From: Bryobacterales bacterium
Lineage (GTDB): Bacteria; Acidobacteriota; Terriglobia; Bryobacterales; UBA6623
Reading direction: 5' to 3'
Length of the DNA stretch: 64,000 bases
Assembly (NCBI GenBank): GCA_965238045.1
Contig: CBDEGU010000011.1
Location: 203,555 to 267,554, forward strand
Part shown: piece after piece, positions 1-64,000 of the stretch
Layout: each line of letters starts with the position of its first letter
How positions within the stretch are numbered: the stretch's first letter is position 1
Notes under the pieces: generated by a model
Database searches by the model: none
The model's input: only the letters and a program-made list of their open reading frames with translations
What the model was told of the DNA's origin: nothing
Position numbers and translations under genes: made by a program

Positions 1-1
1 C

Positions 2-1684
2 GGCTGTTGCGGCTTCGGCGCATCGGAGGTCAACAACATCTGGGACGAGTCGCGCATGGTCGCCGATCACGTCTCGTTCATCAAGGGTGACCACAACGTC
101 AAGATGGGCATGGAGTTAAACTTCGTGCGCACCGCTCGCCGCACGATCCGCTTCACCAACGGCAGTTTTTCGTTCAACGGCGTGCACTCCGGTGTGGGGT
201 TCGCCGACTTTCTGCTGGACCACCCGCAGCTCATTCGTCTGGGAAACATCCCCGGCGAGTCTTCCGGAACCTTTCCGGACATGTATTATTGGCGCTTTCA
301 CCCCTATATCCAGGACGAATGGAAACTCACGCCGAACCTCACCTTGAACATCGGGGTTCGCTGGGAGTACAACTCGCCGTTCCGGGATCATCGAGGCGAA
401 TCGCGGAACTTGGACCTAGGTACGGGGCAGTTGTTCCCGGCGCCGGGCATGACGGCTGACCTGAACACGGTCGGCAAGAACAACTGGGCGCCTCGTTTCG
501 GCATCGCCTGGCGGCCGTTCGGTGGAACCGATTTCGTCGTCCGGACCGGCTACGGGATCTTCTACAACGTCAACATGATCAACAACTTCGTCCCGATCCT
601 GGCGGCCAACCCGCCGGGGTCGCTGCGCATCGAGGAGACCAGCCTAGCGCGGAGACCGATTATCACGATGGCGACTGCCGACCAGGCGCAAAGCTTAATC
701 GCTGTATCGAGCGTCAGCGGCGCGGCGACGGACCACACCATCGGGTTCGTCCAGCAGTGGAACTTCAACATCCAGAAGTCGTTGCCATGGGATTTGGTGG
801 CCGAGGTCGGCTACAGCGGTTCGAAGTCAGATCACTTCGACATGCCGGCCGAGTACAACGCCTTCCTGCTGCCTACCATCGGCACCGCCAACCCGATTCG
901 CCGCTACCAGAACCTCTCGAGCGTCGAGATCCACGACAACGCCGCTTCGGGCAACTACCACGCGCTGCTGACGAAACTCGAGAGGCGGTTCAGCGGTGGG
1001 CTGACCTTCCTGCAGACCTACACCTGGGCCTATGCGATGTTCGACTTCCGTGCCTGCTGCGGCGCTGAGCGGCCCAACAATCCGCACGATCGCCGGACGG
1101 CCGCGCGCGGCCGAGCTGATTTCGATATCACCCACCGAACGACGACTGCTTTCCTGTGGGAGCTGCCCTTTGGCAGGAGCATGACGGGTGCCGCCAAGCA
1201 CATCGTCGGCGGCTGGCAGGTCAACGGCGTCTTGGTCCTGGCCACCGGCTTGCCGATTCATCCAACCCAGGGGCGAACCGATCCGACGCCCGGCGACGGC
1301 TGCCCGCGCTGTAGTCGCCGGCCCAACCGCATCGCCGACGGCAACCTGTCCGGCAGCCAGCGGACACTGGACCGCTGGTTCGACACGGACGCCTTCGTCT
1401 TTGCGAGTCCGACGAACCAGAAACTACTGGGTCTCGGTCTTTACGGGAACTCGGGAAGGAGCATTCTCGAGGAACCCGGACGGACGAGCCTGGACTTCTC
1501 GATCTTCAAGAACTTCCTGATCACGGAGCGTCATACAATCCAGTTCCGCTGGGAGATGTACAACGCGACGAACACGCCACCGTTCCGGACTCCGACGACG
1601 AACATCCAGTCCGGGAACTTCGGCCGCGTCACGAGGGCCCTATCAGGCCGCGAAATGCAGCTCGGCTTGCGGTGGCAGTTCTAA
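2..1684 (+). CDS. TonB-dependent outer-membrane receptor, C-terminal beta-barrel part (5' end outside the window)
   Basis: The frame is open from nt 2, with no stop before the first Met at 56. The protein has the Gly/Asn/Tyr/Phe-rich alternating pattern of OM barrels. It ends ...REMQLGLRWQF, with the terminal aromatic Phe typical of TonB-dependent receptors. TAA stop. Confidence 0.8.
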   Translation, partial: GCCGFGASEVNNIWDESRMVADHVSFIKGDHNVKMGMELNFVRTARRTIRFTNGSFSFNGVHSGVGFADFLLDHPQLIRLGNIPGESSGTFPDMYYWRFHPYIQDEWKLTPNLTLNIGVRWEYNSPFRDHRGESRNLDLGTGQLFPAPGMTADLNTVGKNNWAPRFGIAWRPFGGTDFVVRTGYGIFYNVNMINNFVPILAANPPGSLRIEETSLARRPIITMATADQAQSLIAVSSVSGAATDHTIGFVQQWNFNIQKSLPWDLVAEVGYSGSKSDHFDMPAEYNAFLLPTIGTANPIRRYQNLSSVEIHDNAASGNYHALLTKLERRFSGGLTFLQTYTWAYAMFDFRACCGAERPNNPHDRRTAARGRADFDITHRTTTAFLWELPFGRSMTGAAKHIVGGWQVNGVLVLATGLPIHPTQGRTDPTPGDGCPRCSRRPNRIADGNLSGSQRTLDRWFDTDAFVFASPTNQKLLGLGLYGNSGRSILEEPGRTSLDFSIFKNFLITERHTIQFRWEMYNATNTPPFRTPTTNIQSGNFGRVTRALSGREMQLGLRWQF

Positions 1685-1834
1685 GCCCCCAATTCGATTG
1701 ACCTAAACTCAAACCCGCCGGGCGTTCCGCAAGATTTCGCGGGCGTCCGGCGTTCCTGCCTTAGCTATGCTGTGGCTGCATGGGCCCAGAGTCTTCTTGC
1801 GAGGTCGCGGATGGCGGATAGAGAGACAAACGGG

Positions 1835-3061
1835 ATGAATCCTTGGCACTGGACGCGGCGCGGCTTGATCGCCGCTCTCAGCGGTCTGGCCACGACAGCA
1901 AGCGCCGCCGCGTCGAAATTGCAGGACCCCTCGAAACCTTGGGGGCACGACAGTATTTACACGAGACTGTTCGGTATGCGCCCTTTCCTGAGTTGCCGTG
2001 CGCACACAACGGTCGTGGGCGGCTCGCGCATGCCCGCGGAGGTCCTTCGGGCGATGGCCGAGGCCAACGACTACTTTGTGGACATGCACGAGTTGAACAA
2101 GGCCGCGGGCGATCGGATCGCCGAGGTGACCGGCGCCGAAGCCGGGCTGGTGACGGCAGGTTCGTTTTCGGCGATGGTGCTCGCCTCGGCCGCTTGCCTG
2201 AGCGGCACCGATCCGGAGAAAATCAACGCTCTGCCCCATCCAACATGGAAGAAACGCGAATGCCTCATACACAAAGGCCATCGCCTCGTCTACGACCGCG
2301 CCTTTCGCGCGGGCGGCGCGACCATTGTCGAGGCGGAGAGCACCGAGGAACTCATCGGCAAGATCACCGGCCGGACCGCGTTCATCGCCGTTCTGGCCAG
2401 TGTCGAGAGACGGTCGAACCGGGCCCGCGCTCTGCCGATGCCCGCGGAACTGGTGGCCATCGGGAAGAGACACGGCGTTCCGGTCGTGATCGACGCCGCT
2501 TCGGAACTCCCGCCGGCCGGCAGCCTCACCCGCTACGTCAAGATGGGCGCCGACCTGGTGGTCATTAGCGGCGGCAAGGGACTTCGCGGACCGCAGTCGA
2601 CCGGCATCCTCGCCGGACGCAAGGATCTGATCGCGGCCGCCACGCTCAATCATTCCCCCAACACCTCGATCGGCCGGGGCATGAAGGTCGGCAAGGAAGA
2701 GATCGTTGGCCTGATCGTCGCTCTGAATCGCTATGGGGAACTGGATCACCGGGCGGTTTTTGAAACTTGGAACAAAAAGGCGCAATGGGTCGCGGGTCAG
2801 TTGCACGGCCTGGCCGGATTACAAGTCACCTACCGCGTGAACGCCTACGGCTTCGGCGAAGTGCGCTTCGAGTGGGACCAGAAGATCATCCCGCTGACGC
2901 CTGACCAGGTCCGGGAGAAGCTCAAGGCCGGGGAACCCCGGATCGTCTATTACGACGACGACCGGGGCGGCACGATTCAAACGCGCACGATGCGCGACGG
3001 CGAGGAGATTTTCGCCGTTCGCCGTTTGCGGGAGTTCTTTCGCGCGGAGGTGCGGGCCTAA
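1835..3061 (+). CDS. SelA-like (L-seryl-tRNA selenium transferase-related / DgaE-like) PLP-dependent enzyme with Tat-type signal
   Basis: The ORF track gives 1772-3061. I prefer ATG 1835, which gives MNPWHWTRRGLIAALSGLATTASAAAS (twin-arginine motif plus an A-rich h-region). VISGGKGLRGPQSTGILAGR matches the SelA-family PLP-lysine region. It is a paralog of the next gene. Confidence 0.7.
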   Translation: MNPWHWTRRGLIAALSGLATTASAAASKLQDPSKPWGHDSIYTRLFGMRPFLSCRAHTTVVGGSRMPAEVLRAMAEANDYFVDMHELNKAAGDRIAEVTGAEAGLVTAGSFSAMVLASAACLSGTDPEKINALPHPTWKKRECLIHKGHRLVYDRAFRAGGATIVEAESTEELIGKITGRTAFIAVLASVERRSNRARALPMPAELVAIGKRHGVPVVIDAASELPPAGSLTRYVKMGADLVVISGGKGLRGPQSTGILAGRKDLIAAATLNHSPNTSIGRGMKVGKEEIVGLIVALNRYGELDHRAVFETWNKKAQWVAGQLHGLAGLQVTYRVNAYGFGEVRFEWDQKIIPLTPDQVREKLKAGEPRIVYYDDDRGGTIQTRTMRDGEEIFAVRRLREFFRAEVRA

Positions 3062-3144
3062 CAGCCAAAGCCGGCCGCTCGGAGTACCATCGGGATCCAT
3101 TCCCCAAGACGAGAACACTTCCAAGAGACACCAGCGAGGCTGAT

Positions 3145-4407
3145 ATGCAAAACCAGAGAGTTCACTCACCCAGCGCGCCTCTGTTTCAACTTACGCGGCG
3201 CAGCCTGATCGCGGCCTTGAGCGGCATCGCCTCGGCCTGTGGCACCGCCGCCTCGCGGCTGGAGGAAGGCGCCCAACCCTGGGGCCACGACAGTATTTAC
3301 ACACGCTGGCTCGATCTGCGCCCCTTCCTCAGTGGTCAGGGTCACAACACGGTCATCGGCGGCTCGCGCATGCCGGCCGAGGTCATGCGGGCGATGGTTG
3401 AGGCGAGCGACTACTTCGTGGACCTGCACGCGCTCAACAAGGCCGCCGGCGATTACGTCGCCTCGGTGATGGAAGCCGAAGCCGCGCTTGTCAGCGCTGG
3501 ATCTTTTTCCGCGATGCTTCTCGGCGCCGCCGGTTGCCTGACCGGAACCGATCCGGAGAGGATCGAAGCTCTGCCTCATCCCACCTGGGAGAAGGTCGAA
3601 TGTCTGACACAGACCCAGCACCGCTTCAACTACGATCGCGCCTATCGGGCCGCTGGCATGAAAATCGTCGAGGCTGACACGAAGCAGGGGCTGATCGGCA
3701 AGATCAGCGAGAAGACCGCCATGATCTCGGTGCTGGCGCGGGTCTACCGGCAGAAGAACAACCCTCCGGGCACGCTCATGCCCGAGGAACTGATCGAAAT
3801 CGGCAAGAAGCACGGTGTTCCGGTACTCGTGGACGCCGCCTCGGAGCTGCCGCCGGCTGACATCATGACCCGCTACACCAAGGCCGGAGCGGACTTAGTC
3901 GTCATCAGCGGCGGCAAGGGTCTGCGCGGGCCGCAGTCCTCGGGGATTCTCGCGGGCCGCCGCGACTTGATCGAAGCGGCGACGCTCAACCACTCGCCCT
4001 ACAAAGCCGTCGGCAGGGGCATGAAAGTCGGCAAGGAAGAAATCATGGGCCTGGTGGCCGCCGTTCGCCGTTACGCGGCTCTCGATCACGACGCGGTCGC
4101 CGAGGGCTGGAACAAGAAGGCTCAGTACATCGCCGATGAACTCAACAAGGTTCCCAGCATGAAGGCCGAATGCAAGGGCAACACGCAAGGCTACAACAAT
4201 GTGTCTTTCCGTTGGGACAAGGTCGTGATACCCTGGTCGGCCGGCGAGTTGTCGAAAGAGCTGCGCGCCGGCGAGCCGCGAATTCTCATCGGCGGCGGCG
4301 GCGACCAGCCCAGTTCCGGACTCACGACGCAGTGCATGCGTGACGGCGACGAAATCTTCGCCGTGCGCGGGATCGTCAAGCTGCTGCTCTCACGCCTCAA
4401 GAGCTAG
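3145..4407 (+). CDS. SelA-like PLP-dependent enzyme with Tat-type signal (tandem paralog)
   Basis: The N-terminus ...FQLTRRSLIAALSGIASACGTAAS is Tat-like. Long blocks are shared with the upstream gene (PWGHDSIYTR, GGSRMPAEV, VISGGKGLRGPQSSGILAGRRDLIEAATLNHSP). TAG stop. Confidence 0.7.
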   Translation: MQNQRVHSPSAPLFQLTRRSLIAALSGIASACGTAASRLEEGAQPWGHDSIYTRWLDLRPFLSGQGHNTVIGGSRMPAEVMRAMVEASDYFVDLHALNKAAGDYVASVMEAEAALVSAGSFSAMLLGAAGCLTGTDPERIEALPHPTWEKVECLTQTQHRFNYDRAYRAAGMKIVEADTKQGLIGKISEKTAMISVLARVYRQKNNPPGTLMPEELIEIGKKHGVPVLVDAASELPPADIMTRYTKAGADLVVISGGKGLRGPQSSGILAGRRDLIEAATLNHSPYKAVGRGMKVGKEEIMGLVAAVRRYAALDHDAVAEGWNKKAQYIADELNKVPSMKAECKGNTQGYNNVSFRWDKVVIPWSAGELSKELRAGEPRILIGGGGDQPSSGLTTQCMRDGDEIFAVRGIVKLLLSRLKS

Positions 4408-4439
4408 ATCGCGGACTTCTGCGAAAGCCCCGCGCGCTT

Positions 4440-5411
4440 CTACCAGGGTTTCGGCCGTTTCGTGAAACGGCGTCCTTGCTCGACGATCGCCCGGCTGCTG
4501 GCGGCGCCGATCATCACGCCTTCGCGCAAGCGGTCCTCCACGTTGTACTCCTTGACCACATCCAGGAAAGCAATGCCAGCCGCCTTGCACGAAGCCAGCA
4601 CGCGTGCTCTCGCCTTTTGCAACTCTTCCGGGTAGGGCGGGTCGTGCAGTTCAGGATAGCCGAACGACAGCCCCATGTCGCCCGGACCCCACTCCGCATA
4701 GGAGATGCCTGAGACCTTGGTTGTCTGTTCGGAGACTTCGAGCGCGAAGCGGTCCTCGATCTTCAGGCCCAGCATCAGCTCACCCTCGGGGCTGAGCTTC
4801 CAGGGGTCGGCCTTCCTAATATAGTCGCCCGGCGAGAGGCCCCAGATGCGCGAGGCGTTGAGCTGTCCGCCATTGCCGCGCATTCCTTCGCCAAGCTCGC
4901 CCGGACCCACATGGTCCCGGCGATGAGCGAACCTCGTGGCCTCGACAAATGCCCGCACCGCCGCTACGCTCCGTGCGTGGTTCAGCGTCACGCCATGAAC
5001 GCCGGTGGCCAGCACCTGCTGGATCACCCAGTGATTCGCGCGCACCGTCGCTTCGTCGTATCCCCCGATCGGCAGCACCACTTGCACGGCGGGCGTGCGG
5101 TGTCCGGTGGTGGTGGGTCCGCCAACGACCAGGCCGGCCATGAACCCGCGCAGCTCGGTCACGTCGTAGGCGCCAAATTCCATCTCATAGATGATGAAGT
5201 CGGCCCAGGTTTTCGCCAGCGCCAAGCCTTCCTTGTATCCACCCTGGCTGCCTCCGCGTCCTTCGGTGAAATAATAAACCGGCTGGCCCTGCTCGAGCAG
5301 TTCGATCGCCCGGTTGACGCGTTGGGCCTTCGGCGCCGAGTGCGCGCCGCCGGGCACGCTCCATCCATAGACAATCACAGCAACGGGAATAAGCCAAAAC
5401 AATCTTTTCAT
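4440..5411 (-). CDS. HpcH/HpaI-like aldolase-fold protein with Sec-type signal peptide
   Basis: I prefer ATG 5411 (MKRLFWLIPVAVIVYGWSVPGGAHSAP), which has GAGAGG 5 nt upstream. Blocks LATGVHGVTLNHARS, LKIEDRFALE and WGPGDMGLSFG follow the order of HpcH/HpaI (PEP/pyruvate TIM-barrel) motifs. The family call is from memory of motif order only. Confidence 0.55.
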   Translation of the reverse strand: MKRLFWLIPVAVIVYGWSVPGGAHSAPKAQRVNRAIELLEQGQPVYYFTEGRGGSQGGYKEGLALAKTWADFIIYEMEFGAYDVTELRGFMAGLVVGGPTTTGHRTPAVQVVLPIGGYDEATVRANHWVIQQVLATGVHGVTLNHARSVAAVRAFVEATRFAHRRDHVGPGELGEGMRGNGGQLNASRIWGLSPGDYIRKADPWKLSPEGELMLGLKIEDRFALEVSEQTTKVSGISYAEWGPGDMGLSFGYPELHDPPYPEELQKARARVLASCKAAGIAFLDVVKEYNVEDRLREGVMIGAASSRAIVEQGRRFTKRPKPW

Positions 5412-5538
5412 GGGAACCTCTCGCGAGCCAGCACAGTCAGGACAAGACAACTAGAGTAGCGAAAAAATACCCAGCGTGCGCCGGACCGCGGAGAGACTCA
5501 CCCGCCCGCCCGGATTTTCTGGCAGAATCGAAGAACGC

Positions 5539-7527
5539 ATGCGACGAGTTCTTCTCTCCCTGGCCATCCTCGCCGGCTTCGCCGTCCTGCCCTGGGCGCA
5601 GCGGAAGCCAGAAGCGCCCTATCGTCCGTCCGCCGCCGAACGACGGCAACTTCAGTCCGCCAGCGCCGAACTCGCCGCAAGCATCGCCAAGTTGCGGGCA
5701 AAAGGCGTCTCCCCGGACCTCCTCGCCGAGGTCGAGATCCATCACAAGGCGGCGGAATGGATTCTCCGCTATCAAGAAGAGTTCTACCGCCGCCAGTACG
5801 TCCAGTATGCCTTGGACGCCCTAGCCATTGGCGCGGAGCGCGCTCGTTTGCTTGCGGCGGGCAGTCATCCATGGACGGCCCAAACGGGGCGCCTCGTCCG
5901 CGCCTACCGTTCGCGGGTCGACGGCAGCACGCAGCCCTACGCGCTGGTCATTCCCGATTCTTATGACGGCTCCAAGCCCGTGCGTCTCGACGTCGTGCTT
6001 CATGGACGCAATGGCCGCCTCAACGAGGCCTGGTTCATCGCCACCCATGAGTCGGACGATGCCGTCCCGGCATTGCGGAACTTCATCCAGCTCGAGGTTT
6101 TCGGCCGCACGAACAACGCCTATCGCTGGTCGGGCGAAACCGATGTTCACGAAGCGATCGCGGCCGTCCGGGCCGCTTACAACATCGATCCCGATCGCGT
6201 CGTTCTGCGAGGTTTTTCGATGGGCGGCGCCGGCGCCTGGCACTTGGGCCTGCACTATCCCGATCGCTGGGCGGCGATCGAGGCGGGCGCCGGTTTCACC
6301 GAAACCATTCGCTACGCGAAGTTGCCAAACCTGCCCGCGCATCAGCGAGACGCCCTGCATATCTACGACGCGGCCGATTATGCGCTCAACGCCGTGAACC
6401 TTGCCGTGGTGGGCTACGGCGGCGAGGACGACGCTCAGCTCCAGGCCGCCGTCAACATTCGCGAAGCGCTGAGAGGCGAAGGTTTTCGCTTCGACCCCGA
6501 CGGCCTCAACTGGAAGACGGCCGATCTGCGCGCTCTATTTCTGGTCGGCCCCAAGACCGGGCACAAGTTTCATCCCGCAAGTAAGGCCGCCTCGAACCGC
6601 TTTATTGATGAGGCCGTCGGGCGGGGCCGCCGCGCGCCCGATCACATCCGTTTCGTTACCTACACGACCCGCTACCCGAAATGTTTCTGGGTGACCATCG
6701 ACGGCTTGAAAAAACACTACCGGCGGGCCGAGGTTGACGCCGTTCGAAAGCTCAGCGGCGGGCTGGCGGCGAAGGTAACCGCAAAGACCAAGAATGTCCG
6801 GCGGCTCATTCTCAGCGATCTTTTGGAAGACGCCGAAGTGAGTCTCGATGGACAAATCATCGGAGCTCCCGCCGAACTGCTGGGCAGCCCCGTCGCGCTG
6901 GTTTTCGAGAAAACCGCCGGCCGCTGGCGCGCTCTGGGTCCGCCCGATGAGGTGCCCGAAACCGGGCTGCGCAAGAAGCCCGGTCTGCAGGGGCCGATCG
7001 ATGATGCTTTTCGGGACGCGTTTCTGGCCGTCCGGCCAACCGGCCAGCCGCTCAATGAAGCGCCCCACGACGAGGCGCTCGCGATCGCGGATCTCTTCGC
7101 GAAGGAATATCCCAAGTGGCTGCGCGCCGATGTTCCCGCCAGGCAAGACAGCCAGGTAACCCCCGCCGACATCGACAGCCGCCATCTGGTGCTCTTTGGC
7201 GATCCAGGCAGCAATAGCGTCTTGGCCCAAATCGCTTCGCGGTTGCCGATCCGCTGGAACCGGGAAAGCATCACCGTCGGTGAGCGGCATTACAGCGCCG
7301 ATCAGCACCTGCTGGTGATGATCTATCCCAACCCGCTCAACCCAGAGCGTTACGTCGTCATCAACAGCGGACACACCTTCCACGAGGCCGAGTTTCGGGG
7401 CACCAACGCTTATCTCTTTCCGCGTCTGGGCGACTTCGCTATTCTCCGTCTGCCGGAGACCGGCGGAGAGCCGGAAACCGTGCAGGCCGGATTCTTCGAC
7501 GAGGACTGGAAGTTGCCCGCTCAGTAG
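5539..7527 (+). CDS. secreted alpha/beta-hydrolase (serine peptidase/esterase-like)
   Basis: I prefer ATG 5539 (MRRVLLSLAILAGFAVLPWAQ signal peptide). It has the nucleophile elbow GFSMGGAGAW (GxSxG). A long C-terminal extension has unknown function. Confidence 0.65.
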   Translation: MRRVLLSLAILAGFAVLPWAQRKPEAPYRPSAAERRQLQSASAELAASIAKLRAKGVSPDLLAEVEIHHKAAEWILRYQEEFYRRQYVQYALDALAIGAERARLLAAGSHPWTAQTGRLVRAYRSRVDGSTQPYALVIPDSYDGSKPVRLDVVLHGRNGRLNEAWFIATHESDDAVPALRNFIQLEVFGRTNNAYRWSGETDVHEAIAAVRAAYNIDPDRVVLRGFSMGGAGAWHLGLHYPDRWAAIEAGAGFTETIRYAKLPNLPAHQRDALHIYDAADYALNAVNLAVVGYGGEDDAQLQAAVNIREALRGEGFRFDPDGLNWKTADLRALFLVGPKTGHKFHPASKAASNRFIDEAVGRGRRAPDHIRFVTYTTRYPKCFWVTIDGLKKHYRRAEVDAVRKLSGGLAAKVTAKTKNVRRLILSDLLEDAEVSLDGQIIGAPAELLGSPVALVFEKTAGRWRALGPPDEVPETGLRKKPGLQGPIDDAFRDAFLAVRPTGQPLNEAPHDEALAIADLFAKEYPKWLRADVPARQDSQVTPADIDSRHLVLFGDPGSNSVLAQIASRLPIRWNRESITVGERHYSADQHLLVMIYPNPLNPERYVVINSGHTFHEAEFRGTNAYLFPRLGDFAILRLPETGGEPETVQAGFFDEDWKLPAQ

Positions 7528-7619
7528 AAGGCGCCCCGTCTTGTGCCGGAACCCCATCCTGTGCCTTAACGTAGTAACCTGGTATCTTCTCGCAACCCGC
7601 CAGACCAGGAGCCGGACCC

Positions 7620-8222
7620 ATGAACCTCGAAGCCCGTTTGCAGGAACCGATCACACGCTGGAATCTGCTCGACAGTAAGTTCTATCAAGCTTGGAGCGAA
7701 GGTACGCTGCCCGTCGAGGCCCTGCGAACCTATGCCGCCGAATATGGCGCCTTCATCTCTCTGGTCCCCGATGGATGGCAGCGCCATGGCGACACCGAGA
7801 CCGCCGCGGTTGAGCGCGATCACATCGGCATGTGGAACGACTTCGCCGGAGCGCTCGGCACCCGTATCGGAAGCGCGCAAACCTCGGCCGTGCAGGATCT
7901 GATCAAAACGGCTCGCTCGCTGTTCGCCGAACCGGCCTCTTCGCTCGGCGCTCTCTACGCTTTCGAGGCGCAGCAGCCCCATACCGCCCGCACCAAGCTC
8001 GAGGGCCTTCGAGCCCATTACGACCTGGCACCGGCGGCGCAGACCTATTTCGCGGTCCATGCCGATGACGAGGACGAACCGCGCATGCTTCTCGATCGCA
8101 TGTCGCATCTTGCGCCCGAAGATCAGCAGACCGCCATCAACGCCTGCGAGCAGACCTGCCGCGCCCTGCGCGCCGCGCTCGACGGCTTGTATGACGAGCA
8201 CGTTGCGAGCTGCGTCAACTAA
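7620..8222 (+). CDS. heme-oxygenase-like fold protein (TenA/PqqC/CADD family)
   Basis: The N-terminal block NLLDSKFYQAWSEGTLPVEALRTYAAEYGAFISLVP is typical of the TenA/PqqC-like family. AGGAG lies 9 nt upstream of the ATG. Confidence 0.55.
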   Translation: MNLEARLQEPITRWNLLDSKFYQAWSEGTLPVEALRTYAAEYGAFISLVPDGWQRHGDTETAAVERDHIGMWNDFAGALGTRIGSAQTSAVQDLIKTARSLFAEPASSLGALYAFEAQQPHTARTKLEGLRAHYDLAPAAQTYFAVHADDEDEPRMLLDRMSHLAPEDQQTAINACEQTCRALRAALDGLYDEHVASCVN

Positions 8223-8315
8223 GCGGCGCTTGCGCCGTTTCCGTTAGGCGCGAACCTTTCAAACAGGGGCGGCTCTCTTGAGATCGCCCCGGTCAGCTTC
8301 CGCTCAAGGCAACCC

Positions 8316-9365
8316 ATGCCCACTTTCCATACCGCTGAACTCACCTCGGCGGCGCGTTCCATCTTCACCGCCGCCGGGGCGCGCGACGATGACGCCCAAA
8401 TCGTGGCCAGCGCCCTGGTCGAGGCCAATCTCGCCGGTCACGACTCCCACGGCGTGATGCGCATCCCGAGCTATGTCCGCTGGATGGAAAAGAAGCTCAT
8501 CAATCTCTCCGCCGAGTTCAAAATCGTCATCGACGCCGAGGCGCTGGCCGTTGTCGACGGTGACTGGGGATTTGGCCAGGTCATGGGACGCAAGGCCATG
8601 GAGCTGGGCATCGAGAAAGCCTCGAAGGCAGGAGCGGCGACCATTTCGGCCCGCAACTGCGCCCATATCGGCCGTGTCGGCGACTACCCCATCATGGCGG
8701 CCGAGGCGGGCATGGTCTCGATCATGTTCGTCAATACGCACGGGGCCGGCCGCCTGGTCGCGCCCTTTGGCGGCATCGAGCGGCGCTTGTCCGCCAACCC
8801 CATCGCCGTTGGCATTCCGCGCCCCGAAGGCGGACCGATCGTGGTCGATGTCTCGACCTGCGTCCTCGCCGAGGGCAAGCTGCGCAACTTTCGCACCGCC
8901 GGCGAGCCGGTGCCGGAAGGCGCTATCATTGACGCCAAGGGCCGTCCCACAACCGACGCCAACGATTTCTACGGACCGCCCAAAGGGGCCATCCTGCCCG
9001 TGGGCGCGCACAAGGGATTCGCTCTCGGGCTGGCGGCCGACATCTTGGCCGGCGCTCTCTCGGGCGCGGGTTGCGCCCGGCCTGGTGCCGAACGCATCGG
9101 CAATTCTTTTCTCGTTACGATCATCGACATCAGCCGCTTCCGCGACCGCTCCGATTTTGACCGCGACGTGCTCAACCTCGTCGGCTTCGTCAAGAGCAGC
9201 AAGCTCGCCGGCGGTTTTTCGGAAATTCTCGTGGCCGGCGAACCCGAGGCGCGCACCAAAGAGCAGCGCGAGAGAGATGGCGTCACGGTCCATCCCGACA
9301 CCTGGCAAAACATCGTCAGCACTGGCAAGAAGTACGGTGTCAATCTCTCGGCCATAGGCTCGTAG
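8316..9365 (+). CDS. Ldh_2 family (malate/L-lactate/sulfolactate-type) NAD(P)H oxidoreductase
   Basis: LAGHDSHGVMRIPSYVRW, the NPIAVGIP block and HKGFALGLAADILAGALSG are characteristic Ldh_2 family motifs. Confidence 0.75.
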   Translation: MPTFHTAELTSAARSIFTAAGARDDDAQIVASALVEANLAGHDSHGVMRIPSYVRWMEKKLINLSAEFKIVIDAEALAVVDGDWGFGQVMGRKAMELGIEKASKAGAATISARNCAHIGRVGDYPIMAAEAGMVSIMFVNTHGAGRLVAPFGGIERRLSANPIAVGIPRPEGGPIVVDVSTCVLAEGKLRNFRTAGEPVPEGAIIDAKGRPTTDANDFYGPPKGAILPVGAHKGFALGLAADILAGALSGAGCARPGAERIGNSFLVTIIDISRFRDRSDFDRDVLNLVGFVKSSKLAGGFSEILVAGEPEARTKEQRERDGVTVHPDTWQNIVSTGKKYGVNLSAIGS

Positions 9366-9374
9366 CACGGGCTG

Positions 9375-9639
9375 CTAGAGCATTTTCAGGAATGACATAG
9401 ACAACCCATGAGGGCTGCTAGATCGCTACCAAGAACGGCTGTAGCCCCAAATCACCCCCAAACCGAGCCGCGCACGTCAGTAAGCGGTCCCGCCACAAAA
9501 CCACGACCATAGCCCCAGCCAGAAATCACAGGGAAAGTCAGCCACCGGCCACGACTTTCTCAATGGCCCCGCATCGGCGCTTCCGCCACGGCGAAGGCAT
9601 CTTCGGATACGGGCTATACCGTCGCTGAAAATGCTCTAG
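9375..9639. repeat. composite hairpin repeat: type-1 element (CTAGAGCATTTTCA...TGAAAATGCTCTAG) interrupted by a type-2 repeat
   Basis: The termini are exact reverse complements. Its left half (9375-9418) and right half (9561-9639) match the intact copy at 17133-17248. The inner ~140 bp matches 17245-17418. Confidence 0.8.
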
Positions 9640-9730
9640 CCGCTCGATCCCCGCCAGTCTCCCGCGTGCCCTCCTGGATCTCCCCGCCGACCGGCAGCGC
9701 CCGGCAGCCCTTCACGGAAACGCTCAGGTC

Positions 9731-9759
9731 TTGGCAACAGCCCCAGCACTGTCTACAAT
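9731..9759 (+). promoter_or_regulatory. candidate sigma70-type promoter of the NACHT gene
   Basis: TTGGCA (9731-9736), a 17-nt spacer, then TACAAT (9754-9759). It lies 21 nt upstream of ATG 9781, with GAAAGG between them. Confidence 0.45.
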
Positions 9760-9780
9760 TGAAAGGCCCGTCTTCACGAA

Positions 9781-11517
9781 ATGGACAATCTCGAACAAAT
9801 TCTAAATGGTTTCCTCGAATTCATCCAAAGCCTCCCGGGTATGATGGGCGATCTTTGGAAATGGATCGGCGACAACGGCGCCGCCATCGGTGTTGTGTTC
9901 GGATTCCTAACCCTGCTCTTTGGGCTCCCTCGAATCAAGCGTTGGCTAAAGGGCGAACCAAAGCCACCAGATCCCGTTCAGCCCGGCGCCCACCGCGACC
10001 GTACGGCTATGCTGACCAAAATCCGCACAAAATGGGTCAAGCCATGGCTTGAAAGAGATCTTTACCAGCAGGCCCGCCTCGAACTTCAATTAACCGGGCG
10101 CGAAGACGCCGTCCAGATCCGCCTTCGCTCTTACTCCCAAACCGGCGGGGACCCCGGCCCTGAGATCCCCCGTGACAAGGCGTTCGAAGAGATTTTCGAC
10201 GATGCCTCCGGGCAACTGCTGATCCTCGGCGAGCCGGGAACCGGCAAGTCGACCAAGCTGGTCGAGCTGGCGCGGGCCCTGCTCGATCGCGCTGGAGCCG
10301 ATGCCTCCAAGCCCATCCCGGTGATCCTCAACCTTTCTTCCTGGACGAAAAAGCAGGCGGCGCTGGGCGAATGGATTCAGTCCGAGCTGGTGCGTCTGTA
10401 CGGTGTCTCGCGCCCCCGCGCCCGGCAATGGGTCGAGGGCGAGAATGTCGTGCCCTTGCTCGACGGGCTGGACGAGGTGGCCGCCGAACAGCAGGGGGCC
10501 TGTGTCGATGCCATCAACACTTACCGCCGCGATCGCGGGCTGCCACCCATGGCTGTCTGTTGCCGCTTGGAGCAATACCGCAAGCTCCCGGCGCCCCTCG
10601 ACCTCGCCGGCGCCGTCGAGGTCGAACCTCTGCGGCGGGATGAGGTGGAGAGCTACCTCAAAAAGCACGGTCCCAAGGTGCGCCGCGTCCGCCAGGCGCT
10701 GCGGGACGATCCGGAACTTTGGGACCTGATGGCTACGCCTCTGATGTTGACGGTCCTGTTCCTGGCCTCGGAAGTCGAAGGGAAGGAGGCGCGGAGCGAG
10801 CCGGATCCGCGCCGGCGGCTCTATCTCCGGTTTGTCCGCAAGATGTTCGGCGGGCCCAGGCCCAGGCGGTTCGCTGAGGGAAAAGCGCTGCGCTGGCTTG
10901 GCTGGCTCGCTGCTCAGTTGGTCAACCGTGACCAGATCCCATTCGCGCTGGAAGATCTGGATTTGGAGTGGCTGCCCTCGCGGCGCGCCGGGCGCGCCGC
11001 ATCGGTGATTTTCAGGCTGTTCGGCGGGCTGGACGCCATTCTGCGGCCTGCCGCGGTGAGCGAGCGTAGCGCCGCGAACGAAGGCACGTCTCGCTCGCTT
11101 CGCTACGCGCTGCGCATCAGCTCCGCCGGAGTCGTGTTGGCAATCGCGGTGGCGTGGCTCTTATCCGTGCTGCACGGTGGTTTCGAGGGCGCTATGTCCA
11201 GCACGGTCGAAGCTGCCACCGCGACTGCCCCAGCTTGGGTGGCCTGGCTCAGCATCTGGCTTGCCTTGGAGAAAGGCGGCTTCTTCTTTCTGAGCCACTG
11301 GGCCGTGCGCGCTCAGCTCCAGCGACTCGACCTGGCCCCGCGCCCCTACGTCAAGTTTCTCGACGAAGCCGCCGCCATGCTGTTCCTGCGAAAGACAGGC
11401 GGGACCTATCAGTTCTTCCACGTTACCTTCCGCGACTTTGTCGCCGAAACCTACGGCGCCGAGTGGCTGGCAAAAGACCGCCGTCCGCCTCCGCCCAAAC
11501 AGGCCGCCACCGCGTGA
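9781..11517 (+). CDS. NACHT-domain STAND NTPase with N- and C-terminal transmembrane segments
   Basis: Walker A is ILGEPGTGKSTKL and Walker B is VVPLLDGLDEV. The NACHT-type winged-helix end is LFLRKTGGTYQFFHVTFRDFVAE. Hydrophobic helices are AAIGVVFGFLTLLFGL (N-terminal) and ISSAGVVLAIAVAWLLSVL / WVAWLSIWLAL (C-terminal part). Confidence 0.8.
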   Translation: MDNLEQILNGFLEFIQSLPGMMGDLWKWIGDNGAAIGVVFGFLTLLFGLPRIKRWLKGEPKPPDPVQPGAHRDRTAMLTKIRTKWVKPWLERDLYQQARLELQLTGREDAVQIRLRSYSQTGGDPGPEIPRDKAFEEIFDDASGQLLILGEPGTGKSTKLVELARALLDRAGADASKPIPVILNLSSWTKKQAALGEWIQSELVRLYGVSRPRARQWVEGENVVPLLDGLDEVAAEQQGACVDAINTYRRDRGLPPMAVCCRLEQYRKLPAPLDLAGAVEVEPLRRDEVESYLKKHGPKVRRVRQALRDDPELWDLMATPLMLTVLFLASEVEGKEARSEPDPRRRLYLRFVRKMFGGPRPRRFAEGKALRWLGWLAAQLVNRDQIPFALEDLDLEWLPSRRAGRAASVIFRLFGGLDAILRPAAVSERSAANEGTSRSLRYALRISSAGVVLAIAVAWLLSVLHGGFEGAMSSTVEAATATAPAWVAWLSIWLALEKGGFFFLSHWAVRAQLQRLDLAPRPYVKFLDEAAAMLFLRKTGGTYQFFHVTFRDFVAETYGAEWLAKDRRPPPPKQAATA

Positions 11518-11639
11518 AGCGGCCCCGGCCAGCTTGGCAACTAGCCACAAGTTGGGGTGGCAGTTCAGACGACAGTACTTTCAACACACAACAAGTAGTA
11601 CTACAGTGCCATTGACAGCACGGGACTTATATCGGATTC

Positions 11640-12626
11640 TTGACGAATGTATTCGAAAAGATTGGTCGAGGCGAGATCCCAGTAGTGACCGTGAACGACT
11701 CACATGATATCCATGCCGGGAAAGGCACCGACGCTTCGGATGGAACCGAGCGCCGCAGGCACGATCGCACCAAGCTTTCGGCCGACACCGGGTTGGTGAT
11801 TGCTCTTCCCGACGGTTCCGAGCGCGTGGAAAAGGCCCGGGCGGTGGACGTAAGCGAATTCGGAATGGGCGTGGAAACGCCAGTGGAACTGCCCGTCGAT
11901 GCCAGTATTACCATATCGAGTCTGTTTCCTAGCGGCGGTTCCAAAGGCTTGAGAAACAAGAAAGCTCACGTCGTCTACAGCCGGAAGACGGCCAACGGGA
12001 ACTTTCGCGGCGGCTTGGCTTTCGACGTCATCAAAACCAAGGAACCGCCCAAGACGCCCGGGCGCGCGCTCGACAGCACATTCGTGGATCACTACGAGGC
12101 ACTGCAGCTCAATGTCAATGCCGGCATGGAAACGATTCAGCGCGTCTACCGCCTGCTCGCCGCACGTTATCACCCAGACAATGTCAAGAGCGGAAATGAG
12201 GAGTCTTTCCGCGCCGTCCTCAACGCCTACCGCGTGTTGAGCGACCCGGAGCAGCGCGCAGCCTATGACGCCACCCACGCGACGCAGCACGAGGCGCGCT
12301 GGCAGATTTTCTCCGGCGAGCAGAACGCCGGCCTTGAGAAAAGAATTCGGATGGGCATCTTGTCGGCCCTGTTTAGAGTTCGATCGGCCAACAACGACAG
12401 TCCCAGAATGTCGAACCGCGAACTCGAACGCCTGCTGGGCTGCCCTCGGGAGCACCTTCAGTTCGGTATTTGGTATCTCCGGGGAAAGCGTTACATCGAG
12501 CGCGCCGATAACGGAAGCGTTTCCATCACTCCCGAAGGAGTGGATATCCTCGAGGAATCAGCGGAAATCACGCCGCAAGGAACGCTCAAACTGCTCGGCG
12601 GCGTTGTTTCCGGTGAGTCCGCATAG
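11640..12626 (+). CDS. PilZ domain - J domain (DnaJ-like) fusion protein with C-terminal winged-helix-like region
   Basis: The PilZ motifs are RRRHDR (RxxxR) and DVSEFG (DxSxxG), about 27 aa apart. The J domain is DHYEALQL...YRLLAARYHPDN...AYRVLSDPEQRAAYD, with HPD. The start is TTG per the ORF track and the exact start is uncertain. Confidence 0.75.
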   Translation: MTNVFEKIGRGEIPVVTVNDSHDIHAGKGTDASDGTERRRHDRTKLSADTGLVIALPDGSERVEKARAVDVSEFGMGVETPVELPVDASITISSLFPSGGSKGLRNKKAHVVYSRKTANGNFRGGLAFDVIKTKEPPKTPGRALDSTFVDHYEALQLNVNAGMETIQRVYRLLAARYHPDNVKSGNEESFRAVLNAYRVLSDPEQRAAYDATHATQHEARWQIFSGEQNAGLEKRIRMGILSALFRVRSANNDSPRMSNRELERLLGCPREHLQFGIWYLRGKRYIERADNGSVSITPEGVDILEESAEITPQGTLKLLGGVVSGESA

Positions 12627-12770
12627 TCCGCGCTTCTGATCCGCCCTTCGCCAAAACTCCATGGCCGCTCGAAAGGCAGGACCGCTTTTCTCATCACGTG
12701 GCAAGGCGGTGAGAAATGCGGGGGGTGCCGCTGATCCGCGGTGATTCGCTAGGATGAAATTGTTGGAGCC

Positions 12771-14204
12771 ATGGGCGTGAGTGAAGCACTACTGGTGATG
12801 AAGTTCGGCGGGACCAGCGTGGGCTCCGCCGAGCGTATCGAACAAAGCGCGCGCTTGATCGCGGCCGCGGCGGCCCAGCGGCCGGTGGTCACGGTCGTCT
12901 CGGCGATGGCCAAGGTGACCGATCTGTTGCTCGACACCATGCGGGCGGCCGGGGCGGGCGAGCAGGCCGCGATGGATTCCAGCCTGACGAGCCTGCGGCG
13001 GCACCATGAAGATACCTGCCGCGCCCTGTTGCCCGCCCCGGAGCAGGGCGCGGTCCTCGATGAGATGGCCCGCCTCATGGATGCTTTTGAGCGCATCGCC
13101 AGAGGCATGCTCTTGCTGCGCGAACGGCCGGCGCGCTCGGTGGACGAAGCGGTCACGACGGGCGAAAAACTCTGCGCGTGTCTCTGCGCCGCCCTGCTGC
13201 GATCGAAGGGAGTGGACGCCGAAGCCGTCGATGGCGCCGAGGTCATCGTCACCACCGGCCAGTTCGGCGACGCCGCGCCGCTCATGGACGAGACTCGGGA
13301 GAAGGCCAGGAGTCGCCTCTTGCCCATGCTCGACCGGAAACGCGTCCCGATTGTCACCGGCTTCAACGGCGCCTGCTCCGATGGGCGGCCAACGACTTTG
13401 GGGCGTGGTGGCTCGGATTTCTCGGCCTCGCTGCTGGCCTCGGTCCTTGATGCCGCCGAACTTTGGATCTGGACCGATGTCGATGGTATTCTCTCGGCCG
13501 ACCCTCGGGTTGTGCGGGACGCCCGCGTGCTCGGCGAGGTGACGTATAACGAGGCGGCGGAACTAGCCTATAACGGCGCGCGGGTGCTGCATCCGCGAAC
13601 GCTTGTTCCGCTGGTCGAAAAACAGATACCGGTGTGGGTAAGAAATAGTTTCCGGCCGGAGATTTCCGGTACCCGGATTGTTCCCCGGATTCGTAACGGG
13701 CGCGGCGCGCGGGCCATAACCTCGCTGGCGAACGTGGCCCTGATTTCGATCGAGGCGGCCAGCGTGTCGATGTCCGGCGCGCAACTCATGGCCAGGGCGC
13801 TCGAGGCCGCCGCGCGGACCAAGACCGAGGTGTTGCTGCTAACGCGGTCGAGCTTCCGGCAGAATTTCTGCATGCTTGTCCGCGCCGGGGAAGTGGACGC
13901 CGTGCTGGAGAGTCTCCGCGAGGATCTGGCGCTCGAGCTGGCGCACGGTTACGTGCACCCGATGGAAGTGGACCAAAGCGTGGGCCTGCTGGCGGTCGTG
14001 GGCGAGGGCATGCGGGGCACGCCCGGGCTGGCCGGTCAGATCTTCGGCGCCTTGTCTCGCAAGCGCGTCAACATCATCGCCATTGCGCAGGGATCGAGCG
14101 AATCGACGATCGCGATTGTCGTCAAACAGGACTCGCTTGACGAAGCCGTCGTTGCGCTGCATGCCGAGTGCAAGCTCGGTGAGCGTTCGCCGGTCCCTGT
14201 CTGA
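12771..14204 (+). CDS. lysC: aspartate kinase
   Basis: N-terminal VMKFGGTSVG, VVSAMAKVTD, and TLGRGGSDFSASLLA...ELWIWTDVDGILSADPR. C-terminal ACT-like repeats are present. GGAG lies just upstream of the ATG. Confidence 0.9.
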   Translation: MGVSEALLVMKFGGTSVGSAERIEQSARLIAAAAAQRPVVTVVSAMAKVTDLLLDTMRAAGAGEQAAMDSSLTSLRRHHEDTCRALLPAPEQGAVLDEMARLMDAFERIARGMLLLRERPARSVDEAVTTGEKLCACLCAALLRSKGVDAEAVDGAEVIVTTGQFGDAAPLMDETREKARSRLLPMLDRKRVPIVTGFNGACSDGRPTTLGRGGSDFSASLLASVLDAAELWIWTDVDGILSADPRVVRDARVLGEVTYNEAAELAYNGARVLHPRTLVPLVEKQIPVWVRNSFRPEISGTRIVPRIRNGRGARAITSLANVALISIEAASVSMSGAQLMARALEAAARTKTEVLLLTRSSFRQNFCMLVRAGEVDAVLESLREDLALELAHGYVHPMEVDQSVGLLAVVGEGMRGTPGLAGQIFGALSRKRVNIIAIAQGSSESTIAIVVKQDSLDEAVVALHAECKLGERSPVPV

Positions 14205-14241
14205 GCGCGAAAATCCCGCGGCACATCCGAGGAGGCAGATC

Positions 14242-15201
14242 ATGCATCGACGAAAGTTTCTTGGCACGGGACTTGCCGGGGGCGCCCTGGCCAGCGGGGC
14301 GGCGGCCGCTCCCCAGGCGCCTCACAAATGGGGAACGGAAAAAGAAGCCTGGATTGAACGTCCTGCAGCGGGCCGGCCGCACGAGGGGAAGATGATGGCG
14401 GTCATCCAGCCCCATTCCGACGACGTGCCGCTCTTCGCGGCGGGCGCCGTGCTCAAGCTCATCGGCGAAGGATACAAGGGCATCTTGATCCGTGTCACCA
14501 ACGACGATCATGCCGGACGAGGCCGTACGCCGGGGGAAGTCATCACCAACAACGAGCAGGACAATTTTGAGATTGCGCGCCTCATGGGACTGGGCAAGGT
14601 ATTCGATCTGGGTTATCAGAATCACCGGCTCGACGACGCCCATCCGATTGAGCTGCGAGCCCGGCTGATTTTTATTTTCCGCGCTCTCAAAGTAGACACC
14701 GTCGTCTGTTATGACCCTTGGGGACATTACGAAGAGAACCCCGACCACTACATCACCGCGCGGGCCGTCGAGGCGGCTTGCTGGATGGCCGGAGGCGCCA
14801 GGGATTTCCCCGAGCACCGCGAGGCCGGAGTCATGCCGCACGGCGTGCGTGAGAAATACTACTTCGCTCGCGGCCCGCAGTTGGTCAATCGCATCGTGGA
14901 TATCAGCGGGGTGATCGATCGCAAAGTCGCGGTCAATGTCGCCAACGACACCCAGGGCCCGGCCGGAGTCAATGGCTCGCGGCTTCGCCAGAGGCTGGCC
15001 GAGCAGGGCAAGAAGCTCCCGCTCCTGGGCGATGACGACGATACGGCCAATCGGCGCTACGTCAAAGAGTTTGTTCTCGCCAATGACCGCTCGCTCGGCG
15101 AGCAGCACGGACTAGAATACGCCGAGGCGTTCCACTATATCGGACCCCCATCAACGAACAAGCTCAACGACTACATCGCCACCAATAGCGTGCCGCTCTA
15201 G
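14242..15201 (+). CDS. PIG-L/LmbE family deacetylase with Tat-type signal
   Basis: ATG 14242 is preceded by GGAGG (14231-14235). The N-terminus is MHRRKFLGTGLAGGALASGAAAA. VIQPHSDDVPLF and ENPDHYITA match PIG-L motifs. The track ORF from 13876 is an overextension into lysC. Confidence 0.75.
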   Translation: MHRRKFLGTGLAGGALASGAAAAPQAPHKWGTEKEAWIERPAAGRPHEGKMMAVIQPHSDDVPLFAAGAVLKLIGEGYKGILIRVTNDDHAGRGRTPGEVITNNEQDNFEIARLMGLGKVFDLGYQNHRLDDAHPIELRARLIFIFRALKVDTVVCYDPWGHYEENPDHYITARAVEAACWMAGGARDFPEHREAGVMPHGVREKYYFARGPQLVNRIVDISGVIDRKVAVNVANDTQGPAGVNGSRLRQRLAEQGKKLPLLGDDDDTANRRYVKEFVLANDRSLGEQHGLEYAEAFHYIGPPSTNKLNDYIATNSVPL

Positions 15202-15481
15202 GCCCGCATTTCTCAGCGTGCGCTCCCCTCCTCAGGCGGCGAGAAATGTCGGCTAGGTTGACAATCGCGAGCGCATTGCGGAGGTGCCGGGGGTGAGCGG
15301 GCAGAAATCTGCTCCGGAACCTGCTCAGTAGTCTGCTCCGGGGTTTCACCGAGCACCCTAGATCGTGAGAGGCGGCGGGCGTTGACCATCCGTTCGTCCT
15401 GGATCGGTTGTAACCCTCGTATATCGAATAAGTTTCAGAGAGTTGGAACAGGTATCGTGTCGTTGCATCGATCTGCACATA

Positions 15482-15558
15482 GTACAACAGTACTGTAAAA
15501 ACAAATCCTACACAGAAACTAGCTGGTACCACAGGACTACTCGAGTACCGGTACTACA
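15482..15558. promoter_or_regulatory. cluster of GTAC-centred palindromes in an AT-rich 700-bp upstream region
   Basis: ACAGTACTGT (15487-15496), GGTACC (15525-15530) and GTACCGGTAC (15545-15554). There are five GTAC cores in about 75 bp, upstream of the TPR-receiver gene. Function is unknown. Confidence 0.25.
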
Positions 15559-15900
15559 TACAAGAAAAATGCGGCGATATTGAACGTTTCCTCTCATTTC
15601 GATGTCGCGGGGACTGGAGGATAATCTAACGCATAGGCAACTCCCTCGCCAGGCAACTCGAGTGGAGAGTCAGCGGCGATGACCTTGGCGGAATCCTAGG
15701 GACTCCCGATGTCGTGGAAGGTTTCTTGGCCGAAAAGAGTTCTAGCGAGGCGAAGCGCGTGAGAGGCCCGTCGGTACGAGGCGCGCGGAGCGGCGAGCCG
15801 CTCGAAGGGATCGATCCGTTCATGGAGAGATAGCCTGCCTGCGGCAAGCCCCTGAGCGTGAGAGGAAGCCGGGCGAGCAGAGAACAGAGACGGAGCCTTT

Positions 15901-16923
15901 ATGGGTAACCAGTCCAGCGAACTAGTGATGCCGCCTTCGAAGATCCGGCCCATGACCGAGACCCGGCTCTTGCGCGACGCGGTGGTCGAATTCCAGGCGG
16001 GCAACAAGGGCGGCGCGCGCGCGCTGCTCGACGAGGCGCTGGAGATCAATCCCAACAACGAGCTTGTATGGCTCTGCAAAGCTTCCCTCGCCGAAACTTC
16101 TCGCGAAGTGATCGAGCACCTCGAGCAGGTGCTTCGAATCGACCCGGGGCACGAGAAAGCGCTCTCATGGCTGGCTGGTCTCAGAGACGGGCAGGGCTTT
16201 CCGGAGGCCGGGGACGGCGAATGTCCGCTCTGTGGGATGGAACGGAACGGGGAGTCCGGCCGTTGTCCGCAATGCCGGGCGGTCACCGATCTCAAAGATC
16301 CCGATGCCTTTGCCGGCAACAAGGCTGTGCGGCGGAGCCTTCTCGAACAGGCCAGGGGCCGTTTCGAGGCGGCGCTGAAAGAAGGTCCCAACTATGACGC
16401 CCACTACAACTTGGCTCTGATCTACTTGAACCTCTGTCAGTCCACCCAAGCCATAGCCCATCTGGAGGCGGCCAAGCGGCTGCGGCCTGGCAACCCCCTG
16501 ATCGCCGAGGCCATTGGGGTTCTGCGCGGGCGGCCTCTAATTCTGGTTGTGGACAATTCGGTGACCATTCGCAAGACGCTGGGTTCCATCCTCGAACGGA
16601 ACCGCTATCGCACCATCAGCGCCGGCGACGGACTCGAGGCGCTCTCGCTGCTGCGCGAGGAAACCCCAAATCTCATCTTGCTCGACGTCATGATGCCTCG
16701 CATGAACGGGTATCAAGTATGCAAGAGGATCAGGCGCAATCAGAATACGAAGCGCATTCCAGTTCTCATGATCTCGGCGAACTTCGCCGGCAAGATGCGC
16801 GGCCGGATGGCTGGAGCGACCGGCTATATCCCAAGACCCTTCAAGGCCAAGACGATTCTTGGCGTCATTGAAAAGCATCTCCCGGCGCCGGTCAACGGCA
16901 ACGGGAGCGCAGCGGCCCTCTGA
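15901..16923 (+). CDS. response regulator with N-terminal TPR repeats and a CxxC...CxxC zinc-ribbon insert
   Basis: The C-terminal receiver is ILVVDNSVTIRK...LILLDVMMPRMNGYQVC...PVLMISA. TPR-like helices are N-terminal. The insert is CPLCGMERNGESGRCPQC. GGAG lies upstream of the ATG. Confidence 0.8.
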   Translation: MGNQSSELVMPPSKIRPMTETRLLRDAVVEFQAGNKGGARALLDEALEINPNNELVWLCKASLAETSREVIEHLEQVLRIDPGHEKALSWLAGLRDGQGFPEAGDGECPLCGMERNGESGRCPQCRAVTDLKDPDAFAGNKAVRRSLLEQARGRFEAALKEGPNYDAHYNLALIYLNLCQSTQAIAHLEAAKRLRPGNPLIAEAIGVLRGRPLILVVDNSVTIRKTLGSILERNRYRTISAGDGLEALSLLREETPNLILLDVMMPRMNGYQVCKRIRRNQNTKRIPVLMISANFAGKMRGRMAGATGYIPRPFKAKTILGVIEKHLPAPVNGNGSAAAL

Positions 16924-17132
16924 ACCCGGAATGGCGGTTCTCTCGCGTGCTTGCCTCGTCAGGTAGCGAGAAGGGCGGGCGGGATTCGGGCGGCTGCGGC
17001 CCTGAAATTGCCGCCCGATCCGGTGCCCGGCGGCGAGGAACCGGTCCCTGTCACGGGCGGCGCAAATCTTGCCGCTGAGGCGCCACTGGGACGGTCCTTT
17101 CGTCCGAACCTTGGAGCTGGGAACACAGGGTG

Positions 17133-17248
17133 CTAGAGCATTTTCATGAATGAAACAGGCAACCCATGGGGGCTGCTCAGCATCGGCGCTTCCGCCACGG
17201 CGAAGGCATCTTCGGATACGGGCTCCCTCATCATTGAAAATGCTCTAG
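17133..17248. repeat. intact type-1 hairpin repeat (116 bp)
   Basis: CTAGAGCATTTTCATGAATGA...TCATCATTGAAAATGCTCTAG. The arms are near-perfect reverse complements. It matches the split copy at 9375-9639 and the diverged copy at 17496-17614. Confidence 0.8.
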
Positions 17249-17418
17249 ATCGCTTCCTAGACTGAGTCGCGACATTTTCAAACCGGCAAACACAACGGCG
17301 CAGCCCCAAATCAACCCCCAAACCGAGCCGCGCACGTCAGTAAGCGGTCCGGCCACACCACCACTGACCACAGCCCCAGCAAGAAATCACCGGCAAAGCC
17401 AGCCACCGACCACGACTT
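17245..17418. repeat. type-2 repeat
   Basis: It shares TAGATCGCT...CAGCCCCAAATCA(A)CCCCCAAACCGAGCCGCGCACGTCAGTAAGCGGTCC...AGAAATCAC...CAGCCACCG.CCACGACTT with 9419-9560. Confidence 0.7.
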
Positions 17419-17495
17419 ACGGTACTCCATCACCCAACATCACACGCTGTCCCCCCATCACGCTGTCTCACACCAGAGGGGTCCACTCCATGTGG

Positions 17496-17614
17496 CTGGA
17501 ACATTTTAAGGATATGAAATAGACAACCCAGGGGGGGCTGCACAGCATCGGCGCCTCGGCCACGGCGAACGCATTTTCGGATAGGGGCTTATGTCATCAT
17601 TGCAAGTGCTCTAG
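17496..17614. repeat. diverged third copy of the type-1 hairpin repeat
   Basis: CTGGAACATTTTAAGG...GACAACCCAGGGGGGGCTGCACAGCATCGGCGCCTCGGCCACGGCGAACGCATTTTCGGATAGGGGC...GTGCTCTAG aligns along its length with 17133-17248, with many substitutions. Confidence 0.65.
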
Positions 17615-17756
17615 CCGCAAAATGAACCTTGACTTGGCACGACGACAGGCGTAATGTCAAGACGGCTAGGAGACGCATCGCCTGCGTCTCGGCCAAATAC
17701 GAACCCCCGCGCGGAGCGGAGGGCAAACAGGGCGGGGGTTCCTTCGGGAGGATGTC

Positions 17757-18669
17757 ATGTTTGAGCAGTTGGAACACAAGAGAACCCCCGCGGAAACCAA
17801 GACCCTCTTTCTGGAATCGCTGGCGGCTGTAGCTGCCTGTATTCTGATCGGCGGGGCGGCTATTTGGTTCTTCACCCCAGTTTGGTGAATTTTAACGGCT
17901 CGCGCTGACAACTCGCGGCCGGCCTGGCAGCCCATCGTAGCGAGATTGCGGCGTGGCGCCGGCAGCTTCGTTGCGACTCGGTTGGGATAATCCACATCCT
18001 CGCCCCCGTCAAGCCTCACTCTCGGCCCCGCGCCGCTTGACGAGCGCAGGGGTACTTGACCCTGCGTTGAGCACGGCGAGCAAGCGCAACCAAGGTTTGG
18101 CGGGCCTCTCATGTGCTTCGGTCGTCAGGTGATAAGAAATGCGGGTTGGTCCGCTGCCGGGAAAGCTCGAAGCACCGTTGGGCGTTTGGGCCGTGCTGGG
18201 CAATCACGACTGGTGGCTGGGCGCCCAGAGAGTTCGCTCCGCCATGGAGGCCTCCGGAATCAGGGTTCTTGAGAACCAGGCGGTCCGGATTCCGTGGCGC
18301 TCGTCACACTTCTGGCTCTTGGAGATCGGTGATTTCACCGTCGCGCAGCACGATATCGAGGCCGCACTGAGCGCGGCAACCGGCAACGCCCCTCTCCTAG
18401 CCATCACGCACAATCCAGACGTCTTCCCGGAAATACCGCGCCAAGTCATTCTAACGATCGCCGGTCACACCCACGGAGGACAAGTCTGCGTGCCGCTGCT
18501 AGGCCGCCCCATCGTGCCCTCACACTATGGACAGCGCTACGCCCTAGGACACGTCGCCGGGAACGGACACCACATCTTCATCACCACGGGACTAGGCACA
18601 AGCATCCTGCCCGTGCGCTTCCTAACGCCGCCAGAGATCACCATCCTAAACCGGAGCGGCGCCCGCTAA
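17757..18669 (+). pseudogene. metallophosphoesterase, 5' half eroded (only the C-terminal 176-aa ORF 18139-18669 is intact)
   Basis: The intact part carries LGNHDWW and GHTHGG but lacks the DxH and GD metal motifs. A 43-aa ORF (17757-17888) has a strong GGGAGGA RBS and a TM-like N-terminus. Scattered remnants between them (GIIHI, SSLTLGP, VLRSSGD) lie in different frames. Confidence 0.5.
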
Positions 18670-18832
18670 GGACTCAAATTCCGAAGACCCCTAGCTGGGA
18701 CCTCGGGCCTGAGATCCACAGCCTTTCCCGCGGCACACCCACCGCCACCACACGAGCCACCCGTCCCATGGGTCAACAGAAAACCCCTATGTCCTCTCAC
18801 AGTTCGGAAGCTATCCCCGATCTCCCCCGCGC

Positions 18833-20222
18833 TCATTTGATCCCGCAGCCCACTAGGGAATAGTCCGGATCGAGCCAGAGATCGGGACTCTTGTCGGCCA
18901 CCACGCGAAAATTCCGATAGATGGCCTCTTTGCCGTCGGGCAGCATGGCGAGCAGTTGATAGTCGTCTGGCTCCAGGTCGCTGCTATCTAGAGTCAGCAT
19001 GTAGCGCACGTCCGAGCGCTCGGGGCGCCATCGGTACGTGTACTCGACGACTTTTGGCACATCCATCTGCTGTTGCCCTCGCATGAGCATCAGCTTTGTA
19101 GGGGGCAGGGCGCTCTCTTCCGCTGCTTGGACATCGTAGAGATCGTAGACGAGATAGATGGGGTCGCCCTTGCGATAGGCATGTGATGCATCGATATAGA
19201 ACCGCTTCCCGTCAGCCAGGATTCCCTCCGTGTAAACTTGCCCCTGGGCGCTTGAGGAGCTTGCGTCGCGTTGTTCGCTGGGTTGAACGCGAGCCGGGGA
19301 ATAACAACCCGTTAACAGAAGAGAACTAGATTGCGCTTCTCCGGCGAGGTCCGGCAGCACGATCTCCGTCTTATAGGTGCCAATCTTGCCGGTGCGCTCG
19401 TCCCGAAGAACCACCTTCCACTCGTATTTGCCGGGTGAGAGCTTCATCTCGAGCGGTACGTGCAGCACGGCGGAAGGGTCCTGCTGGAAGCCGTCCAGGT
19501 ATGTGGCGCCCCCTTGAACCCGAACATGCTTCTCCGCGAACACGGGTTCTTTCTTGCCCTCCGTGTCGAGAGCGTGGGCGAGCGCAATGAATCGCATCTC
19601 GGATGTCTTCTTCGTCACCGCCACCGGAACGGAGCCGGAGTGAATGCCAAGGCTCGCGTAGAACACCGCCTCTCCGTCGTCGCCGCGGAAGTAGTCGTAG
19701 GCCATGGTCAGCGGAATGTCGGTAAACGGAACGTCGTGCTTCAGGGAGTGGCGAAGCTCGATCTTCTTCTCCGTGCGGCTGAGGCGGTTGAAGCGGTTTG
19801 GTTCGTACTAGAGTTCGGGGTAGACGAGGGTGAGTCCGGGGCGATTGACTTGAATTCGAACCCTGCGACGGCCTTCTTCTGGGTCAGACCCCGGTGGGGA
19901 ATAACCAATCACGTAGTAACCTCGGAGCGACTGCGATGCGGCAGTGAGCACTCGGCCCAGGCTCAGGATGTTCCTACCTGCCTTGCCGCCGGTTGGATTC
20001 GCAAGCGACGACGGAGGCAGTCTGCCGTCGAGTACTGGAACAATGCTGTCGGCTGAATTGATTGCAATCTTGACACTATTGCCTTCAGGCAACAAATAGG
20101 CGTCAAACTCGGCATCGGGAATGTATGGGTGCTTCGCATTCAAACGCCCCGCTTCCACGACGAAGAAAGTCACCCGAGCCCGTACCCCTTCGTCCACAAA
20201 CCGGCGCATAACATCTTTGTTA
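18833..20222 (-). pseudogene. VWA-related (acidobacterial VWFA-type) protein gene, 5'-truncated by ISL3 and carrying an in-frame TAG
   Basis: ORFs 19808-20482 and 18833-19705 are in the same frame and are separated only by TAG at 19808-19810 (...LTLVYPEL*YEPNRFNRLSRTEKK...). The sequence GYYVIGYSPP...RVRIQVNRPGL resembles the end of VWFA-related acidobacterial proteins. The N-terminal half of the VWA domain is absent beyond the IS end at 20223. Confidence 0.6.
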
Positions 20223-21531
20223 GGGTCTTCCGGCTTTCTAGTGGCTAGGGAGCCAGGTTCAGCCCTCCGCAGTGGAAGTAGATGGCGTTGATGAAGTTCT
20301 GTTGGTTGCGGAATCCCCGGGCGGTGTACTTCACCCATTGCACCTTCGCGTTCAGCGATTCGCTCGTCGCGTTGCTGATGCGGTGGCGCAGATAGGTCAC
20401 GATGTTTCGAAACCGCCGCTTCAGCATCCGCCCCACTTTCACCATCGCTGGCAGCCGGCTGCGTGCCGCCCAGTTGCACCACCAGCGAAAGTGCTTTCTC
20501 GCCGGCCGCTCGTAGCGGTAGTCGAAAAACGCCATCATCGTTTCCTTCAACGCCCAGGCCCGCGCCGTCTTCAAACCACTGTTCCGCAGGGCCGCGAACG
20601 CCCGCCGGTCTTTCGGCTCCATCCGCGCCGGATGCCTCAGCCAGTCATAGCGTGTGCCTACCAGCGTGTCGTCTCCGGCCGCGCGCAGGATCTTGTTCTC
20701 CTGCCGGCGCACTTGGTCCACCGCCCCGCCCAGATGCTGCGCGATATGAAACTTGTCGTAGACGATCTTGTCCTCCGCGCCCGGCAGGTGCTTGCGCACC
20801 GAGGCCACATAGGGATTCCACATGTCCATCGCCACCGCCTCGATCGCGCCGGTCTGCTCCGCGGTCAGGGTGGCCCAAAACCCGTCCAGGCTGCTCTGTT
20901 TGCGGTCCACCGCCACATAGAGCACCCGGCCGCGCTTGAGATCGTTCACCAGCGTCAAGTACTTATGGCCCTTGCGGAAGGCCTTCTCATCGACGCCGAT
21001 AGGCGTGACCTCTTCGGCTTGGCGCCGCTCTAATCCGCGCTTCACCGCGCGCTCCATGATGCCGTGCATTTCGTCCCAACTCAGGTGCAACAGCCCGGCT
21101 ACTGCTTGCTGGCTGGCGGCCCTGAGCCAGGCAATCGCCAGTGCCTCGAACAGCGCGGTGAATCGGCTGGAGGGCTCGGCCCAGGGCAGTTTGACCACCA
21201 GCGCTCCGTGTTTGGGGCATGCGCTGCGCGGCGGAGCGGCATGCACGATCGTACGATATTGACACGTATCGAGGTGCCGCCACTGCCGCTCGGACTGATG
21301 ATCGTGCAGCTTGCACGCCGCGCCGCATTCCGGACACGGCCACTCCGTCTGCTCGGGGTGCGCGAGATAAACGTGGACTTCTCCGGCCTCCAGTTGCAAC
21401 TCCACCGAGTCCACCCGCCAGGGACTCTCGATACCCAGAATGCGCCGATACAGTTCGTGATCTTGCATCCCGGAATTGTCGCATGTCCGCCGGACAGGCC
21501 GCCGTCAACCCACTACAAAGCCGGAAGACCC
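20223..21531 (-). mobile_element. ISL3-family insertion sequence (1309 bp)
   Basis: The 22-bp terminal inverted repeats are GGGTCTTCCGGCTTTCTAGTGG (20223-20244) and its complement at 21510-21531, with 1 mismatch. A single transposase ORF lies inside. The flanking 8-mers differ (CTTTGTTA vs GCTTTTCC). Confidence 0.85.
20245..21468 (-). CDS. ISL3 family transposase
   Basis: 407 aa. The N-terminus ILGIESPWRVDSVELQ and zinc-finger CPECGAAC...CPKHG, followed by VGVDEKAFRKGHKYLTLVNDL, are typical of ISL3 (IS204/IS1001-type) transposases. Confidence 0.9.
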   Translation of the reverse strand: MQDHELYRRILGIESPWRVDSVELQLEAGEVHVYLAHPEQTEWPCPECGAACKLHDHQSERQWRHLDTCQYRTIVHAAPPRSACPKHGALVVKLPWAEPSSRFTALFEALAIAWLRAASQQAVAGLLHLSWDEMHGIMERAVKRGLERRQAEEVTPIGVDEKAFRKGHKYLTLVNDLKRGRVLYVAVDRKQSSLDGFWATLTAEQTGAIEAVAMDMWNPYVASVRKHLPGAEDKIVYDKFHIAQHLGGAVDQVRRQENKILRAAGDDTLVGTRYDWLRHPARMEPKDRRAFAALRNSGLKTARAWALKETMMAFFDYRYERPARKHFRWWCNWAARSRLPAMVKVGRMLKRRFRNIVTYLRHRISNATSESLNAKVQWVKYTARGFRNQQNFINAIYFHCGGLNLAP

Positions 21532-21601
21532 GCTTTTCCGCGCTTCCCTTTTCACGTTGTTCTTCGCCGCGATGCTCAAGCTCCGAGCGGTTCTCCGCCA
21601 T

Positions 21602-21904
21602 TCACGGCCTCATCGTGCGCCCAGATGATAGCAATCTGGCCCACTGTCGAGATAGCCGCGCCATCAACTCCGCATACAGCTCAATCGGGGAGACCTCCTC
21701 AACGCAGAAACCGCTCAGTTCTTCGTCAACTGGAACGATCCTGTGGACAGCCGTGGGGTGTTTTTTCCTCATCTCGGCGATCCTACGAGAAGCTTCGTCC
21801 AATGCAAGGGGCGTCTCGTCGTAGTGGCGAAAGTCAAAGCGATCGTAGCTCGTTATATTTGTGCCTTCAGCCATAAAATTGGGGTCCAGTCGGATCAACA
21901 GCAA
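21602..21904 (-). CDS. hypothetical small protein between IS elements
   Basis: The ORF is 100 aa from a TTG start, or 90 aa from ATG 21874. I recognise no motif and see no clear RBS. It lies in an AT-richer patch between the ISL3 and the IS1 remnant. Confidence 0.3.
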   Translation of the reverse strand: MLLIRLDPNFMAEGTNITSYDRFDFRHYDETPLALDEASRRIAEMRKKHPTAVHRIVPVDEELSGFCVEEVSPIELYAELMARLSRQWARLLSSGRTMRP

Positions 21905-22034
21905 GAATAAGATAACCCATATGCATCCCTTGTGTAAAGGGGACGAATACCTTGTTTACAGGAATCTCCAGCCTGTGGCCACTCTCAATCCGCAAACACT
22001 TTTCATTGTACTTGATGCGTCAAGTCTTTATATT

Positions 22035-22259
22035 TCAATAACTTGGCTCCATCAGAAGCTCTGTTAGGTCCCACACATGGTCCGTGAGTCCGCTCTCCAT
22101 TGCGGGTGTGATTTTCAACGTGTTGTGGACTCGGCAGAAGTTGTAGAACGCGGAATGAAGCCCGAGGGCTGCTTCTAAGTTCGACCACTTCTTGCTGAAA
22201 CTATAGGTCAAGCGCGTCAGCCGCTTGCACCATTGCCGGAAGAGCCCACCAACGCACAA
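22035..22259 (-). pseudogene. IS1-family transposase C-terminal fragment
   Basis: ...RLTRLTYSFSKKWSNLEAALGLHSAFYNFCRVHNTLKITPAMESGLTDHVWDLTELL matches the C-terminal pattern of IS1-type transposases (RK.L.FSKS...H...YN in E. coli InsB). No N-terminal part is present. The region is AT-rich. Confidence 0.55.
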
Positions 22260-22534
22260 TTAGCGCACTACCTAACCGGTGCAGACTAGAGTGGTGCGGG
22301 ACCGGTGAGGCCCAGCGTACCGCCGGAACAGGTTTTCGCCCAGATCCGCCCGGCGCCAGCCCCATTCCGGCTCCACTTTCCCGGCGGGAGACACCAGGGA
22401 GGACACGGGCGATGCCGGCGAAACCTTTGCCAGCCAGATCGTTTGCGGTTGTCTGCGGTATGGTGAGGTCGGCGGCTGGCAAGAGGGCAGCCATCCTGGG
22501 CCGCCCCTGTCGTTCACGTCCATTCACCGCCGCG

Positions 22535-23272
22535 ATGCCCGTCTCCAGCCAACCACCGATCCGGTTCTCTGGCGTTAGCTATCGCGTGGGCGAAACCAAT
22601 CTCGTCTCGGATCTGAGCTTTGTCGTCGGCGAAGCCGAGACCCTGGCGCTGCTCGGGCGAAGCGGCTCTGGCAAGACGACCGCTCTGCGGCTGGTCAATC
22701 GGTTGCTCACGCCCAGCGAGGGAGAGGTCGTCATCGCGGGAAAAGCGGCCTCGGAGTGGGACGCCGTTCGCCTCCGCCGCCGCATCGGATATGTGATGCA
22801 AGACGTTGGGCTGTTCCCGCATTTCACCGTCGAGCGAAACATCGCTTTGGTGCCCTCGCTCGAGGGCTGGCCACCCGATCGCATTGCGCGCAGGGTGAGC
22901 GAGTTGTTAGAGAAACTGGGGTTGCCCGCCGGGCTGGCCCGCCGTTATCCCGATCAGCTCTCCGGCGGCCAGCGGCAGCGAGTCGGTGTCGCCCGCGCAC
23001 TGGCCGCCGATCCGCCGATCCTGCTCATGGACGAACCCTTCGGCGCGCTGGATCCCATCACCCGCGGCGAGCTACAGCGGGAGTTTCTTGGCCTGCAAGA
23101 GACGCTAGGCAAGACCATCGTCTTCGTCACACACGATCTCCGCGAGGCTCTTCTGCTCGGCGACCGTATTGGCCTGATGGACCAGGGACGGCTGATATGG
23201 GCCGGAGCGCCGGAAGAGTTTCGCGCCACCAGCGACCCGAGAATCGTTGCCTACCAGGAGAGTTTGGGATGA
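22535..23272 (+). CDS. ABC transporter ATP-binding protein (osmoprotectant/OpuC-ProV-like, no CBS domains)
   Basis: I prefer ATG 22535. Walker A is GRSGSGKTT, the signature is LSGGQRQRVGVARAL, and Walker B is ILLMDEPFGALD. The stop overlaps the next start (ATGA). Confidence 0.85.
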   Translation: MPVSSQPPIRFSGVSYRVGETNLVSDLSFVVGEAETLALLGRSGSGKTTALRLVNRLLTPSEGEVVIAGKAASEWDAVRLRRRIGYVMQDVGLFPHFTVERNIALVPSLEGWPPDRIARRVSELLEKLGLPAGLARRYPDQLSGGQRQRVGVARALAADPPILLMDEPFGALDPITRGELQREFLGLQETLGKTIVFVTHDLREALLLGDRIGLMDQGRLIWAGAPEEFRATSDPRIVAYQESLG

Positions 23273-23901
23273 ACGCAGCCGCCCTGCTGGCGCAGTATCA
23301 ATCGCAGCTGGTCACCCGGACGCTCGAACATCTGTGGCTCGTGGGCGTCTCGATGCTGATCGCGGCTATGATCGCCATCCCAGCGGGCATCGCGCTGACT
23401 CGGCAGCCGAAAATGGAACGCTGGGTTCTCGGTTTCGCGAATACCGTACAGACGATTCCGAGCCTGGCTTTATTCGGCTTCCTGATCCCGCTTCCGTGGA
23501 TTGGCGGGATCGGCTCGCGCTCGGCCATCGTGGCGCTTGTTCTCTACGCCCTGCTCCCGATGATCCGCAACACCTACACAGGCATCCGCGAGGTCGATCC
23601 GCTGGTGCGAGAGGCCGCCGTGGCGATGGGCATGACCGATGGGCAGATTCTGCGCATGGTGGAACTGCCGCTGGCGGCGAGAACGATCATGGCCGGCCTG
23701 CGCGTGGCCACCGTTACGGGAGTCGGCGTGGCCACCGTGGCGACTCTGATTGGCGCCGGCGGGCTGGGCAACTTCATTTACCGGGGCCTGCAAACCGTGA
23801 ACTCGGGACTCATCCTGCTCGGCGCGGTACCGGCGGCGCTCATGGCGCTGGCGGCCGACTATGGTCTGGGCATGGTCGAGAGAAGGCTCAGCCGTGGCTA
23901 G
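23269..23901 (+). CDS. ABC transporter permease (OpuCB/ProW-like)
   Basis: ATG 23269 overlaps the upstream stop. The protein is polytopic, with the EAA-like loop REAAVAMGMTDGQILRMVELPLA. Confidence 0.8.
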   Translation: MNAAALLAQYQSQLVTRTLEHLWLVGVSMLIAAMIAIPAGIALTRQPKMERWVLGFANTVQTIPSLALFGFLIPLPWIGGIGSRSAIVALVLYALLPMIRNTYTGIREVDPLVREAAVAMGMTDGQILRMVELPLAARTIMAGLRVATVTGVGVATVATLIGAGGLGNFIYRGLQTVNSGLILLGAVPAALMALAADYGLGMVERRLSRG

Positions 23902-24013
23902 CTGTCTCAGCATGTTTTCACACCTTCCCGGCAGCAGGGGTGCTTGAACCCCGCCCTATTTACTAGTAGAATCACCAAAGCGTCTTTGCTTTCTCGGATC
24001 GTTCTTCTTTCCT

Positions 24014-25912
24014 GTGAGTATGCCGTCCTCAAACCCTAGCGACCCGAATGCATCGCGGCCGGATCGTGGCGGCCTGCTGAATTCCTGGAAGGAAATCGCC
24101 ACCTACCTAAATCGGAGCATCGTTACGGTTCGGCGCTGGGAGAAGAAAGAGGCCCTTCCGGTTCACCGCGACAAGAAAGCGAAATCCGTCACGATCCGCG
24201 CTTACCAGTCTGAGCTGGACCAGTGGTCTCGCGCACGTGAGAAAGAGGAGCAGGCTGAAGCCGGCGGCGCCCCGAGAGTCCCCCTCGAAGCCGCGCCCGC
24301 TACTGAGCTAGACGCGGCGCTCGAAGCCGAATCCGGGCTGGAAACGGCTTTGGCCGAGCCTCCAGATCCGGAGCCAGCCGCCGAGGCCGAACCCGACGCG
24401 CCAGCCGAAATGCCGTCCAGCGGGCGGCAGCCGTCCGTCGGCGCCGACGGCCCCTCGCTGAGCGATGCCCCAGCGGGGGAACGGCTGGCGTCCTGGAAGA
24501 AGATCGTCGCGTATCTTGACAAAGGGGTCGGCAAAGTCAAAGGGCTGGCCAAGCAAAAGGGCCTGCCCGTTCACAGGAACGCGAAAACCAAACGTGCCGC
24601 CATATGGGCGTACACATCGGAACTCGACGCCTGGTTGAGACAGACCGAAAGCGCTCCGCCAACCGAGGCCATCGCCGAACCCGAAATACAAGATCAGCCA
24701 TTGCCTTTGGCGGATCGCGCATCCCAACCCATTGCCGAGACGGAAACTCTCCCGGCGGCCGAAGCCTCCGCCGAACCCGAACGACAACCCGCATCGGAGC
24801 CAGAGCCGCAACCACCCGCGGAGTCCGAGATCCTGAGCGAGGTGGAAGTCGCCCCGGAAATCGTGCCTGAATTTTTCTCCGAGGCCGAAGGCCCCGCGGC
24901 AGCCGCATCACCTGATCCGCCCGGGCCTGCGAGCGTCAGCGAAGTGGAGGCACCCGCCGAACAGCGGCCCGCCGAGCCGGAGATCCCCGAGCCGGAGCCC
25001 GCCACCGAGCCCGCACACGAAATGGAACCGGCGGAGGCCGAAGAGGCAGCGGTCCAGCCGCCTGCCGAAACCGAAATTTCCGTCTCGGGCGAAGTCCCCG
25101 AGCAACCGCCCGCCGAGCCTGTCGTCGTCCCCGAGGCAGCGGCTGCTCCTGAACCGTTCGTCCCCGCGCCAGGACCTCCACCGTCTGAGGATCTGCTGAA
25201 TTCGTGGAGGGAAATCGCCGCCTATTTTGACTGTTCCGTGGGCACGGTCCGGCGCTGGGAGAAGAGCAAGGGTTTGCCGGTTCATCGTGACCGGCGGCAG
25301 AATCTGGTCTGGATCTACGCCTACCGCTGGGAACTCGAACACTGGGGCCAGGCCGGGGCGGGCGTCGCATCGGGCGAGGTCCCAGGCCCCTTGGCCCCGC
25401 CATCGGCGCCAGGACGATTTGAGACGGCTCCAGAGCAAGCCACGGCGGCTCCGCCTCTCGGGCTGCCAACCGCCGAAGTCGAATTGCCGCCAGTGGACGA
25501 CACCACGTACGCCACGGTCTCGGTCGCCAAATCCTCCGAGGCGGACTCCGCGGGGGAGATGCCGCCCCTGGTGCTAGCGCAAGCCGGGCTGACTGTATTT
25601 GGCGGCATGCTTCTGGTGATCTATCTGATCGGTACGGTCGTGAACGGGAAAGTTCTCGCTCAAGTGCTTTCCGCGGGCGTGCTGATGATCTTTCCGCTTG
25701 CGATCGCGCCCATTGTCATCGGCGCTCTGATCATCCGGCGAAGCGAAAAATCCGGCCACCGTCCCCCGGGTTTCGTCTGGGCCCAAGCGGGCATGTACGT
25801 GGGACTGACGCTCGCCGTCATCACCACCCTGATTGTCGCGTTTGCCGCCGCCGTGGAAATGATGCAACTGATTGCCGCGCTGCCCATCCCGCAAATGCCG
25901 CGCTTCCTCTAG
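24014..25912 (+). CDS. membrane-anchored protein with three excisionase/MerR-type HTH modules separated by acidic Pro/Glu/Ala-rich linkers
   Basis: There are three ~55-aa repeats: LLNSWKEIATYLNRSIVTVRRWEKKEALPVHR..., LASWKKIVAYLDKGVGKVKGLAKQKGLPVHR..., and LLNSWREIAAYFDCSVGTVRRWEKSKGLPVHR.... The C-terminal ~110 aa form 3-4 hydrophobic helices. The start is GTG 24014 or ATG 24020. Confidence 0.8.
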   Translation: MSMPSSNPSDPNASRPDRGGLLNSWKEIATYLNRSIVTVRRWEKKEALPVHRDKKAKSVTIRAYQSELDQWSRAREKEEQAEAGGAPRVPLEAAPATELDAALEAESGLETALAEPPDPEPAAEAEPDAPAEMPSSGRQPSVGADGPSLSDAPAGERLASWKKIVAYLDKGVGKVKGLAKQKGLPVHRNAKTKRAAIWAYTSELDAWLRQTESAPPTEAIAEPEIQDQPLPLADRASQPIAETETLPAAEASAEPERQPASEPEPQPPAESEILSEVEVAPEIVPEFFSEAEGPAAAASPDPPGPASVSEVEAPAEQRPAEPEIPEPEPATEPAHEMEPAEAEEAAVQPPAETEISVSGEVPEQPPAEPVVVPEAAAAPEPFVPAPGPPPSEDLLNSWREIAAYFDCSVGTVRRWEKSKGLPVHRDRRQNLVWIYAYRWELEHWGQAGAGVASGEVPGPLAPPSAPGRFETAPEQATAAPPLGLPTAEVELPPVDDTTYATVSVAKSSEADSAGEMPPLVLAQAGLTVFGGMLLVIYLIGTVVNGKVLAQVLSAGVLMIFPLAIAPIVIGALIIRRSEKSGHRPPGFVWAQAGMYVGLTLAVITTLIVAFAAAVEMMQLIAALPIPQMPRFL

Positions 25913-25987
25913 CCGGTGCCTCAGAGCAGGGATACGGATTCCCGCGTGTATTGAAACCGGAGCCGGGTCAACGTATACTTTGGAACC

Positions 25988-28078
25988 ATGGCGTCTTTCG
26001 CGTGCTGGTTTGTCGCGGTGTTGTGCGTATGGGTCGCTCCGCTAGCGGCCCAAGTGAGGCCCGTTTCAGCGGATCAGGAAAGAATGTGGTTGCGGCATCT
26101 CATTCCGCTGCCGCATGAAATATCGATTGGCGAAAAGATGGTGCTCTCGCCGGGCTCGGTTCGCATCACGGTTGAGGACGGCTCGACGGAGATCGAACAG
26201 AACGCGGCGGACGAACTGCGGCGGCTGTTGGCCTCCCCGGCTGGGGCTGGGGCATCTCTGGGGAAGGCGCGTCCTGGAAGCAGCGCCGCGGACACGGCGT
26301 TCGAGGTTCTGATCGGAGTCGCCGGCCGCGGGATGATTCGCGGGATCGTGCCGGATTCCGACATGCGAAGGCTCAGGGCGCTTCCGAACCGGGAACAAGC
26401 CTACCTCATTCGTCCCGTTGGCAAGGCAAAGCTCGTGGTTACGGCCCTGCATCCGAAAGGCGTGTATCACGGCGTCCGAACGCTGCATCAGCTTTTGGAA
26501 GCGCGACTGTCGGCCGGCCGAGTCGAGGTTCCCCTGGCGAGGGTGACCGATTGGCCGGATCTCGAAGAGAGAGGTCTGTGGAACTTTCCCAATCCAGAGG
26601 AATGGGTGCCCTGGATGGCGGCTCTCAAGCTGAACTACGGCAAGATGGCCAGAACGAAACTGCTGCCGATCGAGAGAGGCAAGAAGAATGGTGTCGTGAT
26701 CGAGACCGAACTCTATCAGGCGGCCCGGCGGCAGGCGTTTCACTATCAGCCCTACCTGATCCACTTCAATTTGCTGCACGCCTCCGGTCTCTTTCGCGCC
26801 TATCCAGAATTGGCGGGCGAGGGGGACGCGGCGCTAGCGGGACGTTACTTTGCTCATAAGAGCGGGAATCAGCACCGTGCGCCGAAAGCGGATCACCCGT
26901 TGTTTCAAAAGCTGCTCGCCGAGTGGCTCGGTGATTTCGCCGCGCAGGGTGTGGAGGAAGTCAGTTGCTGGCTCAGCGAGCGGCCCGCCGAGGATGAAGG
27001 CCGGCCCGCCAATGCGCCGGGCCAGGAGGTTAGCGAGACCCGCGCGCTGCTTGCCGCGTTGCGGGAAGTTCGGAAAACCTACCCGAGTTTCGGCATTCGG
27101 ATCTTTCTTTCCACCGTGCCGCCGGGACGCTACTACCGCGTCATGGCGGAGACGCCGAGTGACATCAAGATCGAGCGGGCTTGCGCGACCAAGCTGGAGC
27201 GCATCCCGCACTTGCCGCGCGACCTGTTTCGCAATCCGATGCTCGATCACTACAGCGCCAGCGGACGGTGGATCGCCAGCTACGATGTACCGATCACCGC
27301 CAACGCGCGCGTCGACACGCCTGAGTTCATGGTGCCGGAGAGTTCGGCTCACCGCGTGCGGGATTATCTTGGGCAGCTTATCGAGCGTAAGGTCCGGGGC
27401 GCCTACGGCATGATGGCGTGGGCTGACCATGGCAAGCAGACCTGCGGCTACAACATTCACGCGCTGGCTGAGTTCGCCTGGAATCACAAGGGGCGAAGCG
27501 AGAAGGAGTTTAGCATCGCCTGGGCGACGCGGGAGGGCTATAAGGATCCGGAGCGTGTCGGGGAGTGGGCGGAGCTGATGGGTCCGGTGGAGTTCGACGT
27601 GTATGATTCGGATTTTCCGATTGTCTACTCGTGGGGCAAGGCCGCGAAGATGATCGAGCAGCGCGAGCGGCCGTATCTCGGGGAAGGGATTTTCCGCTAC
27701 TACAGCGACCGCGAGGATTTTGACCGCAAGATTGCCGCTTGTGACCGGGCGCTGGAGATTGCACGAGGTTTTGAAAACCCCTACCTTGCCGATGAAACGC
27801 GCGTCGTGCGCTCCTATGTGCGGCTCGCGAAATCGCTGTATGAAGTCGCGGAGCTTGTCGCCATGAATGAGTTTCGTGATCTTGCGAGCCAGGCTCGCTT
27901 GCGGGGCGCCCTCGATCAGCTCGCCGCCGCCGGAGAGGAGAACGCCAGCGCAATTCGCCAGTGGCGGCGGCGGCTGGGGCCGCAACCCTGGCATCGGCGC
28001 GTTCATGACGCCATCGAGGCGGCCGAAGCGACGGTGAACGACGTCAAGGAATTCGTTTCGGGGCGCTACTTTTACTGA
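25988..28078 (+). CDS. secreted glycoside-hydrolase-like protein (GH20/GH84-type N-terminal domain)
   Basis: The signal peptide is MASFACWFVAVLCVWVAPLAAQ. The block EQAYLIRP...KGVYHGVRTLHQLL...VTDWPDLEERG resembles the GH20b-type N-domain followed by a TIM-barrel-length region. The catalytic motif is not verified. Confidence 0.5.
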   Translation: MASFACWFVAVLCVWVAPLAAQVRPVSADQERMWLRHLIPLPHEISIGEKMVLSPGSVRITVEDGSTEIEQNAADELRRLLASPAGAGASLGKARPGSSAADTAFEVLIGVAGRGMIRGIVPDSDMRRLRALPNREQAYLIRPVGKAKLVVTALHPKGVYHGVRTLHQLLEARLSAGRVEVPLARVTDWPDLEERGLWNFPNPEEWVPWMAALKLNYGKMARTKLLPIERGKKNGVVIETELYQAARRQAFHYQPYLIHFNLLHASGLFRAYPELAGEGDAALAGRYFAHKSGNQHRAPKADHPLFQKLLAEWLGDFAAQGVEEVSCWLSERPAEDEGRPANAPGQEVSETRALLAALREVRKTYPSFGIRIFLSTVPPGRYYRVMAETPSDIKIERACATKLERIPHLPRDLFRNPMLDHYSASGRWIASYDVPITANARVDTPEFMVPESSAHRVRDYLGQLIERKVRGAYGMMAWADHGKQTCGYNIHALAEFAWNHKGRSEKEFSIAWATREGYKDPERVGEWAELMGPVEFDVYDSDFPIVYSWGKAAKMIEQRERPYLGEGIFRYYSDREDFDRKIAACDRALEIARGFENPYLADETRVVRSYVRLAKSLYEVAELVAMNEFRDLASQARLRGALDQLAAAGEENASAIRQWRRRLGPQPWHRRVHDAIEAAEATVNDVKEFVSGRYFY

Positions 28079-28174
28079 GGCCGGCGCGGCGGCCCTCATT
28101 TTGACGGTGAGGCTCTTTGGGGCAGGGAAGTGGCCTAGCCCCGGGTGGCCCTGGGCTACGATAATGATTGATCC

Positions 28175-29650
28175 ATGACCTATCAACTCGTTGCTTCGGC
28201 GCCGGAACAGGCCAGCGCGGATGCGGTTGCGATTGTTCTCTTTGAGCAAAGTGAGGGCGCCGGGGCGCCTGGCGGCCGCTTCGACCATTTGACCGGCGGA
28301 TTGATCGCCGAGGTGTATGCGTCGAAAGAGTTCCGCGGCAAGTTTCTCAAGACCGCGCTGCTTCATCGTCCCGATGGATTTGAAGCAGGCCGGTTGCTGC
28401 TCGTCGGCGGCGGCAAGCTGGAGGAGTTTACCCTGGCGCGCTTGCGGCAAACGGCCGGTACGGCGGTGCGGCGGCTCAAAGCCGCCGGCGCACGGAGCAT
28501 CGTGCTTGTTCCAGTGGGCGAGTTTCCGGTCGGGGACCAAGTACAAGTCATGGCCGAAGGCGCCGGGGCGGCCACCTATGAGCCTGGCGCACACAAGACC
28601 GAGGACGAGGACACGACCGCCGTCGAGCAACTGTGGATTACCGCCGATCCGGCTCTGCGGGCGAGCCTCGACAAAGGGGCGGCCATCGCCGAAGCGCAGA
28701 ACTTCGCCCGTTTTCTGGTCAACGAACCTGGCAACCTCCTGACTCCAACGGTCTTGGCCCAGCGCGCCGTAGAGATGGCGACAGGGGCGGGACTCGAGGC
28801 CGAGGTTCTCGGCGAGGACGAGCTCGAGGCGTTGAAAATGGGGGCCCTGCTCGGTGTCGCGCAAGGCAGCGTGGAGCCGCCCGTGCTGATCGTGGTTCGC
28901 TACCGCCCCGAGAGTGAGCCGGAGTCGGACGTTCATCTGGGGCTGGTCGGAAAGGCCGTGACCTTTGACACCGGAGGCATTTCGATCAAACCTTCGCTGG
29001 ACATGGACAAGATGAAATATGACATGGCCGGAGGCGCGGCCATGCTCGGCGCCATGCAGGCGATTGCCGGTCTCAAGCCCGCCGTGCCCGTCACGGCCAT
29101 CATCCCCAGTGTTGAGAATATGCCCGGCGCCGCCGCCCAGCGCCCAGGCGATGTGGTCACGGCGATGTCGGGCAAGACCATCGAAGTTCTCAATACCGAC
29201 GCCGAAGGGCGGCTGATTCTCGCCGACGCCCTGACCTACGCCCAGAAGCAGGGCTGCACGCACCTGGTCGACGCGGCGACGCTGACCGGTTCCATCGTTG
29301 TGGCCCTGGGGCATGTTCGCGTGGGCGTGTTTTCGAACGACGACGCCTGGCAGCGGCAATTGCTCTCATCGGCGGCCACGGCGGGCGAGAAGATGTGGGC
29401 CATGCCGATGGACGAGGAATACAAGGAAGAGTTGAAAAGTCTGATCGCCGACTTGCCCAATATCGGCACGCGCTGGGGTGGATCGATCACCGCCGCGATC
29501 TTCCTGCAACAGTTCGCCGACCCAGCACCCTGGGTACATCTCGATATCGCCGGCACGGCCTGGATCGAGGAGGAGAAGCCCTATCTGCCCAAAGGCCCTA
29601 GCGGAGTCGCGGTTCGAACGCTCGCCGATCTGGCCATGAAACTGAGTTAG
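28175..29650 (+). CDS. pepA: leucyl aminopeptidase (M17)
   Basis: VGKAVTFDTGGISIKP, the MKYDMAGGAA block and the NTDAEGRLILADAL signature are present. Confidence 0.9.
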   Translation: MTYQLVASAPEQASADAVAIVLFEQSEGAGAPGGRFDHLTGGLIAEVYASKEFRGKFLKTALLHRPDGFEAGRLLLVGGGKLEEFTLARLRQTAGTAVRRLKAAGARSIVLVPVGEFPVGDQVQVMAEGAGAATYEPGAHKTEDEDTTAVEQLWITADPALRASLDKGAAIAEAQNFARFLVNEPGNLLTPTVLAQRAVEMATGAGLEAEVLGEDELEALKMGALLGVAQGSVEPPVLIVVRYRPESEPESDVHLGLVGKAVTFDTGGISIKPSLDMDKMKYDMAGGAAMLGAMQAIAGLKPAVPVTAIIPSVENMPGAAAQRPGDVVTAMSGKTIEVLNTDAEGRLILADALTYAQKQGCTHLVDAATLTGSIVVALGHVRVGVFSNDDAWQRQLLSSAATAGEKMWAMPMDEEYKEELKSLIADLPNIGTRWGGSITAAIFLQQFADPAPWVHLDIAGTAWIEEEKPYLPKGPSGVAVRTLADLAMKLS

Positions 29651-29675
29651 ATCGAGCCAGCGGTGAGACGGAGGG

Positions 29676-31316
29676 TCAACTTGGCGGCAAGGCCATGAGA
29701 TACGCGACGATGGCTTCCATTTCACCGGGCGGGAAGTCGTAGGGTGGCATCAAGCTGCCGGGGGAAAGCTTTTGCGGATCCCGGAAATGCTCGACCAGCC
29801 ACTCCTTCGTTCTTTGCCGGCCCACGCCGTTGAGCGGCGGGCCGTTCTCGCCGCCCATTCCGTTGATCGTATGGCAAGTGCCGCACATGTTCATCTGATA
29901 AATCATGGCGCCTTGCATGGCGAAATCGGGCACTTTCTCAAGCGCCAGAGCGTTTTCTGGAGTCACCTTCAGCAAGAAGGCCGACAGGCAGTTCAACTCA
30001 ACTTCCGAGACATTCACCGGCGGCATCGGACTGCCCGGAACCACGGCCGAGGGATTGCGGAAGTGGGCGATCATCCAGTCGGCGGTCCTTCGTGACCCGA
30101 CGGTCGCTAGCGTGGGACCCATTTTCGGTTCGCCCCCGGCGAGGTTGTGGCAGGTCTGGCAGTTTTCGCGGCGGTAGCAGGCGGCTCCAGCTAGCTCGAC
30201 CGGCGTGAGTTGGGGCCAGCCCGCCGCGGCTGAGAGAGGGGATGTCTGTGCAGGTTGCTCTGGTGTTGTGACGATCGCGGCAACTGTGAGAGCCGTCCAA
30301 CCCACGGCCGCCAGGGCGACGATGCTCAAGGCGAAGGTTCGCTGTCCGATTCTCTTGGCCTGGCCACGGTCGAGGAAAGGCACCAGGAACAGCGCCACGA
30401 TGGCTAGCGTGGGCAGGACGATCGCCCCAACCACCTCCATCGAGCCTTCGAAAACCTTCAGGGTTTGGAACAGAAAGAGAAAGTACCACTCGGGACGGGG
30501 AATATAAGTTGTGTCGGTCGGGTCGGCCACCCTTTCCAGGGGCGTGCCGGCGGCGACGGCTAATACAAAGAGGATGACGAAGGCCGAGAAGACGGCCATG
30601 GTGTCTTTGAATGCCTGCTCCGGAAAAAATCTCTTCTTCGGCTTGGCGATGTCGCCGGGAGTCGGCGCGACCCCGTGGCGCAGAACTAAATACACGTGCA
30701 GCACGATGAGCAGAATCATCAGCGCGGGCAGCACCAACACGTGCAGCGCGTAGAAGCGTGAAAAGGTGGACACGCCCACCACGCCGTCCGGGCTCCCTAG
30801 CAGCCGCATCACGAACTCTCCCGCACCCGGGGCGAGGAAAGAGATCTGGATCGTGACGACGGTCGACCAGTAGGCCCGGCTGTCTCCCGGCAGCAGATAG
30901 CCGGTCAGGCCGAAGCCGAGCACGAGCAGAAACAGCACGACGCCGACGATCCAGGTCGCCTCGCGAGGTTTCTTATAGGCTCCCCAAAGAGCCACCTGTA
31001 TCATGTGCAGGACGACTACGACGACCATGGCGCTGGCGCCCCAGTGGTGCAGTCCGCGGAGAATGCGTCCGCCGGTCAGCTCGTTGATAATGTACTGCAA
31101 ACTGAAATAAGAAGAGCCTGGCTGGGGCACGTAGTGGAAGGCCAGCAAGATGCCTGTAAAACCCTGAAGCATGAAAAGGAAAAGCGCGACGCTTCCAAAG
31201 ACCTGACGCCAGCCGCTGGACGCCGGGATGTCTTCGTCGAGGAAGCGTTTGACGGCCGTTAGCAGTCCCGTTCGGTCGTCGATCCAGCCGGCGGCAGCGC
31301 CGATGAGGGCGGTCAT
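29676..31316 (-). CDS. cytochrome b fused to a C-terminal diheme c-type cytochrome (bc-complex subunit)
   Basis: I prefer ATG 31316, which overlaps the Rieske stop (ATGA). The cytochrome b blocks are LRGLHHWGASAMVVVVVLHM and TGYLLPGD. Two CxxCH motifs (CQTCH, CGTCH) lie in the C-terminal ~170 aa. Confidence 0.85.
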   Translation of the reverse strand: MTALIGAAAGWIDDRTGLLTAVKRFLDEDIPASSGWRQVFGSVALFLFMLQGFTGILLAFHYVPQPGSSYFSLQYIINELTGGRILRGLHHWGASAMVVVVVLHMIQVALWGAYKKPREATWIVGVVLFLLVLGFGLTGYLLPGDSRAYWSTVVTIQISFLAPGAGEFVMRLLGSPDGVVGVSTFSRFYALHVLVLPALMILLIVLHVYLVLRHGVAPTPGDIAKPKKRFFPEQAFKDTMAVFSAFVILFVLAVAAGTPLERVADPTDTTYIPRPEWYFLFLFQTLKVFEGSMEVVGAIVLPTLAIVALFLVPFLDRGQAKRIGQRTFALSIVALAAVGWTALTVAAIVTTPEQPAQTSPLSAAAGWPQLTPVELAGAACYRRENCQTCHNLAGGEPKMGPTLATVGSRRTADWMIAHFRNPSAVVPGSPMPPVNVSEVELNCLSAFLLKVTPENALALEKVPDFAMQGAMIYQMNMCGTCHTINGMGGENGPPLNGVGRQRTKEWLVEHFRDPQKLSPGSLMPPYDFPPGEMEAIVAYLMALPPS

Positions 31317-31825
31317 GCGCTGGTCTTCTCCGAAGATGCCGGGGAGGGAGAAACGCGGCCAAGCCAAAGCCGCGTGCCCTCGATCCGCGTTTCAAAGCGA
31401 TCGAGCGGCCGGGGCGCGGGGCCGGTCAAGACATCTCCGCTGGCGGCGAAAGTCGAAGCGTGGCAAGGGCACAGGAAGTTGTTGTTCTTCTCGTCCCAGT
31501 GGTAGCCGCAGCCGAGATGGGTGCAGTGCGGCGCGAAGGCGACGACTTCTCCGTCACTGGATTTCACCACCCAGGCACTGGTTTTTTCGATGATGGTCTT
31601 CCAGCCGTCGGTGCGTTTTTTTCTAAACACCATCTCGGCGGGCTCGTTGGCCGGCAGCGATCTAATGTCGCCGGCCTCGGCCCAGCCGCTGCTGGCTTTG
31701 CTTTGAAAAGGAGAAAAGAGATAGGCGACGGCCGGCAGTGCCAGCGCCGCTGAAATCAATGATGCGGCCGAGCCGATCACGATTTGCTGAAAATTCCTGC
31801 GAGTGCTTCCGATGGGTTCGCCCAT
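31313..31825 (-). CDS. Rieske [2Fe-2S] subunit with Tat-type signal/anchor
   Basis: CTHLGCGY...CPCHASTF gives the Rieske boxes. The N-terminus is RRNFQQIVIGSAASLISAALALPAVA. Confidence 0.9.
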   Translation of the reverse strand: MGEPIGSTRRNFQQIVIGSAASLISAALALPAVAYLFSPFQSKASSGWAEAGDIRSLPANEPAEMVFRKKRTDGWKTIIEKTSAWVVKSSDGEVVAFAPHCTHLGCGYHWDEKNNNFLCPCHASTFAASGDVLTGPAPRPLDRFETRIEGTRLWLGRVSPSPASSEKTSA

Positions 31826-32061
31826 GCTGCGGTCCCCTTGCCGACCTACCGGATAGATCGCCGGACGAGCCGGAAAAGTTACGCCGCCGCAAGCTCGGAG
31901 TCCGGATACGGCGCGAGGAGGCGGGACTCGTCTCGCGCGGCCAGGGCGAAACGTTAACAGAGGTTAACCGGCTTGCTCGTGACTTTCTGTTGCGAGTGCG
32001 CGAATGAATCCATTGAAGGGCCTTCGGCCCGGTTTTTCCGAGTTCCAAGGAGGAATTAACG

Positions 32062-32415
32062 ATGAAGCGACTTGCACTGAGTTTGTTTGCGGCGTTGATG
32101 TTCGTGGCGCTGCCGGTGGCGGCGGAAACGGTCGACGGCTATCTGGTCGACAAGATGTGCTCGGCGAAGATAGTCGAGAAAGGCGGCGGCGCCGCGAAGA
32201 TGCACACGAAGATGTGTGCCCTGATGCCGAACTGCAAGGCCAGCGGTTTTGGAGTCGTCACGGCGGACGGAAAGTTTCTCAAGTTCGACGCCAGCGGCGA
32301 CAAGAAGGCCACCGCCGCGCTTGACGGAACCGACAAGAAAGACAACATCACGGTCAGCGTGGACGGGAAAGTCGACGGCAGTTCGATTGCGGTCACAAGC
32401 CTCAAGATCACCTGA
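32062..32415 (+). CDS. small secreted Cys-containing protein, unknown function
   Basis: GGAGG is upstream. The signal peptide is MKRLALSLFAALMFVALPVAA. The mature part has three Cys (DKMCSAK, TKMCALMPNC). Confidence 0.6.
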   Translation: MKRLALSLFAALMFVALPVAAETVDGYLVDKMCSAKIVEKGGGAAKMHTKMCALMPNCKASGFGVVTADGKFLKFDASGDKKATAALDGTDKKDNITVSVDGKVDGSSIAVTSLKIT

Positions 32416-32797
32416 CGATTCACTATTCTCCTCTCCGGGGAACAGCTACCCCACCGATCCTGAGTGGCTGGGGCGGGACGCAACGAGTGTCCCGCTCCGG
32501 TCCTTCGTCTCACGTTCTCCCCGACCATTTCGCACGGCATGGGCCGGGACTCCTCATTTATGTTTCAGTGAGGGTGGGGAGGACTGTTTCGATTTGGTGA
32601 CGGCGCGACACTGGCGTCACACCTCCGGCGGCGCGGGCGCGGATCAATGCTTTGCATACCGCTTTGCATACCAGAACCGCTCTCGCCCGATCGCCGGGCG
32701 AACATCCGGCTCCCGTCGGCGGAGGCAGGCCGGCTACAGAACGTCGTCCGGCTGCCCGCGGCCGTCGTACCTCGGTGGAACGATGCTATTTGACCGT

Positions 32798-33028
32798 CTA
32801 GGCAGCAGCCTCGACGAGCAACTCCTTCACGCTGGTGAAGATTTTTTCAATCCCTTCGTTGATATCGGGCAGGGCAGCGCCGACGATAACAGCCACGAAT
32901 CCAGCCAGCAGGGCGTACTCGATGAGGTCCTGGGCGTCTTCGCCGACTAGAAGACGGCGCCAAAGAAGCGAGCATCGTTCCGTAGCAGATGACCACCGGA
33001 ACTGTGTCATGGAACGAAGTATAGACAT
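32798..33028 (-). CDS. flp: Flp/Fap family type IVb pilin
   Basis: ...VGEDAQDLIEYALLAGFVAVIVGAALP contains the Flp motif (xxxxEY followed by a hydrophobic helix). GGAGG is 3 nt upstream of ATG 33028. An alternative start is ATG 33010. Confidence 0.8.
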   Translation of the reverse strand: MSILRSMTQFRWSSATERCSLLWRRLLVGEDAQDLIEYALLAGFVAVIVGAALPDINEGIEKIFTSVKELLVEAAA

Positions 33029-33046
33029 AAGCCTCCGATATTCCCC

Positions 33047-33075
33047 ATCATTCCCTAGATACCTGTCTTGCTCAA
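33047..33075 (-). promoter_or_regulatory. weak candidate promoter for flp
   Basis: On the minus strand: TTGAGC (33075-33070), a 17-nt spacer, then AATGAT (33052-33047), about 18 nt upstream of the start. Confidence 0.25.
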
Positions 33076-33085
33076 TAGTACATAA

Positions 33086-33098
33086 GAACTATCAGTTC
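33086..33098. promoter_or_regulatory. 13-bp perfect palindrome GAACTATCAGTTC upstream of flp
   Basis: GAACT-ATC-AGTTC is about 60 bp upstream of the flp start, in an AT-rich spacer. A related GAACTCGAT occurs upstream of the tad operon (43173-43181). Confidence 0.3.
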
Positions 33099-33162
33099 TA
33101 GGGTGAACATCTTGGCGAGCAGGGTCGGCCCCAAAACTTCCCCGGATACGTGCCGCGGGCGG

Positions 33163-34524
33163 TTACGGCTGGCTGACCGGGCGGTTGGGATTGACAAAGA
33201 TCCAGGAGATGGCGGCGGCCAAATAGATCGCGCTGACCAGATAGAATACTTGGTTCCAGTTGCCGCCTGTTTTCTCGATGTTGTCGATCATATGGCCCAC
33301 GATGATCGGAAGCTAAAAACCGCCGACCGTGCCCGCCATGTTCATGATCGCCATCAGAAACGCCGTGTAGCGGCCGGCGATATCCATCGTGGCCACCCAG
33401 CCGGCGGGCCCGCCCAGACCGGAAAAGAAGGCGCCAAGGGCCATCGCGGCGACGAGAAGATTGGCCGATGTGCTCCAAGCCGCGACGATGCAAAGCAGAC
33501 TGGACAAACCCAGAGCGGTAATCGCCACACCGCAGCGGCTGATGCGCTTGCTGCCGGTGCGGGTGAGGAGAAAATCGATCAGCCAGCCTCCCAACAGCGA
33601 GCCGGCTACGACCCCAATCAAAGGCGAAGTCGAGAGCAGACCAGCTTCTTGGCGCGTCACGCCATAGCCCTTTTCGAGGATTGCCGGGAACCAGGTGACG
33701 AATAGCTGATATCCAGCGGCGCGGAATGCCGCTTGGACACAAATGGCCCAGAGAGAAAGCGAGCGTATTGAATCGGTGATCAAGCGCGCCGAGATCGGCT
33801 CGCCGGCCGACTCGCTTTCTCGAGGCGGGGCCCCGCCAGGCGCGTTATCGGGCAAAGGGTCATAGTCACCTCGGATGAGGGCAAGCTCGGCCGCGTTCAC
33901 CCTCCGGTGCTGATCGGGAGTGGTCCGAAAGCCCACGCAAAACGCAACAGCCCACACCGCGCTGACACCGGCGAAAATGATGAACGTCATTCTCCAGGAA
34001 TACGACTCCAGCATCAGCGCGGTCAGAGCCACGGTTACAGCGCCGCCGACCGACATAGCCGAGGCGTTCGCGCCGCTGGCAAAGCCCCGCTCCTGGACCG
34101 GAAACCAGTCCTTGACGGCCTTGGCGGAGTTGGGAACCAGCCCCGCTTGCATCCCTCCGAAAAGGAAACGTGCGACCAGCAGCGCGGTGTAGGAGGAAAC
34201 CGAAGCGAACCAGACCGTGCAGAGCGACCAGGCGGCGCAGAGGGTCGCGAGGGAGAAACGCGTGCCGAAACGGATGCCCAGCCAGCCGGTAGGAACCTGA
34301 AACACAAAGTAGCCCAACGAAAAGATGCCGAGGATAAGTCCCATCTGCTCGCTGGTCAGACCGGCTTCCGCCTGGATCGTTGTCACGGCGGGAGCGATGG
34401 CGTGCCGGGTCAGGTAGGCCGTGGCGGAAGCTGACGCGATCAAGACCATGACCACCTGGCGGAACTTCGTCGGGTGTTCGGCGCTGGGGGCTGCCGTTGG
34501 TGAGGACATTTGCCAGGACGACAC
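33163..34524 (-). pseudogene. MFS transporter (anion:cation symporter-like) interrupted by an in-frame TAG
   Basis: The 403-aa ORF ends ...NMAGTVGGF at TAG 33313-33315. The same frame then continues LPIIVGHMIDNIEKTGGNWNQVFYLVSAIYLAAAISWIFVNPNRPVSQP to TAA 33163-33165. This restores a normal-length 453-aa 12-TM protein. Confidence 0.7.
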
Positions 34525-34817
34525 AGCTTCGCTATTCGACAGGCGAGAGCGGCGAGGCGGAAACGAACGACTCGCCGATCGCGAACCGCCGATGACGCTT
34601 CGCGATCGGCGACGACAATTTTAGCACTCCAACTTGGCGGGCTGCCGCCAGAGGTGCGGGACATTCCGTGTCGAACCTGCCGATGAGGGCGCAAACCCGC
34701 GGCATGACGCCAGGAACCTTCCAGAGATGAAGCGGGGCCTCGCGACGCCGCGCGCGATGAGCCGGGGCCGATGGCGGCGTCCCGAGCCGCCCGGCGGGCT
34801 TGCTACACTGACTCGCG

Positions 34818-35594
34818 ATGGCGGAAATTTCATCGTTGTTCGACCTTTCCGGCAAGGCCGCGATTGTCACCGGAGGCTCTCGGGGACTGGGCGCCGAAAT
34901 CGCCGAGGGGCTCGCCGAAGCCGGCGCGGCTGTGTTTCTGCTGGCACGGCGCGACCGGTGGCTCGGCCCGACGGTTGAGGCGATGAAGTCACGCGGGTTT
35001 CGCTGTGAGGGAGCGATATGTGATGTCAGTGAAAAAGATCAGGTCGAGGACGCGGTTGGCAAGGCTATGGAAGCGTTCGGGGCTGTTGACATCCTCGTCA
35101 ACAACGCCGGAATTACCTGGGGCGCCGAGCCCGAGAAGATGCCTCTCGATCGCTGGCGGGCGGTGCTAGACGTCAACTTGACGGGGGCCTTTCTGTGCGC
35201 GCAAACCGTGGGGCGCGCGATGATCCAGCGGCGGGCGGGCAACATCATTAATGTCGCCTCGATCGCCGGGCTGACCGGGACCGGGACGCTAGGAAACAGC
35301 ATCGCCGGTTACGCCGCCTCGAAGGCGGGCCTGCTGGGCATGACCCGGGAACTGGCCTCGAGATGGGGCCGGCTGGGAATACGCGTCAACGCCCTGGCCC
35401 CGGGTTACTTCCCGACCAGAATGACCGAGACGATTCTCGAAGAGGTCGAGCAGGCCTATCGCGAAACGGCCCCGCTGGGCCGGGCCGGCCGGCCCGGCGA
35501 ATTGAAAGGCGCGGCGGTGTTCCTGGCCTCGGACGCGTCGAGCTACGTAACAGGCCAGACGATCATCGTGGATGGAGGAGCGACGATCGTCTGA
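34818..35594 (+). CDS. SDR family oxidoreductase
   Basis: TGGSRGLG (TGxxxGxG), NNAG and YAASKAG (YxxxK) are present. Confidence 0.85.
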   Translation: MAEISSLFDLSGKAAIVTGGSRGLGAEIAEGLAEAGAAVFLLARRDRWLGPTVEAMKSRGFRCEGAICDVSEKDQVEDAVGKAMEAFGAVDILVNNAGITWGAEPEKMPLDRWRAVLDVNLTGAFLCAQTVGRAMIQRRAGNIINVASIAGLTGTGTLGNSIAGYAASKAGLLGMTRELASRWGRLGIRVNALAPGYFPTRMTETILEEVEQAYRETAPLGRAGRPGELKGAAVFLASDASSYVTGQTIIVDGGATIV

Positions 35595-35609
35595 GCATGC
35601 ATCCGGGGC

Positions 35610-36326
35610 TCAGGTTGGCGTGCTGCCGCGGGACACCGCGAGGCTGGGATGGGCGGCCTTCCGAAAGACGCCTACAATCGATGCTCCAAAGTGACGGCCC
35701 AAGCCGGTTGTCCGCATGAAATCGTAGTATCCGCGGAAAAGCAAACGCCCCGCCGCAAAGCGGTCCGCGTAGGTGCACGGACTAAACTCGCGGGTTTGGA
35801 GATGTTCCACCGACAGGCTGCCTTGCCGGCCCATGCTGGCGAGCAGCGAGCGCCGATTCAAGCGATAGAACGTCGGGAAGATATCGTTTTCGTCCACTCC
35901 CATGGTGCGCTTCAGAATGGCTCGCTTGACCGCAACCGGGAGAACATGCGAGGTCAGGATGGCTGGATGCCATAAATTGGGTGTTAAGAAGACGAATCGC
36001 CCGCCCGGTTTGAGCACTCGTGTGATGTTGCGGAAGAATTCCGCGGGCGCCGGCACATGCTCCATGACATAACGGGCCAACACCAAATCCGCCGATTCGT
36101 TTTCGACCGGCCATCTTGACTCGCCGGTCAGCGGCACGAACCGGCTCAGGTGCGGGTTCGCGCGAGATGCGGGCGAGGGGTCAAGGCCAATCAGCGAAAT
36201 GCGCGGGTACTCGTCCCAAGGAAATGGCGCTATGTCGCCAGTACCGCAACCGATTTCGAGAATCGTCATGCTGGGGCGCAAGTACTTGGTGATGAGGCTG
36301 TGATATGTCTGCCAGTCGTTGAGCAC
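35610..36326 (-). CDS. class I SAM-dependent methyltransferase
   Basis: Motif I is ILEIGCGTGD, with LKPGGRFVF downstream. Confidence 0.8.
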   Translation of the reverse strand: MLNDWQTYHSLITKYLRPSMTILEIGCGTGDIAPFPWDEYPRISLIGLDPSPASRANPHLSRFVPLTGESRWPVENESADLVLARYVMEHVPAPAEFFRNITRVLKPGGRFVFLTPNLWHPAILTSHVLPVAVKRAILKRTMGVDENDIFPTFYRLNRRSLLASMGRQGSLSVEHLQTREFSPCTYADRFAAGRLLFRGYYDFMRTTGLGRHFGASIVGVFRKAAHPSLAVSRGSTPT

Positions 36327-36708
36327 GCGGCTGATCCGATGGCCCGGCGAGAGCGCGGGGAACGGCCCTTCCTGATGCCTGTCTGGTTAGAGTTTCGGAC
36401 GAACGCGTGCTTTCCTTTATGGGGAAACCGGCGCCGCGGCGCCGGCTCGATCGTGCCACCAAGGGCTTGGCGCCCGTTCGTCAGCGTGAGCGCCGCCGCG
36501 CGCCTCGTACTGACGGGCGTCTCACGCGCTTCGCTTCGCCATGTGGCGAGAAAAACGGGTTAAGGGGTTTTAGTGGTGGAGATAAGGTTGACCGGTGATT
36601 GCCGGCCTTCGGGCTCAGTGCGATAGTACCTGAGTAGGCGGGAATGACTACATTCTGGACTGTGAGCAGACCACCGTCTCGCGCCCCCCTGCAGATTGCC
36701 GGAGTTCT

Positions 36709-37392
36709 TTGAAAGTTATGATTCAGGTGCTTGTTTGTGAGACGCAGCCGATTGTCGTTGAAGGTTTGAAAAAAAGTCTCGATGACAGCGAGGACTTGCA
36801 GTTCGCAGGGCATGTGAGTGATTCGGCGGACCTGGTGGCTCGGGTCCTGCAAGCATCCCCGAGAATTTGCCTGCTTGACAAGGCCCTCGGCACCTCCACG
36901 GTGTTTCACCTGATTTCCGATCTGAAAGCGCGGGCGCCAGAGACTGAGCCCGTACTCTGGGGGGCGGAAATTTCCGAAGTGGAGTCGTTTCGCGCGCTAC
37001 AGGTGGGCGCCCGGGGAATCCTGAAAAAGACCCTTCCCGTCCCGGCGATTCTGGACTGCATTCGGACAGTGGCCAATGGGAATATTTGGATAGAAAGTTC
37101 GATCTCGAATCAGTTTGTCGGTTTCATCAATCGCCGTACGACTCCTCGCCTGACCCCGCGGGAAGACGAGATCCTCAATCTTGTCATGAGAGGCATGAAG
37201 AACAAGCAAATCGCTGATGCTCTCAGTATTACGACGGGAACCGTAAAGGTTCATTTGATGCATATCTTTGAGAAAACAGGCGTCAGGGACCGCTTTGAGC
37301 TGGCGATGTACGGCCGCAAGCTGCGAGGCTATTCCGACGAAGTGTCAGGCGAACTGGCGGCGGCCCGCGGGATGTCGGGAGGCAGGCTGTAG
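36709..37392 (+). CDS. LuxR/NarL-type response regulator with degenerate receiver domain
   Basis: The C-terminal HTH is LTPREDEILNLVMRGMKNKQIADALSITTGTVKVHLMHIF. The receiver has VLVCETQP where DD is usual, and it lacks the conserved T/S. The start is TTG 36709 or ATG 36718. Confidence 0.75.
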   Translation: MKVMIQVLVCETQPIVVEGLKKSLDDSEDLQFAGHVSDSADLVARVLQASPRICLLDKALGTSTVFHLISDLKARAPETEPVLWGAEISEVESFRALQVGARGILKKTLPVPAILDCIRTVANGNIWIESSISNQFVGFINRRTTPRLTPREDEILNLVMRGMKNKQIADALSITTGTVKVHLMHIFEKTGVRDRFELAMYGRKLRGYSDEVSGELAAARGMSGGRL

Positions 37393-37424
37393 GGTGGCTT
37401 CTCGCCGCGGCGAGCCTTGGACGC

Positions 37425-39080
37425 ATGTTCGGCAAAAGGGTCTGGGTCCCGCTCTTGTTGATTGCGGGCGTTTATGTCGCGCGCACCGTTCCGCAGTGGC
37501 ATGTCACCGATTTTGGTTTCTATCACGACGACTCTCTCTATCTCACTTCCGGCCTTGCTTTAGCTGAAGGTCAGGGGTATCGTTTCCTCAGTGTTCCCGG
37601 CGGCCCGCCGGCAACGAAATACCCCATCCTATATCCTTGGCTGCTCTCATTGGCCTGGAGGGTTGAGCCATCGTTTCCCGAGGTGACTCGATTCGTTTTC
37701 GGCGCTCATCTGCTGCTTGGGGCGGGCCTCCTTGCGGCGTGGTACTTCCTATTTCGGCAACTGGGCCGGGGTCAGACCGAAGCGCTGGCGCTTACCGCTG
37801 TTTGCTCTCTCCATCCGATGCTGGTGGTGCTGACGACGATGGCGATTAGCGATCTGATGTACTCACTGCTGGCGACCGCGGCGTTGGTGTCGGCGCATTG
37901 CGCTCTGGCGGGGCCGAGCGGGAATTCCGCCCGAGGCGTCACAAAATGGTGGATAGTGGCGGGCATTCTGGTCTCATTGGCGGTCATGACGCGGTCGGTG
38001 GGCGTCACTGTCGCCGGGGCCATATTCTTATCCAGCGTGCTGGTGAAGAAAGCCCGCGGGCCGGGGTTGGCTTGCGCAGCCGCCTGCGGGGCCGTATTCG
38101 CCGGCGGGATGGCGTGGTCTTGGCAGGCGCAGGCGGGCGCGCAGGCGTCGCTGCCGGCCGGTGGTCCGGGTTATACGCAGAATCTGTTGTTCTACACCAG
38201 CTATTGGGGTTTTTGGAAGCTGTCGGTGCCGGATGTGGCAACGTTCTGGGCACAGTGGATCTTCAATCTTACCGAGGTGCTGAAGCTGCCGGCGATGCTG
38301 TGCTTTCAATTGCCGGCGCACGCTTTCTCGTCCGGGGTGTTGCAGGCGGTCGCGATCGCGGTGTCGGCCCTGGTGGTGAAAGGAGCCTACGGCGCGAGGC
38401 GGATCTCGGACTGGCATCCGATTCACGGGGCTTTGGTGCTTTGTTTGCCCTTGTTTCTGAGCTGGAACTTCATGCTCGACCGGCTGTTCTTCTTGTTTCT
38501 TCCATTGTTTGTCTGCGGAGTCTGGATCGAAGGCCGGAAGATCGTGATCTCGGCGCTGGAGACATTTCGGGCGCCGGGGAAGGTGTCGGAGAAGGTGGCC
38601 GCCGCACTGCTGTGCGCCGGCATCGCCTCGCTGGCCGGCTTCGCCACCTGCGAGACACTTTGGCGCCAGCCGATGTCCATGAGTCTGAGATCGGCCCAGC
38701 GGAGCAGGGCCGGTCTTGAGACCGCCGGGGCTTACGACTGGATCGGGCGAAACACGCGCAAGACGGATCGGCTCATCGCCTATGAGGACGCCGTGTTGTA
38801 TCTGCGGACCGGACGCCAAGCGATGCGCGCTCTCACCGTTTCAAGCGCCGCTTTTTACCTGAAGCGCGTGGAGATTCTCGATCGCGACATCCTCCATCTG
38901 GCCGACACCGCCAAAGCCGTTGAGGCGAAGTACTGGCTGGTAACGCCGAATGATTTTCAGCTGCAAGCAGAGGACTCGTACATGAGGAATGCGGTCGGCA
39001 AATTGCTGGCGGATTCACCCCTCGTCTACGCAAGTCCGGAGGGAGCCATAACGATCCATGACGTATCGAGTCTTCGGTAG
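37425..39080 (+). CDS. polytopic membrane glycosyltransferase-like protein (GT-C fold, ArnT/PMT-like)
   Basis: It has more than 10 predicted TM helices. The first-loop acidic motif is FYHDDSLYLTSG, followed by GYRFL...KYPILYPWLL, as in GT39/ArnT-like enzymes. Confidence 0.6.
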   Translation: MFGKRVWVPLLLIAGVYVARTVPQWHVTDFGFYHDDSLYLTSGLALAEGQGYRFLSVPGGPPATKYPILYPWLLSLAWRVEPSFPEVTRFVFGAHLLLGAGLLAAWYFLFRQLGRGQTEALALTAVCSLHPMLVVLTTMAISDLMYSLLATAALVSAHCALAGPSGNSARGVTKWWIVAGILVSLAVMTRSVGVTVAGAIFLSSVLVKKARGPGLACAAACGAVFAGGMAWSWQAQAGAQASLPAGGPGYTQNLLFYTSYWGFWKLSVPDVATFWAQWIFNLTEVLKLPAMLCFQLPAHAFSSGVLQAVAIAVSALVVKGAYGARRISDWHPIHGALVLCLPLFLSWNFMLDRLFFLFLPLFVCGVWIEGRKIVISALETFRAPGKVSEKVAAALLCAGIASLAGFATCETLWRQPMSMSLRSAQRSRAGLETAGAYDWIGRNTRKTDRLIAYEDAVLYLRTGRQAMRALTVSSAAFYLKRVEILDRDILHLADTAKAVEAKYWLVTPNDFQLQAEDSYMRNAVGKLLADSPLVYASPEGAITIHDVSSLR

Positions 39081-39258
39081 TAGTCCTGCCTCTGTCGAGT
39101 GACTTGATCACCAGCCACGGACCCGCTCCGAAGGCCGGACCGGCGATGCTAGGAGGATCGAACCTGAAAGCAGTGCGCACAATGTTCCACCGCGGCCGTG
39201 GATCGGCCATGCTGTTTGTGCCGAGAAAGGGAAAATAGAAATCCTGGCAGACAAACCA

Positions 39259-40761
39259 ATGTCCGAGTCTCGCCCGCCAGCAGATGCCACACCCGCCGAG
39301 CGCACTCTGCGTCTGATTCTGCTCGTGTTTTCGACGCTGACCGGGGTCACCTTGGCGACCTATCTGTTTCTGATCTTTTGGATCGAGCGCTCCATCACGC
39401 AAGTGGAGGCGGTCGTAGCGATTCACTGCCGAATGTTGGACGCGGGCGAAGGTCTCTATTACGCGCTCAACGAGTACCCCTATACGGTCACGCTTTACGG
39501 CCCGCTGCACTACTTGGCGGAAACGGCGCTCTACCAGCTCGGGCTCCCGGTCCTTCAAGCCGGGCGTCTCGTGGCTTTCGCCGCGCTGATAGGCGTCATC
39601 GTCTTGGCCCGTAAGCTCGTACTGCTCTATACCGGCGAGCGCTGGGCGGCCTGGGTCGCCGCTCTGCTGGTCGCATCGTCCGCGAATCTCGTGCAGTGGG
39701 GAACGGTGGGACAGAGTGACCTTTTGGCTCTCTTTTTCTCGTTGGCCGCCTTCTACTGTTACTCGTGCCACCGCATCGAGAGGACACCCGGCGCCCTGGT
39801 CGGGGCGGGCGTCCTCATTGCGCTTTCGATCTTCACCAAGCAGAGTTTCATCGCGGCCGGCGCCGCCATTGTGATCTCGCTTTGGTTGGAGGATCGCCGC
39901 ACCTGTTGGCGCTTCACACTGACGCTCGGCGCGGCCGGGGTCGCTCTCGCCTTAGCTCTCAATATTGCGACCGGCGGCGGCTACTACGAAAACGCTGTGC
40001 TTGCCAACCTCAACCCGTTCAGTCTGGCGAAGCTTGGGCAACAGATGCGCTACCTGGTGCTGGCCGGCATGGGCCTGCTCGTCATGGTTGGCTCCGGTTT
40101 CGTGCGTTCTCCGCGTAAGTCGCATCCGTTGCTGATCTACCTCGCAACGGCTCTAAGCGTGCTCCTGCTGACTGCTCCGAAACTCGGCTCCGACCTCAAC
40201 TACCAGCTCGAGACGATGATGACACTTGGGATTTGCGCCGGCTGGATGCTTCATCGGCTCGACTTCTTCCCGCTGTTCTTCCGCTCGGACAAGGGCTGGG
40301 TCACGCTGTTACAGCTCCCTTTGCTGCTGCACGTGGTTTTCAACTTGCTGATGTCGGGCAATGTCGCCGCGGCCCGCATCGTTCGCGATCAGGTGCGGCA
40401 GCATGAATTGGAGGCGATCCGGCCCTACTTGGCTCCAGAGCGCGGCCGCGTTCTTGCCGTGCAGATGGATTCGTTGCTCGCGGTTCGGGGACGTGTTGGG
40501 GTCGAGCCGTGGATCTATCGCCTGGTCGTCGAAGCCGGCTTAGTCGATCCCGAGCCGTTGCGGCGCGATCTCGCCGCGAAGGCCTTCTCGACCATCATTC
40601 TCTACGACGACATCTTCCACCCCAATCCGGCGCTGCGGACGCCGGAGGTCCCGACGCTGCCGGAAGCGCAACTTCAGGCCATTCGGGAGAACTATCAGCT
40701 CGTCGAGCACATACGCGCTGGTTTGCTCGCGGGCGACTACGTCTACGAGCCGAAGCCCTAG
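39259..40761 (+). CDS. polytopic membrane glycosyltransferase-like protein (GT-C fold)
   Basis: It is multi-TM. LYYALNEYPYTVTLYGPLHYL resembles the first-loop region of the PMT_2/GT87-like families. Confidence 0.55.
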   Translation: MSESRPPADATPAERTLRLILLVFSTLTGVTLATYLFLIFWIERSITQVEAVVAIHCRMLDAGEGLYYALNEYPYTVTLYGPLHYLAETALYQLGLPVLQAGRLVAFAALIGVIVLARKLVLLYTGERWAAWVAALLVASSANLVQWGTVGQSDLLALFFSLAAFYCYSCHRIERTPGALVGAGVLIALSIFTKQSFIAAGAAIVISLWLEDRRTCWRFTLTLGAAGVALALALNIATGGGYYENAVLANLNPFSLAKLGQQMRYLVLAGMGLLVMVGSGFVRSPRKSHPLLIYLATALSVLLLTAPKLGSDLNYQLETMMTLGICAGWMLHRLDFFPLFFRSDKGWVTLLQLPLLLHVVFNLLMSGNVAAARIVRDQVRQHELEAIRPYLAPERGRVLAVQMDSLLAVRGRVGVEPWIYRLVVEAGLVDPEPLRRDLAAKAFSTIILYDDIFHPNPALRTPEVPTLPEAQLQAIRENYQLVEHIRAGLLAGDYVYEPKP

Positions 40762-41453
40762 CCGGTGGCTCGACCCTCCGCTTGGTCGGTTGGTGCCCAG
40801 GTAAACCCCTCATCGTCGCGCTTTGGCCAAGGATCTAGACTCAAATGTTTCGATGGGGAGGCCGATGAGTGCGTCTGTGTCCATGTGGGCGCCGCGTGAG
40901 TTCTTGGCGGGCGACGGTCGCGCCTGTCACGGCGTGCGGTTGAGCTGCGATCCGCGCCGCGCACTGCTCTGGCGCGTCGTCGCCGGATAGGTGCACTGGT
41001 TCATCGATCCCAAACGAGGATGGATCGAGTTCGGCGCCGACTAGGGAAAGCTCTCGCGTTTCATGGACGCGAACAGAAAGTGAGTGCTCGACTTGAACGA
41101 AGAGCAGACCGGGCATGGAGCGCCGGAGGTCGAGCCGCCCTTGATCCGCTGCCGCTCTCGGGCGCCAGCGCGGCTGGGCTTGCTGCAATCTGAATTGACT
41201 ATTCTAGTCAACCAGGTCAGAATAGATCCAACCGTTGATAAACCGTTTGAGTCGGGACCCGTTCGATGTATGCTGTGAGGATTTGGAGTATATTGGCGGC
41301 AAATGCCAGAGTCCGGATTGGCGCGCTCTCGCACCGCTGGCGACCGCTGCCAGGTGAGGCCGGACTGCCTGCGAATGGGTTGACTGGGCGTCTCGGCCCT
41401 GGCAGGCGCGGGGCTTCCCCGGCCGCCACGGGGGAGACCAAGCCGGCGGGCCC

Positions 41454-43076
41454 ATGGCTGGGGACGGGTCGCCGACGCCGCGCCTGGAGGGCAGACGGGG
41501 GCGAGCCCGGCTTGACTTTTTGGTGCCTTCCTTCTCCGATTGGGTCTTTGTCTCGATTCTGGCATGGTTGTTTTTTGGGTCGGCGGCGGCCACATCGCTG
41601 CTGGGCGACGGTGACACGGGCTGGCACATCCGGGCCGGCGAGTACATTCTGGAGACCGGAAAGTTTCCGCGTCATGACCTGTTTTCCTTCACGATGGAGG
41701 GCAGGGAATGGTTTGCCTGGGAGTGGCTCGCCGACGTGCTGTTCGCGGTTCTGCACTCGGCATTCGGCCTGAAGGGCATCTCGTTTCTCGGGGGCGTGGT
41801 CATCGCGGGGACGGCCGCCGGACTCTTCCGCTACATGGTGTGGAGAGGCGCGAACGTGCTGGTGGCGATGGTCGGCCTGTTCGTCGTTCTGTCGCCGTCG
41901 ATGCTGCACTGGCTGGCTCGCCCCCACATGTTCACTTGGGTTTTTCTGTTGATCACGCTATGGGTTCTTGAGGCCGACCGCCGGAAACCCACACGCTGGC
42001 TCTATGCGCTCGTGCCCCTCACGGTGGTATGGACGAACACGCACGGAGGGTTTGTCGCGCAACTCATAACGATCGGGATTTATTTCGCGGGCACAGGCGT
42101 GGAGGAGGTCTGGAACCGTCCGGCGAAGCAGACCGGCGACGGCCGCTGGCGACTTCCTCCGTCGTTCCGGCGGTATGGCCTGTTGCTGCTGTTGTGCTGT
42201 GGCGCCACTCTGATCAACCCCTACGGATATCAGCTGCACGTGCACATCGCGGCCTACTTGAGGTCGGACTTCATTCTCAAGGCCGTGCAAGAGTTTCAGG
42301 CCCCCGATTTTCGGGGCGAAGCCATGAAGGTTTTTGAATGCGTGCTGTTTCTGGCCATCCTGCTTGCGGCGAAGCTGCTGGCCCGCCGCGAGGTGGCGCG
42401 GGCTTTGTTGCTGCTTGCCTGGGCTCACGCCGCCGTGACATCGGTTCGCCATATTCCGCTGTTCATGCTGGTGGCCGGTCCCCTGCTGGCTAGCGAGGCA
42501 ACCCGATTGCTTGAGGCGGCGGGCAAGAGAGGCAACCAGTGGGTAAGGGTGCTGAACGAGATCGCCGCCGATTACAGCCCGCGGGGCGGCGGGCGCTTCG
42601 AGTCGAGGCCGTTCGCAGTGAGCTGGCTGAGTTTGGCGGCGATGGCGGCCTTGATGGTGCTGCTCCAGGTACGTGACGGCCAGGCTAGCTGGACAGCGGA
42701 GTTTCCTCCCGTGCGGTTTCCCGCGATGGCGTGCGACAACTTGGGCGAACGGCTGAAAGGAAGACGCGTGCTGAGCACGGACCAGTGGGGTGATTATGTG
42801 ATCTACCGCTTCTATCCCGAGCAGAAGGTTTTTATCGACGGCCGCAGTGATTTTTACGACCGTGAGGTTCTCGACGATTACATGGTCCTGCTCGGGGCGA
42901 CCTGGAGATGGGAAGAGGTTTTGAGCCGATATGAGTTCGAGGCCGTGCTCATACCCGTCGATTGGTCGCTGTCGGCGGTGCTAAAAACGCATCCGGAATG
43001 GTACCTGGCATATGACGATGGCACCGCGGTTTTCTTCGAGAGAGTACCTCCAAGCAGGAGAGAGGAAGGAAGCTAG
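41454..43076 (+). CDS. polytopic membrane protein, GT-C-like
   Basis: It is multi-TM. LLGDGDTGWHIRAGEYILETGKFPRHDLFSFTMEGREWFAWEWL is a motif I associate with uncharacterised GT-C-like membrane proteins. The start is uncertain. Confidence 0.5.
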   Translation: MAGDGSPTPRLEGRRGRARLDFLVPSFSDWVFVSILAWLFFGSAAATSLLGDGDTGWHIRAGEYILETGKFPRHDLFSFTMEGREWFAWEWLADVLFAVLHSAFGLKGISFLGGVVIAGTAAGLFRYMVWRGANVLVAMVGLFVVLSPSMLHWLARPHMFTWVFLLITLWVLEADRRKPTRWLYALVPLTVVWTNTHGGFVAQLITIGIYFAGTGVEEVWNRPAKQTGDGRWRLPPSFRRYGLLLLLCCGATLINPYGYQLHVHIAAYLRSDFILKAVQEFQAPDFRGEAMKVFECVLFLAILLAAKLLARREVARALLLLAWAHAAVTSVRHIPLFMLVAGPLLASEATRLLEAAGKRGNQWVRVLNEIAADYSPRGGGRFESRPFAVSWLSLAAMAALMVLLQVRDGQASWTAEFPPVRFPAMACDNLGERLKGRRVLSTDQWGDYVIYRFYPEQKVFIDGRSDFYDREVLDDYMVLLGATWRWEEVLSRYEFEAVLIPVDWSLSAVLKTHPEWYLAYDDGTAVFFERVPPSRREEGS

Positions 43077-43351
43077 CGATTCTGCGGATATTGGTTCGAT
43101 ATGAGCTGTGGGTGTTGTTGTTTATCTTGTTGATGTCAAATGGTTTATGAGTGTATCTAGGTTGATTTCTAAGAACTCGATGGAATGCAGTGGGTAGGTT
43201 CTCTTAGGCTGGCTTAAGTAATGATACTGGTGAAACCGCTGTCTTCGCAGGATACCCATGGGGTAGACCGATGATATATCTATGAAAGGGAGGGGTTTAG
43301 CATCCCTCTGGTGAAAACGGAACCGGTCGGCTCATCCGCGATGTCGCGGGT

Positions 43352-43359
43352 GGGGGGGG
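43352..43359 (+). repeat. G8 homopolymer directly upstream of the tadV reading frame
   Basis: tGGGGGGGGa, immediately before ATG 43360 and 28 nt before ATG 43387. Confidence 0.9.
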
Positions 43360-43386
43360 ATGGTCCGTGATGATGCGGGCGATACG

Positions 43387-43853
43387 ATGAAGTGGTTGTT
43401 CCTACTCTGTCTGGTAGTGGCGGTGCTGGCCTCGGCCGAGGATATTTGGCGGCGGCGAGTTTCCAACGCTGTGACCGCCGGGGCGTTTGCAGCCGGCGTG
43501 GCGCTGCGGTCCTGGTTGTTCGGTCTCGATGGGCTGTGGGATGCGCTGCTTGGCGCGGGGATTGGATTTGTGGTCTTCCTGGTTTTTTACTGGCTGGGCG
43601 GCATGGGGGGGGAGATATCAAACTCATGTCGGCGTTTGGAACGATCGTGGGAGGCAAACAAATTTTCCTGGCGGCTGTCTTGACAGGCATCATCGGCGCT
43701 ATGATGGCAGTAGCGTTCCTAGCGGTGCGCAAGCTTCGGCGGCTCGGTAGCTCCGATTCCGTGCCGGCGACTCCAGACCGCAAGATGATGATTCCCTACG
43801 CTCCCGCGATCAGCCTAGGGATGTTATTGACTTTCGCTCAATTTCTTGACTGA
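43387..43853 (+). pseudogene. tadV: A24-family prepilin peptidase TadV/CpaA, split by a frameshift in a G8 tract
   Basis: Frame A gives MKWLFLLCLVVAVLASAEDIWRRRVSN...FYWLGGMGG. Frame B gives GGGDIKLMSAFGTIVG...IPYAPAISLGMLL to TGA 43851-43853. One extra G in 43605-43612 would join them as LGGMGGGDIKLM. The two catalytic Asp motifs lie in different frames. Confidence 0.8.
43605..43612 (+). repeat. G8 homopolymer inside tadV at the frameshift point
   Basis: gcatGGGGGGGGagat. It was verified codon by codon against both track ORFs (43360-43683 and 43392-43853). Confidence 0.9.
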
Positions 43854-43862
43854 GGATGACTT

Positions 43863-44726
43863 ATGGACAAGCGTCTCTTGACAGTGATTGTAATGGCCGT
43901 GACGGTGGCTTTGGTCATCACGGCCATTTTTTACCAGATTACGGTGGCCCGCAAACCGTTGCAAGCCGAGGTGCCCCTTCGTGAACTCGTTGTCGCCAAG
44001 GTTGACCTGCCGATGGGTGCGGTGATTGGGGAGGACGACGTCCGAGTCTTGGACTATCCCGAGCAGCATTTCCCCAAGGGCGGGTTTTCGGCCATTGAGG
44101 ATGTTCTCGAGCGCTCGATCATCGACCGGGTGCTGGCTAACGAGCCCGTGCTGAGCGGGCGAGTGACAGAGAAGGGAGCCGGCTTCGGGCTTGCTCCGCT
44201 GATTCCAGAAGGAGAGCGAGCGATGGCCCTCGCGGTGAATCAAGTCAGCGGTGTTTCTGGCTTCGTCTTGCCGGGTTCGAAGGTGGATGTTCTCCTGACC
44301 GCGTCGCTTCCCGGTGTCACGAGCGAACGGATTACCGTGACGGTGATGGAAAACCTTACCGTTCTCTCGACGGGCAGTCGGCAGGAGCCCGATGCGCGCG
44401 GCCAGCCTCAGAACGTGCCGGTCGTCAATGTCCTGGTGACGCCGGAGAAAGCCGAATTGCTGACGCTGGCGGCGCGAGAGGGAACCATACAACTCGTGCT
44501 GAGAAATCCCGTGGATGATGAGATCGTCTCGGAGCACCGGCCGGGAACACGCACACGTGATCTGTTCGCCAAGTCGCGTCCGAAGAAGAGACCTGTGGCG
44601 CGTTTCAGAAGGTCCGGTCCCGCGGTCGTCACCGTGCCTGTTGCGCCTCCGCCCCCGCGCCAGGTAGAGATGATCCTAGGAAACGAAAAAAATATCGTAA
44701 CGTTGGCGTCGGTCCCGCCGAGATGA
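43863..44726 (+). CDS. cpaB: Flp pilus assembly protein CpaB/RcpC
   Basis: GAGGA RBS. The N-terminal TM is LLTVIVMAVTVALVITAIF. A SAF-like block follows (VVAKVDLPMGAVIGEDDV...NEPVLSGRV). Confidence 0.85.
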   Translation: MDKRLLTVIVMAVTVALVITAIFYQITVARKPLQAEVPLRELVVAKVDLPMGAVIGEDDVRVLDYPEQHFPKGGFSAIEDVLERSIIDRVLANEPVLSGRVTEKGAGFGLAPLIPEGERAMALAVNQVSGVSGFVLPGSKVDVLLTASLPGVTSERITVTVMENLTVLSTGSRQEPDARGQPQNVPVVNVLVTPEKAELLTLAAREGTIQLVLRNPVDDEIVSEHRPGTRTRDLFAKSRPKKRPVARFRRSGPAVVTVPVAPPPPRQVEMILGNEKNIVTLASVPPR

Positions 44727-44764
44727 ATCTTGTAATAACTCAAGGTGCTCGTATGTCACCCAGT

Positions 44765-44772
44765 CCCCCCCC
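44765..44772 (+). repeat. C8 homopolymer in the cpaB-cpaC spacer
   Basis: agtCCCCCCCCatg, abutting ATG 44773. Confidence 0.9.
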
Positions 44773-44872
44773 ATGACACTCAATCGACCTTATAAGCTGT
44801 CCAAGCCGCCGCGCGGCAGGGCCTGCCAGCCCCGGCGGATTACAGCTTGCGCGAGTTCTGATCGCGCTCTCC

Positions 44873-46177
44873 GTGGCCTGGTTCCTGATTCCGGGCGCTC
44901 TCAGGGCGGCGCCACCGCCCAATGGTGCGGCCGGTGACGAAATTCCGCTCACCGTTGGGCGATCGGTCGTACTGGACCACCCCGATGACATTGTGCGCAT
45001 TGCGATCACCGACCCAAACATTGTCGATGCCGTGCCCATTTCTACTCGCGAAATTCTGCTGAACGCGAAGAATCCAGGCCTGTCCACCTTGATCATATGG
45101 TCACGCTCGGGTGAGCGGAATTTCTTCACGATTTCGGTCAAAGTGAATGTAGAGCAGCTGCAGGACCATCTACAGACCGCGTTTCCCGGTGAGGCAATCC
45201 GGGTCAACGTGAGCAGGGGCGTAGCGACGCTGGATGGTAATGTGTCGAGTCCGGATGTCGTGGACCGAGCCGTCGCGATGGTCTCTGGCGCGGGCGCCGG
45301 AGCCGTCATCAACAATCTCCAGCTTCCGCCCCCTCCGGCGGAGCGGCAGATCCTCATAAAAGTAGTGTTCGCGGAATTTCAACGCAACGTGGCCCGTGAT
45401 TTTGCCGTGAATCTGGCCAGCACCGGAGCTCTGAACACTCCGGCCTCGATCACTACTCAGCAGGCCAGTCCGCCGCTGATCCAGTCTCTGGAAGGCACCA
45501 TTGGCGGCCGTCTCGAGGGTACCGCTACGACCTTTAATCTCCAAAACACGCTCAACATATTCGCGTTCCGTCCAGATCTCAATATCGGAGTGCTCATTCA
45601 GGCGCTGAAGGCGAAGAGTCTGGTCGAAATTCTCGCCGAGCCGAATATGATAACGACGTCGGGCAAGGCGGCGCGATTCCTGGTGGGCGGCGAATTCCCC
45701 GTGCCGATTTTGCAGGGAGGCGCGGGCGCCGGCGCGGTAACGATTCAGTTCCGCGAATTCGGCATTCGGCTGGACTTTCTTCCGGAACTCACCGAACGCG
45801 GTTCAATCAAGATGAAGATAAAGCCCGAGGTCAGCGCACTCGACTTCGCGAATGCCGTGCAGTTTTCGGGATTCTTGATTCCGGCCTTGTCGACCCGCAG
45901 GATCGACACCGAGGTTGAGCTCATGCCGGGCCAAAGCTTTGTGATTGGAGGGCTCATTGACAGCCGCGTTACCGAAACCGTCAACCGGATTCCCGGGCTG
46001 TCTAGCATCCCCCTGGTCGGCAGGATTTTCAGGAGCCACGCCAAGACCAAAACGAATACCGAGTTACTGGTCATCGTGACGCCCGAGTTTCCTGAGGTCA
46101 TCCAGGCGGGCGAGGACTTTCCCGACGTTCCCCGGCCGCTGCCGTTTCTGTCTCCAGTCACTGAGAAGGAGATGTAG
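44873..46177 (+). CDS. cpaC: CpaC/RcpA secretin (type II/III secretion system family)
   Basis: It has a BON-like N-domain. Secretin blocks are ILAEPNMITTSGKAARFLVGGEFPVP and IPGLSSIPLVGRIFRS. The start is uncertain: GTG 44873 is the first canonical in-frame start, but signal-peptide-like sequence extends upstream. Confidence 0.8.
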   Translation: MAWFLIPGALRAAPPPNGAAGDEIPLTVGRSVVLDHPDDIVRIAITDPNIVDAVPISTREILLNAKNPGLSTLIIWSRSGERNFFTISVKVNVEQLQDHLQTAFPGEAIRVNVSRGVATLDGNVSSPDVVDRAVAMVSGAGAGAVINNLQLPPPPAERQILIKVVFAEFQRNVARDFAVNLASTGALNTPASITTQQASPPLIQSLEGTIGGRLEGTATTFNLQNTLNIFAFRPDLNIGVLIQALKAKSLVEILAEPNMITTSGKAARFLVGGEFPVPILQGGAGAGAVTIQFREFGIRLDFLPELTERGSIKMKIKPEVSALDFANAVQFSGFLIPALSTRRIDTEVELMPGQSFVIGGLIDSRVTETVNRIPGLSSIPLVGRIFRSHAKTKTNTELLVIVTPEFPEVIQAGEDFPDVPRPLPFLSPVTEKEM

Positions 46178-46249
46178 AAGTTTAATTAGGGCCAGAGGCG
46201 TGACGCTGATGGTCCTTGGATATTGATACTGTGTGCCCAAGTTGTCGTT

Positions 46250-47461
46250 ATGGCAGGAAGCGATTTTTCTAATCAAGCAGGTTTATCGGCGGTTCTGCTG
46301 TGTCCGAATCGAAGACTCGCGCAGCAGTTTGCCTCTGCTATTCCTGACCCACGGGCTCTTGCCATCGTAGCGGATATCAACGAGTATCCTTCACCCCAGA
46401 AGCTGGGCGATCGCCTGCGGCAGCAGCGATGCGACCTGATTCTCCTGGACTTGGGGACGGACACCGAACTGGCGCTGAAGCTCATTGCGGCGGTCGCGGC
46501 CCTGCGGCCGAAGATTCACGTCGTCGGCCTGCACGACGCGAATGACGCTGGCATCATCATCCGCTCGCTGCGGGCCGGGGCTACGGAATTTCTGTGTGCT
46601 CCATTCGACTTGGACTCGCTCAGCACCGTAATGACCCGCATCGTCCGCATGAGAGAAACCGCCGAGGGCGCGACGCAAGAACGGGGGCGCCTGTATGGGT
46701 TTACCGGAGCGAAGGCGGGCCAGGGCGCGACCACTTTGGCCTACAACCTGGCATTTTCGGCCTCCCAGGAGGAGGGCCGAAAGGTTCTGCTGATGGATGT
46801 CGACTTGCTCGGTGCAACCGTATCGTTCGCGCTTCGCCTCAAACACGCCTACAATCTGCTCGATGCGTTGCGCCACACCGAGAAACTCGACAAGGCCCTC
46901 TGGTCGGCGCTGATTACTTCCCAGGACAGCCTGGACGTTCTTCTGGGTCCAGAGCGTCCAGAGGTGGTGGCGGTCGACAATCAAGGCGTGTCGCAATTGA
47001 TCGCCTTTGTGCGCCGCGCCTACGATGTGATCGTCATCGATCTGCCCTGCGCCTACGAAAGCATCTCGCGAGCCCTGATTCCAGAAATCGATGAACTCTA
47101 TGTCGTCTCCAATCCCGAGTTGTCGTCGCTTCACATGGCTCGCAAGTGTCTGACGCATCTTGGGCAGGAAGGCCCGGGGGAAGGTCAAATTTCGCTGGTG
47201 ATTAACCGCATGCACCGGCGGCAGGAGCTGACGGCCCAGGACATAGAAAAAGTCTTCAATTTTCCGGTGGGTTATGTTTTTCCAGAAGACCACTTGGCGG
47301 CTCACAGGGCGCTCACGGCCGGAAAGCCGGTCGCCTTGAATACCGAACTCGGGCGCACGATACGGTCCTTTGGCAAGACGATCTTGGGCACCGGGGGCGA
47401 GAAGAAGAAAAAGAAGAGCGCCGGCGGGCTGAGTCTGACCGCGCTGTTGTCGAACGGGTAA
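46250..47461 (+). CDS. cpaE: CpaE/TadZ (receiver-like N-domain plus ParA/MinD-type ATPase)
   Basis: I prefer ATG 46250. The deviant Walker A region is GFTGAKAGQGATTLAYNLA. VIVIDLP and a receiver-like N-terminus are present. Confidence 0.8.
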   Translation: MAGSDFSNQAGLSAVLLCPNRRLAQQFASAIPDPRALAIVADINEYPSPQKLGDRLRQQRCDLILLDLGTDTELALKLIAAVAALRPKIHVVGLHDANDAGIIIRSLRAGATEFLCAPFDLDSLSTVMTRIVRMRETAEGATQERGRLYGFTGAKAGQGATTLAYNLAFSASQEEGRKVLLMDVDLLGATVSFALRLKHAYNLLDALRHTEKLDKALWSALITSQDSLDVLLGPERPEVVAVDNQGVSQLIAFVRRAYDVIVIDLPCAYESISRALIPEIDELYVVSNPELSSLHMARKCLTHLGQEGPGEGQISLVINRMHRRQELTAQDIEKVFNFPVGYVFPEDHLAAHRALTAGKPVALNTELGRTIRSFGKTILGTGGEKKKKKSAGGLSLTALLSNG

Positions 47462-47493
47462 GTTTTATTCCCGCAAAGGGCTGAGAGTAAGCT

Positions 47494-48858
47494 ATGGCAC
47501 TACCACAGGAAATCGGCACGGCTTCGGATGTGGGATGGGAGGACCGCGTCCGGCGCGCCAGCACCGGGAGCCGTCTGACTCGGAATCCCGAATATCAGGA
47601 ATTGAAGTTTAAGCTCCACCGGCGTCTGCTTGACAAGATCAACCTGGAGGCGCTGGCGTCGATCGAGAATCAGAAAGTGCGCTCGGAAGTGCGCAATGCG
47701 CTGATGTCGCTGATCGACGAAGAGTCTACGCTGCTGAGTTCGCTGGAACGCCAGCAGATTTGTGACGAGGTGCTTGACGAAGTTTTTGGTCTTGGTCCGC
47801 TGGAACCGCTCCTTCAGTATCCGACCGTGAGCGACATTCTGGTCAATACGCATAAGCAAGTCTATGTTGAGCGAAAAGGTCAACTCGAGCTGACGAATGT
47901 CACATTCAAGGATGACGGGCATCTGCTGCGCATCATCGACAAAATCGTGTCCCAGGTCGGCCGGCGCGTGGATGAGTCCTCGCCGATGTGCGATGCTCGC
48001 CTTTCGGATGGTTCCCGCGTCAACGCCATCATCGCACCTCTGGCGGTGGACGGCCCGCTGCTGTCGATTCGGCGATTCAATAACGACAAACTGATGCCCG
48101 AGGATCTGGTCGCCTATCAGTCGATCACCGAGGGCATGCTGGAAATCATAAAAGCGTGTGTGCGCTCGCGGCTGAATATTATCGTGTCGGGCGGCACTGG
48201 TTCTGGAAAGACGACCATGCTCAACGCATTGTCGGCTTATATTTCTCCGAAAGAACGCGTTCTAACCATTGAGGATGCCGCCGAACTGCAGCTAAAGCAG
48301 CCCCATGTCGTCCGGCTGGAGACGCGGCCCCCCAACCTGGAAGGAGAAGGAGCGGTTCGGCAGCGCGAACTGCTGATCAACGCCTTGCGCATGCGCCCAG
48401 ACCGGATTGTGATTGGAGAGTGCCGTGGCGAGGAGGCGCTTGACATGCTGCAGGCCATGAACACTGGCCACGACGGCTCCATGACGACGATTCACGCCAA
48501 TACGCCGCGTGATGTCATCTCGCGTCTCGAGGTCATGGTCACCCTGGGAAGCAACATGCCGATCACGGCCATTCGCGGGCAGATTGCTTCGGCGGTGGAC
48601 CTCATCATTCAGTGTGAGCGATTGAGCGACGGGGCCAGGCGAGTCCGCAGTGTGACGGAAGTGACGACCATGGAAGGCGACATGGTCATGCTCCAAGACC
48701 TGTTTGTTTTTGAGAAGCTGGGCGTTTCTGGCGAGGGCAAGGTTCTAGGGCGATTCGCCGCCACCGGTATTCGTCCCCGATTCTACGAGAAGCTGCAGGC
48801 GGCGGGTCATCGCCTCGGGGCGGAGTTGTTTGAAGAGATCGTGGAAATCACGGAGTAA
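47494..48858 (+). CDS. cpaF: CpaF/TadA secretion ATPase
   Basis: Walker A is [10 protein letters not shown]. Also present are the Asp box, Walker [12 protein letters not shown] and the His box [13 protein letters not shown]. Confidence 0.9.
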
Positions 48859-48864
48859 TTCATC

Positions 48865-49839
48865 ATGGGTGGTTTATTGATCTTTTTCTTGTTTTTGGCG
48901 GGCGTCATGGTCTTCACCATCGTCATCGCCAACAACGTCATGCGAAAGCGTGATGTCGACCAGATGAAGGACTTGGTGTCTGGCAAGACCGCCGTGAGCG
49001 TTAGCGGCGCATCGGCCGGATCGGGTTCCCTCATGAAGGCGGAGCATGCCACGAAGCGGGACCGGGTGGCAAAGCTTGTGCTCGGCCGTGACTTGAACCA
49101 AAAGATGCGGGACTTGATCGAGCAGGCTGGAATGGACTGGGATCCGGCGCGGACGATGCTGGGAGCTTTGTTTCTCGCCGTCCTCGGGTTCAACCTGTTC
49201 TGGTATGTCGTTCCGCGTGGCCAACCCATCGCGGTCATCGGCGTCATCGTGGGCGGCGGCGCCCCATTCCTCTACATCTATAGCAAGCGAAAAAAACGCC
49301 TGTTCAAGTTTGAAGAGCAATTTCCGGATGCCCTAGAGTTTGTCGCCCGAGCTATGAGGTCCGGTCATGCCTTCTCGGTATCGCTCGAGATGCTGCACAA
49401 GGAGTTTCCCCCGCCTCTGTCCGACGAATTTCGGCGCACCTTCGAGGAACAGAATCTCGGACTGCCCCTGGATGTCGCCTTGGAGCGCCTTGGGACAAGG
49501 GTGCCCCTGCTGGATGTTCACTTCTTCGTCTCGGCGGTCTTGCTTCAGAAGAGAACAGGCGGCAATTTGGCCGCGCTCTTGGAAAATCTTGCTTATTTGA
49601 TGCGCGAACGCTTCAAGCTGCGCGGAAGAATTCGGGCGATCAGCGCCCATGGCCGAATCTCGGGCCTTGTTCTCTCCATGATTCCAATGGCCGTCGCCTT
49701 GATGATGTTTGTTACGAACCCGGAATATGTTCTATTTTTCCTGGATGACCCGGACGGCAAGATCATGCTGGCCGCCTGTATCTTCCTGCAACTTCTCGGG
49801 TTCATTTCCATTCGTAAGATTACCGACATTGGAGTGTGA
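48865..49839 (+). CDS. tadB: TadB (type II secretion system F-domain membrane protein)
   Basis: The T2SS-F-type block is FPDALEFVARAMRSGHAFSVSLEML...LDVALERL, with flanking TM helices. Confidence 0.85.
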   Translation: MGGLLIFFLFLAGVMVFTIVIANNVMRKRDVDQMKDLVSGKTAVSVSGASAGSGSLMKAEHATKRDRVAKLVLGRDLNQKMRDLIEQAGMDWDPARTMLGALFLAVLGFNLFWYVVPRGQPIAVIGVIVGGGAPFLYIYSKRKKRLFKFEEQFPDALEFVARAMRSGHAFSVSLEMLHKEFPPPLSDEFRRTFEEQNLGLPLDVALERLGTRVPLLDVHFFVSAVLLQKRTGGNLAALLENLAYLMRERFKLRGRIRAISAHGRISGLVLSMIPMAVALMMFVTNPEYVLFFLDDPDGKIMLAACIFLQLLGFISIRKITDIGV

Positions 49840-49876
49840 CTTATGAGTGCGATGGTGGCATCGGTTTTCTTGTTTA

Positions 49877-50913
49877 GATGGGTATTCACTTGACTCAGGT
49901 ATTTTGAAATGGCCCCTACATGTTGTGGTTGTCCGTAGCGCGTGTTGCGGCGCCTCCGACCAGCGACTTGTAGGGCGCCGGTTGGACGGCGACGGCCTGC
50001 TGAACCAGGCGGTAGAAGAGCTTGCCTCGGCTTCTGGACTTGCGGCGGTTGAAGCGGAAGGTGAATTCGTCGAGGTAGTAGTCGAGATGCTCGTGGCTGA
50101 CGGCTCCTTGATGCGTACCCAGTATCCAACGCTTCAGTAACGACACCACGCGATGCACGCGGGGGAGCAGTTGAGAGGCTCGTGCCGGTTGCCCGTCCAG
50201 GTAGCTCACCTCGTGGCGATAGCCGTCGCTTTCGAGTGGCTCGTATCCCAGCCAGCCGTCCGTGTGGACCACGCTGCCGGGTTCGACCGACTCGCCGACG
50301 AAGGCCATCAAGCTGTCCCCAGAGGCGTTCGGAATCGTGCGCATCCGAACTCGTCCGATGCCGGCGCCATCTTCCTCGGCCGCTACTACAATCAGCGCTT
50401 TCGCGTCGGTTTGGCGGCCCCGCACGCCCTCCTCCAGGGCTCCTAAGTAAGTCTCGTCAACCTCAACGCGCCCGCTGAGGCGATCACGTCCGGGCCGCAC
50501 CATAGCGCGCCGAAGCTTGTGCAACCAAGTCCAGGCCGTCTTGTAGCTGCCCAGGCCCAACACCCGCTGCAATCCCAATGCACTCGCCCCGTTCTTCTGG
50601 CTGGTGAGCCACCACATTGCTCGAAACCAACTCTGGAGCGGCTTGCGGGTGTCTTGAAAGATTGTGCCTGCTGTCGCCGAAGCTTGATGCCCGCAGCTTG
50701 CACACTGCAGCAGCACCGTGCGCACCGCCCAGGTTTTGTCATGCCCGCATCGCGGACAACGAAAACCCTCCGGCCAGCGGAGTTGACACAGATACTCCCG
50801 ACAGGCCTGCTCGCTAGCGAAACGCGCCTCGAACTCGGCCAAATTCCGGGGATAATCTTCCATCGCCCAAGATCCTACATCTTGGGGTCACCTGAGTCAA
50901 GTAAATACCCATC
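49877..50913 (-). mobile_element. IS1595-family insertion sequence (1037 bp) with 8-bp target-site duplication
   Basis: The 24-bp IRs are GATGGGTATTCACTTGACTCAGGT (49877-49900) and the complement of 50890-50913, with 1 mismatch. The perfect direct repeats CTTGTTTA are at 49869-49876 and 50914-50921. Confidence 0.9.
49916..50863 (-). CDS. IS1595 family (ISXO2-like) transposase
   Basis: The N-terminal zinc ribbon is ACREYLCQLRWPEGFRCPRCGH...CASCGH. A DDE region follows, with VEVDETYLG and HTDGW. Confidence 0.9.
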   Translation of the reverse strand: MEDYPRNLAEFEARFASEQACREYLCQLRWPEGFRCPRCGHDKTWAVRTVLLQCASCGHQASATAGTIFQDTRKPLQSWFRAMWWLTSQKNGASALGLQRVLGLGSYKTAWTWLHKLRRAMVRPGRDRLSGRVEVDETYLGALEEGVRGRQTDAKALIVVAAEEDGAGIGRVRMRTIPNASGDSLMAFVGESVEPGSVVHTDGWLGYEPLESDGYRHEVSYLDGQPARASQLLPRVHRVVSLLKRWILGTHQGAVSHEHLDYYLDEFTFRFNRRKSRSRGKLFYRLVQQAVAVQPAPYKSLVGGAATRATDNHNM

Positions 50914-52167
50914 CTTGTTTATTCTGATCGCGATTCTCTTGGGGACGGTGGGTTTCAAGTTTTGGGTCCAGCCCAAGGCCGCCTTGGAACGGGTCGTTGG
51001 CGAAGTGGAGCTGGGCGACCAAATCGTCAGGCATCCGAGTCTGTCGTTTCGTACGCTGCTAGCCAAGATTGGCACTGTGGTGCCACAAAACCCGACCGAT
51101 GTCGGTATTCAACAGCGCAAGCTTCTTACCGCCGGATTCCGCAGCGCCTATGCGCTCAAGGTGCTTTACGGGATTAAGGGAGCCATGGCGCTAGCTATGA
51201 CGATTGTCAGTGCGGGCGTCGTGTTCGGGTTTGAAATGCAGGGCGAGATGACATTTTTTCAGATCCTGGCTGCCGGGGCGCTGGGATGGTCGTTGCCGAA
51301 CTTTGTCGTCGGCCGGATGGTCTCAAAGCGGCAGGCGAATCTCAGGAAAGGTCTGCCAAACGCGCTAGACATGCTCGTGATTTGCGTGGAGTCCGGTCTT
51401 GGATTGGACCAGGCGCTCATGCAAGTAAGTAAGGAATTGCATTTGGCGCACCCGGAGATCAGCGACGAATTCGCCATCATGAATCTGGAGATGCGAGCCG
51501 GAAAGAAGCGCGCCGATGCGTTGCACAACCTGGGGGAAAGAACCGATGTCGACGAACTCAAGAAAATGGTCAGCGTGCTGGTGCAAGCCGACCGTTTCGG
51601 CACCAGTATTTCTCAGACCCTGCGTAATTTTTCGGATTACATGAGAGTTCAGGCCCGCCAGATCGCCGAGGAGAAGGCTGCGAAGATCGGCGTCAAATTA
51701 GTGTTCCCGATCTTCTTTTTCATTCTCCCTTCTCTCTTTGTTGTTACGGTCGGCCCGATGATGGTTCGCGTCATGAGAGACTTCTTGCCGCAGTTGGCGC
51801 TCTGAGAGATGAGGAGACCGGAAGCCTGGTTTGCCGGGAGCCTTGGGAAGCGGCGTTGGAGCAAGAAAGGCCGCGTCGCAGGACGGCAGGAGTTGTGTGA
51901 ATGCTGAACGTCACGGGAGCGGTCTTCGCGCCTTGGCGGTTCCGCGGACCGCTGAAGAACTGTGGTGAGGCCGGCGCCTAAGGCGCCAGCGAATTTGGAA
52001 ATAGGAGACATACCAGCAGGTGATCCCATCCGCGAGATGTGTTCGCGGTCTGCGTGGCCGGGATTGTAGCTGAGTCAACGATGTCGGGTCCCCCCGCACC
52101 CTGACGCAGAGACGCCAGCAGCTGTGGGCGAGCAGGAATACCTGCATGCCCGACGAGGTGCGACAAA

Positions 52168-55100
52168 GTGACTATGACTGTGTGGAAAGTGAGGAAGACC
52201 AATAGACAATACTCCCCGGTTGCGCTGAGTGCGTTTCTGGCGGGCTGGCTCTTGCTCTGTTGTCTGGGGCCAGAGCAGGTTCTGGGCCAGACGGCCGTCT
52301 CTCGTCTCGGCACGGTCATTCCATTGCCGGGGCATATCAGCGAGCTTGTCGTTGATGAGGCGCGCGGCCAGATTTATGCCGCCAACTTCAGCGCCGGGCG
52401 GGTCGAGGTGGTGTCGATGACGACGCGGCGGAGGCTGGGGTCCATTCTGACCAGCTCGTCGCCGTCCGCGATTACGGCGATGGCCATGACGCACGACAGC
52501 CGTTTTTTGGTCGTCACAAGCGTTCCGGTAAGCGAGACGCCCGGTTCGACGGTGACCGTCATCAACCTCAATGACCCCGGTGACCGGCGGTTTTATACCG
52601 TCGTGGATCGGCCGCTCGCGATGGCCTTCGGGGCCAACGGCGAAGGCCTGTTCGTCACTGCTGGCGGCTTTCAGATCTTCGATCCGGCCACCGGCACGTT
52701 CACCGATGTGTTCAGCTTCGGTGATGGCTCGAGCGACGATGTCGACCTGCCCGTCCCGATGCCGACCTTTCCCCGTGAAGTCGTCTTTGCAAGCGCGGCG
52801 GCCTCGCGGGACGGCAAACTGATCTACGGCGTGACCGATGTCTTTGTCTACTCCTTTCAGGTCGGTCTCTCGAGATTAACCATCCGGCCCATCGAGACCA
52901 TCATCACGCCTCCCGTCTTTTCGCAGGCCAGCACCGCCGACGACGGCAGCTATTTCATGGCTGGCCAGTTGCTCTTCAATAAGCGCCTCTCGGTTCTGGC
53001 GGATACCCTGGAGACCGGCGGAGCGGGCATGCTCATCGGCGGTCACGTCATCGACAGCGAAATCGACACGGTCTATGCCGCCTTCGACGTGGCCGTGGCA
53101 GGGCTGCCGGGTCAGACGCCTGGCGCCGTGCTCAACGTCATGGACGCGGATAATCTGTTCGTGCGGGAGCGCTTCATGCTCCCCGAGCAAGTCACTGGCA
53201 GGCTGGCTCTTGCCTCCGGCGGCAACGAGATATACGCCGTGACCGAATCCGGCCTGACGCATATACCGCTTGGGAACCTCGATGGCTATCCGCAACTTGA
53301 GGTGAAGGCGGAAGACCGCAATTTGTTGTTCCAGTTTGACTTCTGTTCGCAAGGCACCCAGACCCGCGTCTTGCGCCTGGAGAGTCCCGACGGCAGCTCA
53401 GCGTCGTTCCGGCTCTCGGCCACCGACATGGACGGCTTACCGGCATTCGGCATTTCTTTTGAGCCGAGCCAGGGCCAGACTCCCGCCGAAGTGCAAGTCA
53501 CCGTCGCGCCTTCCGCGGTTGGCAATGCTCAGGGAACCGCGGAGTTCCTGGTAGGCATCGAGACCGACGCGGTCAACATCCCAAATACTTCACGGCTCTT
53601 TGTCAATGTCCGCGATCTGGATCAAAAGGGAATTTTCCACGAAATGCACGGACGATTCGTTGATATCGTCGCGGATCCGGTGCGCAGCCGCTTCTATGTT
53701 CTCGACCAGGAATCTTTTCTGGTGCATATGTTTGACAGCGATACCTTCCGCTTGCTGGGAAGTTTTCGAACCGGAAACACCCCTACCTGGATGACCATCG
53801 GGAACCTGGGGAAGTTCCTGATCATCGCAAATTCCCAGGCGGAGACTCTCACCTTCGTGGACCTCTATACGTTGACGAAGTTCGGTGACGTGCTGCTGCC
53901 TTGGCAGGTGCTTAAGGATGGGCATTATCCGAGGAGCGTGGCCACCGACAATTCCTCGGTGCTGATCCTGTCGAAGACACCGGACGAAGGGGAGGTGTCG
54001 AAGCTTGCCGTCACCTTCCGCGGCGTCCGCACGCCGTCGACGCTCGGCATTTTTGAAAATTCCGTCTCCCCCGAAACCGCGCTCGTGTCGCTGCCGGACC
54101 GCTCCGGTATTTTCTTCGCGTCAAGCAGCGGCACCGTCGCCCTCTGGGAGGCCTTGACGCCAACCACGTCAAAGATTATCCTGTCTCGCAGTGACCTTTC
54201 CGGTCTCGAGGGCGCGATTGGCGCCGGCTCCGACTTTTTCGTGGCCGGCAGTCATCTGCTGAATTCCTCTCTGGTGCCTCAATTCGAGTTCGATGACGCC
54301 TCCGCGGGCATGGAGTCGACCGGTTTTACCGTGACGCGGGACGGTACCGCGATCCGATCGCTGCGTCCCGTCTCGACCGTGGACTCGGGCAGCCTGCGGC
54401 GGTTTGATCCGCGCGATCCCCGGATCTTGGACTCGCCGGTGAGAATCGTGGAAACGCCGCCGGCCATCACCCGTGCCTTTCCGTTTATCCGAACCCTGGC
54501 GGCACTGTCCAACGGAAAGCTGGCGTCCACCGGAACGGCCGGCATCGTCGAGCTTCCCGTCGAGTTCGATAAGAATCTCCAGAGTCCGCGCATCACGGCG
54601 ATCGTCAACAGCGCGAACTTTACGACGGCTGCCGCGGTGGGCGGGCTGATCAGTCTGTTCGGCGAGAACCTGGCCGCACAGGAGGTTTCCGCCGGCACGA
54701 CTCCCTTGCCCACGACGCTGGGCGGCACTTGTGTGTCTATGAACGGGTTGAGTCTTCCGCTGGTCTATGTGTCCCCTGGTCAGATCAATGCTCAGGCCAG
54801 TTTTAGCATTGCCGGCGACCTTGCCACGGTCGTTCGCAACCCGGGAGGACTGAGCAATATCTTCATCAGCACGGTCTCGCTTTCGGCGCCGGCGGTCTTT
54901 AGCGTGGAGCATCCCAGTGAGGAGACCCTGCTCAAAGCGGTGTTCCGGCTGAAGAATAATCAACTGGCCACGCTTTCCAATCCCTTCCGGCACAACGAAA
55001 TCGGCGTCATCTTCGCTACCGGGCTTGGGTCCGTGACCCCGATTGGGATCGACGGGTATCCCGCGGCGCCCGAACCGCTCTCTATCACCACCGTCGATCC

Positions 55101-55284
55101 GGTCATTACGGTCGGCGGCGAGACAGCTCCCATACTGTATTCGGGTTTGGCTCCCGGTTTTGTCGGACTCTACCAGATCAATTTCATCGTGCCGATCGGA
55201 GCACCGACAGGTCTGCAAGTTCCTTTGGTCGTAACTGGCAGCACCTCGACGGACGGGTTCTTTATCCGAATCGTCGAAGAGTAA
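52168..55284 (+). CDS. large secreted beta-propeller-repeat protein with Solibacter-type C-terminal domain
   Basis: Signal peptide. There are repeated YVTN-like strands (QIYAANFSAGRVEVVSM, SRFYVLDQESFLVHMFD, GKFLIIANSQAETLTFVDL). The C-terminus LPLVYVSPGQINAQ...ILYSGLAPGFVGLYQINFIVP matches my recollection of the TIGR03437 (Soli_cterm) pattern. Confidence 0.75.
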   Translation: MTMTVWKVRKTNRQYSPVALSAFLAGWLLLCCLGPEQVLGQTAVSRLGTVIPLPGHISELVVDEARGQIYAANFSAGRVEVVSMTTRRRLGSILTSSSPSAITAMAMTHDSRFLVVTSVPVSETPGSTVTVINLNDPGDRRFYTVVDRPLAMAFGANGEGLFVTAGGFQIFDPATGTFTDVFSFGDGSSDDVDLPVPMPTFPREVVFASAAASRDGKLIYGVTDVFVYSFQVGLSRLTIRPIETIITPPVFSQASTADDGSYFMAGQLLFNKRLSVLADTLETGGAGMLIGGHVIDSEIDTVYAAFDVAVAGLPGQTPGAVLNVMDADNLFVRERFMLPEQVTGRLALASGGNEIYAVTESGLTHIPLGNLDGYPQLEVKAEDRNLLFQFDFCSQGTQTRVLRLESPDGSSASFRLSATDMDGLPAFGISFEPSQGQTPAEVQVTVAPSAVGNAQGTAEFLVGIETDAVNIPNTSRLFVNVRDLDQKGIFHEMHGRFVDIVADPVRSRFYVLDQESFLVHMFDSDTFRLLGSFRTGNTPTWMTIGNLGKFLIIANSQAETLTFVDLYTLTKFGDVLLPWQVLKDGHYPRSVATDNSSVLILSKTPDEGEVSKLAVTFRGVRTPSTLGIFENSVSPETALVSLPDRSGIFFASSSGTVALWEALTPTTSKIILSRSDLSGLEGAIGAGSDFFVAGSHLLNSSLVPQFEFDDASAGMESTGFTVTRDGTAIRSLRPVSTVDSGSLRRFDPRDPRILDSPVRIVETPPAITRAFPFIRTLAALSNGKLASTGTAGIVELPVEFDKNLQSPRITAIVNSANFTTAAAVGGLISLFGENLAAQEVSAGTTPLPTTLGGTCVSMNGLSLPLVYVSPGQINAQASFSIAGDLATVVRNPGGLSNIFISTVSLSAPAVFSVEHPSEETLLKAVFRLKNNQLATLSNPFRHNEIGVIFATGLGSVTPIGIDGYPAAPEPLSITTVDPVITVGGETAPILYSGLAPGFVGLYQINFIVPIGAPTGLQVPLVVTGSTSTDGFFIRIVEE

Positions 55285-55381
55285 CCGTCTAAATCACGCT
55301 CGGCTGCCTTGGCCGGCCCCCTCCCCGCATCTGCCCGGCCAAGGCGCCTGTTCCTGGAGCTACGAAAACGCTGTGACAAAT

Positions 55382-56032
55382 ATGATGAAACCGGTCATCC
55401 TCTCCAGCCTGCTCTTGGCGCTGCTGCTCTCGCCGGTGATCCTGCGGGCGCAAGGGAATTATGAAGTCGGTGTGATCGGACTGATCACCTCCTACAAGAA
55501 GGTCAATGTTGAGAGTCCGGGGAACTCCGGAGAGGTCGGTCCGAAATTCGGTCCCGCTGCTGGTTTCGTCATCGGCCAGTCAATCGGCGATCACTGGGGA
55601 GGCGAGTTTCGGTATATCTACTTCAAGAACGATATCGAGCTTGCGTCCTCGTCGACTTCAACGGAGTTCAGCGCCGAGTCTCACGCGGTTCACTACGATG
55701 TGCTCTATTACTTCAGTGATCTCGACGCCAGGGTACGGCCCTACGTGGCGATTGGCGGCGGTGTGAAAGTCTTCCGGGGAAGCGGGCAGGAGCAGGCCTT
55801 CCAGCCCCTGAGCGACCTGGCGTTGCTGACCAAGACCACGCAGGCGGTGCCGGTCGGCGATGTTGGCTTCGGCGTCAAGGTTCGCGTCGGCTCCGGCGGC
55901 ATGTTCCGCATCGAGTTTCGCGACTATATTTCTCCGGTTCCCGACGAAGTCATTGCCGAGTCGGTGGACTCCAAGATCGACAATCTGCTGCATCATTTCG
56001 CTCCGCTGGTTGGTTTCACCTGGACGTTTTAG
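55382..56032 (+). CDS. outer-membrane beta-barrel protein (OmpW/OmpA-barrel-like)
   Basis: The signal peptide is MMKPVILSSLLLALLLSPVILRAQG. It has an alternating beta-strand pattern and ends VGFTWTF. Confidence 0.7.
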   Translation: MMKPVILSSLLLALLLSPVILRAQGNYEVGVIGLITSYKKVNVESPGNSGEVGPKFGPAAGFVIGQSIGDHWGGEFRYIYFKNDIELASSSTSTEFSAESHAVHYDVLYYFSDLDARVRPYVAIGGGVKVFRGSGQEQAFQPLSDLALLTKTTQAVPVGDVGFGVKVRVGSGGMFRIEFRDYISPVPDEVIAESVDSKIDNLLHHFAPLVGFTWTF

Positions 56033-56056
56033 CTCTCCACTCGTGTTGCCAGGAGC

Positions 56057-56100
56057 CGGGGTCGCGTCCAGCGCGGCGCCTAGTTCGGCGCCCGACCCCG
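56057..56100 (+). terminator. candidate terminator hairpin after the OMP gene
   Basis: The outer stem is CGGGGTCG/CGACCCCG and the inner stem is GGCGCC/GGCGCC around the loop TAGTTC. It is followed by TATTCTCTCT. Confidence 0.35.
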
Positions 56101-56380
56101 TATTCTCTCTAGCCGCGAGCCTGGGGTTTCGTCCTCCGCTCCCGCCTCGCACCGTTTCGTCCGCGGGAACAAACGGAGGCCAGGCCGCGCGGCGCACCTC
56201 GCGATCAGTCCTCCTGACTGGCGTTGTTTTCCAGGCGGCGAACTCCGCCGGCCGTGCACGGCCGCCTGCTCCTCCCAGTGCTCGCACAGGCCCGTTGCGG
56301 GTGCCTCCGCGCTTTAGCCCGTGGCCGGGAAAGGTATTATACTGAGTCTTGGTAGTCTGGTTTTCACAGGAGATGACTGC

Positions 56381-56827
56381 ATGACACCGCGCATGAAGTT
56401 TGGTCTTGTCACCACGGTAATCCTAGGTGTATTGGGCTGGCTGGCCGTCGACGGCATCAACGCCGACGCCACCTACTACGTTACGGTCAAGGAGCTTCAG
56501 TCGATGGACTCGGACTCGGCCGCGCGCCGGCTGAGAGTGGGCGGCGATGTGAAGGAAGATTCCATCGTACGAACAGCCGATCGGGTGGAGTTCACCATTC
56601 TGCAAGAAGATGCTGAATTAGATGTGGTCTACGTTGGGCGCGACCCGCTACCGGATACGTTTCGCAACGGCGCGCAGGCGCTCTGCACCGGGAGACTGCG
56701 CTCTGACAACGTCTTTGAAGCGCGCCAGATTCAGGCGAAATGCGCGTCCAAGTACGAGGCCGATCCAGGGGCCGGAAACAAGCCCGTTTACGACACTGCC
56801 GCCGATCCGAACAAGGCGTCGCTGTAG
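56381..56827 (+). CDS. ccmE: cytochrome c maturation heme chaperone CcmE, CXXXY variant
   Basis: ATG 56381 follows GGAGA. It has an N-terminal TM anchor and an OB-fold-length domain. The heme-binding position reads QAKCASKYE (Cys codon 56741-56743), where canonical CcmE has HxxxY. Confidence 0.85.
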   Translation: MTPRMKFGLVTTVILGVLGWLAVDGINADATYYVTVKELQSMDSDSAARRLRVGGDVKEDSIVRTADRVEFTILQEDAELDVVYVGRDPLPDTFRNGAQALCTGRLRSDNVFEARQIQAKCASKYEADPGAGNKPVYDTAADPNKASL

Positions 56828-56924
56828 TTGGCTGGCCGTGCGTTTGGTTGGGGTCCATCCCGCGTCACCATTCCCGGTGATGGGTGGCTCCCGCCCAACT
56901 AGTGCCCGCGTGGCGTGGTAAAGC

Positions 56925-58920
<1,996 letters not shown>

Positions 58921-58940
<20 letters not shown>

Positions 58941-59406
58941 TCTCTTGGTGCTGGTTCTGGCCGCCGCCGCACCGGGCCAAACTGTAGCCGAGGCCGGCAG
59001 CGAGGCCTATCTCAAGAGCCGCGAGATCGGTCGTCAGCTCAAGTGCCAGTGCAGTTGTTCCTACACCATCGCCGACTGCAATATGCTCCACTGTTCGTTC
59101 CGTGAGAGCGTCACTCCCGACATCAAAGAAGCCGTTGCCGCCGGTTTACCCGCCGCAACGATTGTCAAGAACATCATCGCCAAGTATGGCAGCCAGCTTC
59201 GCACCGCGCCCCGTGCCGAGGGTTTTGGTCTCTTTGGCTGGGCGATGCCCTTTGTCGCTATCTTGCTCGGACTGATCGCCGCGCCGATTCTCATCTGGCG
59301 CTGGAAGACCAAGTTTGAGCAGCGTCCGGCGCCGGCCCCCGCCGAGGAGGCGGATATGGCCCGCTATGAAGAGGAAATCGAGCGGGACCTCGCCAAGCTC
59401 GAATAG
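58921..59406 (+). CDS. ccmH: CcmH/NrfF family protein with non-canonical Cys motif
   Basis: Signal peptide. LKCQCSCSYTIADCNMLHC aligns without gaps to the canonical LRCxxCQNQ.(I/L)..SN region. It has a C-terminal TM helix. It overlaps the end of ccmF by 20 nt. Confidence 0.75.
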
Positions 59407-59413
59407 CATTCCC

Positions 59414-59743
59414 ATGGTCATCTTCCTCACCGTCGTCGTCGTCGTGATCGCCTTCGCCTTCCCGTTCATGATTCGGGAGAGTTCGCTGCCGCGACCCGAG
59501 CCCGAATCTCCCACACGTCATCTGGAAGACCGCCGGGCGGCGATTTACGAGAACATGCGCGATCTGCAGGGCGAATATCATATGGGAAAACTCTCCGATG
59601 ACGACTATAAGCAGACGAAGCTGGACCTGCAAAAGGAACTCTCCGGCGTGCTGGCCGAGATGGAGCGCGTCGTAGCGGCACATTCAGAATTGAAGATGGA
59701 TAGCGTCGTGACCGGCAGAGGTTCCACCGAAGCTTCCGGCTGA
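59414..59743 (+). CDS. small single-TM protein with charged coiled region (possibly a CcmI/CycH N-terminal-like module)
   Basis: ATG 59414 is 8 nt after the ccmH stop. The sequence is MVIFLTVVVVVIAFAFPFM, then LEDRRAAIYENMRDLQGEYHMGKLSDDDYKQTKLDLQKEL. Confidence 0.45.
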   Translation: MVIFLTVVVVVIAFAFPFMIRESSLPRPEPESPTRHLEDRRAAIYENMRDLQGEYHMGKLSDDDYKQTKLDLQKELSGVLAEMERVVAAHSELKMDSVVTGRGSTEASG

Positions 59744-59752
59744 TTCTCGCTC

Positions 59753-60856
59753 ATGCGACACTTGATTCTTTCGCGCTGCGTCCCTGTGCTCGTGGCGCTC
59801 GCCGTCACGGCCGGGCTGCCAGCGCAGATGGTGGTCAAGGGTACGGTTTACAACGAGACGACGGGTCAGCCGCAGGCGGGCGTGTCCCTGTCGCTGGTTT
59901 CCTTCGAGGGAGGAATGAAGCCGCTCGAAGATGTCTTCAGCGGACCTGACGGGAGTTTCGTTTTCGTCAAGACTCTCCCCGGCTCCTCGCGGCAGCCCAT
60001 GCTTGGGATGGTGAGAGCCGAGTATGAGGGGATTCCTTACAGCACCCTGATTCGCGCCGGCCAGGACGCGGGAACTCTTCGCGTGGCCGTCTACGCGCTG
60101 GAGGAGAAGCAGCTCCCCACGCCCAGCGCGCACGTGGTCATCTTCGAGCCGGGCGCCGGCGAAATGGTGGTCAACGAGAGCTTCATGTTTACCAACGAGA
60201 CCGATCCGCCTCGCGCCTATCGCAATCCCGAACGCGGTACTTTGCGATTCTATCTGCCCCCCGAGGCCAAGGGTGTCGTGCAGGTTTCGATGAGCGGAGC
60301 GATGGGCATGCCGCTTCGCAGCAGCGCCACCAAGACGGCCCAAGACAATGTCTACATGGTGGACGCGCCGATTAAGCCTGGCGAAAACCGTATCGATATC
60401 AGCTACCTGGTCCCGCACGCGAGCGGCGACAGCTTTACCGGCCGCCTGCTCTACAAAGGAGTGACGAGCCGCCTCGCCGTGCCCGCCGCTGTGACTCTCG
60501 ACGGCGAGGGACTCGAGTCGATGGGACGGGAGCCCCGAACCCAAGCGTGGCTCTTCCAGACTTCCGCCGTCGAGTCCTACACCGTTACGATCTCGGGAGA
60601 AGGCAGCATGCGGCCGCCGGAATCCGCTTCCACCACGGGCGAAGAGAGGGGAGGGATGCGCGTCGCCGCGGCACCGCTTGCCCAAGAGTTGTACTGGTTG
60701 CTGGGCCTGATCGGAGCGGTGCTGGCGGTCGGGTTCGCTTACCTCTATACCGCCAAGCCTGCTCTCGCCGCCGAGCCCGCCGCGGCCGGCACCGCGGCCC
60801 GCACAGGCGCGGGCCGTCCCAAGGGAAGCGCGCGGTCCCGCCGCCGCAAGTCATGA
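59753..60856 (+). CDS. exported, C-terminally anchored protein of unknown function within the ccm cluster
   Basis: Signal peptide. The N-terminal block VVKGTVYNETTGQPQAGVSLSLV...GPDGSFVF is carboxypeptidase-regulatory-like. The C-terminal TM is LYWLLGLIGAVLAVGFAYLY, followed by a basic tail. The stop overlaps the ccmA start (ATGA). Confidence 0.65.
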   Translation: MRHLILSRCVPVLVALAVTAGLPAQMVVKGTVYNETTGQPQAGVSLSLVSFEGGMKPLEDVFSGPDGSFVFVKTLPGSSRQPMLGMVRAEYEGIPYSTLIRAGQDAGTLRVAVYALEEKQLPTPSAHVVIFEPGAGEMVVNESFMFTNETDPPRAYRNPERGTLRFYLPPEAKGVVQVSMSGAMGMPLRSSATKTAQDNVYMVDAPIKPGENRIDISYLVPHASGDSFTGRLLYKGVTSRLAVPAAVTLDGEGLESMGREPRTQAWLFQTSAVESYTVTISGEGSMRPPESASTTGEERGGMRVAAAPLAQELYWLLGLIGAVLAVGFAYLYTAKPALAAEPAAAGTAARTGAGRPKGSARSRRRKS

Positions 60857-61548
60857 GTGAGGCGGCGATTTCTCTGCGCGATGTCTGGAAGTTTTTCGGT
60901 GAGTTTCCGGCCATTCGCGGCCTCAATCTCGAAGTGCCCGCCTCGGGCGTGCTGGCGCTGCTGGGCAGAAACGGGGCAGGGAAGACCACGCTGCTGCGCA
61001 TCATGGCCGGGCTGCTGCGGCCCTCGAGAGGAAGCATCGAGATCCCCGGATCTCAAGACCGTCTCGAGCAAGCCCGCTCCATTGGGATGGTCGGCCATGG
61101 TCAGTGGCTCTATGAGGATCTGACGGCGAAGGAGAACCTCGAATTCTTCGCGGCGCTCTATGAGGTCGCCGGCGCTAAAGAGCAGATTGCTCATTGGCTG
61201 GAGGCGACCGAACTTTGGAAGTTTCGTGACTCCCGTGTTGGCGAATTCTCACGTGGGATGCGCCAGCGGCTCACCGTCGCGCGGGCGTTCCTGCACGACC
61301 CCAGGATTCTGCTGCTCGATGAGCCCTGGACCGCTCTCGATGACCGCGCCATGGACTTGGTATCATCGCTTCTTCTCGACGCGCGCTCCCGAAGCCGCAC
61401 GGTCGTCGTCTGTTCGCATCAGCTTCACGAGACGCTGAGCGTCGCCACGCACATCGCCGTCCTGGAGCGCGGCCGCCTCATCTTTCGCGGCGAGAATACC
61501 GACGAATTCAAGTCTTCCCCGCGCGACTTTTACCAGAGAATCTCGTGA
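60853..61548 (+). CDS. ccmA: heme exporter ATP-binding protein CcmA-like
   Basis: Walker A is GRNGAGKTT, the signature-like block is FSRGMRQRLTVARAF, and Walker B is ILLLDEPWTALD. It is directly followed by ccmB, with a GTGA overlap. Confidence 0.8.
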   Translation: MSEAAISLRDVWKFFGEFPAIRGLNLEVPASGVLALLGRNGAGKTTLLRIMAGLLRPSRGSIEIPGSQDRLEQARSIGMVGHGQWLYEDLTAKENLEFFAALYEVAGAKEQIAHWLEATELWKFRDSRVGEFSRGMRQRLTVARAFLHDPRILLLDEPWTALDDRAMDLVSSLLLDARSRSRTVVVCSHQLHETLSVATHIAVLERGRLIFRGENTDEFKSSPRDFYQRIS

Positions 61549-62228
61549 CCCGTTTCTTCCGGCAGACTTGGACGATCGCCGCCAAGGATCTCCGCACGGA
61601 GCTTCGCAACAAGGAGGCCCTCAACGCCGCGCTCGCGTTCACGCTCGTGATTTTGCTGCTCATGAGCTTCGCGTTCGACCCGGTATCGAATCCAGACATT
61701 CGTGATACCACCGGCGGTCTGCTCTGGATCGTTTACCTGTTTGCCGGCGTCCTCATTCTGAACCGCAGTTTCGCGCGCGAGACCGCCGGCGACTGCATCG
61801 AGGCGCTGGTCGCCTCGCCGCTGCCGCCCGGCGCTCTGTATCTCGGCAAGGTCGTCTCCAACTCTCTCCTGCTCGTCGGCATCGAGGTGCTCTCGCTCCC
61901 GATCTTCGGAATGTTTTATAACGTCGACTGGACGAGCAACTTCGGGACGCTTTTCATCGTGCTGTTCCTGGGTAGCTGGGCACTGGCGGCGGTGGGCACG
62001 ATTTTTAGCGCCGTCACGGCCAACAATCACCTGCGCGAACTCATGCTGCCGCTACTGGTGATACCGATTACCTTGCCGGCGATGATGGCCTGCGTTCAAT
62101 TGACATCCATCCTGTTGATGGGAGAACCACTCGGCGACTCCATCGCCTGGCTGAGACTCCTGCTGGGCTTCGACATCATCTTCACCCTGCTGGGCGCGGT
62201 TCTGCTCGAACCCGTTCTGCTGTCCTGA
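61545..62228 (+). CDS. ccmB: heme exporter membrane protein CcmB
   Basis: 227-aa, six-TM-type protein. The N-terminus FFRQTWTIAAKDLRTELRNKEALNA is typical of CcmB. Confidence 0.8.
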   Translation: MTRFFRQTWTIAAKDLRTELRNKEALNAALAFTLVILLLMSFAFDPVSNPDIRDTTGGLLWIVYLFAGVLILNRSFARETAGDCIEALVASPLPPGALYLGKVVSNSLLLVGIEVLSLPIFGMFYNVDWTSNFGTLFIVLFLGSWALAAVGTIFSAVTANNHLRELMLPLLVIPITLPAMMACVQLTSILLMGEPLGDSIAWLRLLLGFDIIFTLLGAVLLEPVLLS

Positions 62229-62237
62229 CCTGCTTTC

Positions 62238-62254
62238 CCCGGCCCGCGGCCGGG
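62238..62254. terminator. GC hairpin between convergent genes
   Basis: CCCGGCC-CGC-GGCCGGG (7-bp stem) is 10 nt after the ccmB stop. There is no U-tract. Confidence 0.25.
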
Positions 62255-62343
62255 CGAAGCGGATGAGACGGCAGGCCGCTTTGCGGTGCCATCTGATCAC
62301 AGGCAAGCCGGGCGCGCCCGGTCCCCGCGGCGAGAAACGCGAA

Positions 62344-62865
62344 CTAAACGGTCTGCAACTCGACGCGATCTTGCAAATATAGTAGTGTTCTTCGCCGTTG
62401 CTGCTCGACCGGTTCCGCCGGGAAGTCTTCTCGTACTTCCCGGTAGATGCGGTTGAGTTCTTCGATCAGGGCGAGGTCGCCGATCATGCGGCCGAAGGAT
62501 AACCAGGCCAGGGCCAGCGGCGCCAGCGCCCACCATCCGGCGCTCGAGAAGCCCGCCAGCGCCACATGATTGAGGATATCAAGGAATAGAAGAAAGCCTG
62601 TGGTTTCTTCGTATTGAGGGGGCCGGTCCAGTGAGCTGACAAACGCGTAGCGGTACTGATAGACACCGTGGCCGCAAAGAACAAGCAGCCAGATGAAATA
62701 GATCGCCAGGGCATCTTGGGCCAGGAAGAACATCAACACCCCCAGCAACCCGAAGGTTCGAATCCCTCGAAGGACGGCCAACTTCCGCGCCTTGGGCTTC
62801 GTGAAGATTGGAGCGCCGGGCGTCAGCCACAGCATCTTAAGCTTCAACAGCAGGATTCTCATCAA
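62344..62865 (-). CDS. hypothetical membrane protein
   Basis: The 173-aa ORF has 3-4 hydrophobic segments (FGLLGVLMFFLAQDALAIYFIWLLVLC, GFLLFLDILNHVALAGF). I recognise no motif. Confidence 0.45.
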   Translation of the reverse strand: MMRILLLKLKMLWLTPGAPIFTKPKARKLAVLRGIRTFGLLGVLMFFLAQDALAIYFIWLLVLCGHGVYQYRYAFVSSLDRPPQYEETTGFLLFLDILNHVALAGFSSAGWWALAPLALAWLSFGRMIGDLALIEELNRIYREVREDFPAEPVEQQRRRTLLYLQDRVELQTV

Positions 62866-63040
62866 CGGACGAACGCCGATGTGACGCTCGTGGCCAGTTT
62901 GAGCCCACTCGCCCCCTAGATCTATCAGTGACTCCCTCTAGGTAAGGTCAAGAAAACACCGTAATACTCGGAGTTCGAAGCACACGTGACAGGCGTCCGG
63001 TGAAGGAAGCCGAAGCTATTCCCCCCCTGCGCGGCCACTC

Positions 63041-63931
63041 TTACCCCGCAAGGTTCGCGATGACATCCCGCACGCCAGGCACCAGAATTTCCGCCAATCG
63101 CAGGTTGGTTTCGCGGTCTAGATCGGAGACCACAAAACCAAGATCTTGCTCCGTCTCGAAGGCGGCTATTTGATAGCCGTCCTCGTCAGCGGCGAATATG
63201 GCTACGCCGCTGGCGCGCGCAACCGGCAGCACGCCCGCCGCCGCCAGCGAGTCATCGCCTTCCTTAGGGGTCAAAATGACAGACAGCAGACTGCCGTCTT
63301 CCCCCGCCACCGCCAGGTGAACATAGGTCCGGCCGCGATAGCGGCAGCGGTGCGCCAGTCGCAACTCCGAACTCTCGGAGATCTTGTCGCGCACGACCGC
63401 CGCCAGAGGCGCGAATTCACGACCCATGCTCTTGGTCAGGTCGCGTTCCTCGACCGGCCCATGCAGGATTTGACGGTACACCGTGCAGTGGAGATGATCT
63501 CCCAAGCCTAACCCGATCGTAGATCGGACTCGGGCCAAGATCGAATCGATATATCGCTCCTGCGCAAGCAGAGCTGGAGGAGAGTGTCCAGTCAGGTAGA
63601 CGGCAAGGGACCACACAGTGGCGCCAACGATGAGGATCGCAGCCGCGGCCGCGATCCAAGCTCTGCTGCTGGTGTGCGCCGAGTCCGCGGCCAGAACCTC
63701 CCCAATGGCCGTTCGCACTTCGGCCGGCGCCGTATGGGCCCGCGCGCTCCCGGCGATGGTCCGGCGAAGAAGCATGATTTGACGCGATTCCTCGCCGCAG
63801 CGAGCGCAGGCGGCTAGGTGCCGCCGTACCTCCGCCTCCGCCTCCCTCGGCAGTTCGCCGTCTGCGTAGGCGTTCAGATGTTCCCGAATATCGGCGCAGG
63901 AGGCTCCGTCCCCGCCGGAAGGGTTCCTCAT
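63041..63931 (-). CDS. anti-sigma factor (zf-HC2 type) with one TM segment
   Basis: N-terminal HLNAYADGELP...RRHLAACARC (H-x3-C-x2-C). The TM helix is WIAAAAAILIVGATVWSLAVYL. It lies directly downstream of a sigma-factor-like 3' end. Confidence 0.7.
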   Translation of the reverse strand: MRNPSGGDGASCADIREHLNAYADGELPREAEAEVRRHLAACARCGEESRQIMLLRRTIAGSARAHTAPAEVRTAIGEVLAADSAHTSSRAWIAAAAAILIVGATVWSLAVYLTGHSPPALLAQERYIDSILARVRSTIGLGLGDHLHCTVYRQILHGPVEERDLTKSMGREFAPLAAVVRDKISESSELRLAHRCRYRGRTYVHLAVAGEDGSLLSVILTPKEGDDSLAAAGVLPVARASGVAIFAADEDGYQIAAFETEQDLGFVVSDLDRETNLRLAEILVPGVRDVIANLAG

Positions 63932-63932
63932 G

Positions 63933-64000
63933 CTAAGCCCGTCCTCTGGCGCCCGTGGCTGTTTCCGCCTGAGTACGCCCGCTCGAGAGCAGCTTCCTCA
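63933..64000 (-). CDS. probable ECF sigma factor, C-terminal end only (rest outside the window)
   Basis: The frame is open from the window edge and ends at TAG 63933-63935, 1 nt before the anti-sigma ATG. The call rests on position only. Confidence 0.35.
   Translation of the reverse strand, partial: RKLLSSGRTQAETATGARGRA

Follow-up and report, generated by a model that had tools for sequence, protein, structure and literature searches.

The stretch of DNA under study (the window, meaning all 64,000 nt that were analysed) comes from an uncultured soil bacterium of the Bryobacterales (Acidobacteriota) and carries a gene for a protein with three HTH modules, acidic linkers and a C-terminal membrane anchor, which we refer to here as the triple-HTH protein (Table 1). 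The ORF is present exactly as the initial annotation described it, with the true start probably at the ATG since homologues begin with MPSS. Two promoter-type sites were found where 0.2 were expected from shuffled sequences, and the promoter region is about 90% conserved in two other loci (L002 and L003). The gene's own sigma-70-like site suggests that it is transcribed alone. An Rfam scan of the window gave no match.

The gene's neighbours encode an ABC transporter, a GH20b-like protein and PepA, and transposase genes of the ISL3 and rve types are found a few kb upstream. A conserved link to the upstream ABC genes, raised in the initial annotation, was not borne out, as both ABC genes are mostly deleted from locus L002 and the neighbourhood is shared by none of 80 related Acidobacteriota loci, among them the seven closest PepA loci, which were checked by tblastn (a module-encoding ORF lies nearby in one of the 80, L031, as a weak match). 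We also rejected a functional tie to the ABC transporter, because L002 keeps the HTH gene without the ABC genes and the gene has a promoter-like site of its own.

Table 1. Features of the triple-HTH gene and its promoter, in window coordinates.
Feature	Position	Strand	Description
Sigma-70-like promoter, TTGAAC-17-TAGAAT	23944..23972	+	About 40 nt 5' of the start; consensus match only
Triple-HTH membrane protein CDS	24014..25912	+	632 aa from GTG; 630 aa if ATG 24020 is used
Module 1	24074..24238	+	aa 21–75; winged HTH, HTH_17/MerR/excisionase type; 86.1 bits, independent profile
Linker 1	24239..24484	+	aa 76–157; acidic, Pro/Glu/Ala-rich; net charge -16
Module 2	24485..24649	+	aa 158–212; divergent copy; 61.3 bits, independent profile
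Linker 2	24650..25192	+	aa 213–393; acidic, Pro/Glu/Ala-rich; net charge -41
Module 3	25193..25357	+	aa 394–448; winged HTH; 74.4 bits, independent profile
Linker 3	25358..25564	+	aa 449–517; net charge -7; connects module 3 to the membrane anchor
Three-helix TM domain, C-terminal	25565..25909	+	aa 518–632; from hydropathy and low-confidence AF2

Three winged HTH modules

The three modules are real and stand far above chance. Each is about 55 aa long, and a profile made from 25 modules that all come from other proteins recovered them at aa 21–76, 156–211 and 393–447, with E values of 6e-29, 3e-21 and 3e-25 for modules 1, 2 and 3, respectively. Identity between them is 44–51% over about 60 aa with 18 invariant columns. 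This agrees with the three tandem modules first reported, including the starts near residues 21 and 158, though the third begins at about residue 393–397 and not at 409. Their net charges are +7, +8 and +3 in order. Helix 2 of the middle module is degenerate; it reads GKVKGLA as against RTVQRWE in the family and lacks T20, R23, W24 and E25, residues found to be family-invariant by column conservation. The middle module is also dispensable in a close relative, as the orthologue P0003 has no module 2 and a rearranged linker.

In Pfam scans of the whole protein, HTH_17 scored 29.2 bits (gathering score 27) when summed over two stretches and HTH_23 scored 30.3 bits (gathering score 24.6), with the best HTH_17, HTH_23 and MerR stretches all being module 3. 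Single modules scanned alone fell below the gathering score (module 1 reached 19.3 bits with HTH_17 against 27). Among 28 modules of the family, 24 matched HTH_17 at E ≤ 0.01, the best at 8.5e-8. Matches to the NCBIfam excise, BldC and MAD1 HTH models were all sub-threshold, with excise (TIGR01764) at 26.2 bits against a threshold of 28.8. An AF2 model of module 1 (pLDDT 87.9) has the elements H9-16, H20-29, E35-39, E42-48 and H49-58, giving a fold of helix, turn, recognition helix, beta-hairpin wing and C-terminal helix. A Foldseek search with this model matched the excisionase RdfS (8dgl, TM-score 0.65), the RacA–DNA complex (5i44, 0.67) and BldC (6ama, 0.64), and NmlR (5d90) and Pukovnik Xis were also among the top-probability matches; probabilities were 0.92–1.00 and TM-scores 0.55–0.67, and the E values (0.04–0.3) are all at least 0.04 because the domain is small. 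At the level of the superfamily, the assignment of the modules to HTH_17/MerR/excisionase (PF12728, TIGR01764) is well supported by Pfam, the AF2 model and the fold matches, while the strict thresholds for single domains are not reached, and the profiles and folds agree with the type originally proposed.

Three other assignments were discarded. The top matches in a sequence search of the PDB, to designer Kelch 'SAKe' proteins, are spurious sums of a repeated 18-residue motif, and the meaningful matches there were RacA, Nu1 and BldC at E 0.1–0.5. The MADS MAD1 HTH (NF047737) reached 35.5 bits where the cut-off is 80, and the neighbours are not defence genes; the PADLOC mad1 match to the triple-HTH protein (E 5e-11) covers the HTH part only. 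The BldC family model (NF033787) matched 4 of the 28 family modules, at E values of at least 4.7e-4, and the likeness to BldC is in fold only; BldC is a free-standing winged HTH of about 68 aa, whereas these modules are built into a membrane protein of 632 aa.

Acidic linkers and membrane anchor

The linkers consist of 16–21% P, 18–20% E and 19–23% A, in keeping with the PE-rich acidic spacers of the initial annotation, and the linker strings quoted there are present, one with a single-letter difference. They are probably disordered. Linker 1 has pLDDT < 50 in the full-length AF2 model, and since that model is of low confidence (pLDDT 41, from a three-sequence alignment), the description of the linkers as disordered rests mainly on composition. 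For the same reason the full-length model was set aside for fold searches and domain contacts. Orthologues vary in linker 1 through in-frame indels, and a search for DNA tandem repeats as a source of the linkers found none.

Three C-terminal helices, at about residues 518–542, 545–580 and 585–621 by hydropathy and a low-confidence AF2 prediction, hold the protein in the inner membrane; the '3-4' TM helices first suggested are thus three, and a fourth is not present. The loops between them are 3 and 12 residues long and the tail about 11–20 residues, and there is no periplasmic domain. The sole strongly basic loop, RRSEKSGHR between TM2 and TM3, favours an N-in topology, and the N-terminal 515 residues are placed in the cytoplasm by the positive-inside rule, by the absence of any signal peptide and by the way the single-module relatives sit in the membrane. 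We considered periplasmic, TonB-like Pro/Glu-rich spacers as well and rejected them, because there is no signal peptide and both the positive-inside rule and the opposite topology of the single-module relatives speak against this arrangement. When used alone as a query, the TM domain found no homologue outside the triple-HTH clade, the only match being a remnant allele (P0092), and it has no match in Pfam, NCBIfam or PADLOC.

The module family and related systems

A search of 1.84 billion representatives identified 12,416 representative proteins with this module, in which the norm is one N-terminal module, with a lone TM helix directly after it and then a periplasmic domain of the TPR, PD40 or TAXI type. 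The expectation of one N-terminal copy per acidobacterial protein is upheld by 88 of 88 non-orthologous relatives; a TM segment was detected in most of these, usually 10–30 aa past the module and followed by TPR, PD40 or TAXI. In 80 metagenome loci, all 89 module ORFs likewise carry a single module. Two-copy proteins number 33 representatives and some are response regulators (REC-PAS-2xHTH, P0118 and P0122; REC-2xHTH, P0119; 2xHTH-REC, P0113). Among the best 150 matches listed (at least about 110 bits), three copies occur only in the triple-HTH clade, and neither the long acidic linkers nor the 3-TM anchor was seen outside it. Helix 2 (RTVQRWE) hardly varies among 81 independent modules attached to varied sensor domains, and together with the LPV(H/R)R wing base it is highly conserved in about 9,500 representatives (E ≤ 1e-10). 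Such constancy is unusual for paralogous transcription factors with different regulons, and points to a shared target which is not necessarily DNA. Our literature search on the module in Acidobacteria returned nothing.

The transmembrane transcription regulators, including ToxR, CadC and BcrR, also fuse a cytoplasmic N-terminal DNA-binding-type domain to TM segments, and BcrR is further alike in having TM helices only, without a large external sensor domain. However, ToxR and CadC combine a Trans_reg_C winged helix of the OmpR type with one TM helix and a sensor in the periplasm, an arrangement that the triple-HTH protein does not share (Trans_reg_C gave no match at E ≤ 10), and the HTH of BcrR is XRE-type, for which no profile matched the triple-HTH protein. 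These regulators are a catalogued class enriched in Acidobacteriae, with 151 HTH_17 members and at least three TM helices in 27% of the class (PMC10269533). Under the definition used in that work (one or more TM regions in a protein that also has a recognised DNA-binding domain), the triple-HTH protein belongs to the class, having HTH_17 and HTH_23 above gathering score and three TM helices.

Closer in sequence is the uncharacterised single-module acidobacterial family, which is N-terminal and membrane-anchored in the same way and whose module is 47–61% identical to module 1, but it has 10–30 aa between the module and a single TM helix followed by a large periplasmic domain, in contrast to three modules, very long acidic linkers, a 3-TM bundle and nothing periplasmic. 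The two-module relatives (REC-PAS-2xHTH, 2xHTH-REC, 2xHTH-TPR and 2xHTH-TM-PD40) share tandem copies, and P0124 is membrane-anchored; their linkers differ in being 0–103 aa long (median about 20) and near-neutral, and they mostly have no TM segment. The initial view that the architecture is undescribed therefore holds for the three-copy form with acidic spacers, which is extremely rare, but not for the general kind, since transmembrane regulators are catalogued and two-copy versions exist. We found no described transmembrane regulator with three DNA-binding modules on acidic tethers of 82 and 181 residues.

Among structurally characterised proteins, BldC, RdfS, Xis and Apl provide the best fold matches (TM-score 0.55–0.65) together with weak profile matches. 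None of them has its own dimerisation domain, and they form head-to-tail multimers on direct repeats (PMC5859096, PMC11963761, PMC7498355), but they are free, soluble proteins of about 55–70 aa joined non-covalently, whereas the triple-HTH copies are covalently linked, far apart and membrane-bound. RacA of Bacillus subtilis has a MerR-like winged HTH with the top TM-score (0.67 for 5i44) and a weak sequence match, and it tethers DNA to the envelope; it differs in being a soluble coiled-coil dimer with one HTH per chain and no TM segment, which reaches the membrane via DivIVA.

Possible functions

On balance we lean, with some reserve, towards reading the triple-HTH protein either as an atypical form of transmembrane transcription regulator or as a protein that tethers DNA to the membrane. 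DNA binding would fall to modules 1 and 3, judging by homology, their positive charge and the response-regulator output position that the module takes in relatives, and because structural relatives (BldC, RdfS, Xis and RacA) have no dimerisation domains of their own and are multimeric on repeated sites, a chain with several modules might be expected to bind multivalently. The acidic linkers may act as extended spacers, repelled by both membrane and DNA, that would allow the modules to reach tens of nanometres into the nucleoid, and they could also damp non-specific binding. The highly conserved TM domain would be the sensing or partner-binding part. The architecture may derive from the common acidobacterial type with an HTH, one TM helix and a periplasmic domain, through duplication within the gene and lengthening of the linkers. 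The nucleoid or plasmid tether and the release by proteolysis suggested in the initial annotation stay conjectural; we found no protease site or partner for the triple-HTH protein and identified no DNA target site for its modules.

A more elaborate version appears quite improbable to us, in which the protein works like a fishing line, with three winged-HTH heads on extended polyanionic leashes catching repeated sites in chromosomal, incoming or mobile DNA and keeping that DNA at the membrane, and with the leashes acting as DNA mimics that inhibit the heads until a signal arrives through the three TM helices. We know of no such combination among bacterial membrane-bound DNA binders.

The modules might instead be HTH domains for protein interaction, as in RodZ, a membrane-anchored protein whose cytoplasmic HTH binds MreB; the triple-HTH protein would in that case serve as a multivalent scaffold at the membrane, recruiting as many as three copies of a conserved partner in the cytoplasm that the whole family has in common. 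RodZ-type 'HTH_25,DUF4115' proteins are counted as transmembrane regulators all the same (PMC10269533). The near-invariance of helix 2 and LPV(H/R)R in 81 modules with unrelated periplasmic domains fits one target better than many operators, and the position of the module only 10–30 aa from the membrane in the single-module relatives is also consistent with such a role. We nevertheless consider it unlikely, as the closest folds are all DNA-bound or DNA-binding winged HTHs, the modules are strongly basic, the conserved residues that helix 2 exposes (R, T, Q and R) are typical of DNA contact, and in response regulators the module stands in the output position.

Alleles and selection

Five alleles were found in all of the public data searched, and GTDB genomes and JGI metagenomes yielded no further members of the clade. 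The intact in-frame orthologues, P0001 (620 aa) and P0003 (539 aa), come from independent assemblies of two other samples, and the three intact alleles are each one continuous ORF of 1.6–1.9 kb with about 88–90% nucleotide identity and with indels that are all multiples of three. The W, LPVHR and W positions, invariant across the family, are retained in all three modules of all intact alleles. Two of the five alleles are disrupted, one being frameshifted and one truncated, and another is the one without module 2. In strain L001, which is 99.7% identical to the window, the gene is nonetheless called as two ORFs (491 and 117 aa), with an 8-bp frameshifting insertion at 25359 in linker 3 splitting off the TM domain, and a 90-bp in-frame deletion in linker 2 (25043–25132) is flanked by the repeat GAGGCAGC. 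The P0092 allele is a frameshifted TM remnant adjoining an integrase-like gene.

Constraint is strongest in the TM domain, with dN/dS of 0.12–0.16 and 96–97% amino-acid identity at a dS of about 0.15. Values are below 1 in every segment and 0.4–0.6 outside the TM domain; those of the modules (0.39–0.47, with confidence intervals up to 0.8–1.0) indicate that they evolve nearly at the pace of the linkers. The triple-HTH gene is weakly constrained and often lost or trimmed within a narrow lineage.

This pattern raises the question of whether the gene formed recently, through duplication and growth of low-complexity sequence in a variable region rich in IS elements, and is drifting almost neutrally towards loss, with little or no function and with no adaptive meaning in its odd architecture. 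The existence of only five alleles, the frameshift and linker deletion in L001, the P0092 remnant beside the integrase-like gene, the absence of module 2 from P0003, the dN/dS values of the modules and linkers, the lack of synteny in 80 related genomes and the ISL3 and rve transposase genes upstream would all fit this explanation. We regard it as doubtful, however, because purifying selection on the TM domain is clear, the ORF has stayed open in three assemblies with every indel in frame, the W, LPVHR and W positions are kept throughout the intact alleles, and the promoter-like site upstream is conserved. There is next to no chance that the ORF is an assembly or annotation fusion of three small HTH genes and a membrane-protein gene, a concern of the initial annotation that the two ORFs called in L001 would favour but that is effectively refuted by the single continuous frame of the window and of two independent assemblies with in-frame indels, by the L001 split being a specific 8-bp insertion and not a gene boundary, and by the absence of internal stops with dN/dS < 1 throughout. 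The triple-HTH protein is a real, lineage-specific and membrane-anchored protein of uncultured Bryobacterales.

Significance

If functional, the triple-HTH protein would be the first example of a regulator built into the membrane whose DNA-binding heads are several, covalently joined and carried on long acidic tethers, and would bear on how membrane-bound regulators reach chromosomal targets. The three-module gene itself, being rare and under weak constraint, probably carries little biological weight. The large, unannotated Acidobacteriota family of about 12,000 representatives to which its modules belong is perhaps the more useful finding, and its recognition helix, near-invariant across proteins with differing sensor domains, hints at a shared target and at a layer of signalling, so far uncharacterised, in one of the major soil phyla.

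Layout of the protein and identity of its modules

The open reading frame (ORF) described in the initial annotation is present and encodes 632 aa, though ATG at 24020 is a likelier start than 24014 because the orthologues begin at MPSS. A profile made from 25 modules, all taken from other proteins, located three tandem winged helix-turn-helix (HTH) modules of ~55 aa at aa 21–76, 156–211 and 393–447 (86.1, 61.3 and 74.4 bits, respectively), which bears out the claimed triplication but shows the start of 409 given for the third copy to be ~15 residues too late. The modules share 44–51% pairwise identity with 18 invariant columns, and have net charges of +7, +8 and +3 versus −16, −41 and −7 for the spacers, whose composition is Pro/Glu/Ala-rich as first noted. 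Where 3–4 C-terminal transmembrane (TM) helices had been proposed, hydropathy and a low-confidence full-length model gave three (~518–542, 545–580 and 585–621) and no fourth. The sole basic loop, RRSEKSGHR, sits between TM2 and TM3 and the protein has no signal peptide, which together would make the first 515 residues cytoplasmic.

Pfam HTH_17 and HTH_23 scored above their gathering scores at the whole-protein level, HTH_17 matched 24 of the 28 family modules, and the NCBIfam excise, BldC and MAD1 HTH models gave matches under their cut-offs. An AF2 model produced from a 28-sequence module alignment (pLDDT 88) predicts a helix, helix, beta-hairpin, helix fold, for which the top Foldseek probabilities were to RdfS excisionase, a RacA–DNA complex, BldC, NmlR and Pukovnik Xis (TM-scores 0.55–0.67, with E-values of only 0.04–0.3 because the domain is small). 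These results agree in making 'excisionase-type HTH' the right description at the superfamily level.

Proposed function

The best reading, which we hold with moderate confidence, is that the protein is a kind of transmembrane transcription regulator that would bind DNA multivalently from its membrane anchor; such regulators are already known and are enriched in Acidobacteriae, with 151 HTH_17 members and 27% having three or more TM helices (PMC10269533). Its structural relatives BldC, RdfS and Apl act as multimers at direct repeats (PMC5859096; PMC11963761; PMC7498355), which makes covalent module multiplication a plausible route to higher avidity. The acidic linkers would then act as extended and possibly autoinhibitory spacers, and the TM domain may be a sensor or partner site. 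A rival reading is that the modules bind protein instead, as the HTH of RodZ does. Overall, the original observation is confirmed and its interpretation is in part supported.

Alleles and constraint

A second rival is that this is a nearly neutral, decaying, lineage-specific gene. The 2.88-Mb contig L001, which is 99.7% identical to the window, has an 8-bp slippage-like insertion (CGTCGCAT) at window 25359 (L001 11250) causing a frameshift after module 3, which leaves two ORFs, one for a soluble 3xHTH protein and one for a TM protein of 117 aa. The same contig has lost 90 bp of linker in frame (window 25043–25132, L001 11024), between 8-bp direct repeats (GAGGCAGC). In a metagenome locus (L164, 1–1768, JGI 3300045738), window similarity begins only at 25502; the place of the HTH part is taken, on the opposite strand, by an integrase-like gene whose N-terminus is Arm/DUF4102-like, and the leftover TM domain is frameshifted. 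This looks like a remnant allele adjoining a mobile element. Within module 2, the family-invariant helix-2 residues T20, R23, W24 and E25 are all replaced. The dN/dS ratios were 0.12–0.16 for the TM domain, 0.39–0.47 for the modules and 0.38–0.56 for the linkers. The triple-HTH gene is truly rare, narrowly distributed and weakly constrained.

It is nonetheless a real gene, and an artefactual ORF is effectively excluded by two intact orthologues, P0001 (620 aa, Logan SRR28296001), which has the identical three-module layout and ~88% nucleotide identity to the window, and P0003 (539 aa, ENA ERZ23495181), which has lost module 2 and has a rearranged linker, as all indels between these alleles and the window are in frame.

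Genomic neighbourhood

The triple-HTH gene adjoins an IS-rich, variable region, as indicated by the ISL3-family transposase and by rve-type genes nearby in L001. Several of these rve-type integrase/transposase genes were observed in the matching L001 region. The suggested link with the upstream ABC genes is not supported, since a related allele (L002, 398–925 versus window 22412–23901) retains the HTH gene although deletions of ~250 and 820 bp have cut the ABC ATPase/permease to a 157-aa remnant. For the 696-aa downstream protein the sole match was to GH20b (Glyco_hydro_20b), a non-catalytic domain, with none to the GH20 catalytic domain. We note that the TPR-then-receiver order of the 340-aa protein is unusual. 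The window PepA is ≤70% identical to those of Bryobacterales and Terriglobia MAGs, which places the host among the uncultured Bryobacterales (Acidobacteriota); none of the window's neighbouring genes was shared by the seven closest of 80 related PepA loci (tblastn), and only one of the 80 (L031) had a module-encoding ORF in the vicinity, a weak match.

Features of the triple-HTH gene and its surroundings (window coordinates)
Feature	Position	Strand	Description
TPR–receiver protein	15901–16923	+	340 aa; N-terminal TPR repeats, C-terminal response-regulator receiver domain
ISL3-family transposase	20245–21468	-	407 aa, intact; ~2.5 kb upstream
ABC ATPase and permease genes			Upstream neighbours
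Sigma-70-like promoter	~40 nt upstream of triple-HTH gene		Consensus-type site
Triple-HTH gene	24014–25912	+	632 aa
Promoter-like site	25951–25979		Of the 696-aa protein gene
GH20b-like protein	25988–28078	+	696 aa; signal-peptide-like N-terminus; downstream neighbour
PepA gene			Downstream neighbour

Rarity of the architecture and the wider module family

Searched with a profile, 1.84 billion representative proteins yielded 12,416 with the module (9,552 with E ≤ 1e-10), and multi-copy proteins headed the list because the scores of copies add up. Among the best 150 of the 12,416 matches, three module stretches occurred only in the window's clade (three-copy proteins with divergent modules totalling < ~110 bits fall outside these 150), and among the matches listed at least 33 other representatives had two. 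These two-copy layouts include REC-PAS-2xHTH, REC-2xHTH and 2xHTH-REC response regulators, one 2xHTH-TPR and one 2xHTH-TM-PD40, and in contrast to the acidic spacers seen here, their inter-module linkers are 0–103 aa long (median ~20) and near-neutral in charge. Two such relatives (P0098 and P0103) were seen to have back-to-back modules without a linker, followed by a conserved ~65-aa C-terminal domain (LSPEQITTALRALADYYRACGGVGFKIDFE).

The initial annotation gave the module as normally single and N-terminal, and so it proved in all 88 other matches of the first search, most with a detected TM segment, usually 10–30 aa past the module, followed by TPR/PD40/TAXI domains. All 89 module ORFs in 80 JGI metagenome loci were likewise single-copy, and no homologues of the 3-TM domain were found outside the clade.

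At large, the module is ~59 aa long (consensus RLDSWKEIAAYLxRxVRTVQRWEKEEGLPVHR...SVYAYxSELDAW) and is unannotated in ~12,400 representative proteins (A2; JGI loci L084–L163); we found no paper on this acidobacterial family. In 81 distinct soil-metagenome modules chosen solely by helix-1 pattern, conservation is 84–100% at most positions of helix 2 (R-T-V-Q-R-W-E) and of the LPV(H/R)R wing base. That helix 2 is near-invariant across paralogues with different periplasmic sensor domains argues for one common target; a DNA box that they share, non-specific DNA and a conserved protein are all candidates. This suggests that the modules have a shared target and form an uncharacterised acidobacterial signalling family.

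Follow-up and report, generated by a model that had tools for sequence, protein, structure and literature searches.

Does a run of eight G residues inside the prepilin peptidase gene tadV switch a Tad pilus on and off, or does it mark an operon in decay or a fault in the assembled sequence? The question is raised by a 64-kb stretch of a genome from an uncultured clade of Acidobacteriota (Bryobacterales/Solibacter-like), hereafter the window, which carries genes in the order tadV-cpaB-cpaC-tadZ-cpaF-tadB-tadC (Table 1). All Pfam matches lie above threshold and the cluster is canonical; three of its seven genes, tadV, cpaC and tadC, are disrupted in the window. No Flp-type pilin gene (G/XXXXEY motif) was found in the six frames of the window or in the gaps flanking the operon, and the flp gene may be located elsewhere in the genome. 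The tadV tract is probably the product of operon decay, or of a base missed in calling a slippery homopolymer, with no dedicated switch involved.

Table 1. Features of the tad operon region, in window coordinates
Feature	Position	Strand	Evidence or remark
Leader 5' of tadV	43154..43314	+	97-100% identity among relatives (alignment)
Upstream G8 tract	43352..43359	+	28 nt 5' of the conserved tadV start codon
tadV/cpaA, A24 aspartic protease, frameshifted	43387..43853	+	Pfam match after repair, alignment
Internal tadV G8 tract	43605..43612	+	1 G short of in-frame G9; relatives ATG GGG GGG GGA
cpaB/rcpC, intact	43863..44726	+	PF16976 RcpC 1.2e-25; same 287-aa product on other contigs
cpaC start region: ATG 44753 (used in relatives), C8 44765-44772, ATG 44773, TGA 44774-76	44753..44776	+
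cpaC/rcpA secretin body	44777..46177	+	PF00263 Secretin 9.9e-42, T2SS-T3SS_pil_N, BON
C4 in cpaC signal-peptide coding region, +1 frameshift	44830..44833	+	closest in-frame relatives C3
tadZ/cpaE, ParA-like ATPase, receiver-like N-terminus, intact	46250..47461	+	L004 gene of equal length, dN/dS 0.19
cpaF/tadA secretion ATPase, intact	47494..48858	+	PF00437 T2SSE 5.1e-60; dN/dS 0.10
tadB, T2SSF platform protein, intact	48865..49839	+	PF00482 6.9e-16
tadC, first 11 codons (MSAMVASVFLF), severed by IS	49843..49876	+	comparison with L004 TadC
IS1595-family IS, 1,037 bp	49877..50913	-	315-aa transposase 49916-50863
tadC, remainder	50914..51805	+	PF00482 7.9e-21

The tadV frameshift and the homopolymer runs

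Once repaired, TadV proves to be a short peptidase of the A24 type that lacks a methyltransferase domain; its two Asp residues, D19 and D77, are invariant in an alignment of 28 TadV sequences. In the window the gene is split between two frames that meet exactly at the internal G8, as the initial annotation had described. Frame A (43387-43611, MKWLF...FYWLGGMGG) starts at ATG 43387, or at ATG 43360; frame B (GGDIKLMSAFG..., to the stop at 43853) is reached by one extra G and holds the second catalytic Asp. The tract corresponds to the codon run GGG-GGG-GGA, which encodes the Gly residues of an invariant Met-Gly-Gly-Gly directly 5' of the second catalytic Asp codon. Two tract lengths, G9 and G6, restore the frame, again in agreement with the initial reading, and the 155-aa product of the G9 repair matches Peptidase_A24 (PF01478) end to end (8.8e-17, residues 7-108) and is 100% identical to database protein P0001. 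The missing G truncates TadV ahead of Asp77 and the C-terminal membrane segments, and judging from this frameshift the product would be non-functional. The tract is slippage-prone, and its length (G8, G9 or G11) sets the reading frame.

The initial annotation counted three 8-nt G/C runs at the head of the operon and gave 7 nt as the maximum elsewhere, which is exact for the 64-kb window: the two G8 tracts and the C8 tract of Table 1 are the only G/C runs of at least 8 nt, followed by G7 at 17531-17537 and C7 at 63021-63027. Their number is not above chance (3 observed against 4.19 ± 2.89 expected, with at least three in 66 of 100 dinucleotide-preserving shuffles), and the clustering alone is unusual, nominally so, the three runs falling inside 1,421 nt with P≈0.0015 under uniform placement of three points in a test chosen post hoc. 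For the tadV tract itself, a G9 has a chance of about 3.6% from codon usage, GGG making up 19% of Gly codons. A G run of at least 8 occurs in none of 77 other tadV genes that share the GMGGGD motif, and one sub-lineage of the clade has extended its tract to G11 without interrupting it.

The second G8 indeed lies directly upstream of tadV, within the 70 nt of the intergenic region that are least conserved. The strain-group contigs L001, L015 and L100-L104 share it with the window at constant length; other lineages carry GGGGGTAG, GGGGGGAG, GTGTGCGGGG or GTGCGTGGGG at this site. A role as a promoter-spacer switch was rejected, since the tract is unconserved and shows no length variation, and no sigma-70-like promoter, nor any terminator, was detected within 42950-43450. 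The leader 5' of tadV holds a hairpin (GAGGGG-TTTAGCAT-CCCTC) and a 10-codon mini-ORF, and no Rfam family reached the gathering threshold anywhere in the window, leader included. Such tract conservation as there is in the operon follows from the shallow divergence of the clade, whose dS of 0.11-0.23 is too low for maintenance of a repeat to show.

The third run, C8, adjoins ATG 44773 as reported. Its assignment to a cpaB-cpaC spacer did not survive comparison with relatives, which place the tract between two in-frame ATGs (44753 and 44773) of the secretin ORF, where it encodes Pro-Pro-Pro (ATG TCA CCC AGT CCC CCC CCC ATG, leading in frame into a secretin of 474-481 aa). From ATG 44753 the window reads MSPSPPP*, the C8 bringing TGA 44774-76 into frame. 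The three clustered tracts do not behave as a unit: the upstream G8 is strain-specific and the C tract is constant in 15 relatives.

Lesions elsewhere in the operon and in sister lineages

Beyond its start region, cpaC carries one extra C in the signal-peptide coding region. This C4 is common to the window and two independent assemblies, L015 and L016, whereas the in-frame contigs L100-L103 have C3. The additional C throws both candidate start codons out of frame with the secretin body, whose own frame is open with GTG 44873 as the first canonical start, which would truncate the signal peptide. No length of the C tract gives cpaC an in-frame start (C8, C9 and C10 all fail), and the C8 was rejected as a cpaC switch in the window: C8 and C11 lead to TGA 44774, C9 to a 61-codon dead end, and C7 and C10 to TAA.

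The interruption of tadC is due to an IS1595-family element. Its transposase matches PF12762 (DDE_Tnp_IS1595, 4e-30) and PF12760 (N-terminal zinc ribbon, 2.8e-14), its termini are 24-nt inverted repeats with 96% complementarity, and it is flanked by an 8-bp target-site duplication, CTTGTTTA, at 49869-76 and 50914-21. The family assignment rests on the transposase, zinc ribbon, inverted repeats and duplication together with the empty site in relatives: the element is present at this position in L015 and absent in L002-L004 and L100-L103, and in silico excision of the IS together with one of the two duplicated octamers yields a 305-aa TadC. A second copy of the element lies in a methyltransferase gene of L015; in L002 and L003 a further copy is located upstream.

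Closely related contigs carry different damage in the same 8-kb operon, amounting to at least six kinds of lesion and three different IS insertions. An IS interrupts cpaB in L002 and L003; L100 and L101 have a nonsense codon in cpaC; L100, L101 and L103 have a +1 frameshift in tadC; and L102 and L103 carry a 1.6-kb IS in cpaC, with an IS256-type element in L102 as well. L015 has two stop-creating SNPs, both in the identical context GAGNAGCTGCAGG. L004 retains an intact seven-gene operon. The tadV gene shows a dN/dS of 0.16 against that of L004, and values for the operon across the clade range from 0.10 to 0.33, which indicates that it was functional until recently.

The locus is best described as a Tad pilus operon that appears to be in recent decay, with sister lineages carrying their own independent lesions. 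With an IS in tadC and the extra C in cpaC, restoring G9 would not restore a pilus in the window's genome. The operon there is probably already non-functional, and in that case the tadV frameshift gates nothing. The proposal that an ON/OFF switch in the peptidase gates the whole Flp pilus is thus not sustained for this genome, given these two lesions, the exclusive occurrence of −1 alleles described below and the independent behaviour of the tracts.

Origin of the missing G

The tadV tract was compared in 24 related contigs and the C tract in 15 relatives. The tadV tract is in frame in 21 of the 24 (G9 in 15 and G11 in 6), among them near-identical contigs with 99.5-99.9% identity to the window. 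L001 and L016 (99.8-99.9%) differ from it only by one more G in the tadV tract and one SNP each and, in L016, by one more C in the C tract. In the same strain group, L015 and L100-L104 are all G9, and all are C9-equivalent except L104, which ends short of the C tract; the C9-equivalent length is found in every one of the 15 relatives. Compared with near-identical contigs, the window lacks exactly one base in each 9-mer, and within its strain group this deviation is found in the window alone. The comparison of tract lengths in related strains that the initial annotation proposed shows length differences in tadV, where the frameshift falls exactly at a slippage-prone run, and none in the C tract of the 15 relatives.

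A deficit of one base at both 9-mers, set against near-identical contigs, is the signature of a homopolymer under-call. Such an error would be in keeping with the presumed 909-kb source contig, on which the 107-aa and 75-aa fragments of the window's TadV are both found and whose size is typical of long-read metagenome assembly; at runs of up to 8 nt the window and its relatives agree. Elsewhere the window gives no sign of faults: across about 20 kb of alignment to relatives, frame-breaking indels in clearly coding DNA are confined to tadV and the 5' end of cpaC. A 1-nt difference at 35653, near the 3' end of a gene, is common to L015 and not window-specific, and a difference of +2 G at 41430 is unlike an under-call. 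Further frameshifts considered at overlapping ORF pairs (12.7-15.2, 22.2-24.0 and 59.7-62.2 kb) were rejected, these being intact adjacent genes with full-length domains.

Under-calling is not universal, seven other long-read-type contigs from the same population giving both 9-mers as 9. Alleles of −1 also occur in assemblies of short-read type. Counting the window, −1 alleles are present in 3 of 25 DNA contigs, and P0125 adds another through its protein product. They arose independently in at least two other lineages, one represented by L097 and P0125 (G8) and the other by L098 (G10, sample SAMN17320297, where sister samples of the same study have G11). L097 and P0125 have MEGAHIT-style k141 contig names, and all three look like short-read assemblies. 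Independent −1 alleles in such assemblies indicate that real slippage occurs, so that the G8 of the window is not necessarily an error; the tadV tract is a real mutational hotspot. The sequencing-error alternative raised at the outset fits the shortfall at both 9-mers. On balance we lean slightly towards an under-call, and away from a real slippage deletion, for the missing G and the missing C. Gapped-pattern scans for TACTGGCTGGGCGGCATGGGGGG N1-12 ATCAAACTCATGTCGGCGTT, allowing any tract length, returned no matches in GTDB representatives or JGI metagenomes, neither of which includes the clade.

Under the reading that we favour, codon choice in this shallow clade would have produced a run of 9 nt (11 in one sub-lineage) that is normally in frame. 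In the window the run would have come to be one G short, truncating TadV, either through an under-call in a long-read assembly or through a slippage deletion at the hotspot under relaxed selection.

It is improbable that loss of the pilus was itself recurrently advantageous, in which case the lesions of the tad operon, a genuine G9→G8 deletion among them, would have been selected and the homopolymer would simply be the easiest target. Escape from pilus-dependent phages or a shift from attached to planktonic life are possible drivers. The variety of lesions in one 8-kb operon across close contigs speaks for such selection, as do the mostly intact genes flanking the operon in the window and the purifying selection that acted until recently. 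Against this, IS elements are active elsewhere in these genomes, as the copies in the L015 methyltransferase gene and upstream in L002 and L003 attest; several point lesions in low-coverage long-read contigs, such as the L015 SNPs in their shared context, may be errors; and selection for loss fails to explain why both 9-mers changed in the window alone.

It is unlikely that the tadV tract (G9 or G11), and maybe the C9 of cpaC, are contingency loci at which slippage reversibly switches the Tad pilus, with the window as an OFF/OFF line; correspondingly, there is little prospect that the head of this clade's Tad operon holds true contingency loci, a G9/G11 before the catalytic Asp and a C9 in the secretin signal-peptide region. 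If it did, the window, L097 and L098 would be natural OFF variants. The independent −1 alleles in three or four lineages, the G10 among G11 sister samples, the restriction of the tract to this clade with its extension to G11, and the clustering of the runs at the 5' end of the operon all speak for such a system, and the position of the catalytic Asp just 3' of the tract is ideal for a null phenotype. L098 is also the sole OFF allele with intact visible neighbours, its downstream cpaB and secretin appearing intact as a pure OFF variant would require. Several observations weigh on the other side. Only −1 alleles are on record, with no +1 or −2 tadV product in a database of 5.8 billion proteins. 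The OFF alleles that can be judged carry irreversible lesions: the IS and cpaC +1 in the window, and a Gly→Asp substitution at an invariant Gly in both L097 and P0125 (two assemblies). In every other member of the dead-operon strain group the tracts stand at 9 despite up to 1.5% divergence, and thus show no hypermutability over such a timescale. No length polymorphism is seen among the 15 relatives in the C tract, which lies between two in-frame ATGs, so that slippage there could be bypassed. The upstream G8 is unconserved, tract conservation follows from the low dS, and the number of 8-mers is unenriched.

Decoding of the G8 by −1 ribosomal frameshifting or transcriptional slippage into full-length TadV, for which the G-rich X XXY YYZ run at the shift site and the −1 direction required might be cited, is rejected as exceedingly improbable, since the frameshift is not conserved and 21 of 24 relatives, near-identical contigs included, read TadV in one frame; besides, transcriptional slippage as known works best on runs of A or T and poorly on runs of G.

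Comparison with known systems

Homopolymeric contingency loci include Neisseria pilC, with poly-G in its signal-peptide region, surface genes of Campylobacter jejuni with their poly-G tracts, and the Bordetella fim promoters with a poly-C tract. The locus described here resembles them in having an 8-11-nt G/C run inside an appendage-biogenesis gene, where a change of ±1 gives a null allele and length varies among relatives, and the second tract lies in a secretin signal-peptide region, positioned much like that of pilC. It differs in that neither reversibility nor +1 alleles were seen, the OFF alleles that could be judged are linked to irreversible lesions, and the tracts are stable in the strain group; moreover, the Gly codons of a catalytic motif account for the tadV tract, and the window shows no enrichment of such runs. 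A literature search gave nothing specific on phase variation by homopolymers in Acidobacteria or at tad loci, and in the library searched no contingency loci were found described for the phylum. Were the tract a true switch, contingency-locus biology would reach a major soil phylum, with no earlier description of homopolymer phase variation in that phylum or for a TadV peptidase, and slippage would give rise to pilus-OFF subpopulations that are heritable and reversible; on present evidence this is unlikely.

In gene order, Pfam domains and the short A24 TadV/CpaA, the cluster matches the Tad/Flp (type IVc) operons known as tad in Aggregatibacter actinomycetemcomitans and cpa in Caulobacter crescentus, from which it differs by the absence of a flp pilin gene in the window and the disruption of three of seven genes. 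Annotation of this contig should accordingly flag tadV, cpaC and tadC as disrupted.

Decay or an under-call at a slippery site, our preferred reading, has its own parallels. A report on A. actinomycetemcomitans (PMC9239275) describes rough-to-smooth conversion on culturing, in which non-adherent variants emerge. Such cultured strains, and IS-rich bacteria that have recently shifted niche, share with the present operon multiple independent lesions, active IS elements and purifying selection until recent times. Here, by contrast, the organisms are uncultured environmental Acidobacteriota known from metagenome contigs. One natural population holds the same Tad operon undamaged in some contigs and, in others, disrupted in no fewer than six ways, through three different IS insertions, nonsense codons and frameshifts, among them one at the homopolymer hotspot within the active-site motif of the peptidase, and could be used to ask whether pilus loss is neutral or selected, be it by phage or by a change of lifestyle.

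The tadV frameshift and the homopolymer tracts of the window

The G8 tract at 43605–43612 lies inside tadV, the prepilin peptidase gene that opens a canonical Tad/Flp pilus operon. From its ATG at 43387, tadV reads MKWLF...FYWLGGMGG and then passes into a short out-of-frame tail; with one G added, the frame runs on as GDIKLMSAFG... up to the stop at 43853. The G9-repaired product (155 aa) is a full-length match to Pfam Peptidase_A24 (8.8e-17), and alignment of 28 homologues shows Asp19 and Asp77 to be invariant, with Asp77 directly after the tract. The frames, the family match and the alignment confirm the initial annotation's account of a gene split at G8 with its second catalytic Asp beyond the tract.

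Coordinates of the tad operon genes and of the inserted element (window positions)
Feature	Position	Remarks
tadV	43387–43853
cpaB	43863–44726
cpaC secretin	ends 46177
tadZ	46250–47461
cpaF	47494–48858
tadB	48865–49839
tadC		last gene of the operon; split by the IS1595-family element
IS1595-family element	49877–50913	transposase on minus strand; 1,037 bp; splits tadC after codon 11

The window (G+C 61.4%) contains exactly three G or C runs of at least 8 nt, namely G8 at 43352–43359, G8 at 43605–43612 and C8 at 44765–44772; a computational scan agrees here with the earlier count by eye, the next longest runs being 7 nt (17531–17537 and 63021–63027). Their number is ordinary (3 observed versus 4.19 ± 2.89 in dinucleotide shuffles) and not above chance; their sole unusual aspect is clustering, since all three fall inside 1,421 nt (P≈0.0015 in a post hoc test). 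The upstream G8 (43352–43359) has the same length across the strain group (L001, L015, L100–L104 and the window), other lineages reading GGGGGTAG, GGGGGGAG or GTGTGCGGGG, and it falls in the 70 nt of the leader that are least conserved, the rest of the leader being strongly conserved. This leader (43154–43314) is 97–100% identical among relatives, compared with a 3–8% difference in coding DNA. It contains a GAGGGG-TTTAGCAT-CCCTC hairpin, with a possible compensatory extension in the related contig L011, and a 10-codon mini-ORF (MKGRGLASLW); it has no Rfam match and possibly acts as a small RNA or as a regulatory 5' UTR.

Tract lengths in related contigs

A protein search identified a shallow clade sharing at least 92% TadV identity, and 24 related contigs were retrieved; the database contains a protein 100% identical to the G9-repaired TadV, and the nearest named TadV genes, from Bryobacterales/Terriglobia MAGs, share at most 54% identity. 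The tadV tract is G9 in 15 of the 24 contigs and G11, which arose through a synonymous GGA→GGG change, in six, leaving 21 in frame. L001 and L016, Logan assemblies of runs ERR14231557 and ERR14231558, are 99.8–99.9% identical to the window and differ from it solely by one additional G in the tadV tract, one additional C in the C tract (L016) and one SNP each. L015 and L100–L104 likewise have G9, and a C9-equivalent length wherever the C tract is covered. Tract length does vary among related sequences (G8, G9, G10 and G11); within the strain group it is G9 except in the window. The 15 relatives that span the C tract all show one length for it, with an A interruption in L008 and a T→C extension in L015 leaving that length unchanged.

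In 77 other tadV genes that encode the same GMGGGD[IV]K motif, the maximum G run length is 3 nt in 52, 4 in seven, 5 in 11, 6 in six and 7 in one; none reaches 8, so the long tract is derived in the window's clade. GGG accounts for 19% of glycine codons, and GGG-GGG is expected in ~3.6% of lineages from codon usage alone; synonymous divergence in the clade (0.11–0.23) is too low to demonstrate selection maintaining the tract.

A search of a 5.8-billion-protein database with the window's truncated TadV, including its out-of-frame tail, returned one cluster with three such products. One (P0124) is the window's own, encoded on a 909,478-bp NCBI/ENA contig that also bears the 75-aa 3' fragment P0133; the others (P0121 and P0125, 98 aa) belong to another lineage and are 95% identical to it. 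The DNA of P0121, contig L097 with a MEGAHIT-style k141_ name, has G8 together with GGC→GAC at an invariant glycine, a second, irreversible defect of this L097/P0125 lineage besides the −1 allele. Another contig, L098, reads CAT-G10-ATATC, one base below the in-frame G11 allele of L004–L009; its tadV sequence type otherwise has G9 (L011), and its cpaB and 481-aa secretin are intact. The tail of a +1 (or −2) slip product had no match in the same database. From these sequences, −1 alleles recur independently at the tadV tract, in short-read-looking assemblies, the opposite direction not being seen. A 104-aa tadV product from a 6.7-kb ENA contig (P0129) has the window strain's C-terminus and an out-of-frame N-terminal stretch, MRCLARGLDLWSSW, which implies a separate frameshift a little upstream, near a T6 run at 43583–88.

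Further lesions in the tad operon

In relatives, cpaC starts ATG TCA CCC AGT CCC CCC CCC ATG..., in frame with a secretin of 474–481 aa whose signal peptide reads ...LQLARVLIALS..LRA/APPP. In the window, the ATG at 44753 runs into TGA 44774 and the ATG at 44773 is in a different frame from the gene body; cpaC is without a usable start. Within the signal-peptide region, the closest in-frame relatives (L100–L103) read CAG CCC GGC GGA, and the window, L015 and L016 read CAG CCC CGG CGG, a +1 C (44830–44833, C4 versus C3). With C9 (L015, L016), each ATG leads into a 61-codon dead-end frame; C8 plus C4, as in the window, restores the net frame, but with the in-frame TGA in between; and with C7 or C10 a TAA is reached. 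No length of the C tract rescues cpaC.

The element in tadC, which like the cpaC defect escaped the initial annotation, has 24-nt inverted repeats and an 8-bp target duplication (CTTGTTTA at 49869–76 and 50914–21), and its in silico excision yields a perfect 305-aa TadC. L015 shares this insertion and carries a second copy, 99.7% identical, in a methyltransferase gene (window 35978–85), so the element is active in the window's lineage. No flp pilin gene turned up in the window, nor a Flp-type pilin ORF (G/XXXXEY motif) in any frame; with the Tad system otherwise complete, the pilin must be atypical or encoded elsewhere.

All seven tad genes are intact in L004, and dN/dS between L004 and the window is 0.10–0.33 for every tad gene; the operon thus appears to have been functional until recently and to be undergoing repeated loss. 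The most useful by-product is a catalogue of independent tad lesions within one natural population. In L002 and L003, an IS1595 element distinct from the window's (73% identical) interrupts cpaB near codon 23 and also occurs upstream of cpaB; L100 and L101 have cpaC Q230*; L100, L101 and L103 share a tadC +1 frameshift; L102 and L103 contain a 1,607-bp IS in cpaC at about window 45800, with a 414-aa integrase-like transposase ORF; and L102 has an IS256-type transposase between cpaC and tadZ. In L015 (8x coverage), two stop-creating substitutions matching window 45155 and 48790 share the context GAG-N-AGCTGCAGG, N→T each time, which suggests that both are products of a systematic miscall near a CTGCAG site, perhaps methylation-related, and not genuine nonsense mutations.

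Two large proteins border the operon in conserved synteny: a 1,038-aa protein (52168–55284) that combines beta-propeller-like repeats with a "Solibacter C-terminal domain" (TIGR03437, 6e-52), and a 540-aa protein (41454–43076) without Pfam or NCBIfam match. The Solibacter domain and the Bryobacterales/Terriglobia TadV matches mark the organism as an uncultured acidobacterium. At 41138–41193, the window and L015 lack ~1.2 kb that L005 and L100–L103 carry between a PMT_2 glycosyltransferase gene and the 540-aa gene, comprising a methyltransferase gene and a family-2 glycosyltransferase gene.

Interpretation and comparison with known systems

The tadV tract is a slippery glycine-codon run in the catalytic motif, one base short in the window within an operon already inactivated by two other lesions. 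The missing G (and C) is slightly more likely to be a homopolymer under-call than a real deletion. Both 9-mers, and nothing else, are exactly 1 nt short relative to every relative, near-identical contigs included; no other sequence has a shortened C tract, and the window comes from a long contig of the kind typical of long-read assembly. In every other dead-operon contig the tracts are still 9 nt long, despite divergence of up to 1.5%, which makes it improbable that real slippage struck twice on the window's very short terminal branch. The window is not error-ridden in general: other suspicious ORF pairs proved to be intact genes, frame-breaking indels in clearly coding sequence are confined to tadV and the cpaC 5' end across ~20 kb aligned to relatives, and the single-nucleotide difference at 35653, close to a methyltransferase gene's 3' end, occurs in L015 too.

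A real deletion is nearly as probable as an under-call: seven other long-read-type contigs have their 9-mers called right, other lineages also carry −1 alleles, tadV is under relaxed selection in this genome, and at least one further indel is private to the window. This indel, at 41430, is G5 (GGGGGAG) versus G3 in L015, L005, L006 and L100–L103, a +2 about 20 nt upstream of the ATG at 41454, in the ribosome-binding-site region, and is unlike a homopolymer under-call.

True, reversible phase variation is improbable. The initial annotation proposed a switch gating the entire Flp pilus; the tract frameshift and the −1 alleles elsewhere stand, but the operon is dead through the tadC insertion and the cpaC +1, so in this genome the tract cannot serve as a master ON/OFF switch for a functioning pilus. 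The in-frame orthologues exclude recoding of G8. The feature itself is real; the switch reading is overstated. It is a frameshift at a homopolymer, or a miscall there, within a decaying operon, a known kind of event in a fresh instance.

The poly-G tract in the signal-peptide region of Neisseria pilC and the poly-G tracts of Campylobacter are classic homopolymer contingency loci. The window's locus has a formal likeness of arrangement to these; on the points that matter, its operon carries other lesions, length change is seen in the −1 direction only, and within the strain group the window alone departs from G9. In the literature library searched, there was no paper on homopolymer switching of tadV, nor on such switching in Acidobacteria. 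A comparable case of decay is A. actinomycetemcomitans, in which non-adherent smooth variants emerge on culturing (PMC9239275). Decay through IS elements and frameshifts fits the window's locus better than a contingency locus does.
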